Shown here: in pieces, positions 1 to 64,000 of the stretch
Layout of the letters: the number at the start of each line of letters is the position of its first letter
Position numbering within the stretch: position 1 is the stretch's first letter
Assembly: GCF_902713615.1 (NCBI RefSeq)
Contig: NC_052152.1
Location: 46,165,810 to 46,229,809 of the forward strand
Length of the DNA stretch: 64,000 nucleotides
Origin: Scyliorhinus canicula
Lineage: Eukaryota
Direction: 5' to 3'
Made by a program: the position numbers and the translations under genes
The notes under the pieces: model-generated
Databases searched by the model: none
What the model saw: the letters and a program-made list of their open reading frames with translations, nothing else
Told to the model about the DNA's origin: nothing

Positions 1-2353
1 AAATTAAGCTTATGGAGAGTCCCCCAACTCCTGGCCACCTGCACCCCCAGGTATCTGAAACTCATCACTGCCCTCTTAAATGGGAGCCTCCCAATTCCCT
101 CCTCTTGATCTCCCGGGTGTACTACAAATACCTCGCTCTTGCCTAAATTTAACTTATAGCCCGAGAAGCCCCCGGCATTCCGCTAACAGGTCCATCACCC
201 CCGGCATTCCCCCTTCTGGGTCCGCCACATACAACAGCAGGTCGTCCGCATACAGCGATACACGATGTTCCTCTCCACCCCGCACCAGACCCCTCCATCT
301 CCCTAACTCCCTCAACGCCATAGCCAGAGGTTCAATCGCCAGTGCAAAGAGCAAGGGGGACAGGGGGCACCCCTGCCTGGTCCCACGGTAGAGCCTAAAG
401 TACTCCGATCTCCTTCCATTTGTAACTACACTCGCCATCGGAGCCGCGTAGAGCAGCCTCACCCATTTGACGAATCCCTCCCCAAATCCAAACCGCTCCA
501 GCACCTCCCACAGGTACCCCCACTCAACTCTATCAAACGCTTTCTCTGCGTCCAGCGCCACCACTATCTCCGCCTCCCCCTCCACTGTCGGCATCATGAT
601 AACGTTTAGCAGTCTCCGCACATTCGTGTTGAGCTGCCGTCCCTTGACAAATCCTGTCTGATCTTCGTGTATCACCCCGGCACACAATCCTCTATCCTGG
701 TGGCCAGGATCTTCGCCAGCAACTTGGCGTCAACATTGAGGAGCGAGATAGGCCTGTATGATCCACACTGCAAGGCGTCCTTATCCCGCTTCAGGATCAG
801 AGAGATCAGTGCCCGCGACATCGTCGGGGGCAAAGCCCCCCCCTCCCATGCCTCATTGAAGGCTCGCACCAACAAGGGGCCCACCAGATCTGCATACTTT
901 TTATAAAATTCCACCGGGAACCCGTCCGGCCACGGGGCCTTACCTGACTGCATTTGTCCAATACCCCTGACTAGCCCCGAGCCACCTCTACCAGCTCCTC
1001 TTGAACCCTTGGGAAACATAGCCTGTTCATGAAGCTCTCCATCCCCCCTCTCCCCATCGGAGGTTCCGACCGGTACAGTTCCTCGTAGAAGTCCCTAAAG
1101 ACCCCATTTACTTCTGTCCCCTTCTGCACTACATTCCCACCCCCATCCGTCACTCCACCAATTTCCCTAGCAGCATCTCGCCTACAGAGCTGATGCGCCA
1201 ACATCCTGCTCGCCTTCTCCCCATACTCATATACCGCGCCCTGCGCCCTCCTCCACTGTGTCTCCGCCTTTCTGGTGGTCAACAAGTCAAATTTGGCCTG
1301 CAAACTATGCCGTTCCCCCAGCAACCCCTCCTCCAGTGCCTCCGCGTATCTCCTGTCCACATCCAGGAGCTCCCCCACCAGTCTCTCCCTCTCCCTCCTC
1401 TCCCTCCTTTCCCTATGGGCCCGGATGGAGATCAGCTCCCCCCGGATCACTGCTTTCAGAGCCTACCAGACCATCCCCACCCGGACCTCCCCCGTGTCAT
1501 TGGTATCAAGATACCCCTCAATACTTCTCCGGACCCTCCTACACACCTCCTCATCAGCCAGCATCCCCACATCCAGGCGCCAGAGCAGGCGCTGGTCCCG
1601 CTCCTCCCCCATCTCCAGATCAACCAAGTGCGGAGCATGGTCTGAAATCGCTATGGCCGAATACTCGGCATCCTGCACCTTCGGGATCAATCCCCTGCTC
1701 AGGACTAAAAAATCTATTCGGGAATAAACCCTATGGACATGAGAGAAAAAGGAATACTCCCGCGCTCTCGGCCTCCCAAACCTCCAGGGGTCCACCCCTC
1801 CCATCTGGTCCATGAATCCCCTCAGCACTTTGGCCACCGCCGGTCTCCTACCCGTCCTTGAACTGGACCGGTCCAGTGGGGGATCCAGCACTGTGTTAAA
1901 GTCTCCCCCCATGATCAGGCCCCCTGCCTCCAGGTCCGGAATGCGGCCCAACAAGCGCCTCATGAAGCCAGCATCATCCCAATTCGGGGCATATGCATTA
2001 ACCAGCACCACCTTCTCTCCCTGCAGCCTACCCTTCACCATAATATATCTGCCCTCCTTGTCCGACACCACCTCAGCCGCCTCGAACGCCACCCTCTTCC
2101 CCACCAGAATCGCCACCCCCCGGTTCTTCGCGTCCAATCCTGAGTGAAAAACCTGCCCCACTCACCCTTTCCTCAGACGAACCTGGTCCGCCACCTTCAG
2201 GTGGGTCTCCTGGAGCATAGCCACGTCCGCCTTCAACCCCTTCAGATGAGAAAATACCCTAGTTCTCTTAACCGGCCCATTCAGCCCCCTCACGTTCCAA
2301 ATAATCAGCCGGATCAGAGGGCAACCCTCCCCCCTCCCCCGCCGGCTAGCCAT
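1..2353 (-). pseudogene. L1 ORF2p (APE endonuclease + reverse transcriptase), disrupted
   Basis: WNVRGLN, MLQETH, GGDFN, YSRIDF and SDH endonuclease motifs; DAEKAFDRV, GTRQGCPLSP and LYADD RT motifs. Stops at 2162-2164 and 1463-1465, with frameshifts near 1000, 680 and 160. Confidence 0.92.
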
Positions 2354-2984
2354 AGCTTGTCGACTGCTCGCCCCGCCCGACCCGTTCCCCATGGCGATAA
2401 CGCCTCTCCTCTACCCCCCCCGGCCCACACCAGCTCCTTCCTGGCCATTCCAGCAGCAACCCGGTATCCCCCCCCCCCCCCCACCACCCCCAGGCTAGGA
2501 CCCCTCCTAGCTGCGGCGCACCCTCCATGGTACTTCCGTGAGTCAGCTGACTTCTGCTGACCCCGGCAGCTCCCGCCAAAACCTATCCCCTCCCGGCATG
2601 GGGTCATCCCCCTCTTGACACACCTCCTTGGCACCGCTTCAGCGCGGGAAAGAAAACCAGTAGAGGCCACGCCCCCACCACCAGCTCCGTCCCCCCTGCC
2701 CCGCAGCGCGGGAAACCAGAGGAAAGCCCGCGCTTTCACACTGCCACACCCCACCCTTCTGACGCAGCTCCCCAAAATACAGTTTCACCCCAATCCCGAG
2801 CCCCGTACTGAAGAGAACATATAAAATACAAACCCCCAACATTCCCCACATACCCCACCCCCATACCCAACAAACAGACCCACCCGGAAACAGAGCAAAA
2901 GAAAACCAGCATAAAAAACACACATGTCAAAGTTAAAGAACAGCAACAGCGAAAACAGCAACGGCCATAGTCTGTCCCCAGGCC

Positions 2985-3515
2985 CTAGTTCGAGTCCAGC
3001 TTCTCCGCCTGTACAAAGGCCCACGCCTCCTCCGGGGACTCGAAGTAGTGGTGCCGGTCCTTGTATGTCACCCACAGGCGCGCAGGCTGCAGCATTCCAA
3101 ATCTGACCTGCTTGGCATGCAGCACCGCCTTCGTCCGGTTGAACCCGACCCGCCGCTTAGCCACCTCCGCACTCCAGTCCTGGTAGATTCTCACTACCGA
3201 ATGCTCCCACTTGCTGCTCCTCTCTTTCTTGGCCCAGCGCAGCACACACTCACGGTCGCTGAATCGATGGAACCGCACCAGCACCGCCCTCGGGGGCTCA
3301 TTTGCCTTAGGCCTCCTGGCCAGCACTCTGTGAGCTCCCTCAAGCTCCAGGGGCAAATGGAAGGACCCCGCCCCCATCAACGAGCTCAACATCGTGGTCA
3401 CATACGCCGGGAGATCCGACCCCTCCAGCCCCTCCGCCAGGCCCAGGATCCTCAAATTCTTTCGCCTCGTATGAACGTCCAGCTCCTCCAAGCGGTCTTG
3501 CCACTTTTTCCTCAT
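2985..3515 (-). pseudogene. L1 ORF1p C-terminal part (RRM/CTD)
   Basis: LEELDVHTRRKNLRILGLAEG...LEGAHR...PPRAVLVRFHRF...IYQDWS...FGMLQPARLWVT; the N-terminus is missing. Confidence 0.85.
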
Positions 3516-4858
3516 TCCTCATCTCTTACCATTAAAGATTGACTAGCCCCTGTATCTCTTAAAATGGTGACTTCTTTACCTGCTCCTCCTGATACACATG
3601 AGTAAACTTTACCCACACAAGTAAATTCTTTAAAGGCATCTGGTACCTTCTTAACAATTACTTCTTGAACAGGCTGTACAATCATTTGCACCTCCTTTGT
3701 TTCCCTTGGGCTTTCCTTTACCACTCTAACAAATCCCACTGTCTTATCCTGTTTTACCACATCAGCCTTCCCAGTGCTTTTCTTCAACCACCAACACTGT
3801 GACTTTACATGGCCTAGTTTATTACAGTGAAAACATTTGAAACTTTTCATTTCTTTTCCACCCTCCTAGATTTCTTTTTTAATCTGAGGTACACTCTCTT
3901 TATTGTCTACCATCAGATCACCTTTACCTTTACCACTTGAGTATTTCTCATGTCCCCAGTTTCTATCCCTCACCGGCTGAAACTGATTTCGGAAACCAAT
4001 CTTTGATTTATGAACTAATTCATAATCATCTGCCATTTCTGCTGCTAAGCTCGCAGTTCTAACCCTCTGTTCTTCCACATGAGTTCTCACTACATCAGGA
4101 ATTGAATTTTTAATCTCCTCCAAAAGTATAATTTCTCTGAGAGCTTCATACGTTTATTTTCAAAGCCCTTATCCACCTATCAAAATTACTCTGTTTGAGC
4201 CTTTCAAATTCCATGTATGTTTGACCAAATTCTTTCCTTAAATTTCTAAACCTTTGTCTGTAAGCTTCAGGCACTAGCTCATATGCACTTAAGATGGATT
4301 TCTTCACCTCCTCATATGTTCCAGATACCTCCTCCGGTAGTGATGCAAACACTTCACTCGCCCTACCTACCAGCTTTGTTTGAATCTGTAATACCCACAT
4401 GTCCTGTGGCCATTGCATTTGTTTAGCTACCTTCTCAAATGAAATGAAAAAGGCTTCTACCTCCTTCTTGTCAAACCTTGGCAATGCTTGGACATATTTA
4501 AATAGATCCCCACCACGTCTTCGACTATGACGCTCTGTCTCATTATCCTCATCCATCTCCTCCAGCTGATTTTCATGTTTCAGAGCCATTTTACGAAGTT
4601 CAAACTCTCTCTCTTTTTCCCTTTCCTCTCTATCTCTTTTTTTTTCTTTCTTCTCTCTTCTTTTCTTTTTCCTCTCTATCTCTTTCTTTTTCTTTCATTG
4701 CATATTCAAGCCTCTTTAATTCTTTGTCATGTTCAAGTTGCTTTCATTCTTTTTCATGTTCAAATTGCTTAATCTGCAACTGGAGCTTTGTCATATCTAA
4801 TGAGTCAGAATGTATCACAGGCAAACGTAAATGCAAAGTTACCGCGTTAATTACCTCA
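3516..4858 (-). pseudogene. Gypsy gag (SCAN-like + CCHC) and N-terminal protease, frameshifted
   Basis: ORFs 4146-4589 (YELVPEAYRQRFRNL), 3866-4123 (EEIKNSIP...LAAEMADDY) and 3512-3850 (CCHC, DTGAS). Confidence 0.85.
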
Positions 4859-4916
4859 CTGGAACCAATGTCCTAGGGGGTGCTTTTGCTAACACTGTTG
4901 GGGAGGTTTTAAACTA

Positions 4917-6338
4917 ATGTGGCAGGGGGATGGGAACCAGATTAGGAAGTTAGAGGTCAGTAAAGAAGCAGCAACTAAAGACAGTAAGGTACGAGATAAT
5001 AAACCTCATGTGACTAAGGGGCAGAGTCGACAGGGAAGAGATGATCAACGCAAAGGGACAGGTGGTCTGTTGTGCATTTGTTTTAATGCGAGAAGTGTAG
5101 CAGGTAAGGCAGATGAACTTAGGGCTTGGATCAGTACCTGGGAATATAATGCTATTGGTATTACTGAGACTTGGTTGAGGGAAGGGCAGGACTGGCAACT
5201 GAATATCCCAGGGTATAGATGCTTCAGGAGGGATAGAGAGGGAGGTAAAAGGGGTGGAGGAGTTGCATTGCTCGTCAGAGATTATATCACAGCTGTGATT
5301 AAGGAGGGCACGATAGAGGATTCGAGCACTGAGGCAATATGGGTGGAGCTAAGAAATAGGAAGGGTGCAGTAACATTGTTGGGACTTTACTACAGGCCTC
5401 CCAAAAGTGAGCATGAAGTAGAGGTACAAATATGCAGACAGATTATAGAAAAATGTAGGAGCAATAGGGTGGTTGTGATGGGAGATTTTAACTTCCCCAT
5501 CATTGAATGGGATTTGTGTAGTGTTGGAGGCGTAGATGGAGCAGAGTTTGTAAGGAGCATCCAGGAGAGTTTTTTAGAGCAGTATGTAAATAGTCCAACT
5601 TGGGAAGGGGCCATACTGGACCTGGTATTGGGGAATGATCCCGGCCAGGTGGTTGATGTTTCAGTCGGTGATTACTTTGGGAATAGCGATCACAATTCCG
5701 TAAGTTTTAGAATACTCATGGACAAGGACAAGAGTGGTCCGAAAGGAAGAGTACTAAATTGGGGAAAGGCAGAGTATAACAAAATTCGGCAGGAGCTAGG
5801 GAATGTGGATTGGGAGCAGCTGTTTAAAGGTAAATCCACATTTGAAATGTGGGAGTCTTTTAAGGAAAGGTTGATTAGAGTGCAGGACAGACATGTTCCT
5901 GTGAAAATGAGAGATAGAAATGGCAAGATTAGGGAACCATGGATGACGGGTGAAATTGTGAGACTAGCTAAAATGAAAAAGGAAGCATATGTAAGATCGA
6001 GGCGACTCAAAACTGATGAAGCTTTGGAGGAATATCGGGAAAGTAGGACGGATCTCAAACGCGCAATAAAAAGGGCTAAAAGGGGTCATGAAATATCTTT
6101 GGCTAACAGGGTTAAGGAAAATCCCAAAGCCTTTTATTCGTATGTAAGGAGCAAGAGGGTAACTAGGGAAAGGATTGGCCCACTCAAAGACAAGAGAGGG
6201 AATTTATGCGTGGACTCAGAGGAAATGGGTGAGATTCTTAATGAGTACTTTGCATCGGTATTCACAAAGGAGAGGGACATGACGGATGTTGAGGCTAGGG
6301 ATGGATGTTTAAATACTCTAGGTCAAGTTGTCATATGG
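4917..6338 (+). CDS. CR1 ORF2 N-terminal half (APE endonuclease)
   Basis: FNARS, IGITETW, GGGVALL, LYYRPP, MGDFN, ILDLVL and SDH motifs; the frame is cut by the provirus LTR at 6339. Confidence 0.9.
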
Positions 6339-7333
6339 TGTTGCTCGTTTTACTGGAGTGTGATTAACACGCCTCTGTTTAAAGGCCGTGTGCTTAACAC
6401 TACTATAGCTCTGTATGTGTAATTATGCTCGGAGTCGCCAGGTGCCGTATTTAGACACCGTCACAAGTATATCAAGGTCAGGTTCAAAGTAATAAATCCG
6501 TACACCGATTAGTAAGTCCAAACGATTGGTGTTTATTACAACAAATATAATAAATACACATGCATACGCTAAAGAGACTAACTTACTTCTAATACTAAAC
6601 AACTAAATACTTATCTAGACAGGAACAGGCAAGGTCAGGGAACAAGGCCTTCGTCCCGTTCTTGGTCTGCAACTTTCTGATTCGTAAGGTTGTCAGGATC
6701 TAGCAAGGTCTGGATCACGTAGCGATCGTTGTATTGGCACTTACAGTTCGATGGCTGAGGCTCAACGGCTGGTGATGAAACTGGAGTCAGGATGCGATGT
6801 AACAAACAACAAACTTGGGTCGGAGTAAGCAAGCAGTCCTGAGCCGGAGCAAAACAGCAGAGCCGGAGCAACAACAGACCGAACCATGTGCGGGGTCTAC
6901 TCTTATAGGTCCTAGAAGTCCGTGCCCCCTTGGGGCGGTTCTTTTACCTGCCAGGTATCGATTGGGCCTCTCCCAATCGATATCTTCCAAACCCCCCAAT
7001 CTGAGGGTCGTTCCTCGATGGGTGGGCGGTCCCTACGGCTCTTTGTGTTGGTTGCTGTGGCGCCATTCTGTCTGGGCGTCTACGGAAAAGTATCCATTGA
7101 TACTTAAATGTTTCTATTGTGCGGGGTCTGGATCTGGATCACCTCATTACTATGCAGATCTGTTTCCATTTGCACCTTTGGCTGAAACTCTGCACCTGGC
7201 CAAAAACTGGTTTCTGTACGTGCAGAATGCAAATTAGTCTTCTGCAAGCTGCATGCCCTCACTAAGACTGTTTTTCCCTGCAGCCTTAGCAGTTCTCCAT
7301 TTTGTAGCCCAGTGTCCATCTTAGATGGCTACA
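6339..7333 (-). repeat. 3' LTR of provirus (995 bp)
   Basis: Direct repeat of 15337-16332 with about 14 differences by manual comparison. TG/CA ends; minus-strand AATAAA at 6532-6537. Confidence 0.97.
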
Positions 7334-7343
7334 TTCCCTCCTT
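7334..7343 (-). promoter_or_regulatory. Polypurine tract
   Basis: Minus-strand AAGGAGGGAA directly abuts the TGTAGCC start of the 3' LTR. Confidence 0.8.
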
Positions 7344-7698
7344 GTGATCCTCACAAGAAATTGTGAAGGATCACCTATGCACGTTTCTTCGAGTGCCTTT
7401 GGGTTCCCTCTTTGGGTTCCCTGACCTTAGCAAGTTCCTGGGCGTCTACTCTGTCTTTAACTATGGCAAGAAAATTTTTTATCTCACAATTCTACTTGGC
7501 GCTATGTCAAAGGGGACATGCATTACCAATAACCGGGAACCTCTACCTATCACAACTACTATCCTTATCTCATTTTAAACATTTTATTACAGTCCAAAAA
7601 CCTTATCCATTCACACCACATTACATATCACTTTCTGACTCGGCAGTCGAGTTCAGAACAATATAATACATTAGGGTCTTCTTTATTAACATATTGCT

Positions 7699-8046
7699 TT
7701 ATTCATCAAGGGGTTGGGGGGATTGGTGAAAACCGAAAATAGGGGATTGAACTCCGTAAATGGTTGAGGGGCAGGAACGGGAGGCTCTCCTTTTCCATTT
7801 CCTCAACCTGAGGGTCTGTACTTTTACGCAGAGAATTGCAATCACCAACAGTGATTCAATCACGTACGACATTGAGTACCATGTCATGAATTTTGTGCAG
7901 CAGGTCTGAACTTCGCTGATCAGTGCTGAGCACGGGGGAGTTGGTGTGAGGGAAACATTAACGGCGGGGGTTGTGGGGGAAACGTGACTTGCTTCCACAT
8001 ATACAAATACAACAACGTTTAAAACTAATAGGTAGGCTTCCATCAT
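7699..8046 (-). CDS. Small predicted type I membrane protein (115 aa) at the env position of the provirus
   Basis: AAGACC-ATG Kozak context; hydrophobic signal peptide ending VEA; NVS sequon; P/T-rich and Cys-containing ectodomain; TM YVIESLLVIAILCV; polybasic RLRKWKRR. Confidence 0.7.
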   Translation of the reverse strand: MMEAYLLVLNVVVFVYVEASHVSPTTPAVNVSLTPTPPCSALISEVQTCCTKFMTWYSMSYVIESLLVIAILCVKVQTLRLRKWKRRASRSCPSTIYGVQSPIFGFHQSPQPLDE

Positions 8047-8166
8047 GGTCTTCTCTTCGTTCTCTTTGTCCTCTTCCTTCTGTATGGCCGATCCTTGCCG
8101 TGAATCCTCTTTCGACCTTCGAAAGCTATGGGATCAAGCACAGTATCTGTCAATACTGGTATTGAC

Positions 8167-8348
8167 TGGGGCTGGTTTAGCTCACTCAGCTAAATCGCTG
8201 GCTTTTATAGCAGATCAAGCAGGCCAGCAGCACGGTTCAATTCCCGTACCAGCCTCCCCGGACAGGCGCCGGAATGTGGCGACTAGGGGCTTTTCACAGT
8301 AACTTCATTGAAGCCTACTCGTGACAATAAGCGATTTTCATTTCATTT
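8167..8348 (+). mobile_element. tRNA-derived SINE inserted in the provirus
   Basis: A-box-like TAGCTCACTCAG, B-box GGTTCAATTCC and a TTTCA-repeat tail. TCAATAC is duplicated at 8150-8156 and 8349-8355. Confidence 0.85.
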
Positions 8349-9078
8349 TCAATACACAGTTTAATATCCGTACTTGTTAGTGTATCTGTCCTCTCATTCC
8401 AATTGACCCTTAAATGACTGGCCAAGTCACACCCTGTGACTCCCCTCATTTTTTTTTTCAAAAGCGAATTTAGGAGCAGAAATACACCTAACAACTCTCC
8501 TCCTGCGAGCCGTCTCGCAGGCCTTGCCAATTTACCATCCGAATGTTCCTGGATGTAAATAGCATGTGGGATGGCGGCCTAAGGGCTACCTAACGAAAAA
8601 TGAAACAAAGTTTTGAAACAAAAAGGTCGAATGGGTTGCGTATGGGCTGCTACGGGTAAGATTTGGATGGGATCCCCGGGTAAGGCGTGCTGTGCCATAC
8701 CCGAGCTTGGCTGACCAAAGTGGGTTCTCAGACAGGGCGGGTCCTCAGTGCCGTTTCTCCACTGCCTGAGTAACCTGGAATGAACGGGCAAGAATGTGTT
8801 AACCGTGAGATTGCAGCCTCTATTCACCGAATAGAGGGGCACCTGAAAAACAAGGGAGGAGCCAAGATGCTTCTTGTGAAAAGTTGAGCTGTGCTCCAGA
8901 CATTTTAGCCATAATGTGAGCTGGTCACAATCTTTTCAGCTGAAAAGATCTGCAATCAAACCCTTAATATATCAACAAGCAAACAAAAATAAACTAACAA
9001 ACAAAACATACGTGCAGGTTCCATCAGAAAGGATATCGCTTCCCTCAAGCGGTTCCTATTTTACATCATCTGGACACC

Positions 9079-12000
9079 TCACTTTTCCTCTGCCTCTGTG
9101 AACAGGGTCACAAAGGGGTTGCCGTATCGGGAGTCAGACACCGTGTCGTCCTGCTCTCCCGGATCCCACACCCTTGTGTGGATCAGGCATGCAATCTTGG
9201 AATTATGTGACCGGGGGTCACTTTCATCGTTACGGACAAGTCTGTATGAATTGTCCCTGTGCCAAAGTGTGGGGTCTAAACTTGAAGGTGTATTGTCGGG
9301 GTCGTCGGGGTCGGGTGGTGGGTCTGGGTTTTTAACATAGGTGACTTCCATGGGGTCACTGGAGTCGGGGTCGTAGTCGCTACAGTGTGAGCTGTAGGGT
9401 GGAGTGCTGTGGCTGTCCTCAAAGTCAGTGTCAGTATCGCTGTCTCTGCTGTGGCAGCTTGTGGGCGTTTCGGGGCGTGGTCTGTTGTGGTCAGTGGGCA
9501 GAGTCGTGGGCGAGTCCGATGATGAACTGGTCTGTGAGGGGATGGTGGAAACGTGTCTCTAGTGGGCGGGGCGAGATGTTCTGCTGCGTCTAGCAGGACA
9601 TGGTGTGCGTGGTTAGACTGTGTTCCATATGCCTTCAGTTGGTTAATATGGAACCACGCAGTCTTTCCATTGGGGTATTTTATCCTGTAAACTGAGGGGC
9701 TAATTTTGTCCGAAATTGAATAAGGGCCGGAAAATTTTGGTGCCAAAAAACTGCTGGGGTTATACACAGATAGCATTACCTGTTGCCCAACCTGAAATTC
9801 TGTGGGGTGTACGTTCTTATTAAAGCAGGCTGTGCTTTGTTTGCGTCGTTTTCCCAGTTGAACTGCGGCTGCGATCTGTGCAGACCTCACAGTTTCAACT
9901 AGGTCTTTAACAGCTTTCTCATGCGTGAGGGCCGTCACTTCGGGGCTAGTCATGTCCAGTCCTAAAAGGAATTCTGTACCTTTCATAGGGCGTCCGGTCA
10001 TGAGTGTGTGTGGGGTGAATCCTGTGGATGTGGAAACCGTGTTGCGGATAAACATTAGTGCAAATGGGAGTACTGAATCCCATGTTGAATTGTTTTCCTG
10101 AACCATTTTCCTAAGGGTCGATTTTAGGGTCCGATTCATGCGCTCTACAATCCCGCTTGACTGTGGGTGATACGCAATGGGAAAATTTTGTTTAATGCCG
10201 AATATGGTCAGGACGTTCCTCATGACACGTCCTGTGAAGTGAGATCCCTGGTCCGAATCTATACTTCTGGGTAAACCCCATCTCGTGAAGTTGTGGTGGG
10301 TCAGGATCTTTGCAGCTGTCTTAGCTGTATTCGTTCGTGAGGGGAATGCCTCTACCCATTTGGTAAAGGTATCAATTACCACCAGCACGTATTTATAGCC
10401 ATTCCTACAAGGGGGCAATGGTCCTATAAAGTCGATCTGGAGGTTTGTCCAGGGGCCATTAACTGGTCGAGTATGCCGAAGCTGTGCCTTTTTGGAATAC
10501 CTCTCCGGGTTATTCTGGGCGCAAATAAGGCAATTCTCAATGTAATGGGTAACATCGGTCCTTAAGTTAGGCCACCAACAGAGTTGCCTGAGGTGCCTCG
10601 TGGTCGGGTCGATCCCTTGGTGTCCATGTCCGTCATGGAACAAGGCAATCATTTGATTTCTGTCCTGCTGCGGGACCACATAAAGCTGGTCCTTGATGAT
10701 CACACCCTCATGTGTGGTCAAAGCGTGTCGGAACTTATCATACTGGGGCACAAAAGTCCCTTTAAAAATCTCCCTGAGATCTTCATCTTGCTTCTGTGCC
10801 TCGGCTAAATCCCTAATGTCTGTCTGTGAGACTTGAACTGCACTCACAGGGGCGCTAGCTGGTGCGCTAGCTGGGGGTGTCCAAAAGTGTCCTCGCCTGG
10901 AACCTGCTTTAGCCAGTGCGTCGGCTTTTACATTTCCAGGGGGGGATGACCTATGGTGACTTCGAACTTTTATAGTTCCGAAGGTCCTATCCTTCGCTTT
11001 GTCTAGGATGTGGCGGAGTAAAGGGGCTGATGGAAGGGGTTTCCCGTCTGCGGAGACAAAACCTCGTGTCCTCCACAGGGGTAGAAAATCCGTCAAACTG
11101 TTGCAAACATATAGACTGTCCGAATATATGTCTGCCGGGCTGGGGAAAGAATCGGGGTGGTCCACTATGTAAGCTATGGCCGCGAGCTCTGCTGCCTACG
11201 CGCCTAAGTGACCTGGCAATTTTAAAGCTATTTCTTCGAGTGCGCGACCCTGCGTGTCCTCGACATAGATGCCGCATCCAGTGATACGCTCACCATCTAA
11301 AACTGTGGATGAACCGTCCACGTATATCTTCAGTGGGCCACACGTGTCTGTGTGTTGGGGGCTTTGTCTTGGGTTCCCTATCTTCCTGGGGGGTGTCTTC
11401 GCTATGAAGGGTCCTGTGTTGTGTAGGGGTGCTACAATTTCCCATTCATGGGGCTGTCCTGGATATTGGAGGTTGTCGGCTAAATATGTGTGTGTCCGGG
11501 TCCGTTTAACCGTAATGTCCCGTCCTTGTAAAAGTAGTGTCCACCTAGCTGCCCTAATCTGGCTAACTGAACCGTCCTTCAGTCGACCGTCTAGGAGTAA
11601 CTGTGTGGGGGTGTGCTCGGTCAAAATGGTGATGGGGTTGAGTCCGGTAATGTAGGAAAAGTATTGAACTGCCCAGAAAACTGCTAAGAGGTGCCTCTCG
11701 CAGGCTGAGAATCCTTGTTCTACTGGGTCTAAAAATCGGGAGGCATAAGCCACGGGTCGTAGCTGCTCGTGCCGTTCCTGAAGTAACACGGCCGAGAGGG
11801 TCAGATCTGTGCTCGCTACCTCTATTGCATAGGGGGAGAATTGGTCTGGGACTTGTAGCGCGGGTGCTGCGCTAAGGGCTCTCTTTAACTCTTCCACAGC
11901 CTCTGTATGCTGCGGAAGCCATTCCCATGGGGCTCCTTTCTTAAGGAGGTCGGTATGGTTCCGACAGTACCCAACCAGTCCTAAGAACGACCGGAGGGCT

Positions 12001-13280
12001 GAAACATTCTGGGGAAGGGGCAATTTGACAATCGAATCAATCCTTTTGAATTCGATCTCGCGTTTGCCGTGCGTGATGACTGTACCCAAATACATCACTT
12101 TGTTTTCCAATATCTGGGCCTTTCTGGGGTTAACTTTACATCCAATCAAGGTTAAAAGTTCCAGGAGCTCGGGAAGAAGCGTAATGTGCTCTGCCTTTGT
12201 GTCTGTCTGCAGTAATAGGTCGTCCACATACTGTACCAGACATTCGGGACGGGAAAATTTTTCTAAACCATTCGCCAGCTGTCGGTGGAAAATGGAGGGT
12301 GAATTGTGGAATCCTTGTGGGAGGCATGTCCACGTATACTGCTGTGCTTTGAATGTGAAGGCAAATTTGTACTGGCACGCCTTTGCCAATGGGATTGACC
12401 AGAAGCCATTGCTAATGTCCAATACCGTGAAATATTTGGAGTGGAGTCCCTGTTTGAGCATGGTCTCGGGACTTGTTGCTACCGTGGGGGCTACTGCTGG
12501 GGTTACTTTATTGAGCTCCCGATAATCAATGGTCAGACGCCATGATCCATCGGGCTTTCTCACTGGCCAAATAGGGGCATTATTGGTCGAGGCTACTGTC
12601 CTAAGTACACCTTGCTCCAATAAGCTACCTATTACTTTCTCCATTTCTCCCTCTGCTTCTAGGGGAAATCTGTATTGTTTCTGTGGTCAGGGGTCTGGTC
12701 CGGTAACGTGAACTTGTCCAGTCATTCTGCCGCAGTCGTGCCGGTGACTGGCAAATGCTGTCCTGTGTTTGTTTAAAACTGCTCTCACTTGTCTGTCCGT
12801 GTTTAGTGTAGTCAGGTCAAAAGAATATTCGCCTACTGCGCTAATCCGATTTGCGTACTCTCCTACTGTGAGAGTAGCGGGTGCTCTGTCTGACCTTGCC
12901 ATTCGCCAGACACACTGGTTCACTGGGTCGAACGACAGGCTATGGGCATTCATAAAGTCTATACCCAATATGTGTTCTGCTGTACGGGGAAGATTTACTA
13001 AAACGACGGGGTGTTTGGTAGAGATGTTCCCTAGCTGGATTGCTACGGGTCCTGTAATGTGTCCCTGCTGCGAGTGACCTGTAAAACCGCTAAGTGTGAT
13101 GGTGGAGGTGGTCGGCCACGTGTCTGCCTGTGCCGTGGTGGTGGAATTAATTGTGGTGTGGGACCCTCCTGTGTCCCAAAGTAACTCTATGGGCTTCCCT
13201 CTAACCTTAGCTGTGACTACCGGTCTCCCGGATTGATCCCAAAGAGTGTCACAGACCCAAGTGGGGGAGCCCGAACACCG
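9079..13280 (-). pseudogene. pol: Provirus Pol: protease, RT, tether (degenerate RNase H), RNase H, integrase
   Basis: PR LLWDTGGS; RT LDISNGFW, LPQGF, QYVDD; tether IEVAST...PVAYAS...ERHLLAV...ILTEH; RNase H IYVDGS...AELAA...YSDS...GNVKADALA; IN HDGHGH/CLIC, IDFIG, DSDQG, VERMN, SGPY. In-frame stops at 12687 and 11196, a probable deletion near 11953, and a probable frameshift near 9540. Confidence 0.92.
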
Positions 13281-15026
13281 TCAGTCCGTTCAGTCCACAT
13301 TGGTCTGTCCTGACTGTATCCCTATACTATGGATCGGCTTTGCTCTATTTCTATTCAGAGTGCCTGTCTGCTGGCCTCTCTGTGATCTTTGGGGTGCATT
13401 GCATTCCTTTGCAAAATGTCCTAATTGGCCACAGTTGTAATATTCGAGCGACTTCTGTGGAGGGCTGTTCTTCCCTTCATTTACCCATGCAGGGCTTTGG
13501 TGTGCTCTCACTGCCTGAATGTCCGCTGCAGCCTGAGCTTCCTCTGGGGACTTTACTTTGCCTTTGCCCTGAACTGATTGCTCCCAAGCGCGGGACAATC
13601 TTTTCAGGACCCATTTCTCATTGTGGGCCTCTTCTGAGGGGTCATAACTATTGCAAGCACTCTGTCCTGCATCTATGGCATGGGAAATTATGGTGCGCAT
13701 CCATTTAACCATGTTATCACGGCTCAAATGCGCTCTATTTAAATCGCCGAAAACTGCGTTAAAATGGATCCACAGCCTTCCTGCAAATGCTGTGGGATGC
13801 TCTGTTTTCTTCTGTCTGCACTTGTTTAGTCCCTCAACTGGGTCTCCTCGGTTATACCCTATGGCATCTAAAATGGAGGTGTGCATTTCCTCTAGTGTGC
13901 CTCCTCCAACGTTCTGTGGGTCGGGGAGGGCTGCTACAACAGACTGGTCTAAGCTCAGAACCGTGAGCTTAACCTGCTCTCTCTCGTCCAGGCCGTACAT
14001 GGTAGCCTGCTGTTTCACTTTCGCGAAAAATTGGTGGGGGTCTGCGGTGGGGAGAAACGGAGTGATTTTCTCACACGCGTCCCTGAGTTGGGTTACAGTT
14101 AAGGAGGTGGTGTAGGTGATATCGGGTGCGCCTTCTGTGGTCGCTTTCCTTTGGGTGGTGACTGGATTCATAGGTACGGTAGCGATTTGATCTGTGGGGG
14201 GTTGGGGTGCTTTTCTTTTCTGCTGCGCTGCTGGCGCACATGTTCCTTGAACATAGCGTTGCGCTGTCTCACTTAATTCCTGCCAGTCTGCGGCATTCTC
14301 CTCATCTAGCTGTGTGCCAAAAGTACTTTGGAACCCATTCTGCACTGAAAGCAGAGATTGCAGCTCCGCAATCTGCTTCCTACATTTGGCATGATCCACT
14401 GTACTTTGTCTTTGTTCTGTGGTGGCAGCATGGAGTGCTCTTAAAGCTGCCTTTAGGTCAGAGCATTGCCTCTGCAATGCCTCTACCTGCTTTTCTGATT
14501 CTTCTCTTATCAGGACGGCACGTTGCACGTCCTGATAGGCTTTTTCATACTGGGTCTGGGAACTGCTCAGATGGGCTAGACATGACTGATGTGCCCTCTT
14601 GGCATCATCCACCTCGCTACCCTTCTCTGCCAGCTTCCCTCTAAGTTCCATGTTTTCCTTCTCAATGTCCCTGACATCGACTTTGCTCATCCTATTTTGT
14701 TCTTCTAACTCTGCTCGGAGCGTCTGAACGACCTCCTCAGTGCCTCGCAACTGTGCCAAACAGGACACGATTGCCATCGGCTTGCGTGATTTACTAAGGT
14801 TTTTCTTATGAATTTGAGAGAGGTTCTCCCACCAAGTATGTCCTATACTTCCGGGACCTGTCTCCTCATTCATACAGAACTCTTTCCAAAGGGGCCATCC
14901 CTTTCCTTGCAGATACTTGCGGAGTTCCAGCTCCCACACGGGACACTGACCTACTCGGCTACTGCTGGTCGCTGCGACCACAAACCGTTCTGGGTTCATG
15001 AGGCGTTCCATTGCCTGCATGGCCAT
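13281..15026 (-). CDS. gag: Provirus Gag (~581 aa; coiled-coil N-terminal half, capsid/MHR-like region, degenerate zinc knuckle)
   Basis: 578-aa ORF; CRQKKTEHPTAFAGRL is MHR-like and YYNCGQLGHFAKEC is a CCHC knuckle with first Cys->Tyr. TGA at 13290 (probably a mutated CGA) and TGA at 13281. Confidence 0.88.
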
Positions 15027-15313
15027 TTTCTCTTTCTCTCTTAATTTAGGACAGGGGGTGTTGAGGTAATGTTTTACAAGACGGGTAAGGCTTTCGCTAT
15101 GTTCCGCTCACAAAACTCCCGACAGTTCGTCGCAACAAAAAGCTCTCAGGTTTACCTTACAACCCTGTTAGTACGCATGCACAAAACACACTTCCGAATT
15201 ATCTTTATTTGTTTGAACACCTTGATTACTTGTGATTTTTCCTTTTTCTTTACTCAGATTTCTAATTCAAATTTCTGGGTCCTCGACGGAGTGGGGGTGC
15301 CACTTGTAACCGC

Positions 15314-15331
15314 GTCCCGGCGGAGTCGCCA
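15314..15331 (-). promoter_or_regulatory. Primer-binding site, tRNA-Arg(TCT)
   Basis: TGGCGACTCCGCCGGGAC is complementary to the 3' end (GTCCCGGCGGAGTCG-CCA) of vertebrate tRNA-Arg-TCT as recalled. It lies 5 nt from the LTR end. Confidence 0.85.
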
Positions 15332-15336
15332 CTAAA

Positions 15337-16332
15337 TGTTGCTAGTTTTACTGGAGTGTGATTAACACGCCTCCGTTTAAAGGCCGTGTGCTTAACACTA
15401 CTATAGCTCTGTATGTGTAATTATGCTCGGAGTCGCCAGGTGCCGTATTTAGACACCGTCACAAGTATATCAAGGTCAGGTTCAAAGTAATAAATCCGTA
15501 CACCGATTAGTGAGTCCAAACGATTGGTGTTTATTATAACAAATATAATAAATACACATGCATACGCTAAAGAGACTAACTTACTTCTAATACTAAACAA
15601 CTAAATACTTATCTAGACAGGAACAGGCAAGGTCAGGGAACAAGGCCTTCGTCCCGTTCTTGGTCTGCAACTTTCTGATTCGTAAGGTTGTCAGGATCTA
15701 GCAAGGTCTGGATCACGTAGCGATCGTTGTATTGGCACTTACAGTTCGATGGCTGAGGCTCAACGGCTGGTGATGAAACTGGAGTCAGGATGCGATGTAA
15801 CAAACAACAAATTTGGGTCGGAGTAAGCAAGCAATCCTGAGCCGGAGCAAAGCAACAGAGCCGGAGCAACAACAGACCGAACCATGTGCGGGGTCTACTC
15901 TTATAGGTCCTAGAAGTCCGTGCCCCCTTGGGGCGGTTCTTTTACCTGCCAGGTATCGATTGGGCCTCTCCCAATCGATATCTTCCAAACCCTCCAATCT
16001 GAGGGTCGTTCCTCGATGGGTGGGGCGGTCCCTAAGGCTCTTTGTGTTGGTTGCTGTGGCGCCATTCTGTCTGGGCGTCTACGGAAAAGTATCCATTGAT
16101 ACTTAAATGTTTCTATTGTGCGGGGTCTGGATCTGGATCACCTCATTACTATGCAGATCTGTTTCCATTTGCACCTTTGGCTGAAACTCTGCACCTGGCC
16201 AAAAACTGGTTTCTGTACGTGCAGAATGCAAATTAGTCTTCTGCAAGCTGCTTGTCCTCACTAAGACTGTTTTTCCCTGCAGCCCTAGCAGTTCTCCATT
16301 TTGTAGCCCAGTGTCCATCTTAGATGGCTACA
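15337..16332 (-). repeat. 5' LTR of provirus (996 bp)
   Basis: Adjacent to the PBS. Minus-strand TATAAGA at 15899-15905, inverted CCAAT pair at 15955-15979, AATAAA at 15530-15535. Confidence 0.97.
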
Positions 16333-16336
16333 ATGG

Positions 16337-17857
16337 AAAGGGGAAGTTTTGGGTATTCTAAAAGACATTAAGGTGGACAAGTCCCCAGGACCGGATGGGA
16401 TCTATCCCAGGTTACTGAGGGAAGCGAGGGTCGAAATAGCTCGGGCATTAACAGATATCTTTGCAGCATCCTCGAGCACAGGTGAGGTCCCGGAGGACTG
16501 GAGAATTGCTAATGTTGTCCCTTTGTTTCAGAAGGGTAGCAGGGAAAATCCAGGGAATTACAGACCTGTGAGCTTGACGTCAGTGGTAGGCAAACTGTTG
16601 GAGAAGATACTGAGGGATAGGATCTATTCACATCTGGAAGAAAATAGACTTATCAGTGATAGGCAGCATGGTTTTGTGCAAGGAAGGTCATGTCTTACAA
16701 ACCTAATAGAATTCTTTGAGGAAGTGACAAAGTTAATTGATGAGGGAAGGGCTGTAGATGTCATATACATGGACTTTAGTAAGGCGTTTGATAAGGTTTC
16801 CCATGGCAGGTTGATGGCAAAAGTGAAGTCGTATGGGGTTCAGGGTGTACTAGCTAGATGGATAAAGAACTGGCTGGGCAACAGGAGACAGAGAGTAGTG
16901 GTGGAAGGGAGTGTCTCAAAATGGAGAAGGGTGACTAATGGTGTTCCACAGGGATCCGTGCTCGGACCACTGTTGTTTGTGATCTACATAAATGACCTGG
17001 AGGAAGGTATAGGTGGTCTGATTAGCAAGTTTGCAGATGATACTAAGATTGGTGGAGTTGCAGATAGCAAGGAGGACTATCAGAGAATACAACAAAATAT
17101 AGATAGATTGGAGAGTTGGGCAGAGAAATGGCAGATAGAGTTCAATCCAGGCAAATGCGAGGTGATGCATTTTGGAAGATCAAATTCAAGAGCGGACTAT
17201 ATGGTCAATGGAAGGGTCCTGGGGAAAATTGATGTACAGAGATATCTGGGAGTTCAGGTCCATTATACCCTGAAGGTGGAAACGCAGGTAGATAGAGTGG
17301 TCAAGAAGGCATACAGCATGCTTGCCTTCATCGGACAAGGTATTGGGTACAAGAGTAGGCAGGTCATGTTACAGTTGTATAGGACTTTGCTTAGGCCACA
17401 TTTGGAATACTGCGTGCAGTTCTGGTCGCCACATTACCAGAAGGATGTGGATGCTTTGGAGAGGGTGCAGAGGAGGTTCACCAGGATGTTGCCTGGTATG
17501 GAGGGTGCTAGCTATGAAGAAAGGTTGAGTAGATTAGGATTGTTTTCGTTGGAAAGACGGAGGTTGAGGGGGGACCTGATTGAGGTATACAAAATTATGA
17601 GAGGTATGGACAGGGTGGATAGCAACAAGCTTTTTCCAAGTGTGGGGGTGTCAGTTACAAGGGATCACGATTTCAAGGTGAGAGGGGGAAAGTTTAAGGG
17701 TGATGTGCGTGGAAATATTTTTACGCAGAGGGTGGTGGGTGCCTGGAACGCTTTACCAGCGGAGGTGGTAGAGGCAGGCACGGTAGCATCATTTAAGAGG
17801 CATCTAGACAGGTATATGAACGGGCGGCAACAGAGGGAAGTAGACTTTGGAAAATAG
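16337..17857 (+). CDS. CR1 ORF2 C-terminal half (reverse transcriptase)
   Basis: KSPGPDG, NYRPVSLTS, QHGF, DFSKAFD, GVPQGSVLGP and FADD motifs; in frame with 4917-6338 once the provirus and one TSD copy are removed. Confidence 0.92.
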   Translation, partial: KGEVLGILKDIKVDKSPGPDGIYPRLLREARVEIARALTDIFAASSSTGEVPEDWRIANVVPLFQKGSRENPGNYRPVSLTSVVGKLLEKILRDRIYSHLEENRLISDRQHGFVQGRSCLTNLIEFFEEVTKLIDEGRAVDVIYMDFSKAFDKVSHGRLMAKVKSYGVQGVLARWIKNWLGNRRQRVVVEGSVSKWRRVTNGVPQGSVLGPLLFVIYINDLEEGIGGLISKFADDTKIGGVADSKEDYQRIQQNIDRLESWAEKWQIEFNPGKCEVMHFGRSNSRADYMVNGRVLGKIDVQRYLGVQVHYTLKVETQVDRVVKKAYSMLAFIGQGIGYKSRQVMLQLYRTLLRPHLEYCVQFWSPHYQKDVDALERVQRRFTRMLPGMEGASYEERLSRLGLFSLERRRLRGDLIEVYKIMRGMDRVDSNKLFPSVGVSVTRDHDFKVRGGKFKGDVRGNIFTQRVVGAWNALPAEVVEAGTVASFKRHLDRYMNGRQQREVDFGK

Positions 17858-18200
17858 GAGACAGGTTTAGATAAAGGATCTGGATTGGCGCAGGCTGGGA
17901 GGGCCGAAGGGCATGTTCCTGTGCTGTAATTTTCTTTGTTCTTTGTTCTTCTTTGTTCATCTTTTCGTATTTTGTTAGGCAGTGTTAACTGCAATGCTTT
18001 TGCCAAAACCAACAATCTGTTTTTAGTCTCTGAAAGAAAGGTATCACGTGTTATTGTGTCCACCCCCAAAAACTTCTGAGCCTCCGAAAGAGCCATTATT
18101 CACAACACTCTCCCCACTTAAACTAAAATACCACACCGGAAAAGCAACAATCCTTCACTGTCTTTAAGTTCACAAAAGCCAATCCAATAGATAGACTTTT

Positions 18201-18218
18201 ATCCCCCTCGAGCCCCCA
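18201..18218 (-). promoter_or_regulatory. PBS, tRNA-Pro-like
   Basis: TGGGGGCTCGAGGGGGAT versus the canonical Pro PBS TGGGGGCTCGTCCGGGAT (15/18). Confidence 0.75.
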
Positions 18219-18220
18219 AT

Positions 18221-18792
18221 TGTTATGGGAGCGGTGTTTTCAGAACCCCAAAATGTATCATGGAGTTCAACCAACCTCTCCCTTTAATGTATTGTTGCTT
18301 TTGAAGCACACGGCTTGTTCTCCAGGTGTGGTATTACAATTATGGACACGTGGGTTTTTAAACACAAAACAATGTTTATTCCATGAATTCAACTTAACCT
18401 TTTAAATAAACATTGGATCACTTAACACCCCTTACTTCAAAGATAACCCCAAAAATAATACAACACTAAATAATCCCTCAAAATGTTCCTTCAAACATAC
18501 AAAAGACGTCACCTTTAACAACAGAAACACATCAGGTTAAAGACATTACTATTATGAGTTTAAATCACCCAAATGATTCAGAGATAGTCTTTTATGGCAG
18601 AGATCACAGCAGATCCAGCTCACTGCAAACACAGACACACGTAGGCGCTTTTCGTCAAAACTGAACTAAAGCAGAAGTGAGTTCAGCTCAGCTCCCCCCA
18701 CCCTCTGACATCACTTCAGTAATATGAGCTGCTCAATTTCTTAAAGGTGCATTGCTTAAACATCCATTTCTTAAAGGTACTCTCACATGACA
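18221..18792 (-). repeat. 5' LTR of the Gmr1-like Gypsy element (572 bp)
   Basis: TGTCATG...CATAACA ends on the minus strand, followed by AT and then the PBS. Confidence 0.85.
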
Positions 18793-19163
18793 CAGCTGGC
18801 AGCCTCCTTCCTGGGGCTAGGGTACAGGGTCATCCTCCTCTCCTCCACCACGTTCAGGTGGGTCACTACCTTGGCACACCTGAATATTGGGGCTGCTCTC
18901 CTCACTGCCATCTTGTTGGCTGGGACGATGTGTGTGGGGAGTGCAGTGTGTATATGTGGCTGCAGCTTATCAGCCGCCTGAGTGTCAATCGCAAAACCGG
19001 GCACATTTCTCATTCTAATCAATTGTGTTCCACGTGGCTCCGATGCTATCCCCTTAACAGTAGCGGAATTGGTCCAGGTGTGGCGCCAGTTTTGCTGTCA
19101 TGAAACTCCACGAATTCTGCGTTGGTGTCAACATTTAGTCTCAGAAATGGATAATCTCGCCCA
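18793..19163. mobile_element. End of a GC-rich TIR (MITE-like) element that hosts the Gypsy insertion
   Basis: Its terminus (...CAACATTTAGTCTCAGAAATGGATAATCTCGCCC) resembles the end of the 22217-22844 element. Confidence 0.5.
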
Positions 19164-19164
19164 C

Positions 19165-19440
19165 AGTTTTAGGATAAGGGATAACAGATTTCAAACAGAG
19201 ATGAGGAGAAATTATTGCTCTCAAAGGGTAGTGAATCTGTGGAATTCACTACCCCAGAGTGCACTGGAGGCCAAGACATTGAGTAAATTTAAGTAATAGA
19301 TAGGCAGATTTTTATTTATTAATGGGTTTGACTTATGGAGAATGGGCAGGAAGGTAGAGTTGAGATCAGCCGTGATTGTATGGAACTACAGTGCAGTATT
19401 GAGGGGCTGAATTGCCTACTCTTGCTCCTCTTTCTTATGT
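19165..19440 (+). mobile_element. CR1 3' end fragment
   Basis: QRVVNLWNSLPQ motif followed by a CR1-type 3' UTR. Confidence 0.7.
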
Positions 19441-19976
19441 TTTTATCTTCAGTTAGAAGTTTTGACGAGATGGCCATTCTTTGCCTTTTTCTATTGTCCC
19501 TACCGACATAGGTGGCAGCTTTTAGCAATTCAATTCACTTCACTGGATATGAAATAACATCTGAATCCAGCAGACTCAACGTTCCAGCTGCAATCTGAAG
19601 ATCTGAGCTCCGGAGCTAACCAACCGGTTCTAATAAAGGTACAGCACTATCATCTACCCTACAATGTGAAAAAGTGCCCAAGTATGTTCTATCCACTAAA
19701 AGAACATCAAATCTAGCACAGACGACTCTGAATCAGCGGAAAAGTTACCACCCACTCCCACCACCATTAGCAGACCATTACTGGAAAGTGTAATTGTTAC
19801 AAATATCTAGTTCATGGATCATATTAATCTTTTAGAGTCAATTTTTAGTGCTGGGTTTTAAGAAAAAAATGACAGCTCAAAATGTTACCCATATTTGTTT
19901 GCTAAAGGCAGAATAGAAGAGATAAAGATATAAAACACCAGGTGGGCTTACGCAGCTAAAGAACATTGAGACATCT

Positions 19977-20146
19977 GGGCCGGGATTCTCCTTCCTGCCG
20001 CACCAGATTTCAGGTGCCATGTGCCCATAGATTCTCCGCCTCGCCAGCCTGCCAATGGGGTTTCCCATTGTGGGCAGCCCCACGCTGTTGGGAAATCCCT
20101 GGGCTGCTGCAAAACGGAGAATCCCGACAGTGGAGACTCCAGCCCC
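19977..20146. mobile_element. Short MITE-like element
   Basis: Inverted ends GGGCCGGGATTCTCC ... GGAGAATCCCG / GGAGACTCCAGCCC, with an internal palindrome. Confidence 0.55.
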
Positions 20147-20624
20147 ATGTCTGTAATCCTTGAAGTAAAGTTAGTCCAGAGAGATGATTTTGTTTTGAAA
20201 AGTAGAGCTAAATTTAAGGACATTAAATAAATCCTGAAATGTTGTAAAACCTATTTACAGTACTTCATCAGATCAAAGACAAAATTGTAAATGGGGAATA
20301 ATTAACCTAAAGATCGGTTTGAGGACATCCCAGAGCAAACATCAAAATGGGGATGGTTGGAGCTTAGGAAGTGTTTCTGCTTTCAATTTATCTGGGTGTT
20401 TGCTGAGAGAGTTGTTGGAGTTTGGACCTCATGTGACTTGCAGCTTACTGAGCGAAGATAATCAAAGTAAGTGATAATTGCCCTGTAAGCAGAGTAAAAA
20501 CCTAACTTCATCATTGATCACATGGAATGGAGGAAGCTTTGAATCTCAGTTTGAATTTTGTTAGGGTACACAGTGAAAACTTAATTAAAACAAGATGTTT
20601 GGATTTCTCTTTAAATGTTAATGG

Positions 20625-21275
20625 TATTATGGGCCAGGGCTTAGAAACTCCAAAGTGTATCATGAAGTTCACCGGATCTGCAAGCTTTATATTGAATTTG
20701 GCTAGGATGAGCACAAAAGCCTTCACTGCAGGTGTGATTCATCAGACTTCCTGGACACTTTAATCAAAACAAGGTTTATTCTAAAAATGTAGTTAACATA
20801 TGTATATATAAACACAGCAAGATTTTTTATCAATTACAAACATAAGGACACCACACAGCTACAGTAATCTATGTACATAACACTTAATGAATTCCCCCTT
20901 ATCTGTTCCAATTCAATAACAACATCCAATTAAACCAAACTCATTTTTCAAGGGCGTGGCCCCGCACACTGTATTCTCACTTGAATGGGACTGGTCCTTT
21001 TCCTGAAATTCTGATCCAGTTACAACCAGCAGATTCAAACTCCTTCCAGGAAGCAACTATATTTTTAAAGTTACTGAGGCAGTTTGCCACAACCAATGAG
21101 CTTGTTACTGGAACAGCTTTTAAAATGAAAACAGAGAAAAACTTATTTCTCCTTCTGCAGTCCAAAGCAGTCAAACTGAAACTGAAATCCTCTCTCACCT
21201 CACAGCCACAGCCCAATGTGCTACAAGTAACATGATAAGAGACTAAACCTTTCTTAAAGGGACACTCACATGACA
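20625..21275 (-). mobile_element. Solo LTR related to the 18221-18792 LTR
   Basis: Both ends resemble that LTR (TATTATGGG...GTATCATG..GTTCA and TTCTTAAAGG..ACTCACATGACA). The flanks are ATGG and ATGA (imperfect 4-bp TSD). Confidence 0.75.
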
Positions 21276-21312
21276 ATGATTCCTAACTGGATCGTAACAC
21301 TATTTACAGGAT

Positions 21313-21652
21313 GGGCAGCACGGTAGCATTGTGGATAGCACAATTGCTTCACAGCTCCAGGGTCCCAGGTTCGGCTTGGGTCACTGTCTGTGCGCAGTTT
21401 GTACATTCTCCCTGTGTGTGCGTGGGTTTCCTCCGGGTGCTCCGGTTTCCTCCCACAGTCCAAAGATGTGCAGGTTAGGTGGATTGGCCATGCTAAATTT
21501 CCCTTAGTGTCCAAAATTGCCCTTAGTGTTGGGTGGGGTTACTGGGTTATGGGGATAGGGTGGTGGTGTGGACCTTGGGTAGGGTGCTCTTTCCAAGAGC
21601 CGGTGCAGGATCGATGGGCCGAATGGCCTCCTTCTGCACTGTAAATTCTATG
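21313..21652 (+). mobile_element. HE1/V-SINE-type SINE
   Basis: tRNA-like head, V-domain GGGTTTCCTCCGGGTGCTCCGGTTTCCTCCCAC and a CR1-like tail. Related copies lie at ~24832-25108(+), 32046-32399(+), 32660-32985(-), 35107-35420(+), 37428-37625(-), 43449-43631(+), 46513-46856(+), 51278-51540(+), 52740-52868(-), 58640-58852(-) and 63008-63293(-). Confidence 0.88.
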
Positions 21653-22216
21653 AAACAATAACTCACCAAGGTTTCTATGCACAAACCCATCCACCTGGAT
21701 GGACAAGAGTACCAGGCACATGGGAACATCTCCATGATCCTTTCCAAGTTACACGTCATCATGATTAGGTATATATTACATTCTTCACTGTCACTGGGTC
21801 AAGACCCTGAAACTTCCTGCCTAATGTCAGCATGGGAGTACCTTGTGCACATGGATTGAAAAGGTTAATGAAGAATGCTCAAGGTGTAACCTTGTTAGCA
21901 CTCATGTTCTGGGAGAGAGAAACGGCAAGGTAGTAAAAATAACAGAGATGGGAAACTTTTGAAGTCAAAAGTAGGCAAAGTGAATGCGTATTAATCCCAG
22001 TGCCGAGGCCCACTCCTGTCTGAAATTGTACCTCTATTCAGATTTAAACTCAGACAAAATGAGAAACTTTGAAAAGAAAGACATGCACTTATATAGTGCT
22101 TTTTACAATCTTAGGTTGGCTCAAAACACTTAACAACAAGCAAAGCACTCCTGAATTATAATCACTGTTAAAATGTAGGAAGCATGGCACACACTAATGG
22201 AATCAATCAGGATCCT

Positions 22217-22844
22217 GGGCTGGATTCTCTGTAGCCCAACACCGAAATCATGATCGGCGATTGGGTGGAGAATGGATTCTGACACCGGAATTAGGGCTGG
22301 CGTCGGTTTGATGCTGGTTCACCGTGTTCTTCCCCCTCCAAACCGGCATCATTGTGATGCACGGCGTGCACCGTATCAACCCAATGGGCCGAGTTTCCGA
22401 CGGCATGGGCCACGTGTGGTCCCGAGCGTGCGGGAACCCGGCGTACCGGCTGTGGACTGTGTCCAGCGCCGCCACACTCGATTGGAATCTGTGCCGCTTG
22501 CCAGGGGAGCTCCTGCCTAGGGCTGGAGGGACTGGTGGAGGGTGTTCAGGGGGTGGTCAGAGGTGGGCTGCGATGTTGCAGTTGCCGGATTGGGTTCGCG
22601 CACGGCCAGCGCCATGCGTTACTGTACGATTGGTGCAGGTCGTCAGCTGTATGCAAACGCAGCCTGGGACCTTGGCATTCTCTGGTCGTTTTTGGCGTGA
22701 TCCACGGGAGTTTCACTTGGCACAAGTGCCAGTCCCTCACCGGTACCGGAATCAGTGAGGTTTCATGCTGACTTTTCAGTCGTGAAAGTCCACACGTGCT
22801 CTGCTGGCATCAACACTTAGTCCCCCAAATTAACAATCCAGCCC
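22217..22844. mobile_element. GC-rich non-autonomous TIR element
   Basis: Perfect 10-bp terminal inverted repeat GGGCTGGATT / AATCCAGCCC; no convincing ORF. Confidence 0.65.
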
Positions 22845-23012
22845 AATGTGTTTCTTAGCTGTCAGATTCGGGACAAAGCTGTTGCTGGACTTCAAATATG
22901 CTTGAGGATCCTTGGCAGCCACCTGAGAGGGCAGACCTTTAATGTCTCATGGATTGACAGCACCTCCAACAGTGCAGCACTCTAAGTACTGCCCTGAGGT
23001 GTCAGCCTAGAT

Positions 23013-23578
23013 CAGGCATTGTCAAACTCAGGGACGCAGGTCACGGGCGGGTGTCGGGAGGGTCGCAGAGCTGTCTGTTGCGGTGCTCCCGATAGCGCAA
23101 ATCTGCGCGCAACAGGTGCAGCAGCCGGCTGTTAATAACGCCAGCTGCAAGCATCCTTCAAAATGTCCGCGAACATGTGAAAAAAGCGGCCGCACTGCGC
23201 ATGCGTGCCAGATCATCGGTGCGCATGCGCGTAGTTTTGCGCATGCGCGCCGATGATCGTGCACGCATGCACAGTGCGGCCGCTTTTTTTTTAAATGGCC
23301 GCAGATGGAGACTCCATGCTGTCCGACACCGGAAGGCTTCACCTTCATCCAACAGGTTCCATAGGAGGAGCGTGTACGAGGGCCAAAGGGACTCAAAACC
23401 ATTTCCTCAATTTTTGTCAGCAGCAAACAAGGTAAGAGAAAATGGTGGGTCGCGAAGGTCGGCCAAATTGGGTCCCGAAGATTGGCCGGAGTGGGTTGCA
23501 AAGGTCGGCCGGGTTGGGTCCCAAAGGTTGGCCGGTTGGTAAAAATGGGTCCCCGGAAAAAACGTTTGAAGAACACCG
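23013..23578. mobile_element. hAT-type MITE
   Basis: 8-bp TSD GCCTAGAT (23005-23012 and 23579-23586); imperfect TIRs CAGGCATTGTCAAAC / GTTTGAAGAACACCG; large internal palindrome. Confidence 0.85.
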
Positions 23579-24148
23579 GCCTAGATGATATGGGTGTTGG
23601 ACCCACAATGTACTCGGAGACTAAACCACTTACCGCTGTGCGGACACAGGCTCATTTTTAAAGGTTTAATGTAACTTTTACAATTTTAATTACATGATCG
23701 GGAGCCCTTCTGTTTGAGTAGACGTCTGAGAGTTTTTTTTTAAACTAAGCATTTTTTGGTGTTAAGGATGGCAGTGCGGCTCAAGCAGAATTATTTTGAA
23801 GTTTAGGGTATATATATCTTTGTACAGATTGTCCTAATAGTTTTATGTTTTACACAGAATAATCGGTATTATGTTAGGAACGTATGATTGTGAAGTTGGA
23901 GGCAGCTCTTATCAACTGTGTCACAGTTATGTTAAGTGCCATCTGTTCCCTCCCTCCTGCCCAGTCCTCCTTGGATTTCAACACCAAACATGGTAACCTT
24001 TTCTATGCAACTTAGCTCAGTTGCCAAGACAAATTCTCTCTCCTTGCGCGCACACACATATGCATATACTGCTTTCCCTCTGTCTGTTTGGACTATTGTG
24101 CGATTAACTCAAAATCGAAAATCTCCCAAGTTTGACTTTGGGGCAAAA

Positions 24149-24642
24149 ATGTTCAGGGATAACTCAAGTTTAATCGAAACTATTTTGTACGACAATCCTG
24201 AATGTAATGTTTTGAAAAATGGCAGTGAAGGAGCGATCTACCACTTGGCCAATGTTATGTTTACACTCGGCTACATGAGTGGCAGTGGTTTTTTTGGTCT
24301 AGTTTATATATTCAGTCTTTTAGGCGTTGGGTTCTTCATTCAGTCTATTTGGGGCTGGGTCGATGCGTGCGGGGTGGATATTTTTATGTGGAGTCTGTTA
24401 CTTTTTGTGCTGTGTTTGCTCCAACTGGCGCACATTGGCTACCGGCTGAGGAAAGTGACTTTCCCGGAAGACTTCGCTAACCTTTACAAAGCCTTGTTCC
24501 GGCCTCTGGATGTGCCGCTGACCGCCTACAAGGAGATCGTGAGGTGCTGCGATGCCGAGGTGATGAGTCTAGCCTGCGACCAGAACTATGCAATGGAGGG
24601 AAAAACAGCTATCGACCGCTTGTCTCTGCTGCTGGCAGGCAG
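24149..24642 (+). CDS. POPDC2: POPDC2 coding exon 1 (three TM helices, start of Popeye domain)
   Basis: MFRDNSS...EGAIYHLAN...WGWVDACGVDIFMW...YAMEGKTAIDRLSLLLAG; donor AG|GTAGGT, phase 2. Confidence 0.95.
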
Positions 24643-27600
24643 GTAGGTGGAGAGAGCCCCTTTCAAACTGCGTGGCGTTAAACACACACACGCATATCTT
24701 CAGGGGCATGGGGGAATGAATGTTGGTGTTATCACTCACTTCGTAGCTGAAGTCAACATTCCTTTCACTTGCCTTTGTTTTAATATTTAAGCAGTTTTAG
24801 CAATTGTTTTGCTGAATACTCCAGTTAAACTTGTAGCACTGTTGCTTCACAGCGCCAGGGTCCCGGGTTCAATTCCCGGCTTGGGTCACTGTCTGTGAGG
24901 AGTCTGTACGTCCTCCCCGTGTCTGCGTGGGTTTCCTCCGGGTGCTCCGGTTTCCTCCCACGTCCCGAAAGACGTGCTATTCGGTGAATTGGACATTCTG
25001 GATTCTCCCTCTGTGTACCCGAGCAGGCGCCGGAATGTGGCGACTGGGGGATTTTCACAGTAACTTCATTGCAGTATTAATGTGAGCCAACTAATAAAGA
25101 TTGTTATTAAAATAGACACCCCCCATGACACAAACGTATGTGTTTTAATCGATGACATTGCGTTCCGATTCTTTTATTATAACTGGTGGGGGGAGGGTAG
25201 GGTACCCATTTATTGACTTTAAAAAGCTTCAGTAGCCAATGTTCACAAATGAATAATTTAATTTCCGTCTGCCATCTCAGATCGGCACTATTCTGTAAGA
25301 AAATAACATTTATCTTGCATGGTGCCGAATCAGGGGCTAAGATCAAGCACAATTTATGCTGTAACTTGTTTTTGTTTTGGTTTGACCATAAATGTCTCAG
25401 CCTTTGATTCAGTTCTGAGTTTAAATAGAATACATATTGGGAACCTAATAATAGTGCTGGAAAGTTGAGAATGGTTACTGAAGTATATCTATCCTCAGCA
25501 GAGTTGCATATTTCAGTGTCCCCCTTGTGCATTGGTGGAATGTATGTTTTTCAAAACATTATTTAAGCAGTTCTAACATGGTTTGCTGCCCTTTTTTCCT
25601 CAGTCTGGAGAGTACGTTAATTATTGGCCAAATACCATACACGGTTTTACCCTCTTCTTCCTTTAATGAATGAATAAAGGTAGTTCAAGTCACGGATCTC
25701 GGGTATACTGATAATGCAAAGCGATGACAATATCGTGCAGAGACTCAGATTGGTTAAGTGCAGGTTCAGCCTGCAATTCATGAATTTCCAATCTCATTTA
25801 GGTCACTGAAGTGGGACTATAAGTAGAAACTGGGCATTTCCCCAGAGGGCAGAAGAGAAAGTGACAGGCGCATCAATCTAAACCAAGATCTCAGATGCAG
25901 AGATAAGAGAGGCCAGCAGTCTTCCTCTGCAGCAAATGCAACAGAGATTGCCATGAGAGTGGGCTTCACAGCCACACCAGGCCATACTTAACATTGAGTT
26001 GACCAACACAGCGCAAACCATCACCTTTTGAGATGGAAGACAGCTACAGTTTACCCTATGAATCCCTCAAAATAAAATACTTTTTTGCAACATTGGCCTC
26101 CAACCCATCCAGTAATTTCATTGCAGTAGACTATGTTAAGAAAAATTTATGTAAGATTCAGCAGGAGTATGAAGCTTCACTACTTTGAGCTATTCATGCC
26201 TCACCCAACAGTAAACAGGCCATTCAGTGCAGATCAACATCCGTCTGTGAAATGATTCATTCAGACCTTTTAATCCACACAACACACTCTACCAACTTTA
26301 TTAACTTTTACACCAATGAATCTGTACAACCATCATCGGATAGCCTTCTATAAACACTTTGCAGGTCAGTTATCCCATCACTCCCCCTCTGTAAATGAGT
26401 TTCTCTACTGAGAGTTCAAGCCAGTCCATCCTTCTGGACAGACATAGATGCCCGGTATAACCGGAGCCTGAAGGAAGCTGCATGTGATTAAAGTAACCAT
26501 TATTATTTCAAGTATTATTAATTTATTTTATTTTTCTTCATTTCCTTTTACTTTCTTACTAAAATGCTTGATTATCTTTCGAGCTTCATTTTGATAAAGG
26601 CTACACATCCAAAATGTCATAATCTGTCTTTTGCTTTACAAGATATTGTCTTACCTGATGGGTAGTTCCAGCATTTAATTTCTTTATTTCAGATTTTCAA
26701 TATGTAGAGTTTTCCACGTTATTGTTCCCTAATATCATCCAGTGGGTCTGTAGCCAATTCATTGTAATGACTTTTCCAATTCTGAGTATACCTTTGCGGG
26801 TTTGTTGAATATCAGAACATCTGTTATCGTCATGAACCTAAAACAAACCCTTTAATGGTGACTGATGACATACTTAACAGAAATTGCTGACCTTGCCAGC
26901 GACACAAGATTGTGTGAGAGGGTGAAAACATGACCTTTGCAATGTAGTGCATCTCATAATTTATCTTTGCAGTAAGTCTGGATTCCTCCAAAGAGGATTC
27001 AGATACCATTTACAGCTTACCCCAAAATAGCTCTTTGCCCGTTCTCTTTGCAGTTACCTTGATAAAGCCGCGCTTATTGAACTGACAGCTAGTACAGTTT
27101 TGCTCAGGTTTGTGAGTGCATTCAGCTGCAAAGGCAAGGAAATCATTGGTTAAATGTTCCACTGTTGAATTCACCTCACTGGCAGTCTTGTAGGTGCAGT
27201 TTGCTTTGTGTTTAGAAATGTTGCTCAGAAATGTTGCTCTTGTGGCAATGCTCCTTGGCAATTTTACGTGTGGCACAAAAATAATCAGTTGCTCTGATTC
27301 ACATGTACCTGCTTCATTATTTCGGCTGTCTTGGTCAATGCTTCAGCATTTGCTGATCTAAGTCCATGATTTTACAGCCTCAGGAACCTCAAGAAACGAG
27401 CAAATGAAGCGAGTTAAGATCATAATCTAAAGTGACTCAGAAATGCAATGGAGGATTAAAATTTAAAGCCTTTCTGTTGCATTGTAGTGTCCAACTCTTC
27501 CACTTCCCAATCAATGCTGGTCAAAGCTAGATGAATTTAATATGTTGAAATGTTGCATACCTCCCATTTTCTGAATTTAGATTGGATTTGGTAAAGACAT

Positions 27601-27761
27601 GAAAGTGTAACACCTTCCTACTCGCTGTGAAAGCTGCACGGTGCAGGGTAGCTCAAATCAGGAAAGGGTAGAAATAAACTTCAAAAGAATTGTTACCTTC
27701 ACTAAATGTCAAAAATATATGTTTGGTAACAGTAAATGAAATTGTGTTATCTGTTTCATAG

Positions 27762-27870
27762 GGTTCGTGTTACCCTTGACAATCAGTTTCTGCACTATAT
27801 CTTTCCCTATCAGTTCCTTGACTCTCCAGAATGGGAATCTCTGCGGCCTAATGAAGAAGGCAATTTTCAA
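27762..27870 (+). CDS. POPDC2: POPDC2 coding exon 2
   Basis: TTTCATAG acceptor; 109 nt; FLHYIFPYQFLDSPEW (DSPE cAMP-binding motif); GT donor, phase 0. Confidence 0.96.
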
Positions 27871-28779
27871 GTAATTCAATATTTTTTCATTTGTCTAATG
27901 CTTAAAGTGAATTGCCAAGCTAATAACCTATGCTTTAGCCATATAATGAAATTCCTGATCTGTTTTCATGAATATATAAAAAAAACGTATGTCTGTCTGC
28001 ACTCCCTGCCAACTTTTCATTGGCGGGCATAACAAATTTACATAGGCGGCAGTTTTCATTATAAATGAGGGAGTAGGAGTTTATAATGGAAATGTAAAAG
28101 TAAGGACACAATATACAAATTTAAAACTGGGACTAAGGAATGTTTGTATGCTTACATTATACGCCGCTGTATAATCCTGTTCCACTGAAGAATCCTTTGT
28201 GCAACACCGTGGAGGTCAAATAGTATATGACTGAAAGTATTGCATAGGGTGCACAAATCCCTCCATATTTATCCCTTCTTTGTTGAACAAAATCATGCGC
28301 AACTAAGAGGGTGAGCACAAGGCTGACACCGGCACTGTTTGAAACTAGCTTTCAGGAGTTATCCAAGGGGACAACATTGTTCTTAATCACTATATTACAA
28401 GGATTGATAGTACATGGTGCAGATGACATCATAAATCAAAGAAACAGTGTTTATATGCAATTTTTGTGTCCGAATGCATGTTAGAATCAGGGAGCAGTGC
28501 CAGGATGCAGTGCCAAGGCAGCGCCCAGGTAAGCCCCTCTCCCCCAAGGGGGTATATTTACCTTGGTGCCCCATCACTGGCGAGGGGCAGGGAAAATCGC
28601 CGGCGAGAATTTCCTTTTCTGACTCTCGTGGTATTTTGCGTCTATGTCGCCATTCTTGGTGACGATGTACGGGGGTGCAAAATCACTCCCAATGTCTTCT
28701 AAATGCAACATATATCTAGGAAAGCTCTCCCGGGTAGCTCAAAGAATTTTAATTTGAATGGGAGGGAGGAACAAGTCAA

Positions 28780-30060
28780 ATTAAGACCATAAGAGCATAC
28801 GAAATAGGAGCAGGAGAAGACCAAATGGCCCATCTAGCCTGCTCTGCCATTCAATATGATCATGGCTGATTTGGGGTTCCTCGCCACTTTTTTGCCAGCT
28901 CCCTGTGTCCCTTGATTCCCTGAGAGACCAAATATCTGTTTATCTCAGTCTTTAATATATTCAGTGATGGTGTATCTATGTCCCTCTGGGGTAGAGAATT
29001 CCAAAGAGTCACAACCTTTTCATTGAAGACATTTTTCCTCATCTCAGTTCTAAATGATCAACCGCTTATCCTAAAACTGTGCCCCGATGTTCTGGATTCT
29101 CCCGCCAAATATCTATCCTGTCAAGCCCCTTCAGAATCTTGAACGTTTTAATGAGATCATTTTTTATTCTTCGACACTCCAGGGAATATACACCCAATTT
29201 ACTCAGCCTCCAATCTTAGGATAACCCTGTAATTCCATGTTCCAATCTTGTGATTGTATATCCTTCCTTAGCTATGGAGACTCAAATTGCATACAGTATT
29301 CCAGGTGTGGTTTCACCAAAGCCCTGTATAATTGCAGCAAGTTTTGTTTATCCTGTACTCCAATTCCCTTGCAATAAAGGCCAACATTCTGTCTGCTTTC
29401 CTCATTGCTTGCTGTACCCGCATGCTAACCTTTTGTGTTCCCTGCATGGGAACACCCAAGTCTCTCTGAACATCAATATTTACAAGTTTAGTGTATTTTT
29501 AAAAATATTCTGCTTTTCTATTCTTATGCCAAAGTGAATAACCTCACATTTGCCTACAGTATACGTCATCTCCTATCTTATTTCCCACTCATTTTACCTG
29601 ACTATATCTCTTAGCCTCTTTGCATCTTCCTCACAGCTTGTATTGCCACTAGCTTTGCTTCTAGTCAGCAAATGCAGATACATTACTCTCTGCCTCTTAG
29701 TCTATGTCATTAACATAGATTGTAAATAGTCAAGGCCCTAGCACCAATCAATGCAACACTCCGCTAGTCACAACCTATCAACTTGAAACTGTCTCCCTTA
29801 ACCCTACTCTCTTCTTTCCTGTCCATTAACCAATCCTTCATCATTCTAATAAATTTTCCCAATCCATCTTGTGTATTTGCCTTTTGTGTGTCACCTTATC
29901 AAATACTTTTTGGGAAGCAAAGTATACTACACCTACTGGTCCCCTTTATCTACCCTACTAGTTACATCCTCAAAAAACTCTAACAAATTTGCCAAATACG
30001 GTTTCCCTTTCATAAAATCATGTTGACTTGTTTTAATCATACTATATTTTCCTAAGTGCA
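28780..30060 (-). mobile_element. Decayed CR1 LINE 3' part
   Basis: Remnants such as KVVTLWNSLPQ on the minus strand and a CR1-type tail near 28790; boundaries approximate. Confidence 0.7.
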
Positions 30061-33000
30061 ATGATCCTATTGAAAGTTTTGTCACTGATGTTGTGCTCTT
30101 AAACATGACAAATAACTGTATTGGGGAATGTTCGTTTTGGACTTGATATCATCATCAAGCTTTCAGGAGGCAAGTATAATGTGGGTCAAATGTAACATGG
30201 AACACTGCTTACAATGCTCTGAGGGTATGACATGGGGCAAGGTAGTGTTCTATTACTAGACTGGTAATCCAGAGGACATCTGATGCTTGTGAAAGATTCT
30301 GTATGAGTGCAAGTCTTTTTAAAGTTTTGTCAGGTTGGAATCCCAGTATCATCCTGCCCTCTTCTGGGTTTCAACCAGATGAGTTTGAAAGAGAGTGGGG
30401 CGCACTTTTGAAATAGTCAGAAACTTAATTAGATTATGCAAACAAGAAATTAATTGCTCTTTAACTCTGCATTCTAACTTTAACAAACAAAGGGCATATT
30501 TCTTCAGCTACTTGTCAAGGCCAACCATGAGAGATAACAATAGTGAATGCTTCTTCAGTGAAATTGACAGGCTGGGAAATCTTTTATCAATGAAACTGAA
30601 GAGCTGGAGTAATAGCCAGGCGAGGGGCTACTGCTCATAGGTGCTTTCATTGACTGAAAGGCGATTGCCAACTTCTTTGAAGCCACTCCGCTTGTTCTGC
30701 ACGTCACACACCTTCAGCTGCATTTCCCTGCTGCCAGCCTTCATGATGGCATGGGAGTAGATTACACAGCTCCAGCATTCATATCTGATGAAGTACAAGA
30801 ACAACAGCATCAACACCAGCAGTGCCTTCTCCTCACCACAAACCACTCCAGAGGAGAGAAGGGATTGACACTGAGATCCATCTCCCAGAGGCAAAACCTC
30901 AACACAGAGTTTACAGACAGATGATCAGCTCTCTCGACATTTCTAAGTATACGTGCCTCAGGAGCTGAGCTTTCATGACAGGTTGCTGCTGACATCACAG
31001 CCTCCTGGAACAAGACCTACTTCCTAGTAGGTCAGATGGGTATGCATTGTCAGTAGCTAACGATGTTAAAGTATCTGCTATTGGAGCCAGCCACCCCCCC
31101 TCCCCCCTCCAAAGTCTCTGTCTCTCTAAGGCTGTATGCTCTCTTCCCTTGAAGGGATAAAAAACAGAGTTATGATTGTAGATAGCAACTGAAAGACAAC
31201 ATTTGTGGAGTGTGACTATGTGGTATGGCAGCGAGAGGGCAAAGGAGGAGGATGAGTATATGAGTTGACTACTCAGTTGAGGATGTGAGTTGCCTGGAGA
31301 GAGTGTGGTTAAACTCCTTAGGTGGGATTTTCCAGCCCCGCCCACTGCAGGATCTTCCTGTCCCGCTGAAGTCAACAGGGATTGAAATGGATCGCGGCAT
31401 CTGCTGCGGGAAAACCTGACGCGGTGGGGCCTGAAAGCCTTGCCACTTGTTTACAGATCTCTCCATGGGCTTGAGCCCCCTCCACCTCCCTTCCTTATGT
31501 CTGTAATCTCCTCCAGCCCCACAACCGCCTGAGGCATTTGCGCTCAGCTAATAAGTATTCAATGGCTCCACCTTGAGTTGCCGGGGTTCTAAGCTCTGGA
31601 ATTCCCTCCCTACACATCTCCATCTCACTTTCCTCCTTTAAGGCTTCTTCAAACTCACTGCTCACACCAAGCATTTGTTCAGCTGATCTGATATCTCCTT
31701 ATCTAGTTTGGTGTCATATTTTGGTTTATAATTCTCTTAGTGCCTTGGAGCAATTTATTATTTAGGACACAATATAGGTATAGGTTGTTGTTTGGTGTTG
31801 ACCCGAGGAGTGCTGTGCAGGAGTAGGTCCTGGACCTTCTCAGTGCTTTGTCTCCGGGTTGCAGTCATAGTCATAGAGAGACATCGAGTTTATGCAGCGC
31901 AGGAAGAGGCTCTTCGGCCCATCGAACCATACTTCTGCTGCCCGACTTCCTTGGTCACTTCCATGCACATCTGCTTGGTTGCGGAGATTGTCCTCTTCTT
32001 CCTGTCTTTGGGAAAGATCATCTTACTGCCTGTTCCTCAGATCCTGCAGCAGGGTAGCATGGTGGTTAGAATAAATGCTTCACAGCTCCAGGGTCCCAGG
32101 TTCGATTCCCGGCTGGGTAACTGTCTGTGTGGAGTCTGCACGTCCTCCCCCTGTGTGCGTGGGTTTCCTCCGGGTGCTCCGGTTTCCTCCCACAGTCCAA
32201 AGATGTGCGGGTTAGGTGGATTGGCCATGCTAAATTGCCCGTAGTGTCCTAATAAAAAAAGTAAGGTTAAGGGGGGGGTTGTTGGGTTACGGGTATAGGG
32301 TGGATACGTGGGTTTGAGTAGGGTGATCATGGCTCGGCACAACATTGAGGGCCGAAGGGCCTGTTCTGTGCTGTACTGTTCTATGTTCTATGTTCTATGA
32401 CGTCCAGGAGGGGGAGAGAAGGAGAGAGATCTGGGGTCCAGCCTTCCTAGGTCACCGCTCCATTCTTGAAGTTCGTGCAGCCTTGAAATCTAGGTACAAC
32501 TGAATCTTTCAGACAGATGCCAGGGTCTCTTTAATTAGAAATTCCTCCTTTGACTGTTCCAGCATCTCATCCCACTCACCCTCTATGATTGGTTGGGGAA
32601 CCTGGAGACTGAATGATAATGCTGTGGCTCAGTTAAAAAAGCTGACTTTTTGGCAGAAACTATAGAATATCTACAGTGCAGAAAGAGGCCATTCAGCCCA
32701 TTTAGTCTGCACTGAACCTCTGAAAGAGCACAACATCCAGGTCCATTCTCCCACCCATCCCCGCAACCCCACCTAACCTTTACACACTAAGGGGCAATGT
32801 TTTTATCATGGTCAATTCACCTAACTTGCACATCTTTGGACTGTGAGAGGAAACCTGAGCACCCGGAGGAAACCCACACAGACACGGGGAGAACATTCAA
32901 ACTCCACACAGACAGTTACCCAAGGCCAGAATTGAACTCAGGTCTCTGGCGCTGTGAGGCAGCAGTGCTAACCACTGTGTCACCATACCAGTTGTGTTAG

Positions 33001-35739
33001 TATAATGTTAATGGACTAATAAATGGCGTAAACATTCTATTTATTAATTCAATTCTCGTGACAGTTATAAATAAAGAACTAAGCGAAAATACTTCCAATT
33101 AGAAGTATTTAACCAATGATCTCAAAGTTTTGTGGACATTCTTTCTTCCACCAATAATAATTTATGGTCACAACAAAAAAAAACAGCTTCCTTTAGCAGA
33201 CCTGAACTCCTGTGAACATAAACCCTTATGCATGCTGTGAGGAAGATAATGTATCATGGTATTAACACCTACTCCTTAACTGCAGTATATCGTGCTGGAA
33301 TCCTCAGAGGTTGTCCACCACGCTCTCCAATCTACTTACAAAGTTTGTTAATACTACAAACAGACTAAAACTGATAGATATATTTACAAATAAGATGACA
33401 CTTCTGATAGATTCTCTGATGACCAATACATGGAGCCCTGTCAACCCATCCTTGGTTGAGACAGTAAGAAATAGGTGATCACAAAACGTTTCCTTGATTT
33501 CAACACAATGTTTTGGACTGATTGGCATGAAATGGTTTGGTTAACATATAAACTACTTTAAATCATCCATAATTTGAACGTTCATAAAGCAAAAGCAGAT
33601 GTTAGAAATCCAAAAGCATGTCCGTGTGGAGTTTGCACATTCTCCTGTGTCTGCATGGGTATCACCCCCACAACCCAAAGATGTGCAGGGTAGGTGGATT
33701 GGCCACGCTAAATTGCCCCTTAAATGGAAAAAAAAGAATTGGGAACTTTAAATTTAAAGAAAAGAAATCCATAAGCAGTTCTGACTAAAGGTGTTCAAAC
33801 TGAAACATTAGCCTTACATTTATCTATTGGCAGATACTTGGCAAAATTCTCCATCTCGCGAACCATGATCAGCAGAGAATCGGGCATCCAGTCAAAATGG
33901 AGGTCCGCCACCGATGCCGATTCAGGCACTTATACTCCGGTTCCTTGCTGGTGGTGACAGCGAGGCTTGCGCTCTGTGCCAGCAGCGGTATGCAAAACCG
34001 GCATTTGCATGCATTTAAATGTGCCAAGTTGGATACAATATGCTCCGCCCTTCCTCAATGCTCCGCTCCTCTCAGGCAGAAGTCTCACAGGCCTGAATTA
34101 CTACATGTATTTACAAATGTGGACTGGGCGCCATGGCTGCGGAGGGGAAGCAAGGGGCTAAAATAAACACTGAAAAGCCATTGAAAACTGTTGGGTTTGC
34201 TGGGGATGGCTGCCCGGGTTGGGGGCAGTAGTGGGTAGTGACTTGGTGCCAAGTCCATGGACCTGGGGTGTCGGCCTCAGCTTCTAGGTGGTTTGGTTCT
34301 GACCACCATTGCTGCAATCTGTCTTTTAAATGCACTCCTTTGATGCTACTGACAGACTCCTGGCTGCTGAGGACTGAGTCCTTTAAATACTCAGAAGGCC
34401 TATGGTAGTCTGCGAGCCCACCCATGCCATCCCTCTGGACACCCTCATGCCCGAGCTGTATCATCAAGAGCCAAGCTTAATAAGGAACCCACCAGTTGTT
34501 GGTACTCCTCAGAAGTGCTGCCCCAATGCAGAAGAAGCAGGGGATCAGCAGAGCTCATCCCAACCAGAGGTCACCTGCATTACGGCTTACGGAACCCCCT
34601 AGTTCTCTGCCCTCTCAGGACTCACCAATGACGCCCACCCCTCCAGATCACCAGCCGTCTCCTCCTGGGGAGACTGGCAGCACTGACGGCCTCTGCCACC
34701 ACTGCCAAGGTGCCTGGGCAGCACTGCCAGCCAGTATGGGCACTTCCAGTGTTCCAAATTGGCACTGCCAAGGTGCCATGCTGGCATTTTTTGCGTGCAC
34801 AAAGTCGGGCAGGTGTTGCCCAGCATGGGTATTGGGGGGGCGTAGGGAAGGGGGCATGCCCTCTCCTAGTGCGTTTCGGCTGGGGGAGAGGTCGGGGATT
34901 GTTTCAGGGATCTCGGAGATCGGGACTCCATTTAAAGTATGGAGTCCCGATCTCTCGCTACAACGGGGAGTTTTGACGATCGGAGTTCCTCAATGTAAAA
35001 AATAGGTCTATGCACAGCCTTGGCCACGTGTTCGCTGTTCAGGCTCCTTATTTAATGCGAGTTGTCGGGAAAGACATGGCTGGGGGGGGGGGGGGGGGGA
35101 GGAGGGGGGGGGCACGGTAGCTTAGTGGTTAGCACTGTTGCTTCACAGTGCCAGGGATCCAGGTTCGATTCCCAGCTTGGGTCACTGGTCACTGTCTGTG
35201 TGGAGTCTGCACAATCTTCACGTGTCTGCATGGGTTCCCTCCGGGTGCTCCGGTTTCCTCCCACAAGTCCAGAAAGACGTGCTTGTTAGATGAATTGGAC
35301 ATTCTGAATTCTCCCTCAATGTACTGCAACAGGCACCAGAGTGAGGCGACTAGTGAATTTTCACAGTAACTTAATTGCAGTGTAAATGTAAGCCTATTTG
35401 TGACACTAATAAAGTTTATTTTAAACACGCTTGCGAGGGGACTTTTTTCCCTTTTGGGAGAATCACACCCTTCGTCTCCCAAATAAAGAATTTTGCCCAC
35501 TGACTGTATTTCCAACGATTTCTCTTCTTATTTTAGTAATTTGTGTAAATAGAGTCTACTGGGGCTTTAGCCCAGATAATCTAACTGGAGTACTTTTGCT
35601 ATGGATACAATAACTTCATTTTAAGGTGCAGGTACTACCTTGTCACATAAAGCTTGCAAAAATTGGATCTTATCTGCTTAAGAAAATCTATATGTGCCAC
35701 TTTCTCTTTCCAATCTGAACACATAAGGGCCAATTTTAT

Positions 35740-35935
35740 GAAAGCACATTCTCAACAGGGAACTTTGCTAGCTGGGAGTGCATATTGGGAAAGCACATTC
35801 TCAACAGGGAACTTTGCTAGCTGGGAGTGCATATTGGGGAAGCACAGTCTCAACAGGGAACTTTGCTAGCTGGGAGTGCATATTGGGGAAGCACATTCTC
35901 AACAGGGAACTTTGCTAGCTGGGAGTGCACATTGG
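35740..35935. repeat. Minisatellite, 4 x 49 bp
   Basis: Unit GAAAGCACATTCTCAACAGGGAACTTTGCTAGCTGGGAGTGCATATTGG, starting at 35740, 35789, 35838 and 35887. Confidence 0.95.
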
Positions 35936-36170
35936 GAAATCTTGGGCATGTTTCCCCTGATTTCTGGACATTAGTTGGCAAGGTTCACTGGTAGATGCAT
36001 GAATTTGTGCGGATATTGCTATAGAAAATAAATAATTGTTGGCTCTGTTAAAATAAAGTGCTTGACTATAGACTGGGTGCAAGCAAATTATTTTCATTTT
36101 GATGATACTGAGAATTGAGAATTTGTTTCGGTTATATTTATGTTACTGAACACCTCAATCTGTTTTGCAG

Positions 36171-36599
36171 GTGACCCTGACAGCTGAAACAGACTGTTGC
36201 TATGTGACTTGGAAGAGAAGAAAGCTATATTTGCTCTTGGCTAAACATCATTATATTGCACGCCTTTTCACTGTTATGCTTGGAAATGACATTGCAGATA
36301 AACTTTACTCCCTTATTGACAAGCTCTATTGCAGGGGTGGGGTCCGCTATGACATCCGTCTACCCAGCCTTTACCATGTGTTAGCACCCCCCGCCGAAGC
36401 TGAGAAGGAGAAGATTGCAGAGAATCCCCATCATGTTCCTCAGAGTTCATTTAAGCCTCAGGAGTCTCCCTTTAAAAAACCATGGCCAGACAGCAACGAC
36501 CTGATTGGTGAGGATTCCACCAGCCTTGTTTTGGAGGACTTTGCAGATATGACTGGATCATTTATGGAATATACCAGTGAAAGGGAGTACATGAAATAG
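36171..36599 (+). CDS. POPDC2: POPDC2 coding exon 3 (long form, isoform ending EREYMK; 343 aa total)
   Basis: TTTTGCAG acceptor; FQ|VT motif across the junction; DIADKLYSL; C-terminus GEDSTSLVLEDF...SFMEYTSEREYMK, typical of POPDC2. Confidence 0.95.
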   Translation: MTLTAETDCCYVTWKRRKLYLLLAKHHYIARLFTVMLGNDIADKLYSLIDKLYCRGGVRYDIRLPSLYHVLAPPAEAEKEKIAENPHHVPQSSFKPQESPFKKPWPDSNDLIGEDSTSLVLEDFADMTGSFMEYTSEREYMK

Positions 36600-39500
36600 T
36601 GGTCCAGTAAATGTGATAAAACCCTGTCACTGTCCATTCATGTGTAAGTACACTGCTGCTTCAAAGCTTACAACTACACCTAATAAAACTAACTTGGCTA
36701 CCTGATTCAGCTGGGCCACAGTGGCAGTATGTGGTAAGTGGAAAAGCTATCCTTGTGCAGTTGGGGAGTTGCGTTTGCATTGAGGTACATTGTTAAATTA
36801 GATGGAAAATAGTTTTCCTTGAACACACTATGTTACTCTTGCTCTCGTAGTATTTAATACTAGCCCACTAAATATGGAGATACATTATATGGAATAATTT
36901 AAGAAGTTCTGGCCTCCAAAGGACCAAAGCAAAGAATCGTCCTTGTTTTATGAAGCTTTTTCCCCGTTAATAAGGAAAGTTCCTCAGCTTTGTAACACAT
37001 TTAATTATTTTTTTTAACTGGATCCTGAATCTCCATCTACTGCCAGGCTAACTAAATTTTTGTTTGAGCTTATCTTCTGATATTATGCTGCATTTGCTCT
37101 TACTCAGGTATGAGCTTTTCTTTGATCACTTACCCTGCATATTGCAGTTGCAATAATACTTTCACAATTTTTAGAAACAAACCCTACAGACAGTGGGGCT
37201 GATTATCTTTCAGTTGTGTCAGTCTGCAGCAGTTCATAGAATGTGAGGATCAATCAACCTGCAGCCCAATGGTGCATTAAGTGGGTGACTGATAAATAGA
37301 TTGCCAGCCAAAGCAATTCCATAATTTTTCCTGTAAAATCCAGGATGTCACTTGTTTGCACGGATGTAGTTCCAAATGTTCCTTTTTCCTACACACAATA
37401 GTGGAATATTCATTATTAATTTTTAAAAAAAATTTAGAGTACCCAATTATTTTTTTTCAATTAAGGGGCAATTTAGCGTGGCCAATCCACCTATCCTGCA
37501 CATCTTTGGGTTGTGGGAGATGAGACCCACACAGACACGGGGAAAATGTGCAAACTCCACACGACAGTGACTCGGGGCCGGGATTGAACCCGGGCCCTCA
37601 GCGCCGTGATCCACTGTGCCGCCCCAAATAGTGGGATCTTCATAAATCAAAATGGTTATCAGTCAATGTGTCAGTTAATCCGTTGTGAGCATTGACAGAG
37701 AACTTTGCAAGTAAATGTTCACTTCCTTGGCAACTGTCATAATGCCTCCATTTTAAAATTGTCCCTTTTCATTTGACCTGTAAAGAAAAAAGGAAAATTA
37801 GCTTTAAAGAGACTAAATATACCCGTGGGTTAATTTTTGATAACCTCATTCCCTCTGACCTCTACATGTGAGAAAGACAAACGAGCAACAAGTGGAAAAA
37901 TCATCACCTCCAAGTTCTCATCCAAGCTATACATCATCCTGACTTGGACATATATTACTATTCCTTCATCACGACAGGTTAGGAATTTCTGGATACTATC
38001 CCAAACATCATCAGAGGTTTACCACCATCATAAGATCCACAAAGAGGACTTGTAATCACTTTCTCTGGACAACAAAGGATTATCAATAAAGGCAACCTGT
38101 CATTATTTCTCACACCCCGACAGTAACTATAAAAAAGTGGGCTTTCGATGAAAGGAGGCATTGCTGAAGGAATTGATGGTGGGATATTGAGAAGCTGGGA
38201 AAGGTAGAGTGCTGCCAAATAAACAATGGTGGCTAGTTAGCCAGTGTAAGGATGGATAGGAATGAGTAGCTCACACCTCTAATAGTCCCTGCGCTGTATA
38301 ACTACACAGTGCAATCTCCTACCAATCAGGTCACTGAACATTTCACATTGAACTAAGATTTTCTTTACTGTACTGCTGTCAACAACAGTATCAGTGACTT
38401 GTCAAGTCTCCTTTATCCCAGCTAACATTGGAGAAAAGAGGATGTTCCGTCTCCACTGTCAGTGCTGCTGCAAGGTTTCTCTCCTTTCCCTTAAAACATG
38501 AGCTGCTGCTGTTGCCTATTTTTCTTAAATTCGCTTTATGGCCATCGCAGGGATATTTTTATCTCCCAGTGTTGGAGTGCTGACGGTAAAGCGTGTATCA
38601 TGCTTTGCACACAACTGGAATGGATTCAGCAACTCTCACGTCATAAACTTGTTTGAGCAGCACTGGCCCCTCATGCTGCTTTGTATTAAAACCTTCTAGT
38701 CTCGCCCACTAGGTAAGTTAGCCTTTGAACCAGTTCAGGTGAAGCTCTAGACAAAAGGTGGCCAATTTCCGCAAAGGTTTGCTACAAGGCTGTCTCTCAC
38801 CAGTACTTTTAAAAGTATGAAGCACTGGACCAAATTTCCTCTGATCCTGCTCATCTGGCAGAGGTTCAGCAGAGTAGGATGTTCATCTTCCTGTTGCTTG
38901 TGCCCTTGAACTTGACACACTTTACAGAATGAAGTCAGTTTCAATGTTGTGATTGGGTGCTTGTGACAATGAGGTGCCTACCTTAACTAGGGATAGGTGG
39001 AGACTTTGCTGAAACATTGCTGAAGCCCTGGGAATAGCCATACATTGAAAGAAATACCTCCTGGCTCTACTGATTTAACTCAAACAACCAATTGCTACAT
39101 GAATTATGTCACACAATGTAGTTCCCTCATTTGCATGGCATCATAATAAGCCAGAAGGAACAATGATGAGTAGTTACCTAGCAAAAACAATGTGCAAGGT
39201 TACAGGGATAAGGCAGGGGAATGGGACTCGGTAGAGTGCTGTATCAGAGAGCCAGTGCAGACTCGATGGGCCTAATGACCTCCTTGTAAATATTCTGAGA
39301 TTAGGAATATATATGCTGGTTTTCTTCCTACATGTAAAATATAATGTCATGGTGTACGGATAGCCTTGTAGGTAGGTAAAGGCATTGTACCATACAGACC
39401 CAGATTCCATCTCTGCTGGCATAAATGCAACGGAAAAACTGTAAACTCATATGGTGTGATTTTGATATATTCTCCACACAATCTTGTTACAAGTTTGATG

Positions 39501-42235
39501 TAGTCAGGTCCTGGAGCACTGTCATGACATTAATGGATCAAGATTAGGTTGGAGGGGATGGGGAGACGGGGGAGGTAATAAGGGTCTCCTCAGGACCATC
39601 ACCATCTTCTGGTGCTCCAACTGCACTTGGTACTAATGCACCATGAGTATATATTGCAATTGATTTTAACATAATAAAAATTCAACATTTCATAAAATCA
39701 TAGAATCCCTAAAGTGCAGAAGGAGGCCATTTGGCCCATCGAGTCTGCAAGCTCTAAATATGCATACTCTAAAGTTGTCACTCCAGAAATGACCTACCCC
39801 TAGTTGGAGGTCGGGGTTAATGTTCAGCGGTCAGAAGGATGTGGCTTAAGTCTCATTTTAGATACTACCAGATAGGTCGTGGCAAAAGTATCTGGAGGAA
39901 GTTTGCATTTTTTGCCCACAGGTGCATTCAGAACTGCTCAGTTAGTCATAAAATGCTGAGGTCAACATAAGGCACTGTATAAATCTTATTTCTTTCTTAG
40001 AAGTGTTATTTGTATTTAACTGCTTCCCCAAGGAATTGGGAAAATTGAGAAAAGACTGAAGAAACTGCCATACAAACTGTCCCTGCTAACCTTGGGGGGA
40101 ATGCTTAAATGGCCAAAAATCTTCACATTCCACACTGACAGTTATAGAGTTTCATATTCTTCTCCGAGAGATCTGCACGTAAACTTCCTGAAAAGAAAGA
40201 TTTATTATAGTTTCATAATATATATTGTTCCATTTTTAATCCTATCCAATATTTGCACAAGTGTAATGTATCTAAAAAATATGTTAAGTGCACAATTTTT
40301 CTTTAAGTGGGAGATGACAGTTCTGGGAAACGAAATAATTTCTAAATTTCACATATCTACAGCAATGCTTGAACATGGATCAGATGCAATATAAATTGTA
40401 CATATATAACTCTAACCTAATTCAAGGTAAATGCAAATAAGCACTCCTTACTGCACCAAGGTGACTTTTTCATTTTCTGTATTTAACCATTGGTGACTGA
40501 CACATTAGCAAAATCTGAATAGCAGATTAATACAAAATTGGTGTTGTATTTGATAGCAGGCTATTGCAGTGGACTTATTTCCATAACGGAATGGGCTTCA
40601 TTCGTCTTGTCTTCATTGTGCTCATTCTGATACATCAAGTTTGCCTTCTTGCACCACCAAGTTCCCCTTAAGCTGTTCCTGCTGTAATGCATGGAAAATC
40701 TGCTGCTGTTCCATGGCTGACCTCTTTTCTATTTGCCATTTTAGCACCTTCAATTATGGGCAGTTCTTCAAGGCCCGAGGAAACACCTCCAGATAATTGT
40801 GAATTATACTTCATCGTAAACAGCAATGGAACTTCCCTAAAATTTAACTTTAAGTGTAGTAGTGAGCTTTTGTAGGACAGTTTATTAAAATATTACTTTG
40901 TGATTCGTATAATACTTTTCAGTTAATTATAGTTGAAACTCAGGTGAATTGATGGAGGTTACTTTGATAAACACTATTGTGGACTTTGCAAATGGGATTG
41001 CATTTGACAGTAAATAAAAGTCACCTGCACTTGATGTTTACAGTACAGGGTTGCTAATATGGAGAAGGAATAGAAAAGGAAGAAGGTTCAAGTCAAAAGG
41101 TTGCATGTCAATTGAGTGCAGATGCTGACGTTTGAATGAGTTTCGGGACTTCTCAGCCCAACCACTATATCAAGCATTTAGCCTCAGGAGAGAAGGAATA
41201 AAAATCACATTCTGCAAGAAGTACAAAGTCCGTGTCAGCTGATTATAGTGGCATGAAACATGGAGAAGTTGTGGCCTTGATGCTAAGTTTCTATATAAAA
41301 CTGGCCAGTTATGGCAGGTAGGAAAAAATATTGAGAAGAGAGAACATGATTTAATATCAGTAAGATAATGTTCATAGTGAAGCTTTTGTGATTGATCTGA
41401 TGTGATACTGTACATGTTACTGTACAGTTAAATACGAGCATTTCTTATTGATAAATAACACTAGTTCTGTGTTTACTGTGGGTGTAATCTTGCATCATAC
41501 TAAATTAAATGATCAAATTTTAATCCATATGTTTACAAGGATTTACATGTAGTTGCACCAGTAATGGGGGGGGGGGGGGGGGGGGGAGATATGTTCCCAT
41601 ATGGAGAAGGGAGAAATATACTAATGAAACTGGTCTCACACTAAATATAACCCCTAAAGAACCTCTTATATTTTACATATTCTGTTTTATTTGCTTCATT
41701 ATATGTGGAACAACATCAGTTAGAATGTTTAAAATATATGTGGTTGCATAGACATGCACAATGAAAAAAGCTATTGCTAGTGGCAGGATGTAATTTATAT
41801 TCTCTCTGTGATATTACAGGATCAGACAGCCAAAATACATTTTCAAAATTCTAATATGTATTTTCTCAGAACACCACTCACTGATCTAAAGGCCGGGACC
41901 AGTGTAATATTCCTGTGTTGCACACCATTACACATTTGTCTGGAACTGTTGCTGCATGTGTATGCTCACCTTTTGTTTCTACTAAGTTCCACATCTGTCT
42001 TTCTTGTTCTCCCTGAATATCACAATTGGAACACTTGTTTCTCTCAAAACAGATGCAAGGTGGTTCTTCATTTTATGGATTTCCGAAACTGAGAAGGAAT
42101 GTTTATAAAATGATGACTAATGTTTATCATTAACTTTGGGATAACAGTAATCCGTGGAAGATACTGTCATTGTACTACAAAATGCAACAAAATGCTGAGG
42201 TTAAAAATAATATACTTATCAACATGGTATATGTT

Positions 42236-42440
42236 GATGTGGAGATGCCGGCGTTGGACTGGGGTGAGCACAGTAAGAAGTCTTACAACACCAGGTTAAA
42301 GTCCAACAGGTTTGTTTCAAACACTAGCTTTTGGAGCGCAGCTCCTGAGGATTTCACCTGAGGAAGGAGCAGTGCTCCGAAAGCTAGTGTTTGAAACAAA
42401 CATGTTGGACTTTAACCTGGTGTTGTAAGACTTCTTACTG
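42236..42440. mobile_element. Penelope-type palindromic retroelement remnant
   Basis: ~75-bp inverted arms; TSD TGGTATATGTT / TGGTATAGGTT; second copy at 59524-59717. Confidence 0.8.
42355..42389 (+). ncRNA. Minimal type I hammerhead ribozyme motif
   Basis: CAC-CTGAGGA-A-GGAGC-AGT-GCTCC-GAAA-GC-TA-GTG: CUGANGA/GAAA core, 5-bp stem II, palindromic AGCT stem III, CAC/GTG stem I. Confidence 0.7.
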
Positions 42441-42817
42441 TGGTATAGGTTAGTAATGTAAACTTCAAATCCTGTAACAACCTCTCCTGTGTTTGCAGTA
42501 AAAATAATTAGAAATAATTTACTTCAGGTTATTTTAAACATGTCATTATTCCTATTCAGATGAAAGTAAATTACTGATGTAAAAAAATATAATACAACAA
42601 ATATAGTGGCAGAAATTTCAGCTCAGTTTGATTCTCATAGAGTAACTTGGTTGCGTTAGTCTTTTCTTCAGAAATGTCGCCTTTGCCCAGAGGTTTTATC
42701 AGTTGGGAAACAGATAAAAAGGTACTTTCTTTCCATAGAAACTTGTGTGAACATGTATATCAACTTACTCTTGTCCTATTTTAATTGAATACATTTCTAC
42801 TGTGTTCTTTTCTGCAG

Positions 42818-42891
42818 ATGTGAGCAATTTTCGGAGTGGCATTCGTAAGGAGTATGCCCCATTGGCTCCCACTCAGACACCAGAACTCTGA
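42818..42891 (+). CDS. POPDC2: POPDC2 alternative terminal exon (isoform ending APLAPTQTPEL; 337 aa total)
   Basis: Acceptor TGTTCTTTTCTGCAG; phase-1 match to the internal donor ATTG|GTGAGG after 36507; encodes DVSNFRSGIRKEYAPLAPTQTPEL*. AATAAA at 43043 and 43200. Confidence 0.88.
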
Positions 42892-44186
42892 GTACTACTA
42901 CTGGAAAAAGAACACAGCATGGGGAAACAGAAAACAAGTACTATTTAAACTTCCAACGAATACCAAAAAATTGAACAAAAAATAGTCTTGTTTCATAACA
43001 CGCTCCTACATAGTATTCCAATGTGGCTTCTCTGCTTTCCAAAATAAATAATCTCTGTATTACCAGCAGGTTGATATGATTCATCATCGCCAGTACAGTG
43101 GCTTACAGTATTTGTAGGGTTAATAGAACAAGTATGAATGAGCATGTCACCATTAAATCACAAATTTATTAACTTTTATTAATCATTTGAGACAAAGTAA
43201 ATAAAAATCATTAATAGTGCAGTATTGTATGCAAAGGTGATCGCAAATTGTCAAAAAGTGAGATTAGAAAGGGCACCTGGGTGACCTCGGGCTGGCATGG
43301 ACAAGTTGGCCCAAATGGCCTCCTGTGCTGGAACTTTTCTACGATTCTATGCTTCTGTGAGCAACATGGTACTCCAGAGAAAAACAGAAAGAAATTTGTT
43401 GCACTAGTAAGAAAGAAGGGTAGAAATGAAAGGTTACATTGTAACAAGGTGTCCAAAGATGTGCAGGTTAGGTGGATTGGCCATGCTAAATTGCCCTTAG
43501 TGTTGGGTGGGGTTACTGGGTTATGGGGATAGGGTGGAGGTGTGGGCTTGGGTAGGGTGCTCTTGCCAAGAGCTGGGGCAGACTCGATGGGCCGAATGGA
43601 ATGGCCTTCTTCTGCACTGTAAATTCTATGATAAGGTGTGACTGTGCCATGAATTAAGTATAGCACTGCATTATTGCCAAAAATAAGTAATTAGCAACAT
43701 AGGAATTGTTAGATGTAAGAAGACCATCTAGCTTGCCTTCTATCATCCTGGTAGTCATACAATACAATAATGTCTTTAGAATATTTTATTTTAGTAGATA
43801 TAATAATTCTGCAAAAGTTAAATTAGTAAAGATTTGACAGTTTGTGCAATGTTGGAAGCCATCTGCATAAGTTAATATTGTATTTCTGTTGAGCTAATCT
43901 GAATTGAGCAACAATACTGATTTCAAATAAAGACATCATTCCTAGAACTCAAAGCTGTCATTATTAAATTGAAATATGGATTAATGAAGAGTATAAGCGC
44001 CTACATGTGCTAAATATGTACATTCATATATAATTTTCTATTTAACTCAAGTGACAAAGCAATTTAATTGCAATGAAACACTGACATCAAGATAAATGTT
44101 CAAACCTGAATTCATTAACAACATGCAGGTAGTATTGGTATTAAAATAATTATAATGGTAAAAAACCTCAGAAATAATTTTATCCC

Positions 44187-45030
44187 TGTCATGTATGTAT
44201 AAAGTGTTATATATTGTATTTTATATCTGTTGCAGTAATGTTTTTAAAAGCCTGGGTTAAGGTATATCTTTATTGCAGTAATATTATTAAAGAACCCAGG
44301 TTAAGGTACCTAAACGGTACGTCTGCGAAAGCTGTGATTAAGAAGTCATGAAAGAGTGAAGTCATTATTGATTTTAATCACTTACTTTGTTACTGATAAA
44401 GCTAATGGAATTGTGTTTTGATTTCTGGAGTTTCCCTGGAGTGTAGATAATTTATCGGGGTGTGGTGTTTAGTCCTAACTAAACAGATCATGGAATTTAG
44501 TGGGATGATGTAATTAATGGGAGGAGCCAAGTTTGCCTCTAGTTTGGCAGTCCACTAGAATATTTGCCTAGTTTGGCAGTCTACTAGAATATTTTAAGTT
44601 GACTAGCAGTTTGCCATAGGATTTGACTCTGACAAGACAGAATATTCTGGATCTGCTTTTGAAAGGAGCTCTCTCCAAAGGTTTCTACATAGCTAAGCAA
44701 TACCCTGTTTTGTTAACTGTATTTATAAGTGGCATTTGAACTGTATCATGTTGTTTAATTGGAGTTAGTAGCAGGGAAAGATGGGAAGTTCAAATTTTCC
44801 TTTTGTTTCAGAACTGTTTAACTGATAATTGTAAAGCTATTTCTTTGATGTTCATGTGGTTAATTATGTGTTTAAATTAAAGTTTGTTTTAACGTAAAAG
44901 ATACCTATTGTCAGAGACATCACCCCTGGGCTGAAGTCTTTTCCTCACAGTTTTACAAATGAAAAAATATTGTTTTGGGTGCTCGTCCGGTATCCTAATA
45001 AATTTGGGGGTCTGGTCCAGCATCCTAACA
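44187..45030 (+). mobile_element. Solo LTR (Gypsy-type)
   Basis: TGTCATG...CCTAACA ends; flanks TCCC / CCCC; internal tandem duplications. Confidence 0.65.
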
Positions 45031-45959
45031 CCCCACCATGGGACCTCTGACTTTAACTATGAATGTCTGCTTATTTTCTCCTTTCAATTTCTTACTTAAT
45101 ACCGGGATATACTTATCCTAATAATTGCTGTGTATTGAAGCCTATGTAACTTGAGCTTTTCCTGTGGCTATTTACATGTGCATCTTGGCCCCTGTTCTGG
45201 ATCCAAGCCCATCACTTCTATTTCCACATAAGTTGTTTTTAAAAACGCTTTTCTTTACCTCTCCAAGACTCCTCTCTTCTGTAGTCCTGCCTCTATTATT
45301 TCTACTCTTGAGGGTTCTCTGCCCTTTCAAATTCCACCCCAATCCTCAAACCTCTTAGTCTCCTGCCACTATCCCAAGCTTGACTCCCTTTGAGATAAGC
45401 CACAGCTTCCCTTTGTGTCTCTCTTGGCATCCTTTGAAGAGCCTATTGAGGCACTTATCACTGCCTCCTCACAAACAGAAACTCCAAAAGCCCCATCCTA
45501 CTCTCTACCAACCTTCTCGCCCAACACCTTCCCCTGCCAATGCCTCCCTGTTCAACTCACCCTGCTGACTCTGTAGATACTACCAGGGGATTAGCTATCA
45601 CTGCCCTTTGCTGCACCTTCCTGTAGAATGTCCATTCACTTGTGCTATCCATAACCTCATTGTGGATAATTGCATGACATGTTGGCCTTGAGGGAAACCT
45701 AGCTGAGGGCCCAAGTGAAGCCTCTCCAACTGGTTGTATCTCTTAAAAGTGTTGCAGTGGTGGTGTAGCAGTTGCCACCAACTCACACCTTGGTCTCTCT
45801 TCCTCCTCCTCTGGCACATTCTCGTCCTTTGAGCTTTTCACCTTGTTCCGTCCCTTTAACCCCTCATTTAAAAAACTAATTTTTACAACTCATCAATTGT
45901 GATAAAAATGTTCCCATCAAGAGAATTTCACTGCTTTCTTCTCTCAACATCTGTACCGA

Positions 45960-46950
45960 GCAACAGCAACTTATAATTATAAAATGTAACATAATAAAAC
46001 GGCCAAGGCACATTACAAAACAAAGTATGACACTGAGATAAAGAAATATTAACTCAGATGACCAAAATCTCTATCAAAGAGAGAGATTTTAAGAAGTCTC
46101 TTCAATCAGGAAATTGAGTACGAGGGGCGGAGGGGTTTAGGGAGGGAATTCTAGAACTTAGGGCCTACACAACTGAAGGCACAGCCACAAATACTGAAGC
46201 AATTAAAATTGGGGATGCACAAAGGCCAGAATTAGAGGAGTGCAGATATTTAACAAGGCTATGGGGTTGAACGAGATTACAGAGAGGGCTGAGGAAATGG
46301 TGGGATTTGAAAACAAAGATGAGAATTTTAAAACCAAGACATTGATTGCTTGACTAGGAGCCAATCTAGGTCAGCGAGCCCAGGGTGATAGGAAAATGGG
46401 ACTTGCTGTAAATAAATGCATAGGAAACGTAGTTTGGATTACCTCAAGTTTGAGTGGAATGTGGGAAACCAACTACAAATGTATTAAAATAAACAAACCT
46501 GGAGGTAATGAAGGCAGCATGGTAGCACAGTGGTTAGCACAGTTGCTTCACAGCTCCAGAGTCCCAGGTTGAATTTCTGTCTTGGGTCACTGTCTGTGCA
46601 GAGTCTGTACGTTCTCCCCGTGTCTGCGTGGGTTTCCTCCGGGTGCTCCGGTTTCCTCCCACAGTCCAAAGGTGTGCAGGTTAGGTCGATTGGCCATGAT
46701 AAATTGCCCTTAGTGTCCAAAAAAGTTAGGTGGGGTTATTGGGTTTCAGGGATAGGGTGGAGGCGTGGGCTTAAGTAGGGTGCTCTTTCCAAGAGCCAGT
46801 GCAGACTCGATGGGCCGAATGGTCTCCTTCTGCACTATCGATTCTATGCTTCTATGACTGAGGATTTCAGCAACAGATGAGCTGAGACAGGGTGAAATCA
46901 GGCAATGTTATCTAGGTGAGAATCTGCGGTCTTACTAATGCCATGAATGG
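45960..46950 (-). mobile_element. Decayed L2-like LINE 3' part (contains a SINE)
   Basis: L2-type 3' end and inverse similarity to the plus-strand copy at 51540-52200; boundaries approximate. Confidence 0.55.
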
Positions 46951-46956
46951 AAACTT

Positions 46957-47980
46957 TCAGAGGCGGCCATGGAGTGGCTCCCACCCGCGGTGGAAATTTT
47001 TGGCCCTTCCCCATCTGATCTGAAGGGTGTTTAGTGGCAAAAGGTATGAGCAGTGGGGGAATGTAACACTCCACTGGTGGGACTGGTATGGCTTACCAGA
47101 TGGAGAGTGTAACGAGCAAGAGGCAGCAGCCTGACCGAGCGATTAATGGAGGTGTGACATAGGAAAAGATGGCAGAGAGTGGTGGGGCAGCGCTGCCCGC
47201 CCACTGGTCTACGGAGCAGCTGGTGAGCTTTCTCAACAACAATATTCCAGCAGCAAAGAAAGGAGGCCTCAGAGGATTTGGCGAAGGTGGTGGAGCTGCT
47301 TAGAGTGGCTATTGAGCGTATGGAGCAGAGGCAGAAGACACAGGGCCTGGTAATCCAGAAAATGGAGGAGTCGAGGGAGCACAAGGATCAATTGAACTCG
47401 CTGGAGGCCAAGATGGGAATGGTGACGAGCAGCCAATAAGGCTGAGGTCGAAGTTGGAAGATCTTGAAAACCGCTCCAGGAGGCATAATCTCCAGATCAT
47501 GGGGATGCCTGAGGGTATTGAAGGAATGCAGGCCGTCAAGTATATGGCGAACATGTTGGAGAAGCTGATGGGGAGAGGGTCTTTGACTGTTCTCCCATGG
47601 TGGATCGAGAGCACAGGGCACTGAGGTTGTGGCCACAAGCGAGGGGAACCACCAAGGGCGATAGTGGTGAGGCTGCATCATTTTCTTGACAAAGTGGTGG
47701 GCGAGGCAAAGAAAGAAGTGCACATAGGAGGAGAACAAGTCGAGTATTTATCAGGACCTGGAAGCAGAGCTGGCCAAGCGGACGGAGGGCCAGTTACAAT
47801 CGGATGAAGGCTGTTCTCTACAAGGGGGTGATGTTTGGGGTTCAGTACCCTGATCGTCTGTGGGTCACATACCAGAACCAAGGGTTCTATTTTGACTGGC
47901 CGGAGGAGGCAAAGGACTTTATGAGCAGTTTCAGTGCTGCGGCAGGGATGGAAACCTGATTGGAGGAATTCAAACATGGA
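46957..47980 (+). pseudogene. Decayed L1 5' UTR/ORF1 relic
   Basis: Fragments KLEDLENRSRRHNLQIMGMPEGIEG, EPPRAIVVRLH and IYQDL, homologous to the ORF1 at 2985-3515. Confidence 0.7.
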
Positions 47981-48304
47981 GTTCTATGAAAATTGGAGAC
48001 AGATTTGGAAGCCAACGCATTAAAGACTTTGGAGAGAAAAGAGAGATTGGTGATAGGACAGTTGCTTGTAAGCACGGTGTGGTCAAGATTTGGTTATTTT
48101 TGAGATGCGAGTTGACAGCAGATTTAAAGGGAAAAAGGACAGTACCTGCAGATAGAGAATTTTTTGCAACATCAACTAAAATGGCCTCCTCATCTCCAAC
48201 CTCCCTTTTCTCTCCAAAGTCCTTAAACATGCTGTCACCTCCAAAATCCCTAACTCCATCTTTGAATCCCTCTACTCAGGTTAAATCCGTGCCACAGTAC
48301 CAAA

Positions 48305-50155
48305 ATATTTTTTGATTAATTTATGGGATGGGGCGTTGCATTTATTGCCAATCACTAATTGCCTTTGCGAAGATGGTGGTGAAGTGCCTTCCTGAAGTGC
48401 TACAATCTTGTTGTATAGATATGTCCTCAGCGTTGTTAGGAAGGGAGTTCCAAAATTTTGAGCCAACAACAGTGAAGGAAAGGTGATATATTTCAACGTC
48501 AGGGTGATTTGAGGGGCAACTTCTAGGTAATATACCCATTTGTCTGCTGGCCTTGTTGTTCGAGATGGTAGTGGTTGTGGTTTTGGAAGGTATTGTCTAA
48601 GGAGCTTAGGTGAGCCCATGCAATGCTTCTTGTAGATGGTACACATTGTTGCTATTGTGCATCGGCTGGGAAGAGAATGAATATTTGTGGAAGGGGTAGC
48701 TATCAAGTGGCTTCTTCTTTGATTGTGTCAAGCATTTTGGGTGTTGCTGGAGCTGCACTCATCTAGGCAAATGGAGAGTAGTCCATAACACTCCTGACTT
48801 GCAGATGATGGGACAGGCTTTGGTGAGTTAGGTAAGGTAGGTTAGGTACAGGATCTCTAGCCTCTGACCTGCTCTTGTAGCCACAGTATTTATATGGCTA
48901 GTCCAGTTCAGTTTCTGGTCAATGATAACCCCCAGGATGTTGCTAGTGGGGGATTCAGCGATGGTAATACCGTAATGAATGTCAAGAGACAATGGTTAGA
49001 TTCTCTTGCTTGAGATGGGTCGTTGCCTGGCATTTGTGTAGCGTGATTGTTGCTTGCCACTTGTCAGCCCAAGCCTGGATATTGTCCAGGTCTTGCTACA
49101 TTTGGACAAGGACTGCTTCAGGATCTGAGGAGTCGCATGTGTTGCTGAACATTATGCAGTCACGGCACACATCTGCATTTCTGACCTTATGATGAAAGAA
49201 ACGTCATTGATAAAGCAGCTGGAGATGGTTGGACTGAGGACACTTCCCTGAGGAATACCTGCAGTGATGCCCTGGAGCAGAGATGATTGTCCTCCAATAA
49301 TCACAACCATCTTACTTTGTGCTAGTCTGACTCCAACCAATGTAGAACTTTTCCCCTGATTCCCATTGACTCCAGTTTTGCTGGGGCACATTGAAGCTTC
49401 ACTCAGGTTTTTGCTAAGCAAGTGCAGCTTGGTAGCACTGTTGATGATCCCTTCCATCACTTTATTAATGATTAAGAGTAGACTGATAGGCCAAGTTGGA
49501 TTTGTCCTGCTTTTTGTGTACAGGATCTAACTGGGCAAATTTCCATGTTGTCGGGTATTTGCCAATATTGAAGCTTTCCTGAAACAAATTGACTAGGTCT
49601 CTGCAAGTTCTGCAGCGCATCTTCAGTACTACTGCTGTAATATTGTCAGGGCCCATAGCCTCTGTTGTATCCAGTGCCCATAGCCTCCGTTGTATCCCGT
49701 GCCTTCTGCCTTTTCTTGATATCATGTGGAGTGGATTAAATTGGCAGAAGACTGGCATCTACATTGCTGGGGACCTCCGAAGACCAAGATGGACCATCCA
49801 CTCAGCCCTTCTGGCTGAAAATTGTTGCAAATGCTTCAGACTTCTCTTTGCATTGATGTGATGGGCTCCTTCATCTTTGAAGATGGAAATACTTGTGGAG
49901 CCTCCTCTTCCATTGAGTTTCTAAAAATTGTGCACCACCATTGATGACTGCATATGTCTGGACTGCAGAGCTTAGATTTGATTTGTTGGTTGTGAAATCA
50001 CTTGGCTGTCTATCACTTGCTGCTTCTGTTATTTCGCACACAATCTGTCCCCTGTTATAGCTTCAACAGGTTGACACCTAATTTTTAGATATGCCTGGTG
50101 CTGCTCCTTGCATGCCTTCCTGTACTCTTCGTTAAACAAAGGTTGAACCCCTGGC
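48305..50155 (-). mobile_element. Decayed CR1-clade LINE (RT region)
   Basis: AMGPDNI, WKFAQLDPVHKK and GIPQGSVLSP...FIND remnants. Confidence 0.75.
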
Positions 50156-53100
50156 ATGGTGTTCAATGCCGATCCCATTAAGCACAGTGATAACACCACA
50201 CAACACGATGAAGGGAATCCTCAATGTGAAGCCAAGTCTTATCAATGACATGGTAAGGGGAAACTAACCTTCTTGATCGGTCTAGTCTCTGATATATTTG
50301 ACTACACATCTTCCAAGTGGATGGGATTGCACTTAGTGGTTCCACTCTTATCTATCCAATCATATCAAGAGAACCATTTGCAATTGCTTCTCTTCCCACA
50401 TTGTTAACTCTAAATGTCCCAAGGATCTATCCTTTACCCCTATTTGTTATCTACATGCTACACCTCAGTGATATCGTCTGGAAATGCTACATAAGTTTTC
50501 ATATGTGCTGATGACGTCCAGTTCTCTCACCACTATCTCTCATTTGTCAGACTGAGCATAAGAACCGCAGAAGACTACTTGTCCAACTTCAGTTCAGTAT
50601 GAACAGAAATGTCCTTCAATTAAATGTCGAGAAGACCAAAGCCTGTGGCGCGATTCAACTATTTGGGAAAGAAGTCCCATAGTGGGCATGACTCGCGTTG
50701 TATAAAGGGGCCTCAGTGGGGGACGTGCAGCCAAGGTCTCACATGCACTATACACCACTCACCAGAACTCCCCGGTGTAGCGAGAGATCAGGACGCCATT
50801 TTTAAATGGCGACCTTAAGTGACCCCCGACCTGGCAGCCTGCAGTGCCTATGCCAGCTGTCAATACCACCTGGACACCCAGGTGGCACTGCCAGAATGCC
50901 AGGCTAGCACTGCCAAGGTGCCTAGTAACACCAGCACTGCCGAGCATCACCCTGCCCAAAGGGCATGCAGCTGGGGTTCTCCGATCTTCTGGGAGACCCC
51001 ACGAGTGCCGTTCCATCTGGTCCCTATTTGTGAAACCAGTACCAAACAGAGCACGCCCGAGGTCTCTGAGGCAAAGGGGATAAATCCCAGTCTCAGGTAC
51101 CTTGGGAATCTGCACATTAGTGAGGCTAACTGACTCGTTCTAATATGCATATTTGTCAGTGATCCCGCCCACAATATGCAGGACTTACATCGCAACATTT
51201 TGCAAGAGATCGTGGATCCCACGAGCCGGATACATCCCGGAAAGCTGCGGCGCAGTGCGGCCATTAGATCGCACCCAGGGGCGGCATGGTAGCATAGTGG
51301 ATAGCACTGTTGCAGCACCAGAGTCACAGGTTTGATTCCCGCTTGTGTCACTGTCTGTGCAGAGTCTGCACATTCTCCCCGTGTCTGCGTGGGTTTCCTC
51401 CCACAAGTCCCGAAAGACGTGCTTGTTAGGTGAATTGGACATTCTGAATTCTCCCTCTGTACCCGAACAGGGGATGTTCACAGTAACTTCAATGCAGTGT
51501 TAATGTAAGCCTACTTGCGACAATAATAAAGATATTATTCCTTAGTCACTGACTGAGTTGCTAGGGAGAGCAATAAAGTGTTCACAACCTTGCGGTTATA
51601 ATCGATCCCAAGATGATTAAGGTCACATATCGATGCCATCACTAAGATCTTCTAATTCCATCTCTGTGACGTTCAACTCTGCCTTCATCTCAACTCATCT
51701 GCTGCTGAAATCTCAACTGTTTATTTTTTACCTGTAGACTTGACTATTGGTAGTTACCCAAATTTGAGATAATTCAAAACTCTGCTGTCCATGTCCTCAA
51801 CTGCATTAAGTCTCGTTCACCCATAACCTTGGTGTTTGCTGATCTACATTGTCCTTTGATTAAGCAAAGGCTCAATTTTAAATTTTTCATCCTGGTTTTA
51901 AAATTCTTCTTACCCGTCCTTATCTCTGTAATTGCCTGCACCCTCCAGTATATCTGTGTTCCTGACTCCTGAACATTTGTAATTATTCCAGCAGCACTAT
52001 GCATTCATTTCCCAGGACCCTGAACTCTGGAATTCCTTTCATAAAAACTATTTTTCCTACTTTAAGACACTCCTTAAAAACAAAATCTTACCAAGCTTTT
52101 GGTCATGGCACTTAAAAAGTTTCTTAGGTAGCTCATTTATTTTGACCATGCTTCCGTGAAGCACCGAGGGTGGTTTTACTACATTAAAGTGCAATACAGA
52201 TACATTGTACAACACTACATTGTAAACTCCCCATAATTAACACAAGTCGCACCTAGCATACTTATCAAGCTGAACAGTTGCTTCAAACCTAAATCATAAG
52301 ATATTATAAATAAAGTCCGAATATGGGCTAGCTGATACATCGGCATTCTTTTGTACCACAGCTGTAAGTAATAACAGTTGTTGGTGGTACTAAACTGGAG
52401 CATTTCTGAAAAAGAGACATGTTGTCAAAGCTTTCATCTTACACTTATCAGGACAATAGTAAAGTGAATAATAATTTATACTGCATGAGAAAAGAGCGCT
52501 GATTGGTTGGCAAGTGGACTCTGATTGGTAGAAGAGCTGCTGGATGCACAGTGAAGTTAGCTGCCAAGCTTTTGTTCAAATTCAAACCAGGCAGGTTGAC
52601 TGATTGACCAAGACATTGCCCCAGTTAGTGGATAAATTAAACATGTCATAATAGCATGATTTTATGTTCTTAATTTTTTAAAATGTAAACTGTTATTTTG
52701 GCTATTAGAAATGTTTAGTTGCAGAGTTAATATATATTTTTTAAAAAGAGTAGAGTACCCAATTCTTTTTTTTCCAATTAAGGGGTAATTTAGCGTGGCC
52801 AATTCACCTACCCTGCACATCTTTTTTGGGTTGTGGGGGTGAGACCCTTCAGACACAGGGGGAATGTGCTGTTGCAGCATTAATTAAAACTTAAAGAACA
52901 GAAAGTTGTTTTTTCAGCATTTTTTGGGAACCTGGTGGTCAGCTCATATGGAGTGTCAAGCACACACAGCCAAATACTTTTAAATTTGGGCATAAGAACT
53001 TGGAATACAATATAATAAAGTATGACAAAAATATGGCAACAAGTTGTGCAGATATAGATTGAAAGTCCAAGAACGTATGAAAAATTATTAACCAAAGCAC

Positions 53101-53442
53101 TTGACAACATTTTTTTTGAACAGTCATCACTTTTAATATTTATTACAGGACTGGCCAAGTTACAGACTGCTCATATACACTAATTATTTGTACAATCATT
53201 TTTTAAAGACAAACTATAAAAAAGTTCCATTCTATTGTTTAGCCAACATTATTTACATTGATGAAATGAAAAGAGTAGACAAATCATCAGATTTCTCAGA
53301 CCAGAGCCAGACTCTACCGCAACAGTCCATATTGTGATGTATGTGGTCAGGGCTAGGGTGAAAGTTTGTGCCTCTAATACATGTTTCAAAGTCCGGCAAT
53401 GCTGAGTTACCATTTGTTCCATTATATGTTCCCATCTGAGAA

Positions 53443-53613
53443 CTAGGAGCCATAATTAGCTTCATCAAAAGCCTTCCTGGCACGTTTCAATTCTTCATTC
53501 ATTGTCAACAGGTCCTTTACCCTTGCAAACTTCCGAGGATCTTTACGGATAAGAAAGACAATATCTTCTACTTGAACCCGGCCCTGACGTCCGATTGACA
53601 TGGCCTTGTGAGT
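53443..53613 (-). CDS. TAF13: TAF13 exon 4
   Basis: THKAMSIGRQGRVQVEDIVFLIRKDPRKFARVKDLLTMNEELKRARKAFDEANYGS*; acceptor CTTTATGTAG; candidate AATAAA at 53139-53144. Confidence 0.97.
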   Translation of the reverse strand, partial: THKAMSIGRQGRVQVEDIVFLIRKDPRKFARVKDLLTMNEELKRARKAFDEANYGS

Positions 53614-56024
53614 CTACATAAAGGCAGAATTGCAAATGTCACAATTTTATGTATAAAATGAAAAATATCCCAAAGAATACACTTCTATTTCGCATTCATT
53701 CAATTGTACAAAAATTTGCAGTGCCAAGATATTAGGACTAATGAAGGTAATAATTATGATACGTTATTCAACATGAAACTTATAAGTAAGCAAGCAGTAA
53801 TTTCTGCTCAGATGAAGGATAAATTCCAAATTATCTGTCGCTGGAAAGCTTAAATACAGTAAAAACAAAAACATAATTTTTAGTTTGTTCAACTGATGCT
53901 TTCAAACTTATAACTAAATGGCCATCGCCACTTAAAGAAGTATTTTCACTAGTTGACAACCTTCAAACGTAGGTTTGAGCCTCCACTCGGCTGGGGTACA
54001 GGGAAACACGAGGATTATGGGTCTAACCGATAGCTCTTTCAAGTAGTCAGCACGAGCACAATGAGCAAAAAATGGTCTCCGTGTTGCAAATTCTATATAG
54101 TTTAGATCGCCTGAATTTTATGGGCAATTTCCACTAGATCCAGAAAACAATCTATTCTATTATATTGTTTATTGGTATGTCTGCTCGTCCTTAAATAATA
54201 TATTTCTGGGGGCCAGTTAGCTTAGTTGGCTACACGGCTGGTTTGTGATGCAGAATGATGCCAATAGCACAGTTCAATTCCCATCCCGACTGAGGTTATC
54301 CATGAAGGCCGTGCCGTCCCAATCTTGCTCCTTGCCTGAGGTGTGATGACCCTCAGGTTAAATCTCCATCAGTCAGCTCTCTCTCAAAAGGGGACAGGTG
54401 CCGATGGCCCTTGGGGACTATGGTGACTTCCGTTTACAAATAGTGTTTTCTATGCCACAGCAAACTGCTATGAAATATGAAGTGTCCCAATAACAGATAC
54501 TACTGGGAATAGAGTAAATTTGGAGTATAGACTTTTCTGCTTTTGTAAACTGCATAGTAACTGAATAATTAATATTTGTGGTGCAATCATTTTCCACTTA
54601 CGCAAGACAGATTGTGTAACATTGTTAATAAGAAGCATAGGTCCAGAATGAAGATTCTTCTACTCTGCTCCAACAAGGTTCATTACCATTAATCTCAGAA
54701 GGATGTACAGGGTAGGACTCTTACTTTGTACCATAAATATTTTCATTTTCCATGCCAATAATTCTTCGCTCATGACTTTGCTAAACGAGGCTAATTAGCA
54801 CTGATTTTGCAATTGTCAGCTTAGCCCTGTGGGTCCAAATCTGCTTGCACAAAAGCAAAATACTGCAAATACTAGAAATCAAATAAAAACAGAAAATGCT
54901 GAACAGGTCAGGCAGCATCATCACTGACCTGAAACATTAATTCTGTTTCTCTCTCCACAGATGCTACGTGGCCTGCTGAGTGTTTCCAGCATTTTCTGTT
55001 TTTATTTCTGCTGGCCACTAAATTGCACACATAATAACTGAAATCCCCAGGAGGCTGAATATTACATTTCGTGCTTGCATTGCACAGCATTAATCTTCGC
55101 CCTCAACCAACTCCAGAATTTTTGGACATATTCTAGGTAGAAACCAGTGCAGTATTGAAGGTATATTCCATCATTGCTGCCACCCTTTGGCTAAGACATC
55201 AAACTGATGCCGTGTCTTCCTGTTACAGTGGATAAAACCAATGTTAAAGATTCCAGAAATCTGGCACACATTCCTCTCCAACCAATACCATCTAAAACAG
55301 ATAATCAGATCATCCAGTTTGTTGCTATTTGTAAAATACTTTGCATATAAAATGGCCGCTGGGTTCACCTAGCTAACAATGGTGGCTGTACTTAAAATGT
55401 AATTCATTGTATGCGAAGTACTTTGGAACCTTCGAAAAGTAGGAACGCTCTGAATAAATAAAAGTTCTTTTTTTTAAGTATTTCAAACAATTGTTTTCAA
55501 AGCTTTGCTTGACTTGAACTGAGCAAAACATGTTGTGTTATGAATTTGTTAATAAATGCTGTCATAACTCTAAGAACCCCAGCCTTTCATTACAATGCCC
55601 TATTAAATTTATACCCAGCAACTCATCCTCAAAATTAGCCATGAAAACAAAGCTGAGAATCCTGGAATGCTATAGACACCAATTTTGACATACAGAAGCG
55701 AATGTTCAACAATTAGTGAAGCAATGCAGAGAATTGAAGCTGCAGAGTTGTTTTTTTGAGATAAATAATGAAAATATCTTGGAAAAATTGCACTACCAAG
55801 ATGAGGAAGAGACAGTTGGAATTTCTTGGGCAGGTAATAAGAAATCCTGATTTAGAAAGTCTGATGCTGGTGGGAAAGATGGATGGTAAAAGAGATTGAG
55901 GTTGACAAAGAACAATTTTTTAAAGAGACTCGCTAACTGGGTGAATGTGAAGATGATTCATCTCTCCAGAGCAAAATTAATACGGAAGCCCATGATCGCC
56001 GACACCCTCTCAGGGCATGGTACT

Positions 56025-56732
56025 TGTTGGAGGGCATTTTCTGATACTGGCCTATGATATAAATTATAGGTGGTTCTGTAACTACATTTGTGCTTCTATA
56101 TTAATTCTGAATAGTTCTGATGAGACAAAAGGTACTCATTGGCTTAGATGCCTGTTTAAAAGAGGCAATTTGTCGAAATAGAAAGTGTATACACAATGCT
56201 TAAGGACACAAAATGGCTGTTAGTTATTAAAGCAATACTAAAGACACAAAATGGCTGAACGTAAGCTACCTCACGAGAACCAGGTGTGGTTATGTACAGG
56301 GTGTATTTTAACAGCCACTGATAACAGCTTCACAGAACAAGGAGTACAATGTATCCTTGATAAAGCTCAAGGTCCACAGCTGCAGACAGGACATATCCTT
56401 GTGTTAGTTTTGAATTACTTCTGTATGAAGTTAGGGGTGGGTAAGACAACACCCACTTTAACCATATATGTGATAACTGAGATTCTAAGAAAACTGATTG
56501 AATGCATGTAATGAGTTGTAATGCGAATATAGTTGATTGATTGTATGTAAATAAGAATAAATTTAATTCCGCCCCTTGAATCTGTATATTAACCCGTGTG
56601 AGCCTTAGCTCAAGTGAGAAAGGGTGCTGTCAATAGGCTGCGGAGCCTCAAGCCTTTTCTCCCAGATCTGATAGAATAAACTGTTTCTTTACTCATCCTC
56701 AGGCCTCCGTGTGAATATTTTCACCTCTAACA
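56025..56732 (+). mobile_element. Solo LTR in TAF13 intron 3
   Basis: 5-bp TSD GTACT; terminal IR TGTTGGAGG / CCTCTAACA; AATAAA at 56675-56680. Confidence 0.85.
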
Positions 56733-56794
56733 GTACTTAAAGCTTGGTACCTAGTTAGCAGAATACAACTATGATAAAACAAAGCTCAGCTCAC

Positions 56795-56892
56795 CATCTC
56801 TGTAATAAATTCTATGACAAGATCCTCCAGGATATCCACTGATTCAGTATAAGGATTCTGGTCATCGCCAAAACCATACATCATACATCTTA
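56795..56892 (-). CDS. TAF13: TAF13 exon 3
   Basis: (L)RCMMYGFGDDQNPYTESVDILEDLVIEFITEM; 98 nt; AG acceptor and GTGAG donor. Confidence 0.97.
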
Positions 56893-57689
56893 CTGTTTGG
56901 AAAGAATACAATAAGAATTAGAATGGCCTGTCTCTTAATTGTAATTCCATGTACTTCAAACAAGGATATCCGACTCCTCCACCCATCTACTATAACCAAC
57001 CACTTACTAGAAGAGAGCACGACCCTTAATCTTTGCCTGGTCGTACGACCACCACCAACGAAGAATAAAATATTCTATTTTTTTGTACTCGATTAAAAAA
57101 AAAACATTAAATCCCGTGTGTGTGTGGGTTTCACCCCACAGCCCAAAGATGTGCAGGGTCAGTGGACTGGCCACACTAAATTGCCCCTTAATTAAAAAAT
57201 AAATAAAAACAAGATTAAATTGAAAAGCATGCATTTTTAAGCAAAACTGGGAAACACTACTTTGAGGCAGTATATGAATAAAAGTACAAAGCTTCGACAG
57301 GAATCATGATTTTATTTTATTTTTTAAATCTTCCTTTACAGATAGTTCCCAATGGCACAAGCTACAAAGAAAATTCACAAGAAGATTTTGCATAAATGTC
57401 ATTTAATTATCAAAGTAAAAAGAAAGCATCAGCATAGCATCAGTATTGCAGCACCATCTTGTTAATGAATGCAAACTCTGCTTGCTCATGGCTAATTCAA
57501 AACTTTGCTCCCAAATCATATACTGTACCATCAAATAGTGAAAACCGAAGGAGTTACATGGAGTCTAGTAATTGTAACTTTTAACTATTTTATGCAGAAA
57601 AATGAACTTTGAGATTTGGGTTTTAGACATGTTACTAGATTTGTAATACATTGTTGATTCTTAAATATTTTACCAGCATTATAACTTAC

Positions 57690-57768
57690 ATTCCTTAGAA
57701 AACAATCGTTTTCTTCTGCCTTGACCACCCTCTGCACCACTTCCGCTCTCCTCCACATCTTCATCAAA
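57690..57768 (-). CDS. TAF13: TAF13 exon 2
   Basis: FDEDVEESGSGAEGGQGRRKRLFSKE; 79 nt; TAG acceptor and GTAAGT donor. Confidence 0.95.
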
Positions 57769-59523
57769 CTACAAGGCAAAATAGTCTTATTATTTTTTGT
57801 TATGATAATCATATATTGTACATTATTCACACATCTTCCTCCCAGAATATATTGTTTTATAGTGTATAGTGCTGGATTTGTGATAGCATGTATCAAAAGA
57901 TCTCCCAGGTAGAATTAACAACCAAGGTATGCATGTGTACCTATCAGCCACGTTTTCAAAAACTGTCCCTCTACACCAACATCTCTGAGACAGTTCTAGG
58001 TGGAACCAATTTGGATCCATGCAATGTATCATTGGGAGTTCCTCCAAACTACCAGCTTGGGATATCTTGGGTCAAACATTTTCACCACTAGGTCCAAAAT
58101 CTTTGGAACAGCAAATGTAAAAGCGGGCATTAAAATAATTATTGGAAGTCAACTGCCAAAATGACCTCAATGTGGTTCTGATAACTCTGGTCTAAAATTG
58201 CAATTTAATTTAGCCTTCAGGACACCCTCCCCATATGACCCAAGTGGCCTTCACTCCCTCTAAATAAGAACAGGATGCCCTCCATCCACCATGAATAAGA
58301 TTTCAATACCTTTCACTGCCAGCACTGTCTTTATATCCCAGCCTCTCACAAGCTTCCTGAACTCAGTCTCATTTTCCATTTTATAATAACTTCTGAATTG
58401 TTTTCCCCACCCACAACACCATCTCCACATGTAACCTCCCCCAGCACCATGCAAGAATTTGCCTCTGCTGATCTCTGGCTGTTTCATACCTCACTTCTAC
58501 CCAATGCCACTGATCACCACCCCTTCCTTGACGCTTAATTATAACACCACCCATATCCCTACTTCCATCCCTTGCCTTCTCCATTCTGAGATCGGTTCAT
58601 TATGCTCCACTGTCTAATCCTACTTTTATTTTCCTTTTTTCAAATAAATTTAGAGTACCCAATTCTCTTTTTTTTCCCAATAAAGGGCAATTTAGCGTGG
58701 CCTATCCAGCCTCCCTGCACATCTTATTTGGTTGTGGGGGCAGCACCCATGCAGGCACGGGGAGAATGATCAAGCTCCACATGGACAGTGACCCAGGACC
58801 ACAATCGAACCCACGAGGCAGCAGTGCTAACCACTGCGCCATCATGCCACCCTGTCTAACCCTACCTGACTTGAAGAATTTAAACTAGTCTTGCCTACTG
58901 AGTTGCAACACAAAAGTTACAGTGCACCATTTTGGATGAAACGGTGTGGGAATAGGTCAGTATAGGATATTTGTTTTCGGGAAAATGTGGAAATATTAAA
59001 CAACCAAGGCCTATAGAAAACCCAACACAACGTTCAGTGTCCAGGCACACCCCCTTCCCTCTCAGAGCACAGCAACCTAACCGCTAACTATGAGTGATGG
59101 CAAAATTGACATGATCAAGACCGAGCCACCTCCCCTATACACAAGTCTAATTAAGACACAGAAAAAAGTCTGACTACAACTTTAGCTACACGAGCCCACG
59201 TGATGCTTTCGGGTATGCAACTCTGAAATGACTGCAAGAGGATGCACTCATCGCTGTCACACTCTGAAGCCCTGTCATCTCCAGCAAAGGATGTGCTGTT
59301 CACAGACACAATTTCCATGAAGACAGGCAGCCTGGATTCAAGGTTGACACCAAGAAGGTAAGTATGCTTATCTTTCAGTTAAATATTGCAATATACCTGC
59401 ACCTTCAGGAAGGATACATTTTGAGGGAGTGGGGAATAACATCTTCCATCTGTGTCTACTTCACTTTATACATGTAGCCCTATCTGGAAAACTGCATGTT
59501 GAGATTGTATCTTGAAAAGGTTG

Positions 59524-59717
59524 CCATGATGTGGAGATGCTGGACTGGGGTGAGCACAGTAAGAAGTCTTACAACACCAGATTAAGTCTAACAGGTTTGT
59601 TTCAAACACTAGCTTTCGGAGCACTGCTCCTTCCTCAGGCGAGGAATGAGCAGTGCTCCGAAAGCTAGTGTTTGAAACAAACCTGTTGGACTTAACCTGG
59701 TGTTGTAAGACTTCTTA
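59524..59717. mobile_element. Penelope-type palindromic element, second copy
   Basis: 13-bp TSD CTTGAAAAGGTTG (59511-59523 and 59718-59730); inverted arms; intact hammerhead core on the minus strand at 59607-59641. Confidence 0.82.
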
Positions 59718-59789
59718 CTTGAAAAGGTTGTAATAGCAACAACTTGTACAGCACAGTACAATGTCGTACGGCCCTTTACATTATCAAAC

Positions 59790-61121
59790 AAAATAGGATC
59801 TACTCCTATTTGGAAGCAAATGGACGAATTAGCGAGAGGCAGCATGATTTTGTGAAGGGGAGGTTGTGCCTCACTAACTTGATAGAGTTTTTCGAAGAGG
59901 TCACAAAGATGATTGATGCAGGTAGGGCAGTGGATGTTGTCTGTATGGACTTCAGTAAGGCCTTTGACAAGGTCCCTCATGGTAGACTGGTACAAAAGGT
60001 GAAGTCACACGGGATCAGGGGTGAGCTGACAAGCTGGATACAGAACTGGCTAGGTCATAGAAGGCAGAGAGTAGCAATGGAAGGATGCTTTTCTAATTGG
60101 AGGGCTGTGACTAGTGGTGTTCCGTAGGGATCAGTGCTGGGACCTATGCTGTTCGTAGTATATATAAATGATTTGGAAGAAAATATAACTGGTCTGATTT
60201 GTAAGTTTGCAGACGACACAAAGGTTGGTGGAATTGAGGATAGCGATGAGGACTGTCAGAGGATACAGCAGGATTTAGATCGTTTGGAGACTTGGCAGAG
60301 AGATGGCAGATGGAGTTTAATCCGGACAAATGTGAGGTAATGCATTTTGGAAGCTCTAATGCAGGTAGGGAATATACAGTGAATGGTAGAACCCTCAAGA
60401 GTATTGAAAGTCAGAGAGATCTAGGTGTACAGGTCCACAGGTCACTGAAAGGGGCAACACAGGTGGAGAAGGTAGTCAAGAAGGCATTCTGCATGCTTGC
60501 CTTCAATGGCCAGGGCATTGAGTATAAGAATTGGCAAGTCATGTTGCAGCTGTATAGAACCTTAGTTCGGCCACACTTGGAGTATAGTGTTCAATTCTGG
60601 TCACCACACTACCAGAAGGACGTGGAGGCTTTAGAGAGGGTGCAGAAGAGATTTACCAGGATGTTGCCTGGTATGGAGGGCATTAGCTATGATGAGCGGT
60701 TCAATAAACTCGCTTTGTTCTCACTGGAACAACGGAGGTTGAGGGGCGACCTGATAGAGGCCAACAAAATTATGAGGGGCATAGACAGAGTGGATAGTCA
60801 GAGGCTTTTTCCCAGGGTAGAGGGGTCAATTACTGGAGGGCATAGGTTTAAGGTGCGAGGGGCAAGGTTTAGAGATGTACGAGGCAAGTTTTTTTTACAG
60901 AGGGCAGTGGGTACCTGTAACTCGCTGCCGGAGGAGGTGGTGGAAGCAGGGACGATAGTGACATTTATTAGTGATCTTGACAAATACATGAATAGGATGG
61001 GAATAGAGGGATACGGACCCAGGAAGTGTAGAAGATTTTAGTTTAGACAGGCAGCATGGTCGGCACAGGCTTGGAGGGCCGAAGGGCCTGTTCCTGTGCT
61101 GTACTTTTCTTTGTTCTTTGT
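59790..61121 (+). mobile_element. 5'-truncated CR1 LINE (RT C-terminal part) in TAF13 intron 1
   Basis: DFSKAFD and FADD motifs; stop at 60125 and a frameshift near 60295; TTCTTTG tail; TSD TCAAAC. Confidence 0.9.
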
Positions 61122-61224
61122 TCAAACCAGTCAACCTCCTGGCCTGACTGCTCTCAGTGCAAGCAATGATTCCAATGACCTGATTGTGTCAATGAATTCT
61201 CCCTACAAGCAATAAAGTGAAATA

Positions 61225-61815
61225 GGAACATTGGAACATAGGAGTAGGCCATTCAGCCCATCAAGCCTGCTCTGCCATTTAATACGATCATGGCTGATTA
61301 GACATTTCAATGCCTTTTACATCCACTATCCCCATAACCCTTTGTGTTATTGTTAATCAGAAATGTATTGATTATTGCTTTAAACATACACAACTGAGCT
61401 TGTATAGCTCTCTGTGGAAGAGAATTCCAAAGATTCACAACCCTTTGTGTTCACAACCCTAAGGAGAAAGAAATTTCTCCTTATCTTGGTCCTAAGTGGC
61501 ATCCCCCTTATTTTGAAATTATGCCTAAGGGAAACATCTTACCTGCATCTACCCTGTCCATTCCTTTAAGTATTTTGTAGGTTTCAATGAGATCACCTCT
61601 CATTCTTCAAAGCTCAAACGTTTGCCAAAACTCTCTTCATAAGACAGAACCATCATCCCTGGAACAAGAGTGGTGAACCTTTGTTGCACTCTCTCTATGG
61701 CAATAATATCCTCTCTGAAGTAAGGGGACCAAAACTGCACACAGTATTCCAGGTGTGGTCTAACCAAAGTCCTAGACAATTGAAGCAAGACCTCACTACT
61801 CTTGTACTCAAACGT
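61225..61815 (-). mobile_element. Decayed CR1 3' fragment
   Basis: LVRPHLEYCVQFWSP motif in ORF 61600-61884. Confidence 0.75.
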
Positions 61816-62475
61816 ACAAATATAAGGTGGCATTTGTAAAATATCCTTTTGTATAATATCCTGATAAATTATACAAGGGATCATTAAAGGTAAATTGTAA
61901 CGTCATTTTAAACATAAGCACTTGTGCTCAAAATGAGAAAAATAAAAAAAAAGGACCAAAAACCACAGAATGTGAGAATACATACAAAATAAAATGTGAC
62001 CATTATGTCGTGTTGAGGGTTATAATGCACAATAGAAGATTGCAGAGTTAGGGGTGAAATGAGAGCTATTACCCTCGCCAGCGACACTCACAACCCCGGA
62101 AAAATTTAAAAAACTCCTCTCCGTTCATCCTGTAACCCTCAATTCTCCACACCATGACATGCATATTCGCTAAACAAATAAAAATGAGACGCCCCTCAAG
62201 GCATCAGGTTCCTTCCTGAAGGCAAATGCGACCCGACCCCATTAAAACTGGTCACAGAGAAGCAGGGTTAATTACAGCTCCTGATGTCTGGCTATTTCGT
62301 TCACGACAAGGCTTTGGACAACAATCTGTATCTGCGGAGATAGGCAACAGTTAAATTTGACCGTTTTCCGGGTGCTTCATTCCCGCCGCTGCTCTTGAGT
62401 GCCCAGCGTCAGGAGGCAGCGATCAATAACCGCCCTGAGCGCTTTGAAAATGTTAAACAATGGAGCCGGACTCAC

Positions 62476-62502
62476 CGCCTGCTCATCGTCCTCATCGGCC
62501 AT
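62476..62502 (-). CDS. TAF13: TAF13 exon 1 (coding part)
   Basis: AAG-ATG-GCC start, MADEDDEQA, donor GTGAGT. The four exons total 375 nt, giving 124 aa. Confidence 0.92.
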
Positions 62503-62645
62503 CTTCCTCAGTGACGGATCTCGGTCCATTGATCAATACGTCACGCAACGGTCAGAAATAGAATGTTGAGAGGATCTCCAGGGAGACGGCTGCGTCACCG
62601 GCGTCACGTGTTAGGCTGTCAAACCCCGTATGCAATGGCGGCCTG
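62497..62645 (-). promoter_or_regulatory. CpG-rich TAF13 promoter
   Basis: YY1-like GGCCATCTT over the ATG, several CGTCA CRE half-sites, and a CACGTG E-box at ~62605. Confidence 0.6.
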
Positions 62646-62733
62646 GACTCTTGATGGCTGTTTGCCACAGGATAATTTAGCTTCCTTCTTGAAAATAGTA
62701 AGAAGTCTTACAACACCAGGCTTCTTGAAAATA

Positions 62734-64000
62734 AGTACAGTCGTCACATTGCTGAAGTCAGGTTGGGCCCTGGAGATCTTTTTCCTCCCAAATCTGTAGG
62801 AGGTGTACATGGGAGTCCTGATATGAGCATAAGCCCACCAATTTTGAAAACCTCAGCTGGAATAATATTGGGGCCAAAGGCTTTGTTGTTTTTCATCCAT
62901 TTGATTTCTTGTTGCAAATCTCCCATTTCTGGTTGTTCACCCATGGATTCTACCACAGGATACTTTTTTTAAAAATTCATTCAGAGGCTGTGGGTATGGC
63001 ATTAATTGTAATAATAATAATCTTTATTGTCACAAGTACGTTTATATTAACACTAATTAGGAAAATCCCCTCGTCGTCGCACTCTGGCACCTGTTCGGGT
63101 ACACACAAAGAGAATTCAGAATGTCCAATTCACCTAACGAGCACATCTTTTGGGACTCGTGGGAGGAAACTGGAGCACCCAGAGGAAACCCATGCAGACA
63201 CGGAGAACGTGCAGACTCTGTACAGACAGTGACCCAAGCCAGAATCGAACCAGGACCCTGGTGCTGTGAAGCAACTGTGCTACCATGCCGCCCATCCCTT
63301 ATTGCCCTTGAGAAAGTGGTGATGAGTTGCCTTCTTGAACAGGTGCTGTCCATGTGGTTTAGGTACACCCACGGTGCTGTTAAGGGGGGGAATAGCCTTG
63401 AAAAAAATAAGCTGCCACTGGATTGCCAGCTGCAGAGTTGTTGAAAATGTTCTTCCAGCATTGACGGATGGCATTGACATCCTAAAGAAGAGAAACACCA
63501 TCCTGTGAGTGAAGGGGATTTTGTCCACTTGACCATGGTCTATTGATGGCCCTGGTGCCTTCAGAAAAGCTTTGAATGTCATGACGGTCAACATATTGTT
63601 GGATCTCTCAGGCTTTCTCTTTCCATCACATGTCCTTTATCTTTGGATTTCTCTCCAGGTGTCAGCCTTGAGCTGTTGAAATGCCTCATTCTTGATCTGT
63701 GACCTTGGGTTGTTCTACCAGGCAGTGAAGGCTGCTCATTTTTGTTCCTGGAGGTCACATATTTTAGCATCATTTTCATTGAACCAATCTCATTGATGCT
63801 CAAATCCAATGGTCTGGACACAGTAGCCTCATACAGCTGACTTTATTTGATCCTACTGGCTTCGAATTGAGTTGGATGTATAAAGATTTTCCAGATTGGT
63901 TGTGAATTGGACTTTGAAATCTTCTCTTAAGTTGGGCTGATTTAGAGCTGGCACATTGATGTTCTTCCTCTGGATCATTGTCCTTGCAATGTCTTGGTAA
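62734..64000 (-). mobile_element. Decayed RTE-like LINE fragment with nested SINE/CR1 pieces
   Basis: MKNNKAFGPNIIPAEVFKIGG...LIFKK remnant; boundaries approximate. Confidence 0.5.

Follow-up and report, generated by a model that had tools for sequence, protein, structure and literature searches.

Endogenous retroviruses (ERVs) without env are usually taken as purely intracellular retrotransposons, and ERV screens that are based on env miss such elements. According to PMC4643047, env under constraint is a sign of infectious spread, whereas loss of env is predicted where spread is strictly intracellular. The published precedent for an element that lacks env and relies on a small protein is sORF2 of the insect MDG1 retrotransposons, and for the MDG1 elements of Drosophila transfer by cell contact is reported as shown; the sORF2 screen of the same report required myristoylation and covered arthropods only (PMC11952523). 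The FAST proteins are described as being without a cleavable signal peptide and the FAST protein p14 as unglycosylated (PMC3979892), and for pistolviruses a proposal exists of FAST-like domains that follow a signal sequence (PMC12945298). Among the retroviruses, the snakehead retrovirus (SnRV) and an elephant-shark relative carry env according to PMC12193657 and PMC4422223, SnRV-like elements are given as the main ERVs of the coelacanth (PMC4977317), and a single Gag zinc finger and readthrough are listed as SnRV traits (PMC1224870, PMC13517186).

Our analysis argues that in a very large retroviral family of the catshark Scyliorhinus canicula env is replaced by an undescribed, selected gene for a predicted small membrane protein. 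In the literature searched there is no report of such a gene in a vertebrate ERV, and the element as such may be catalogued in Repbase or Dfam. In the window, that is the whole stretch of 64,000 nt that was analysed, an earlier note had pointed to an intact 115-aa ORF between pol and the polypurine tract (PPT). The ORF is indeed present and runs on the minus strand from 8046 to 7699, the plus strand at 7699..8046 being closed. It is flanked by the end of pol (9079) and by the PPT and 3′ LTR (7333) and thereby occupies the env slot of a 10-kb provirus with two LTRs and the following features:

15337..16332, minus strand: 5′ LTR of 996 nt, TG...CA, with AATAAA at LTR position 798
15314..15331, minus strand: primer binding site (PBS) for tRNA-Arg(TCT), the complement matching the tRNA 3′ end
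13290..15026, minus strand: gag, 578 aa, with a coiled-coil-like region and one CCHC knuckle
9079..13280, minus strand: pol (PR-RT-tether-RNase H-IN, then an S/T/D-rich tail), which other copies read in frame with gag past UGA-CGG
8430..8800, minus strand: conserved non-coding block separating pol from the small ORF
8150..8348, plus strand: SINE fragment with 7-nt duplication, private to the window copy (joint 8149-8349)
7699..8046, minus strand: small ORF, 115 aa, predicted type I membrane glycoprotein (translation, alignments, selection tests)
7334..7343, minus strand: polypurine tract, from the sequence
6339..7333, minus strand: 3′ LTR, by sequence comparison
about 15425-15445 and 6425-6445, minus strand: second PBS-like motif (TGGCGACTC) inside each LTR

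The provirus apparently interrupts ORF2 of a LINE which we take to be CR1-like (endonuclease part at 4917-6338, continuation from 16333, plus strand). It is flanked by a 4-nt target duplication, ATGG, at 16333-16336 and 6335-6338. The LTRs are 98.6% identical (K2P 1.3%), which would place the insertion at about 3 My at a mammalian rate or at about 30 My at a shark rate, the latter figure using the tenfold lower substitution rate assumed in PMC4422223. The second PBS-like motif lies ∼100 nt before the LTR 3′ terminus in the window and in other copies. The complement of the PBS proper together with a T-arm motif pattern occurs at 11 places of the genome, and at one of the six places fetched ARAGORN calls a tRNA-Arg(tct) gene. 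The pol gene of the window copy is broken by in-frame stops and a frameshift, and many other copies have pol frames open over ∼1,400 codons. Ten of the copies fetched include the end of gag, and in 9 of them gag terminates at UGA-CGG in frame with pol; in the window this stop is found at 13281-13292 (minus strand), and the loci L121-L127, L131 and L132 have it likewise. UGA-CGG is listed as a readthrough context for alphaviruses and a coltivirus (PMC13517186). Pol continues after the integrase with an S/T/D-rich extension of ∼160 aa (9079-9558, minus strand), which ends in NPFxTLF in all subfamilies examined. Gag has neither a Met-Gly start for myristoylation nor a late motif (PT/SAP, PPxY or YPxL), and both are also absent in five of five other copies.

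A first look at the genome gave 5,569 candidates with the 3′ region (40 scored) and 5,338 with the small protein, 143 of the 150 scored being without stop in a sample biased to the best matches; neither figure is a copy number. We then examined 112 loci of the family, 87 of which (74 distinct places) held both the end of pol and the core of the ORF. The spacing between the two is 790-1266 nt, which is too short for env, so none of the 74 places has room for one, and a longer frame in the env slot that might represent an intermediate was found in none of them. Other copies with a full env, which would speak against a small protein in place of env, were thus not met with in these places. The region between pol and the LTR of the window likewise contains no env-sized or F-like frame and no match to TLV_coat or another env family. 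Concerning the 1.7 kb of this region on which the earlier note had relied, the lack of an env-sized frame holds, but 199 nt are made up by the SINE fragment (192 nt plus the 7-nt duplication), which occurs in none of 52 other places. The same genome also harbors a separate ERV family with a gamma-type env (L101-L120), in which many env frames are open over 450-570 aa and the integrase is only 27-42% like that of the family described here.

For the protein itself, 43 loci yielded 29 uninterrupted frames (3 A, 13 B and 13 C), whereas 14 were dropped as broken or atypical. The following parts are discerned, preceded by the putative splice signal:

8125..8150, minus strand: putative branch point with splice acceptor; the exon would begin at 8125, 79 nt ahead of the ATG
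7990..8046, minus strand: predicted signal peptide, residues 1-19 (hydropathy, conservation; Ala19 invariant in alignment A2)
7951..7959, minus strand: N-glycosylation sequon (NVS/NDS), in 28 of 29 intact frames
7813..7902, minus strand: aromatic juxtamembrane helix (WCxxFxxWYSxSY) together with the TM segment, which contains Glu64; the most constrained part by dN/dS and within one helix of the AlphaFold model
7777..7809, minus strand: polybasic patch RLRKWKRR, then a tail with Y-x-x-x-S-P-x-F

Both the cleavage of the signal peptide and the topology are predicted on the basis of hydropathy and conservation. The good Kozak context reported before applies to the second Met (A at -3, G at +4). 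The N-terminal hydrophobic stretch ends in V-x-A and reaches a hydropathy peak of 2.8 over 11 residues, in agreement with a cleaved signal peptide; in all lineages it comprises 19-22 residues with a conserved small residue at -1. The predicted mature ectodomain of ∼30-40 aa carries the sequon, NVS at residue 30 in the window, and what had been noticed as a P/T-rich stretch is an S/T/P-rich stalk (50-58% S/T/P, 52% in the window's copy). A second hydrophobic stretch covers residues ∼58-78 and is followed by RLRKWKRR and a 25-residue tail. The basic patch is conserved in alignment A2, with 6-7 K/R per 14 residues in all seven frames listed, the tail motif YxxxSPxF is found in 26 of 29 intact frames and the TM Glu in 29 of 29, part of the most distant lineage having Ala there. 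As noted earlier, the ectodomain has no furin site, fusion peptide or heptad repeat, and it has no CX6CC motif either. Two claims need correction. Of the three ectodomain cysteines only C50 is family-wide. At position 49 almost every other copy has W, so that 27 of the 29 intact frames read WC, and C39 does not occur beyond the window's lineage. The TM segment does end in Cys in all 29 intact frames, but the residue is absent in six of six copies picked by pol and hence not invariant. K75 of the window copy is I in nearly all other copies. AlphaFold with a 9-row alignment predicts two helices, 2-20 and 42-91, the rest being disordered; the mean pLDDT is 64. At the C-terminus (7699-7715) many lineages end in P-L-E/D-M/V/A, presumably resembling a PDZ-binding end, and an 11-nt length variant turns the last residue into E in the sub-lineage of the window copy.

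Outside the catsharks no homolog of the small ORF was detected in the protein and metagenome-contig searches made. A search of 1.84 billion representatives gave five matches, four of them catshark gene models, and a profile search of longer proteins gave nine, all catshark models; nothing among them was env-like. At 63-202 aa the protein search found none, the relatives being chimeric models of at least 204 aa, and the match to the repeat protein P0038 (E 4e-8) was rejected as compositional. No Pfam family is above cut-off; TMEM156 is the lone match below it (8 of 9 members, best E 0.0017), and a genome search with the TMEM156 family led to copies of the element in eight of eight fetched loci, an outcome that speaks neither for nor against the capture of a host gene. 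With the AlphaFold model of mean pLDDT 64 Foldseek gave no match in the viral library at E<=0.001, and the ESM Atlas no match at 0.9, with a recognition score below the gene-like mark. Neither in sequence nor in fold was a match to any fusogen obtained in these searches. The metagenome contigs contained 59 RT loci, all at 29-38% identity, and no relative of the small ORF, and the viral contigs contained no relative of the RT.

These searches bear on the possibility that the protein is a shrunken Env, in which the signal peptide of env was brought next to its membrane-proximal region, TM and tail by an old internal deletion, and which was kept for Gag trafficking or release and has no fusion activity. 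The exact env position and the layout of expression and protein (acceptor, signal peptide, sequon, aromatic membrane-proximal stretch, TM, tail) would suit this origin, as does the env of SnRV and its elephant-shark relative. Nevertheless, we consider it unlikely: a profile of the small protein found nothing in the frames of 20 gamma-type env loci of the genome (best E 1.9; the comparison covered gamma-type Env), nothing env-like turned up among the 1.84 billion representatives or the longer proteins, the length of the stalk is steady across lineages, and the 74 places hold no longer-frame intermediate. As this explanation concerns the origin, it can be combined with a function in place of Env.

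The small ORF is a selected gene and not debris. Queries with gene models exposed diverged subfamilies in the S. canicula genome with the ORF in the same slot, and the ORF is kept in at least five diverged lineages of the protein tree and in two catshark species at 38-66% identity. Between subfamilies dN/dS is 0.32, about 0.30-0.31 and 0.20, and bootstrapping pN/pS gave upper bounds of 0.63, 0.64 and 0.42, so that the intervals exclude 1. Shifted frames gave 0.86-2.44; the codon-aligned antisense frame gave the same signal but contains stops. Third codon positions differ most (0.42-0.50 vs 0.14-0.23 at second positions), and the sole indel inside the ORF that is common to many copies measures 3 nt. 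Along the protein, dN/dS between subfamilies is lowest at residues 48-64 (0.06-0.16), amounts to 0.09-0.22 at residues 65-78 and is highest in the signal peptide (0.32-0.79). Since similarity to the protein had guided the choice of the B and C copies, we added two tests with less bias. When copies were picked by DNA, the frame was open across signal peptide, TM and basic patch in 25 of 29 (the start Met missing in one), and pN/pS was 0.17 for variants found in at least three copies (4 N : 8 S, small numbers) vs 0.55 for private variants. When they were picked by pol, the ORF was intact in five of six, with dN/dS of 0.05-0.34 over 10 pairs vs 0.05-0.13 for pol. A frame that is open by chance or decays neutrally could be expected to be short, of low complexity, without a Pfam family over cut-off and below the gene-like mark of the Atlas, as this one is. 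It is refuted by the selection tests, and we regard it as extremely improbable: four tests gave a dN/dS well below 1, and for two of these the copies had been chosen without recourse to the small protein, the pattern of codon positions and the 3-nt indel point the same way, and start, sequon and stop region are kept across lineages. The earlier note had named a dN/dS near 1 as evidence against its proposal; the values of 0.2-0.3, the conservation across lineages and the lack of env in all 74 places support the view that a conserved small membrane protein stands where env would be.

How the gene might be expressed is indicated by the sequence upstream of it. In the 29 frames a branch-point-like motif and YAG are found ∼50-90 nt 5′ of the ATG, followed by a purine-rich leader, which in the window copy is free of upstream ATGs. 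According to their annotation, 9 of 10 public gene models (8 loci, two species) use the acceptor, joining an upstream exon and entering 16-27 codons before the Met. RNA was taken from three raw runs, counting reads from any copy at >=90%. In two oligo-dT runs of one study the depth over the ORF by strand was 18.9 vs 0.7 and 41.3 vs 1.3, so the family RNA is sense to the small ORF, provided that the libraries follow the usual reverse-stranded design; RNA from both strands was present in a single-cell run. Among the 15 joints listed none connects the LTR leader to the acceptor, 66, 9 and 9 reads span the empty SINE site just upstream of the acceptor, which shows that unspliced RNA is present, and spliced retrocopies were found at 0 of 167 pattern-matched places, a narrow test. 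A spliced mRNA of the element itself is thus only inferred.

Two further observations concern this region. The acceptor of the small ORF also traps host exons in public gene models: models of S. torazame (P0055-P0060, P0037) end in the small ORF after KIAA1958, SUGCT, B3GAT1-like, CFAP36, HEPACAM2-like and a galectin-domain gene, so that from the gene models intronic copies of the element appear to add a TM and basic tail to host proteins. The non-coding block at 8430-8800 has a core that is 81-90% identical across three subfamilies, above the DNA conservation of the ORF, and shows invariant hairpin-forming stretches and a high sense-strand read depth. It is a candidate export, packaging or promoter element; an RNA structure is unsupported (no Rfam match, no covariation, z -0.53).

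Observed directly are the gene, its position, the absence of env, the selection, the conserved acceptor sequence and the sense-strand family RNA. The constraint matches the values of 0.15-0.27 given for env in PMC4643047. The lack of a myristoylation start and of late motifs in Gag would agree with capsids that do not take the normal budding route. A predicted secretory-pathway protein in the env slot, the env-like constraint and these Gag features would be explained most simply, by a single reading, if the protein were a contact-dependent substitute for Env. Thus, we tentatively suggest that the predicted small surface glycoprotein replaces Env in cell-to-cell transfer, probably from soma to germline, a proposal which may well be right. 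A spliced, LTR-driven mRNA of the small ORF would be translated and the signal peptide cleaved, leaving a glycosylated stalk of ∼30-40 residues and the aromatic helix outside and one TM helix crossing the membrane. The basic patch and the Tyr-containing tail would lie in the cytosol and could serve surface delivery and the recruitment of Gag or actin, and local membrane contact or fusion would allow the non-budding capsids to cross into the touching cell.

Several findings are at odds with this suggestion. None of the 29 frames has the motif MGxxxS/T, and the predicted signal peptide is unlike FAST. The stalk resembles a mucin stalk more than a fusion peptide, the juxtamembrane WC helix has a low hydrophobic moment (0.22-0.33), and sequence and fold searches matched no fusogen. 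Basic patches after a TM helix are widespread among membrane proteins, so this feature is generic. The LTR-to-acceptor joint is missing among the 15 listed, with unspliced reads present and 0 of 167 spliced retrocopies. In addition, a very high copy number, as found here, is a mark of intracellular retrotransposition (PMC4643047).

The last point fits another reading, that of an accessory membrane protein acting in or on the producing cell, either as a channel like Vpu or M2, as an adaptor against a restriction factor or receptor, or as an anchor for capsid assembly, while the element spreads intracellularly. The TM Glu and the Tyr-containing tail suit binding of an intramembrane partner and sorting, the neighbours in a protein language model are small type I/III proteins such as M2, TMIE, DAP10 and US6 (all <0.9, leads only), and SnRV is described as encoding several accessory ORFs of 52-205 aa (PMC12193657). 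We nevertheless think this reading somewhat unlikely, as an element confined to germ cells would presumably gain little by immune modulation at the surface, part of the most distant lineage has Ala in place of the TM Glu, and constraint is strongest on the outer aromatic helix, where contact with another membrane would be made.

Returning to an Env substitute in cell-to-cell transfer, a bolder form of the proposal is conceivable, although we are rather doubtful about it: Env was discarded, and a micro-fusogen bearing a signal peptide, which arose independently of sORF2 and FAST, passes capsids from soma to germline and enabled the thousands of copies. If true, it would mean a first infectious route without Env in Retroviridae as well as a new class of minimal fusogens. 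More generally, an env-less vertebrate family keeps a gene for a predicted surface protein under env-like constraint. If the protein mediates intercellular transfer, the sORF2 route would extend to vertebrate retroviruses with a different protein design, and the equation of env loss with loss of infectivity would need a caveat. Even as an accessory protein it would represent an undescribed, selected retroviral gene family that is directly testable by its size and in a laboratory shark model.

In relation to the retroviruses, the RT, the single Gag zinc knuckle, the readthrough stop between gag and pol and the tRNA-Arg PBS point to the SnRV-like clade, tRNA-Arg being what we take to be the primer of SnRV. 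By eye the RT is closest to SnRV and unlike lokiretroviruses when compared with the RT alignment in the supplement of PMC7947760, the best named relatives are proteins of coelacanth and Xenopus (42-52%), and among solved structures the RTs of foamy virus and MLV rank above Ty3. A grouping of a catshark ERV with fish foamy-like elements is mentioned in PMC10699275. In Xenopus tropicalis, an SnRV-like pol model (P0003) runs on at residues ∼570-760 with a hydrophobic start, to which a weakly matching Ig-like domain (E 0.06) is attached, and this part may be an env of unusual type; a search of the S. canicula genome with this piece gave nothing. Lokiretroviruses were rejected since their RT motifs differ by eye (W/F-x-R-CPFG-x-x-NSP vs WTCLPQGFHNSP) and a frame like the paramyxovirus F of their Env is lacking, and the Odin retrotransposon was rejected on its RT motifs.

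In comparison with the small proteins, size, ectodomain length, the aromatic juxtamembrane helix and the basic patch may make the catshark protein akin to FAST and sORF2 in its working. It appears to resemble both in layout and not to be a member of either group because of the predicted signal peptide, the conserved N-glycan site and the missing myristoylation motif. With sORF2 of 412 and Stalker2 (MDG1 group) it shares the env-less LTR element, the small single-pass protein, an ectodomain of ∼30 residues and a basic patch after the TM, and some lepidopteran sORF2 genes lie downstream of pol, as the catshark ORF does (PMC11952523). However, the hosts of sORF2 are insect Metaviridae, whereas the catshark element is Retroviridae-like (SnRV clade) and found in a vertebrate; sORF2 uses N-myristoylation, the catshark protein a predicted signal peptide and a conserved N-glycan site with a predicted spliced subgenomic mRNA; and the transfer function is shown for sORF2 and proposed for the catshark protein, which is likened to sORF2 by its layout. 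The reovirus FAST proteins p10, p14 and p15 are similar in their 100-200 aa, single TM, predicted N-out orientation and membrane-proximal polybasic motif, in line with the 115 aa and the one internal hydrophobic helix of the catshark protein (topology predicted). They rely on myristate or a cystine-noose fusion peptide, whereas the catshark protein has an S/T/P stalk with one family-wide Cys, no amphipathic fusion peptide and no fold or sequence match.

Compared with whole elements, the SnRV-like ERVs (clade Huo, including the elephant-shark CmiERV lineage I) share the single Gag knuckle and the gag-pol readthrough, and SnRV also the tRNA-Arg PBS; by eye the RT motifs are closest to those of SnRV among the reference RTs compared. 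The readthrough stop differs (UAG-GGC in SnRV vs UGA-CGG), and SnRV and CmiERV lineage I carry a full env, whereas the catshark family is env-less with thousands of candidate copies. The dual RNase H recurs in lokiretroviruses and Odin; lokiretroviruses were not found in screened cartilaginous fish, and Odin is likewise without env, the available part of its description reporting no small membrane gene. The env-less superspreader ERVs (IAP-like) also combine the absence of env with a very high copy number and a Gag without myristoylation start. These ERVs lose the constraint on the env region, whereas the catshark family keeps a selected membrane-protein gene there.
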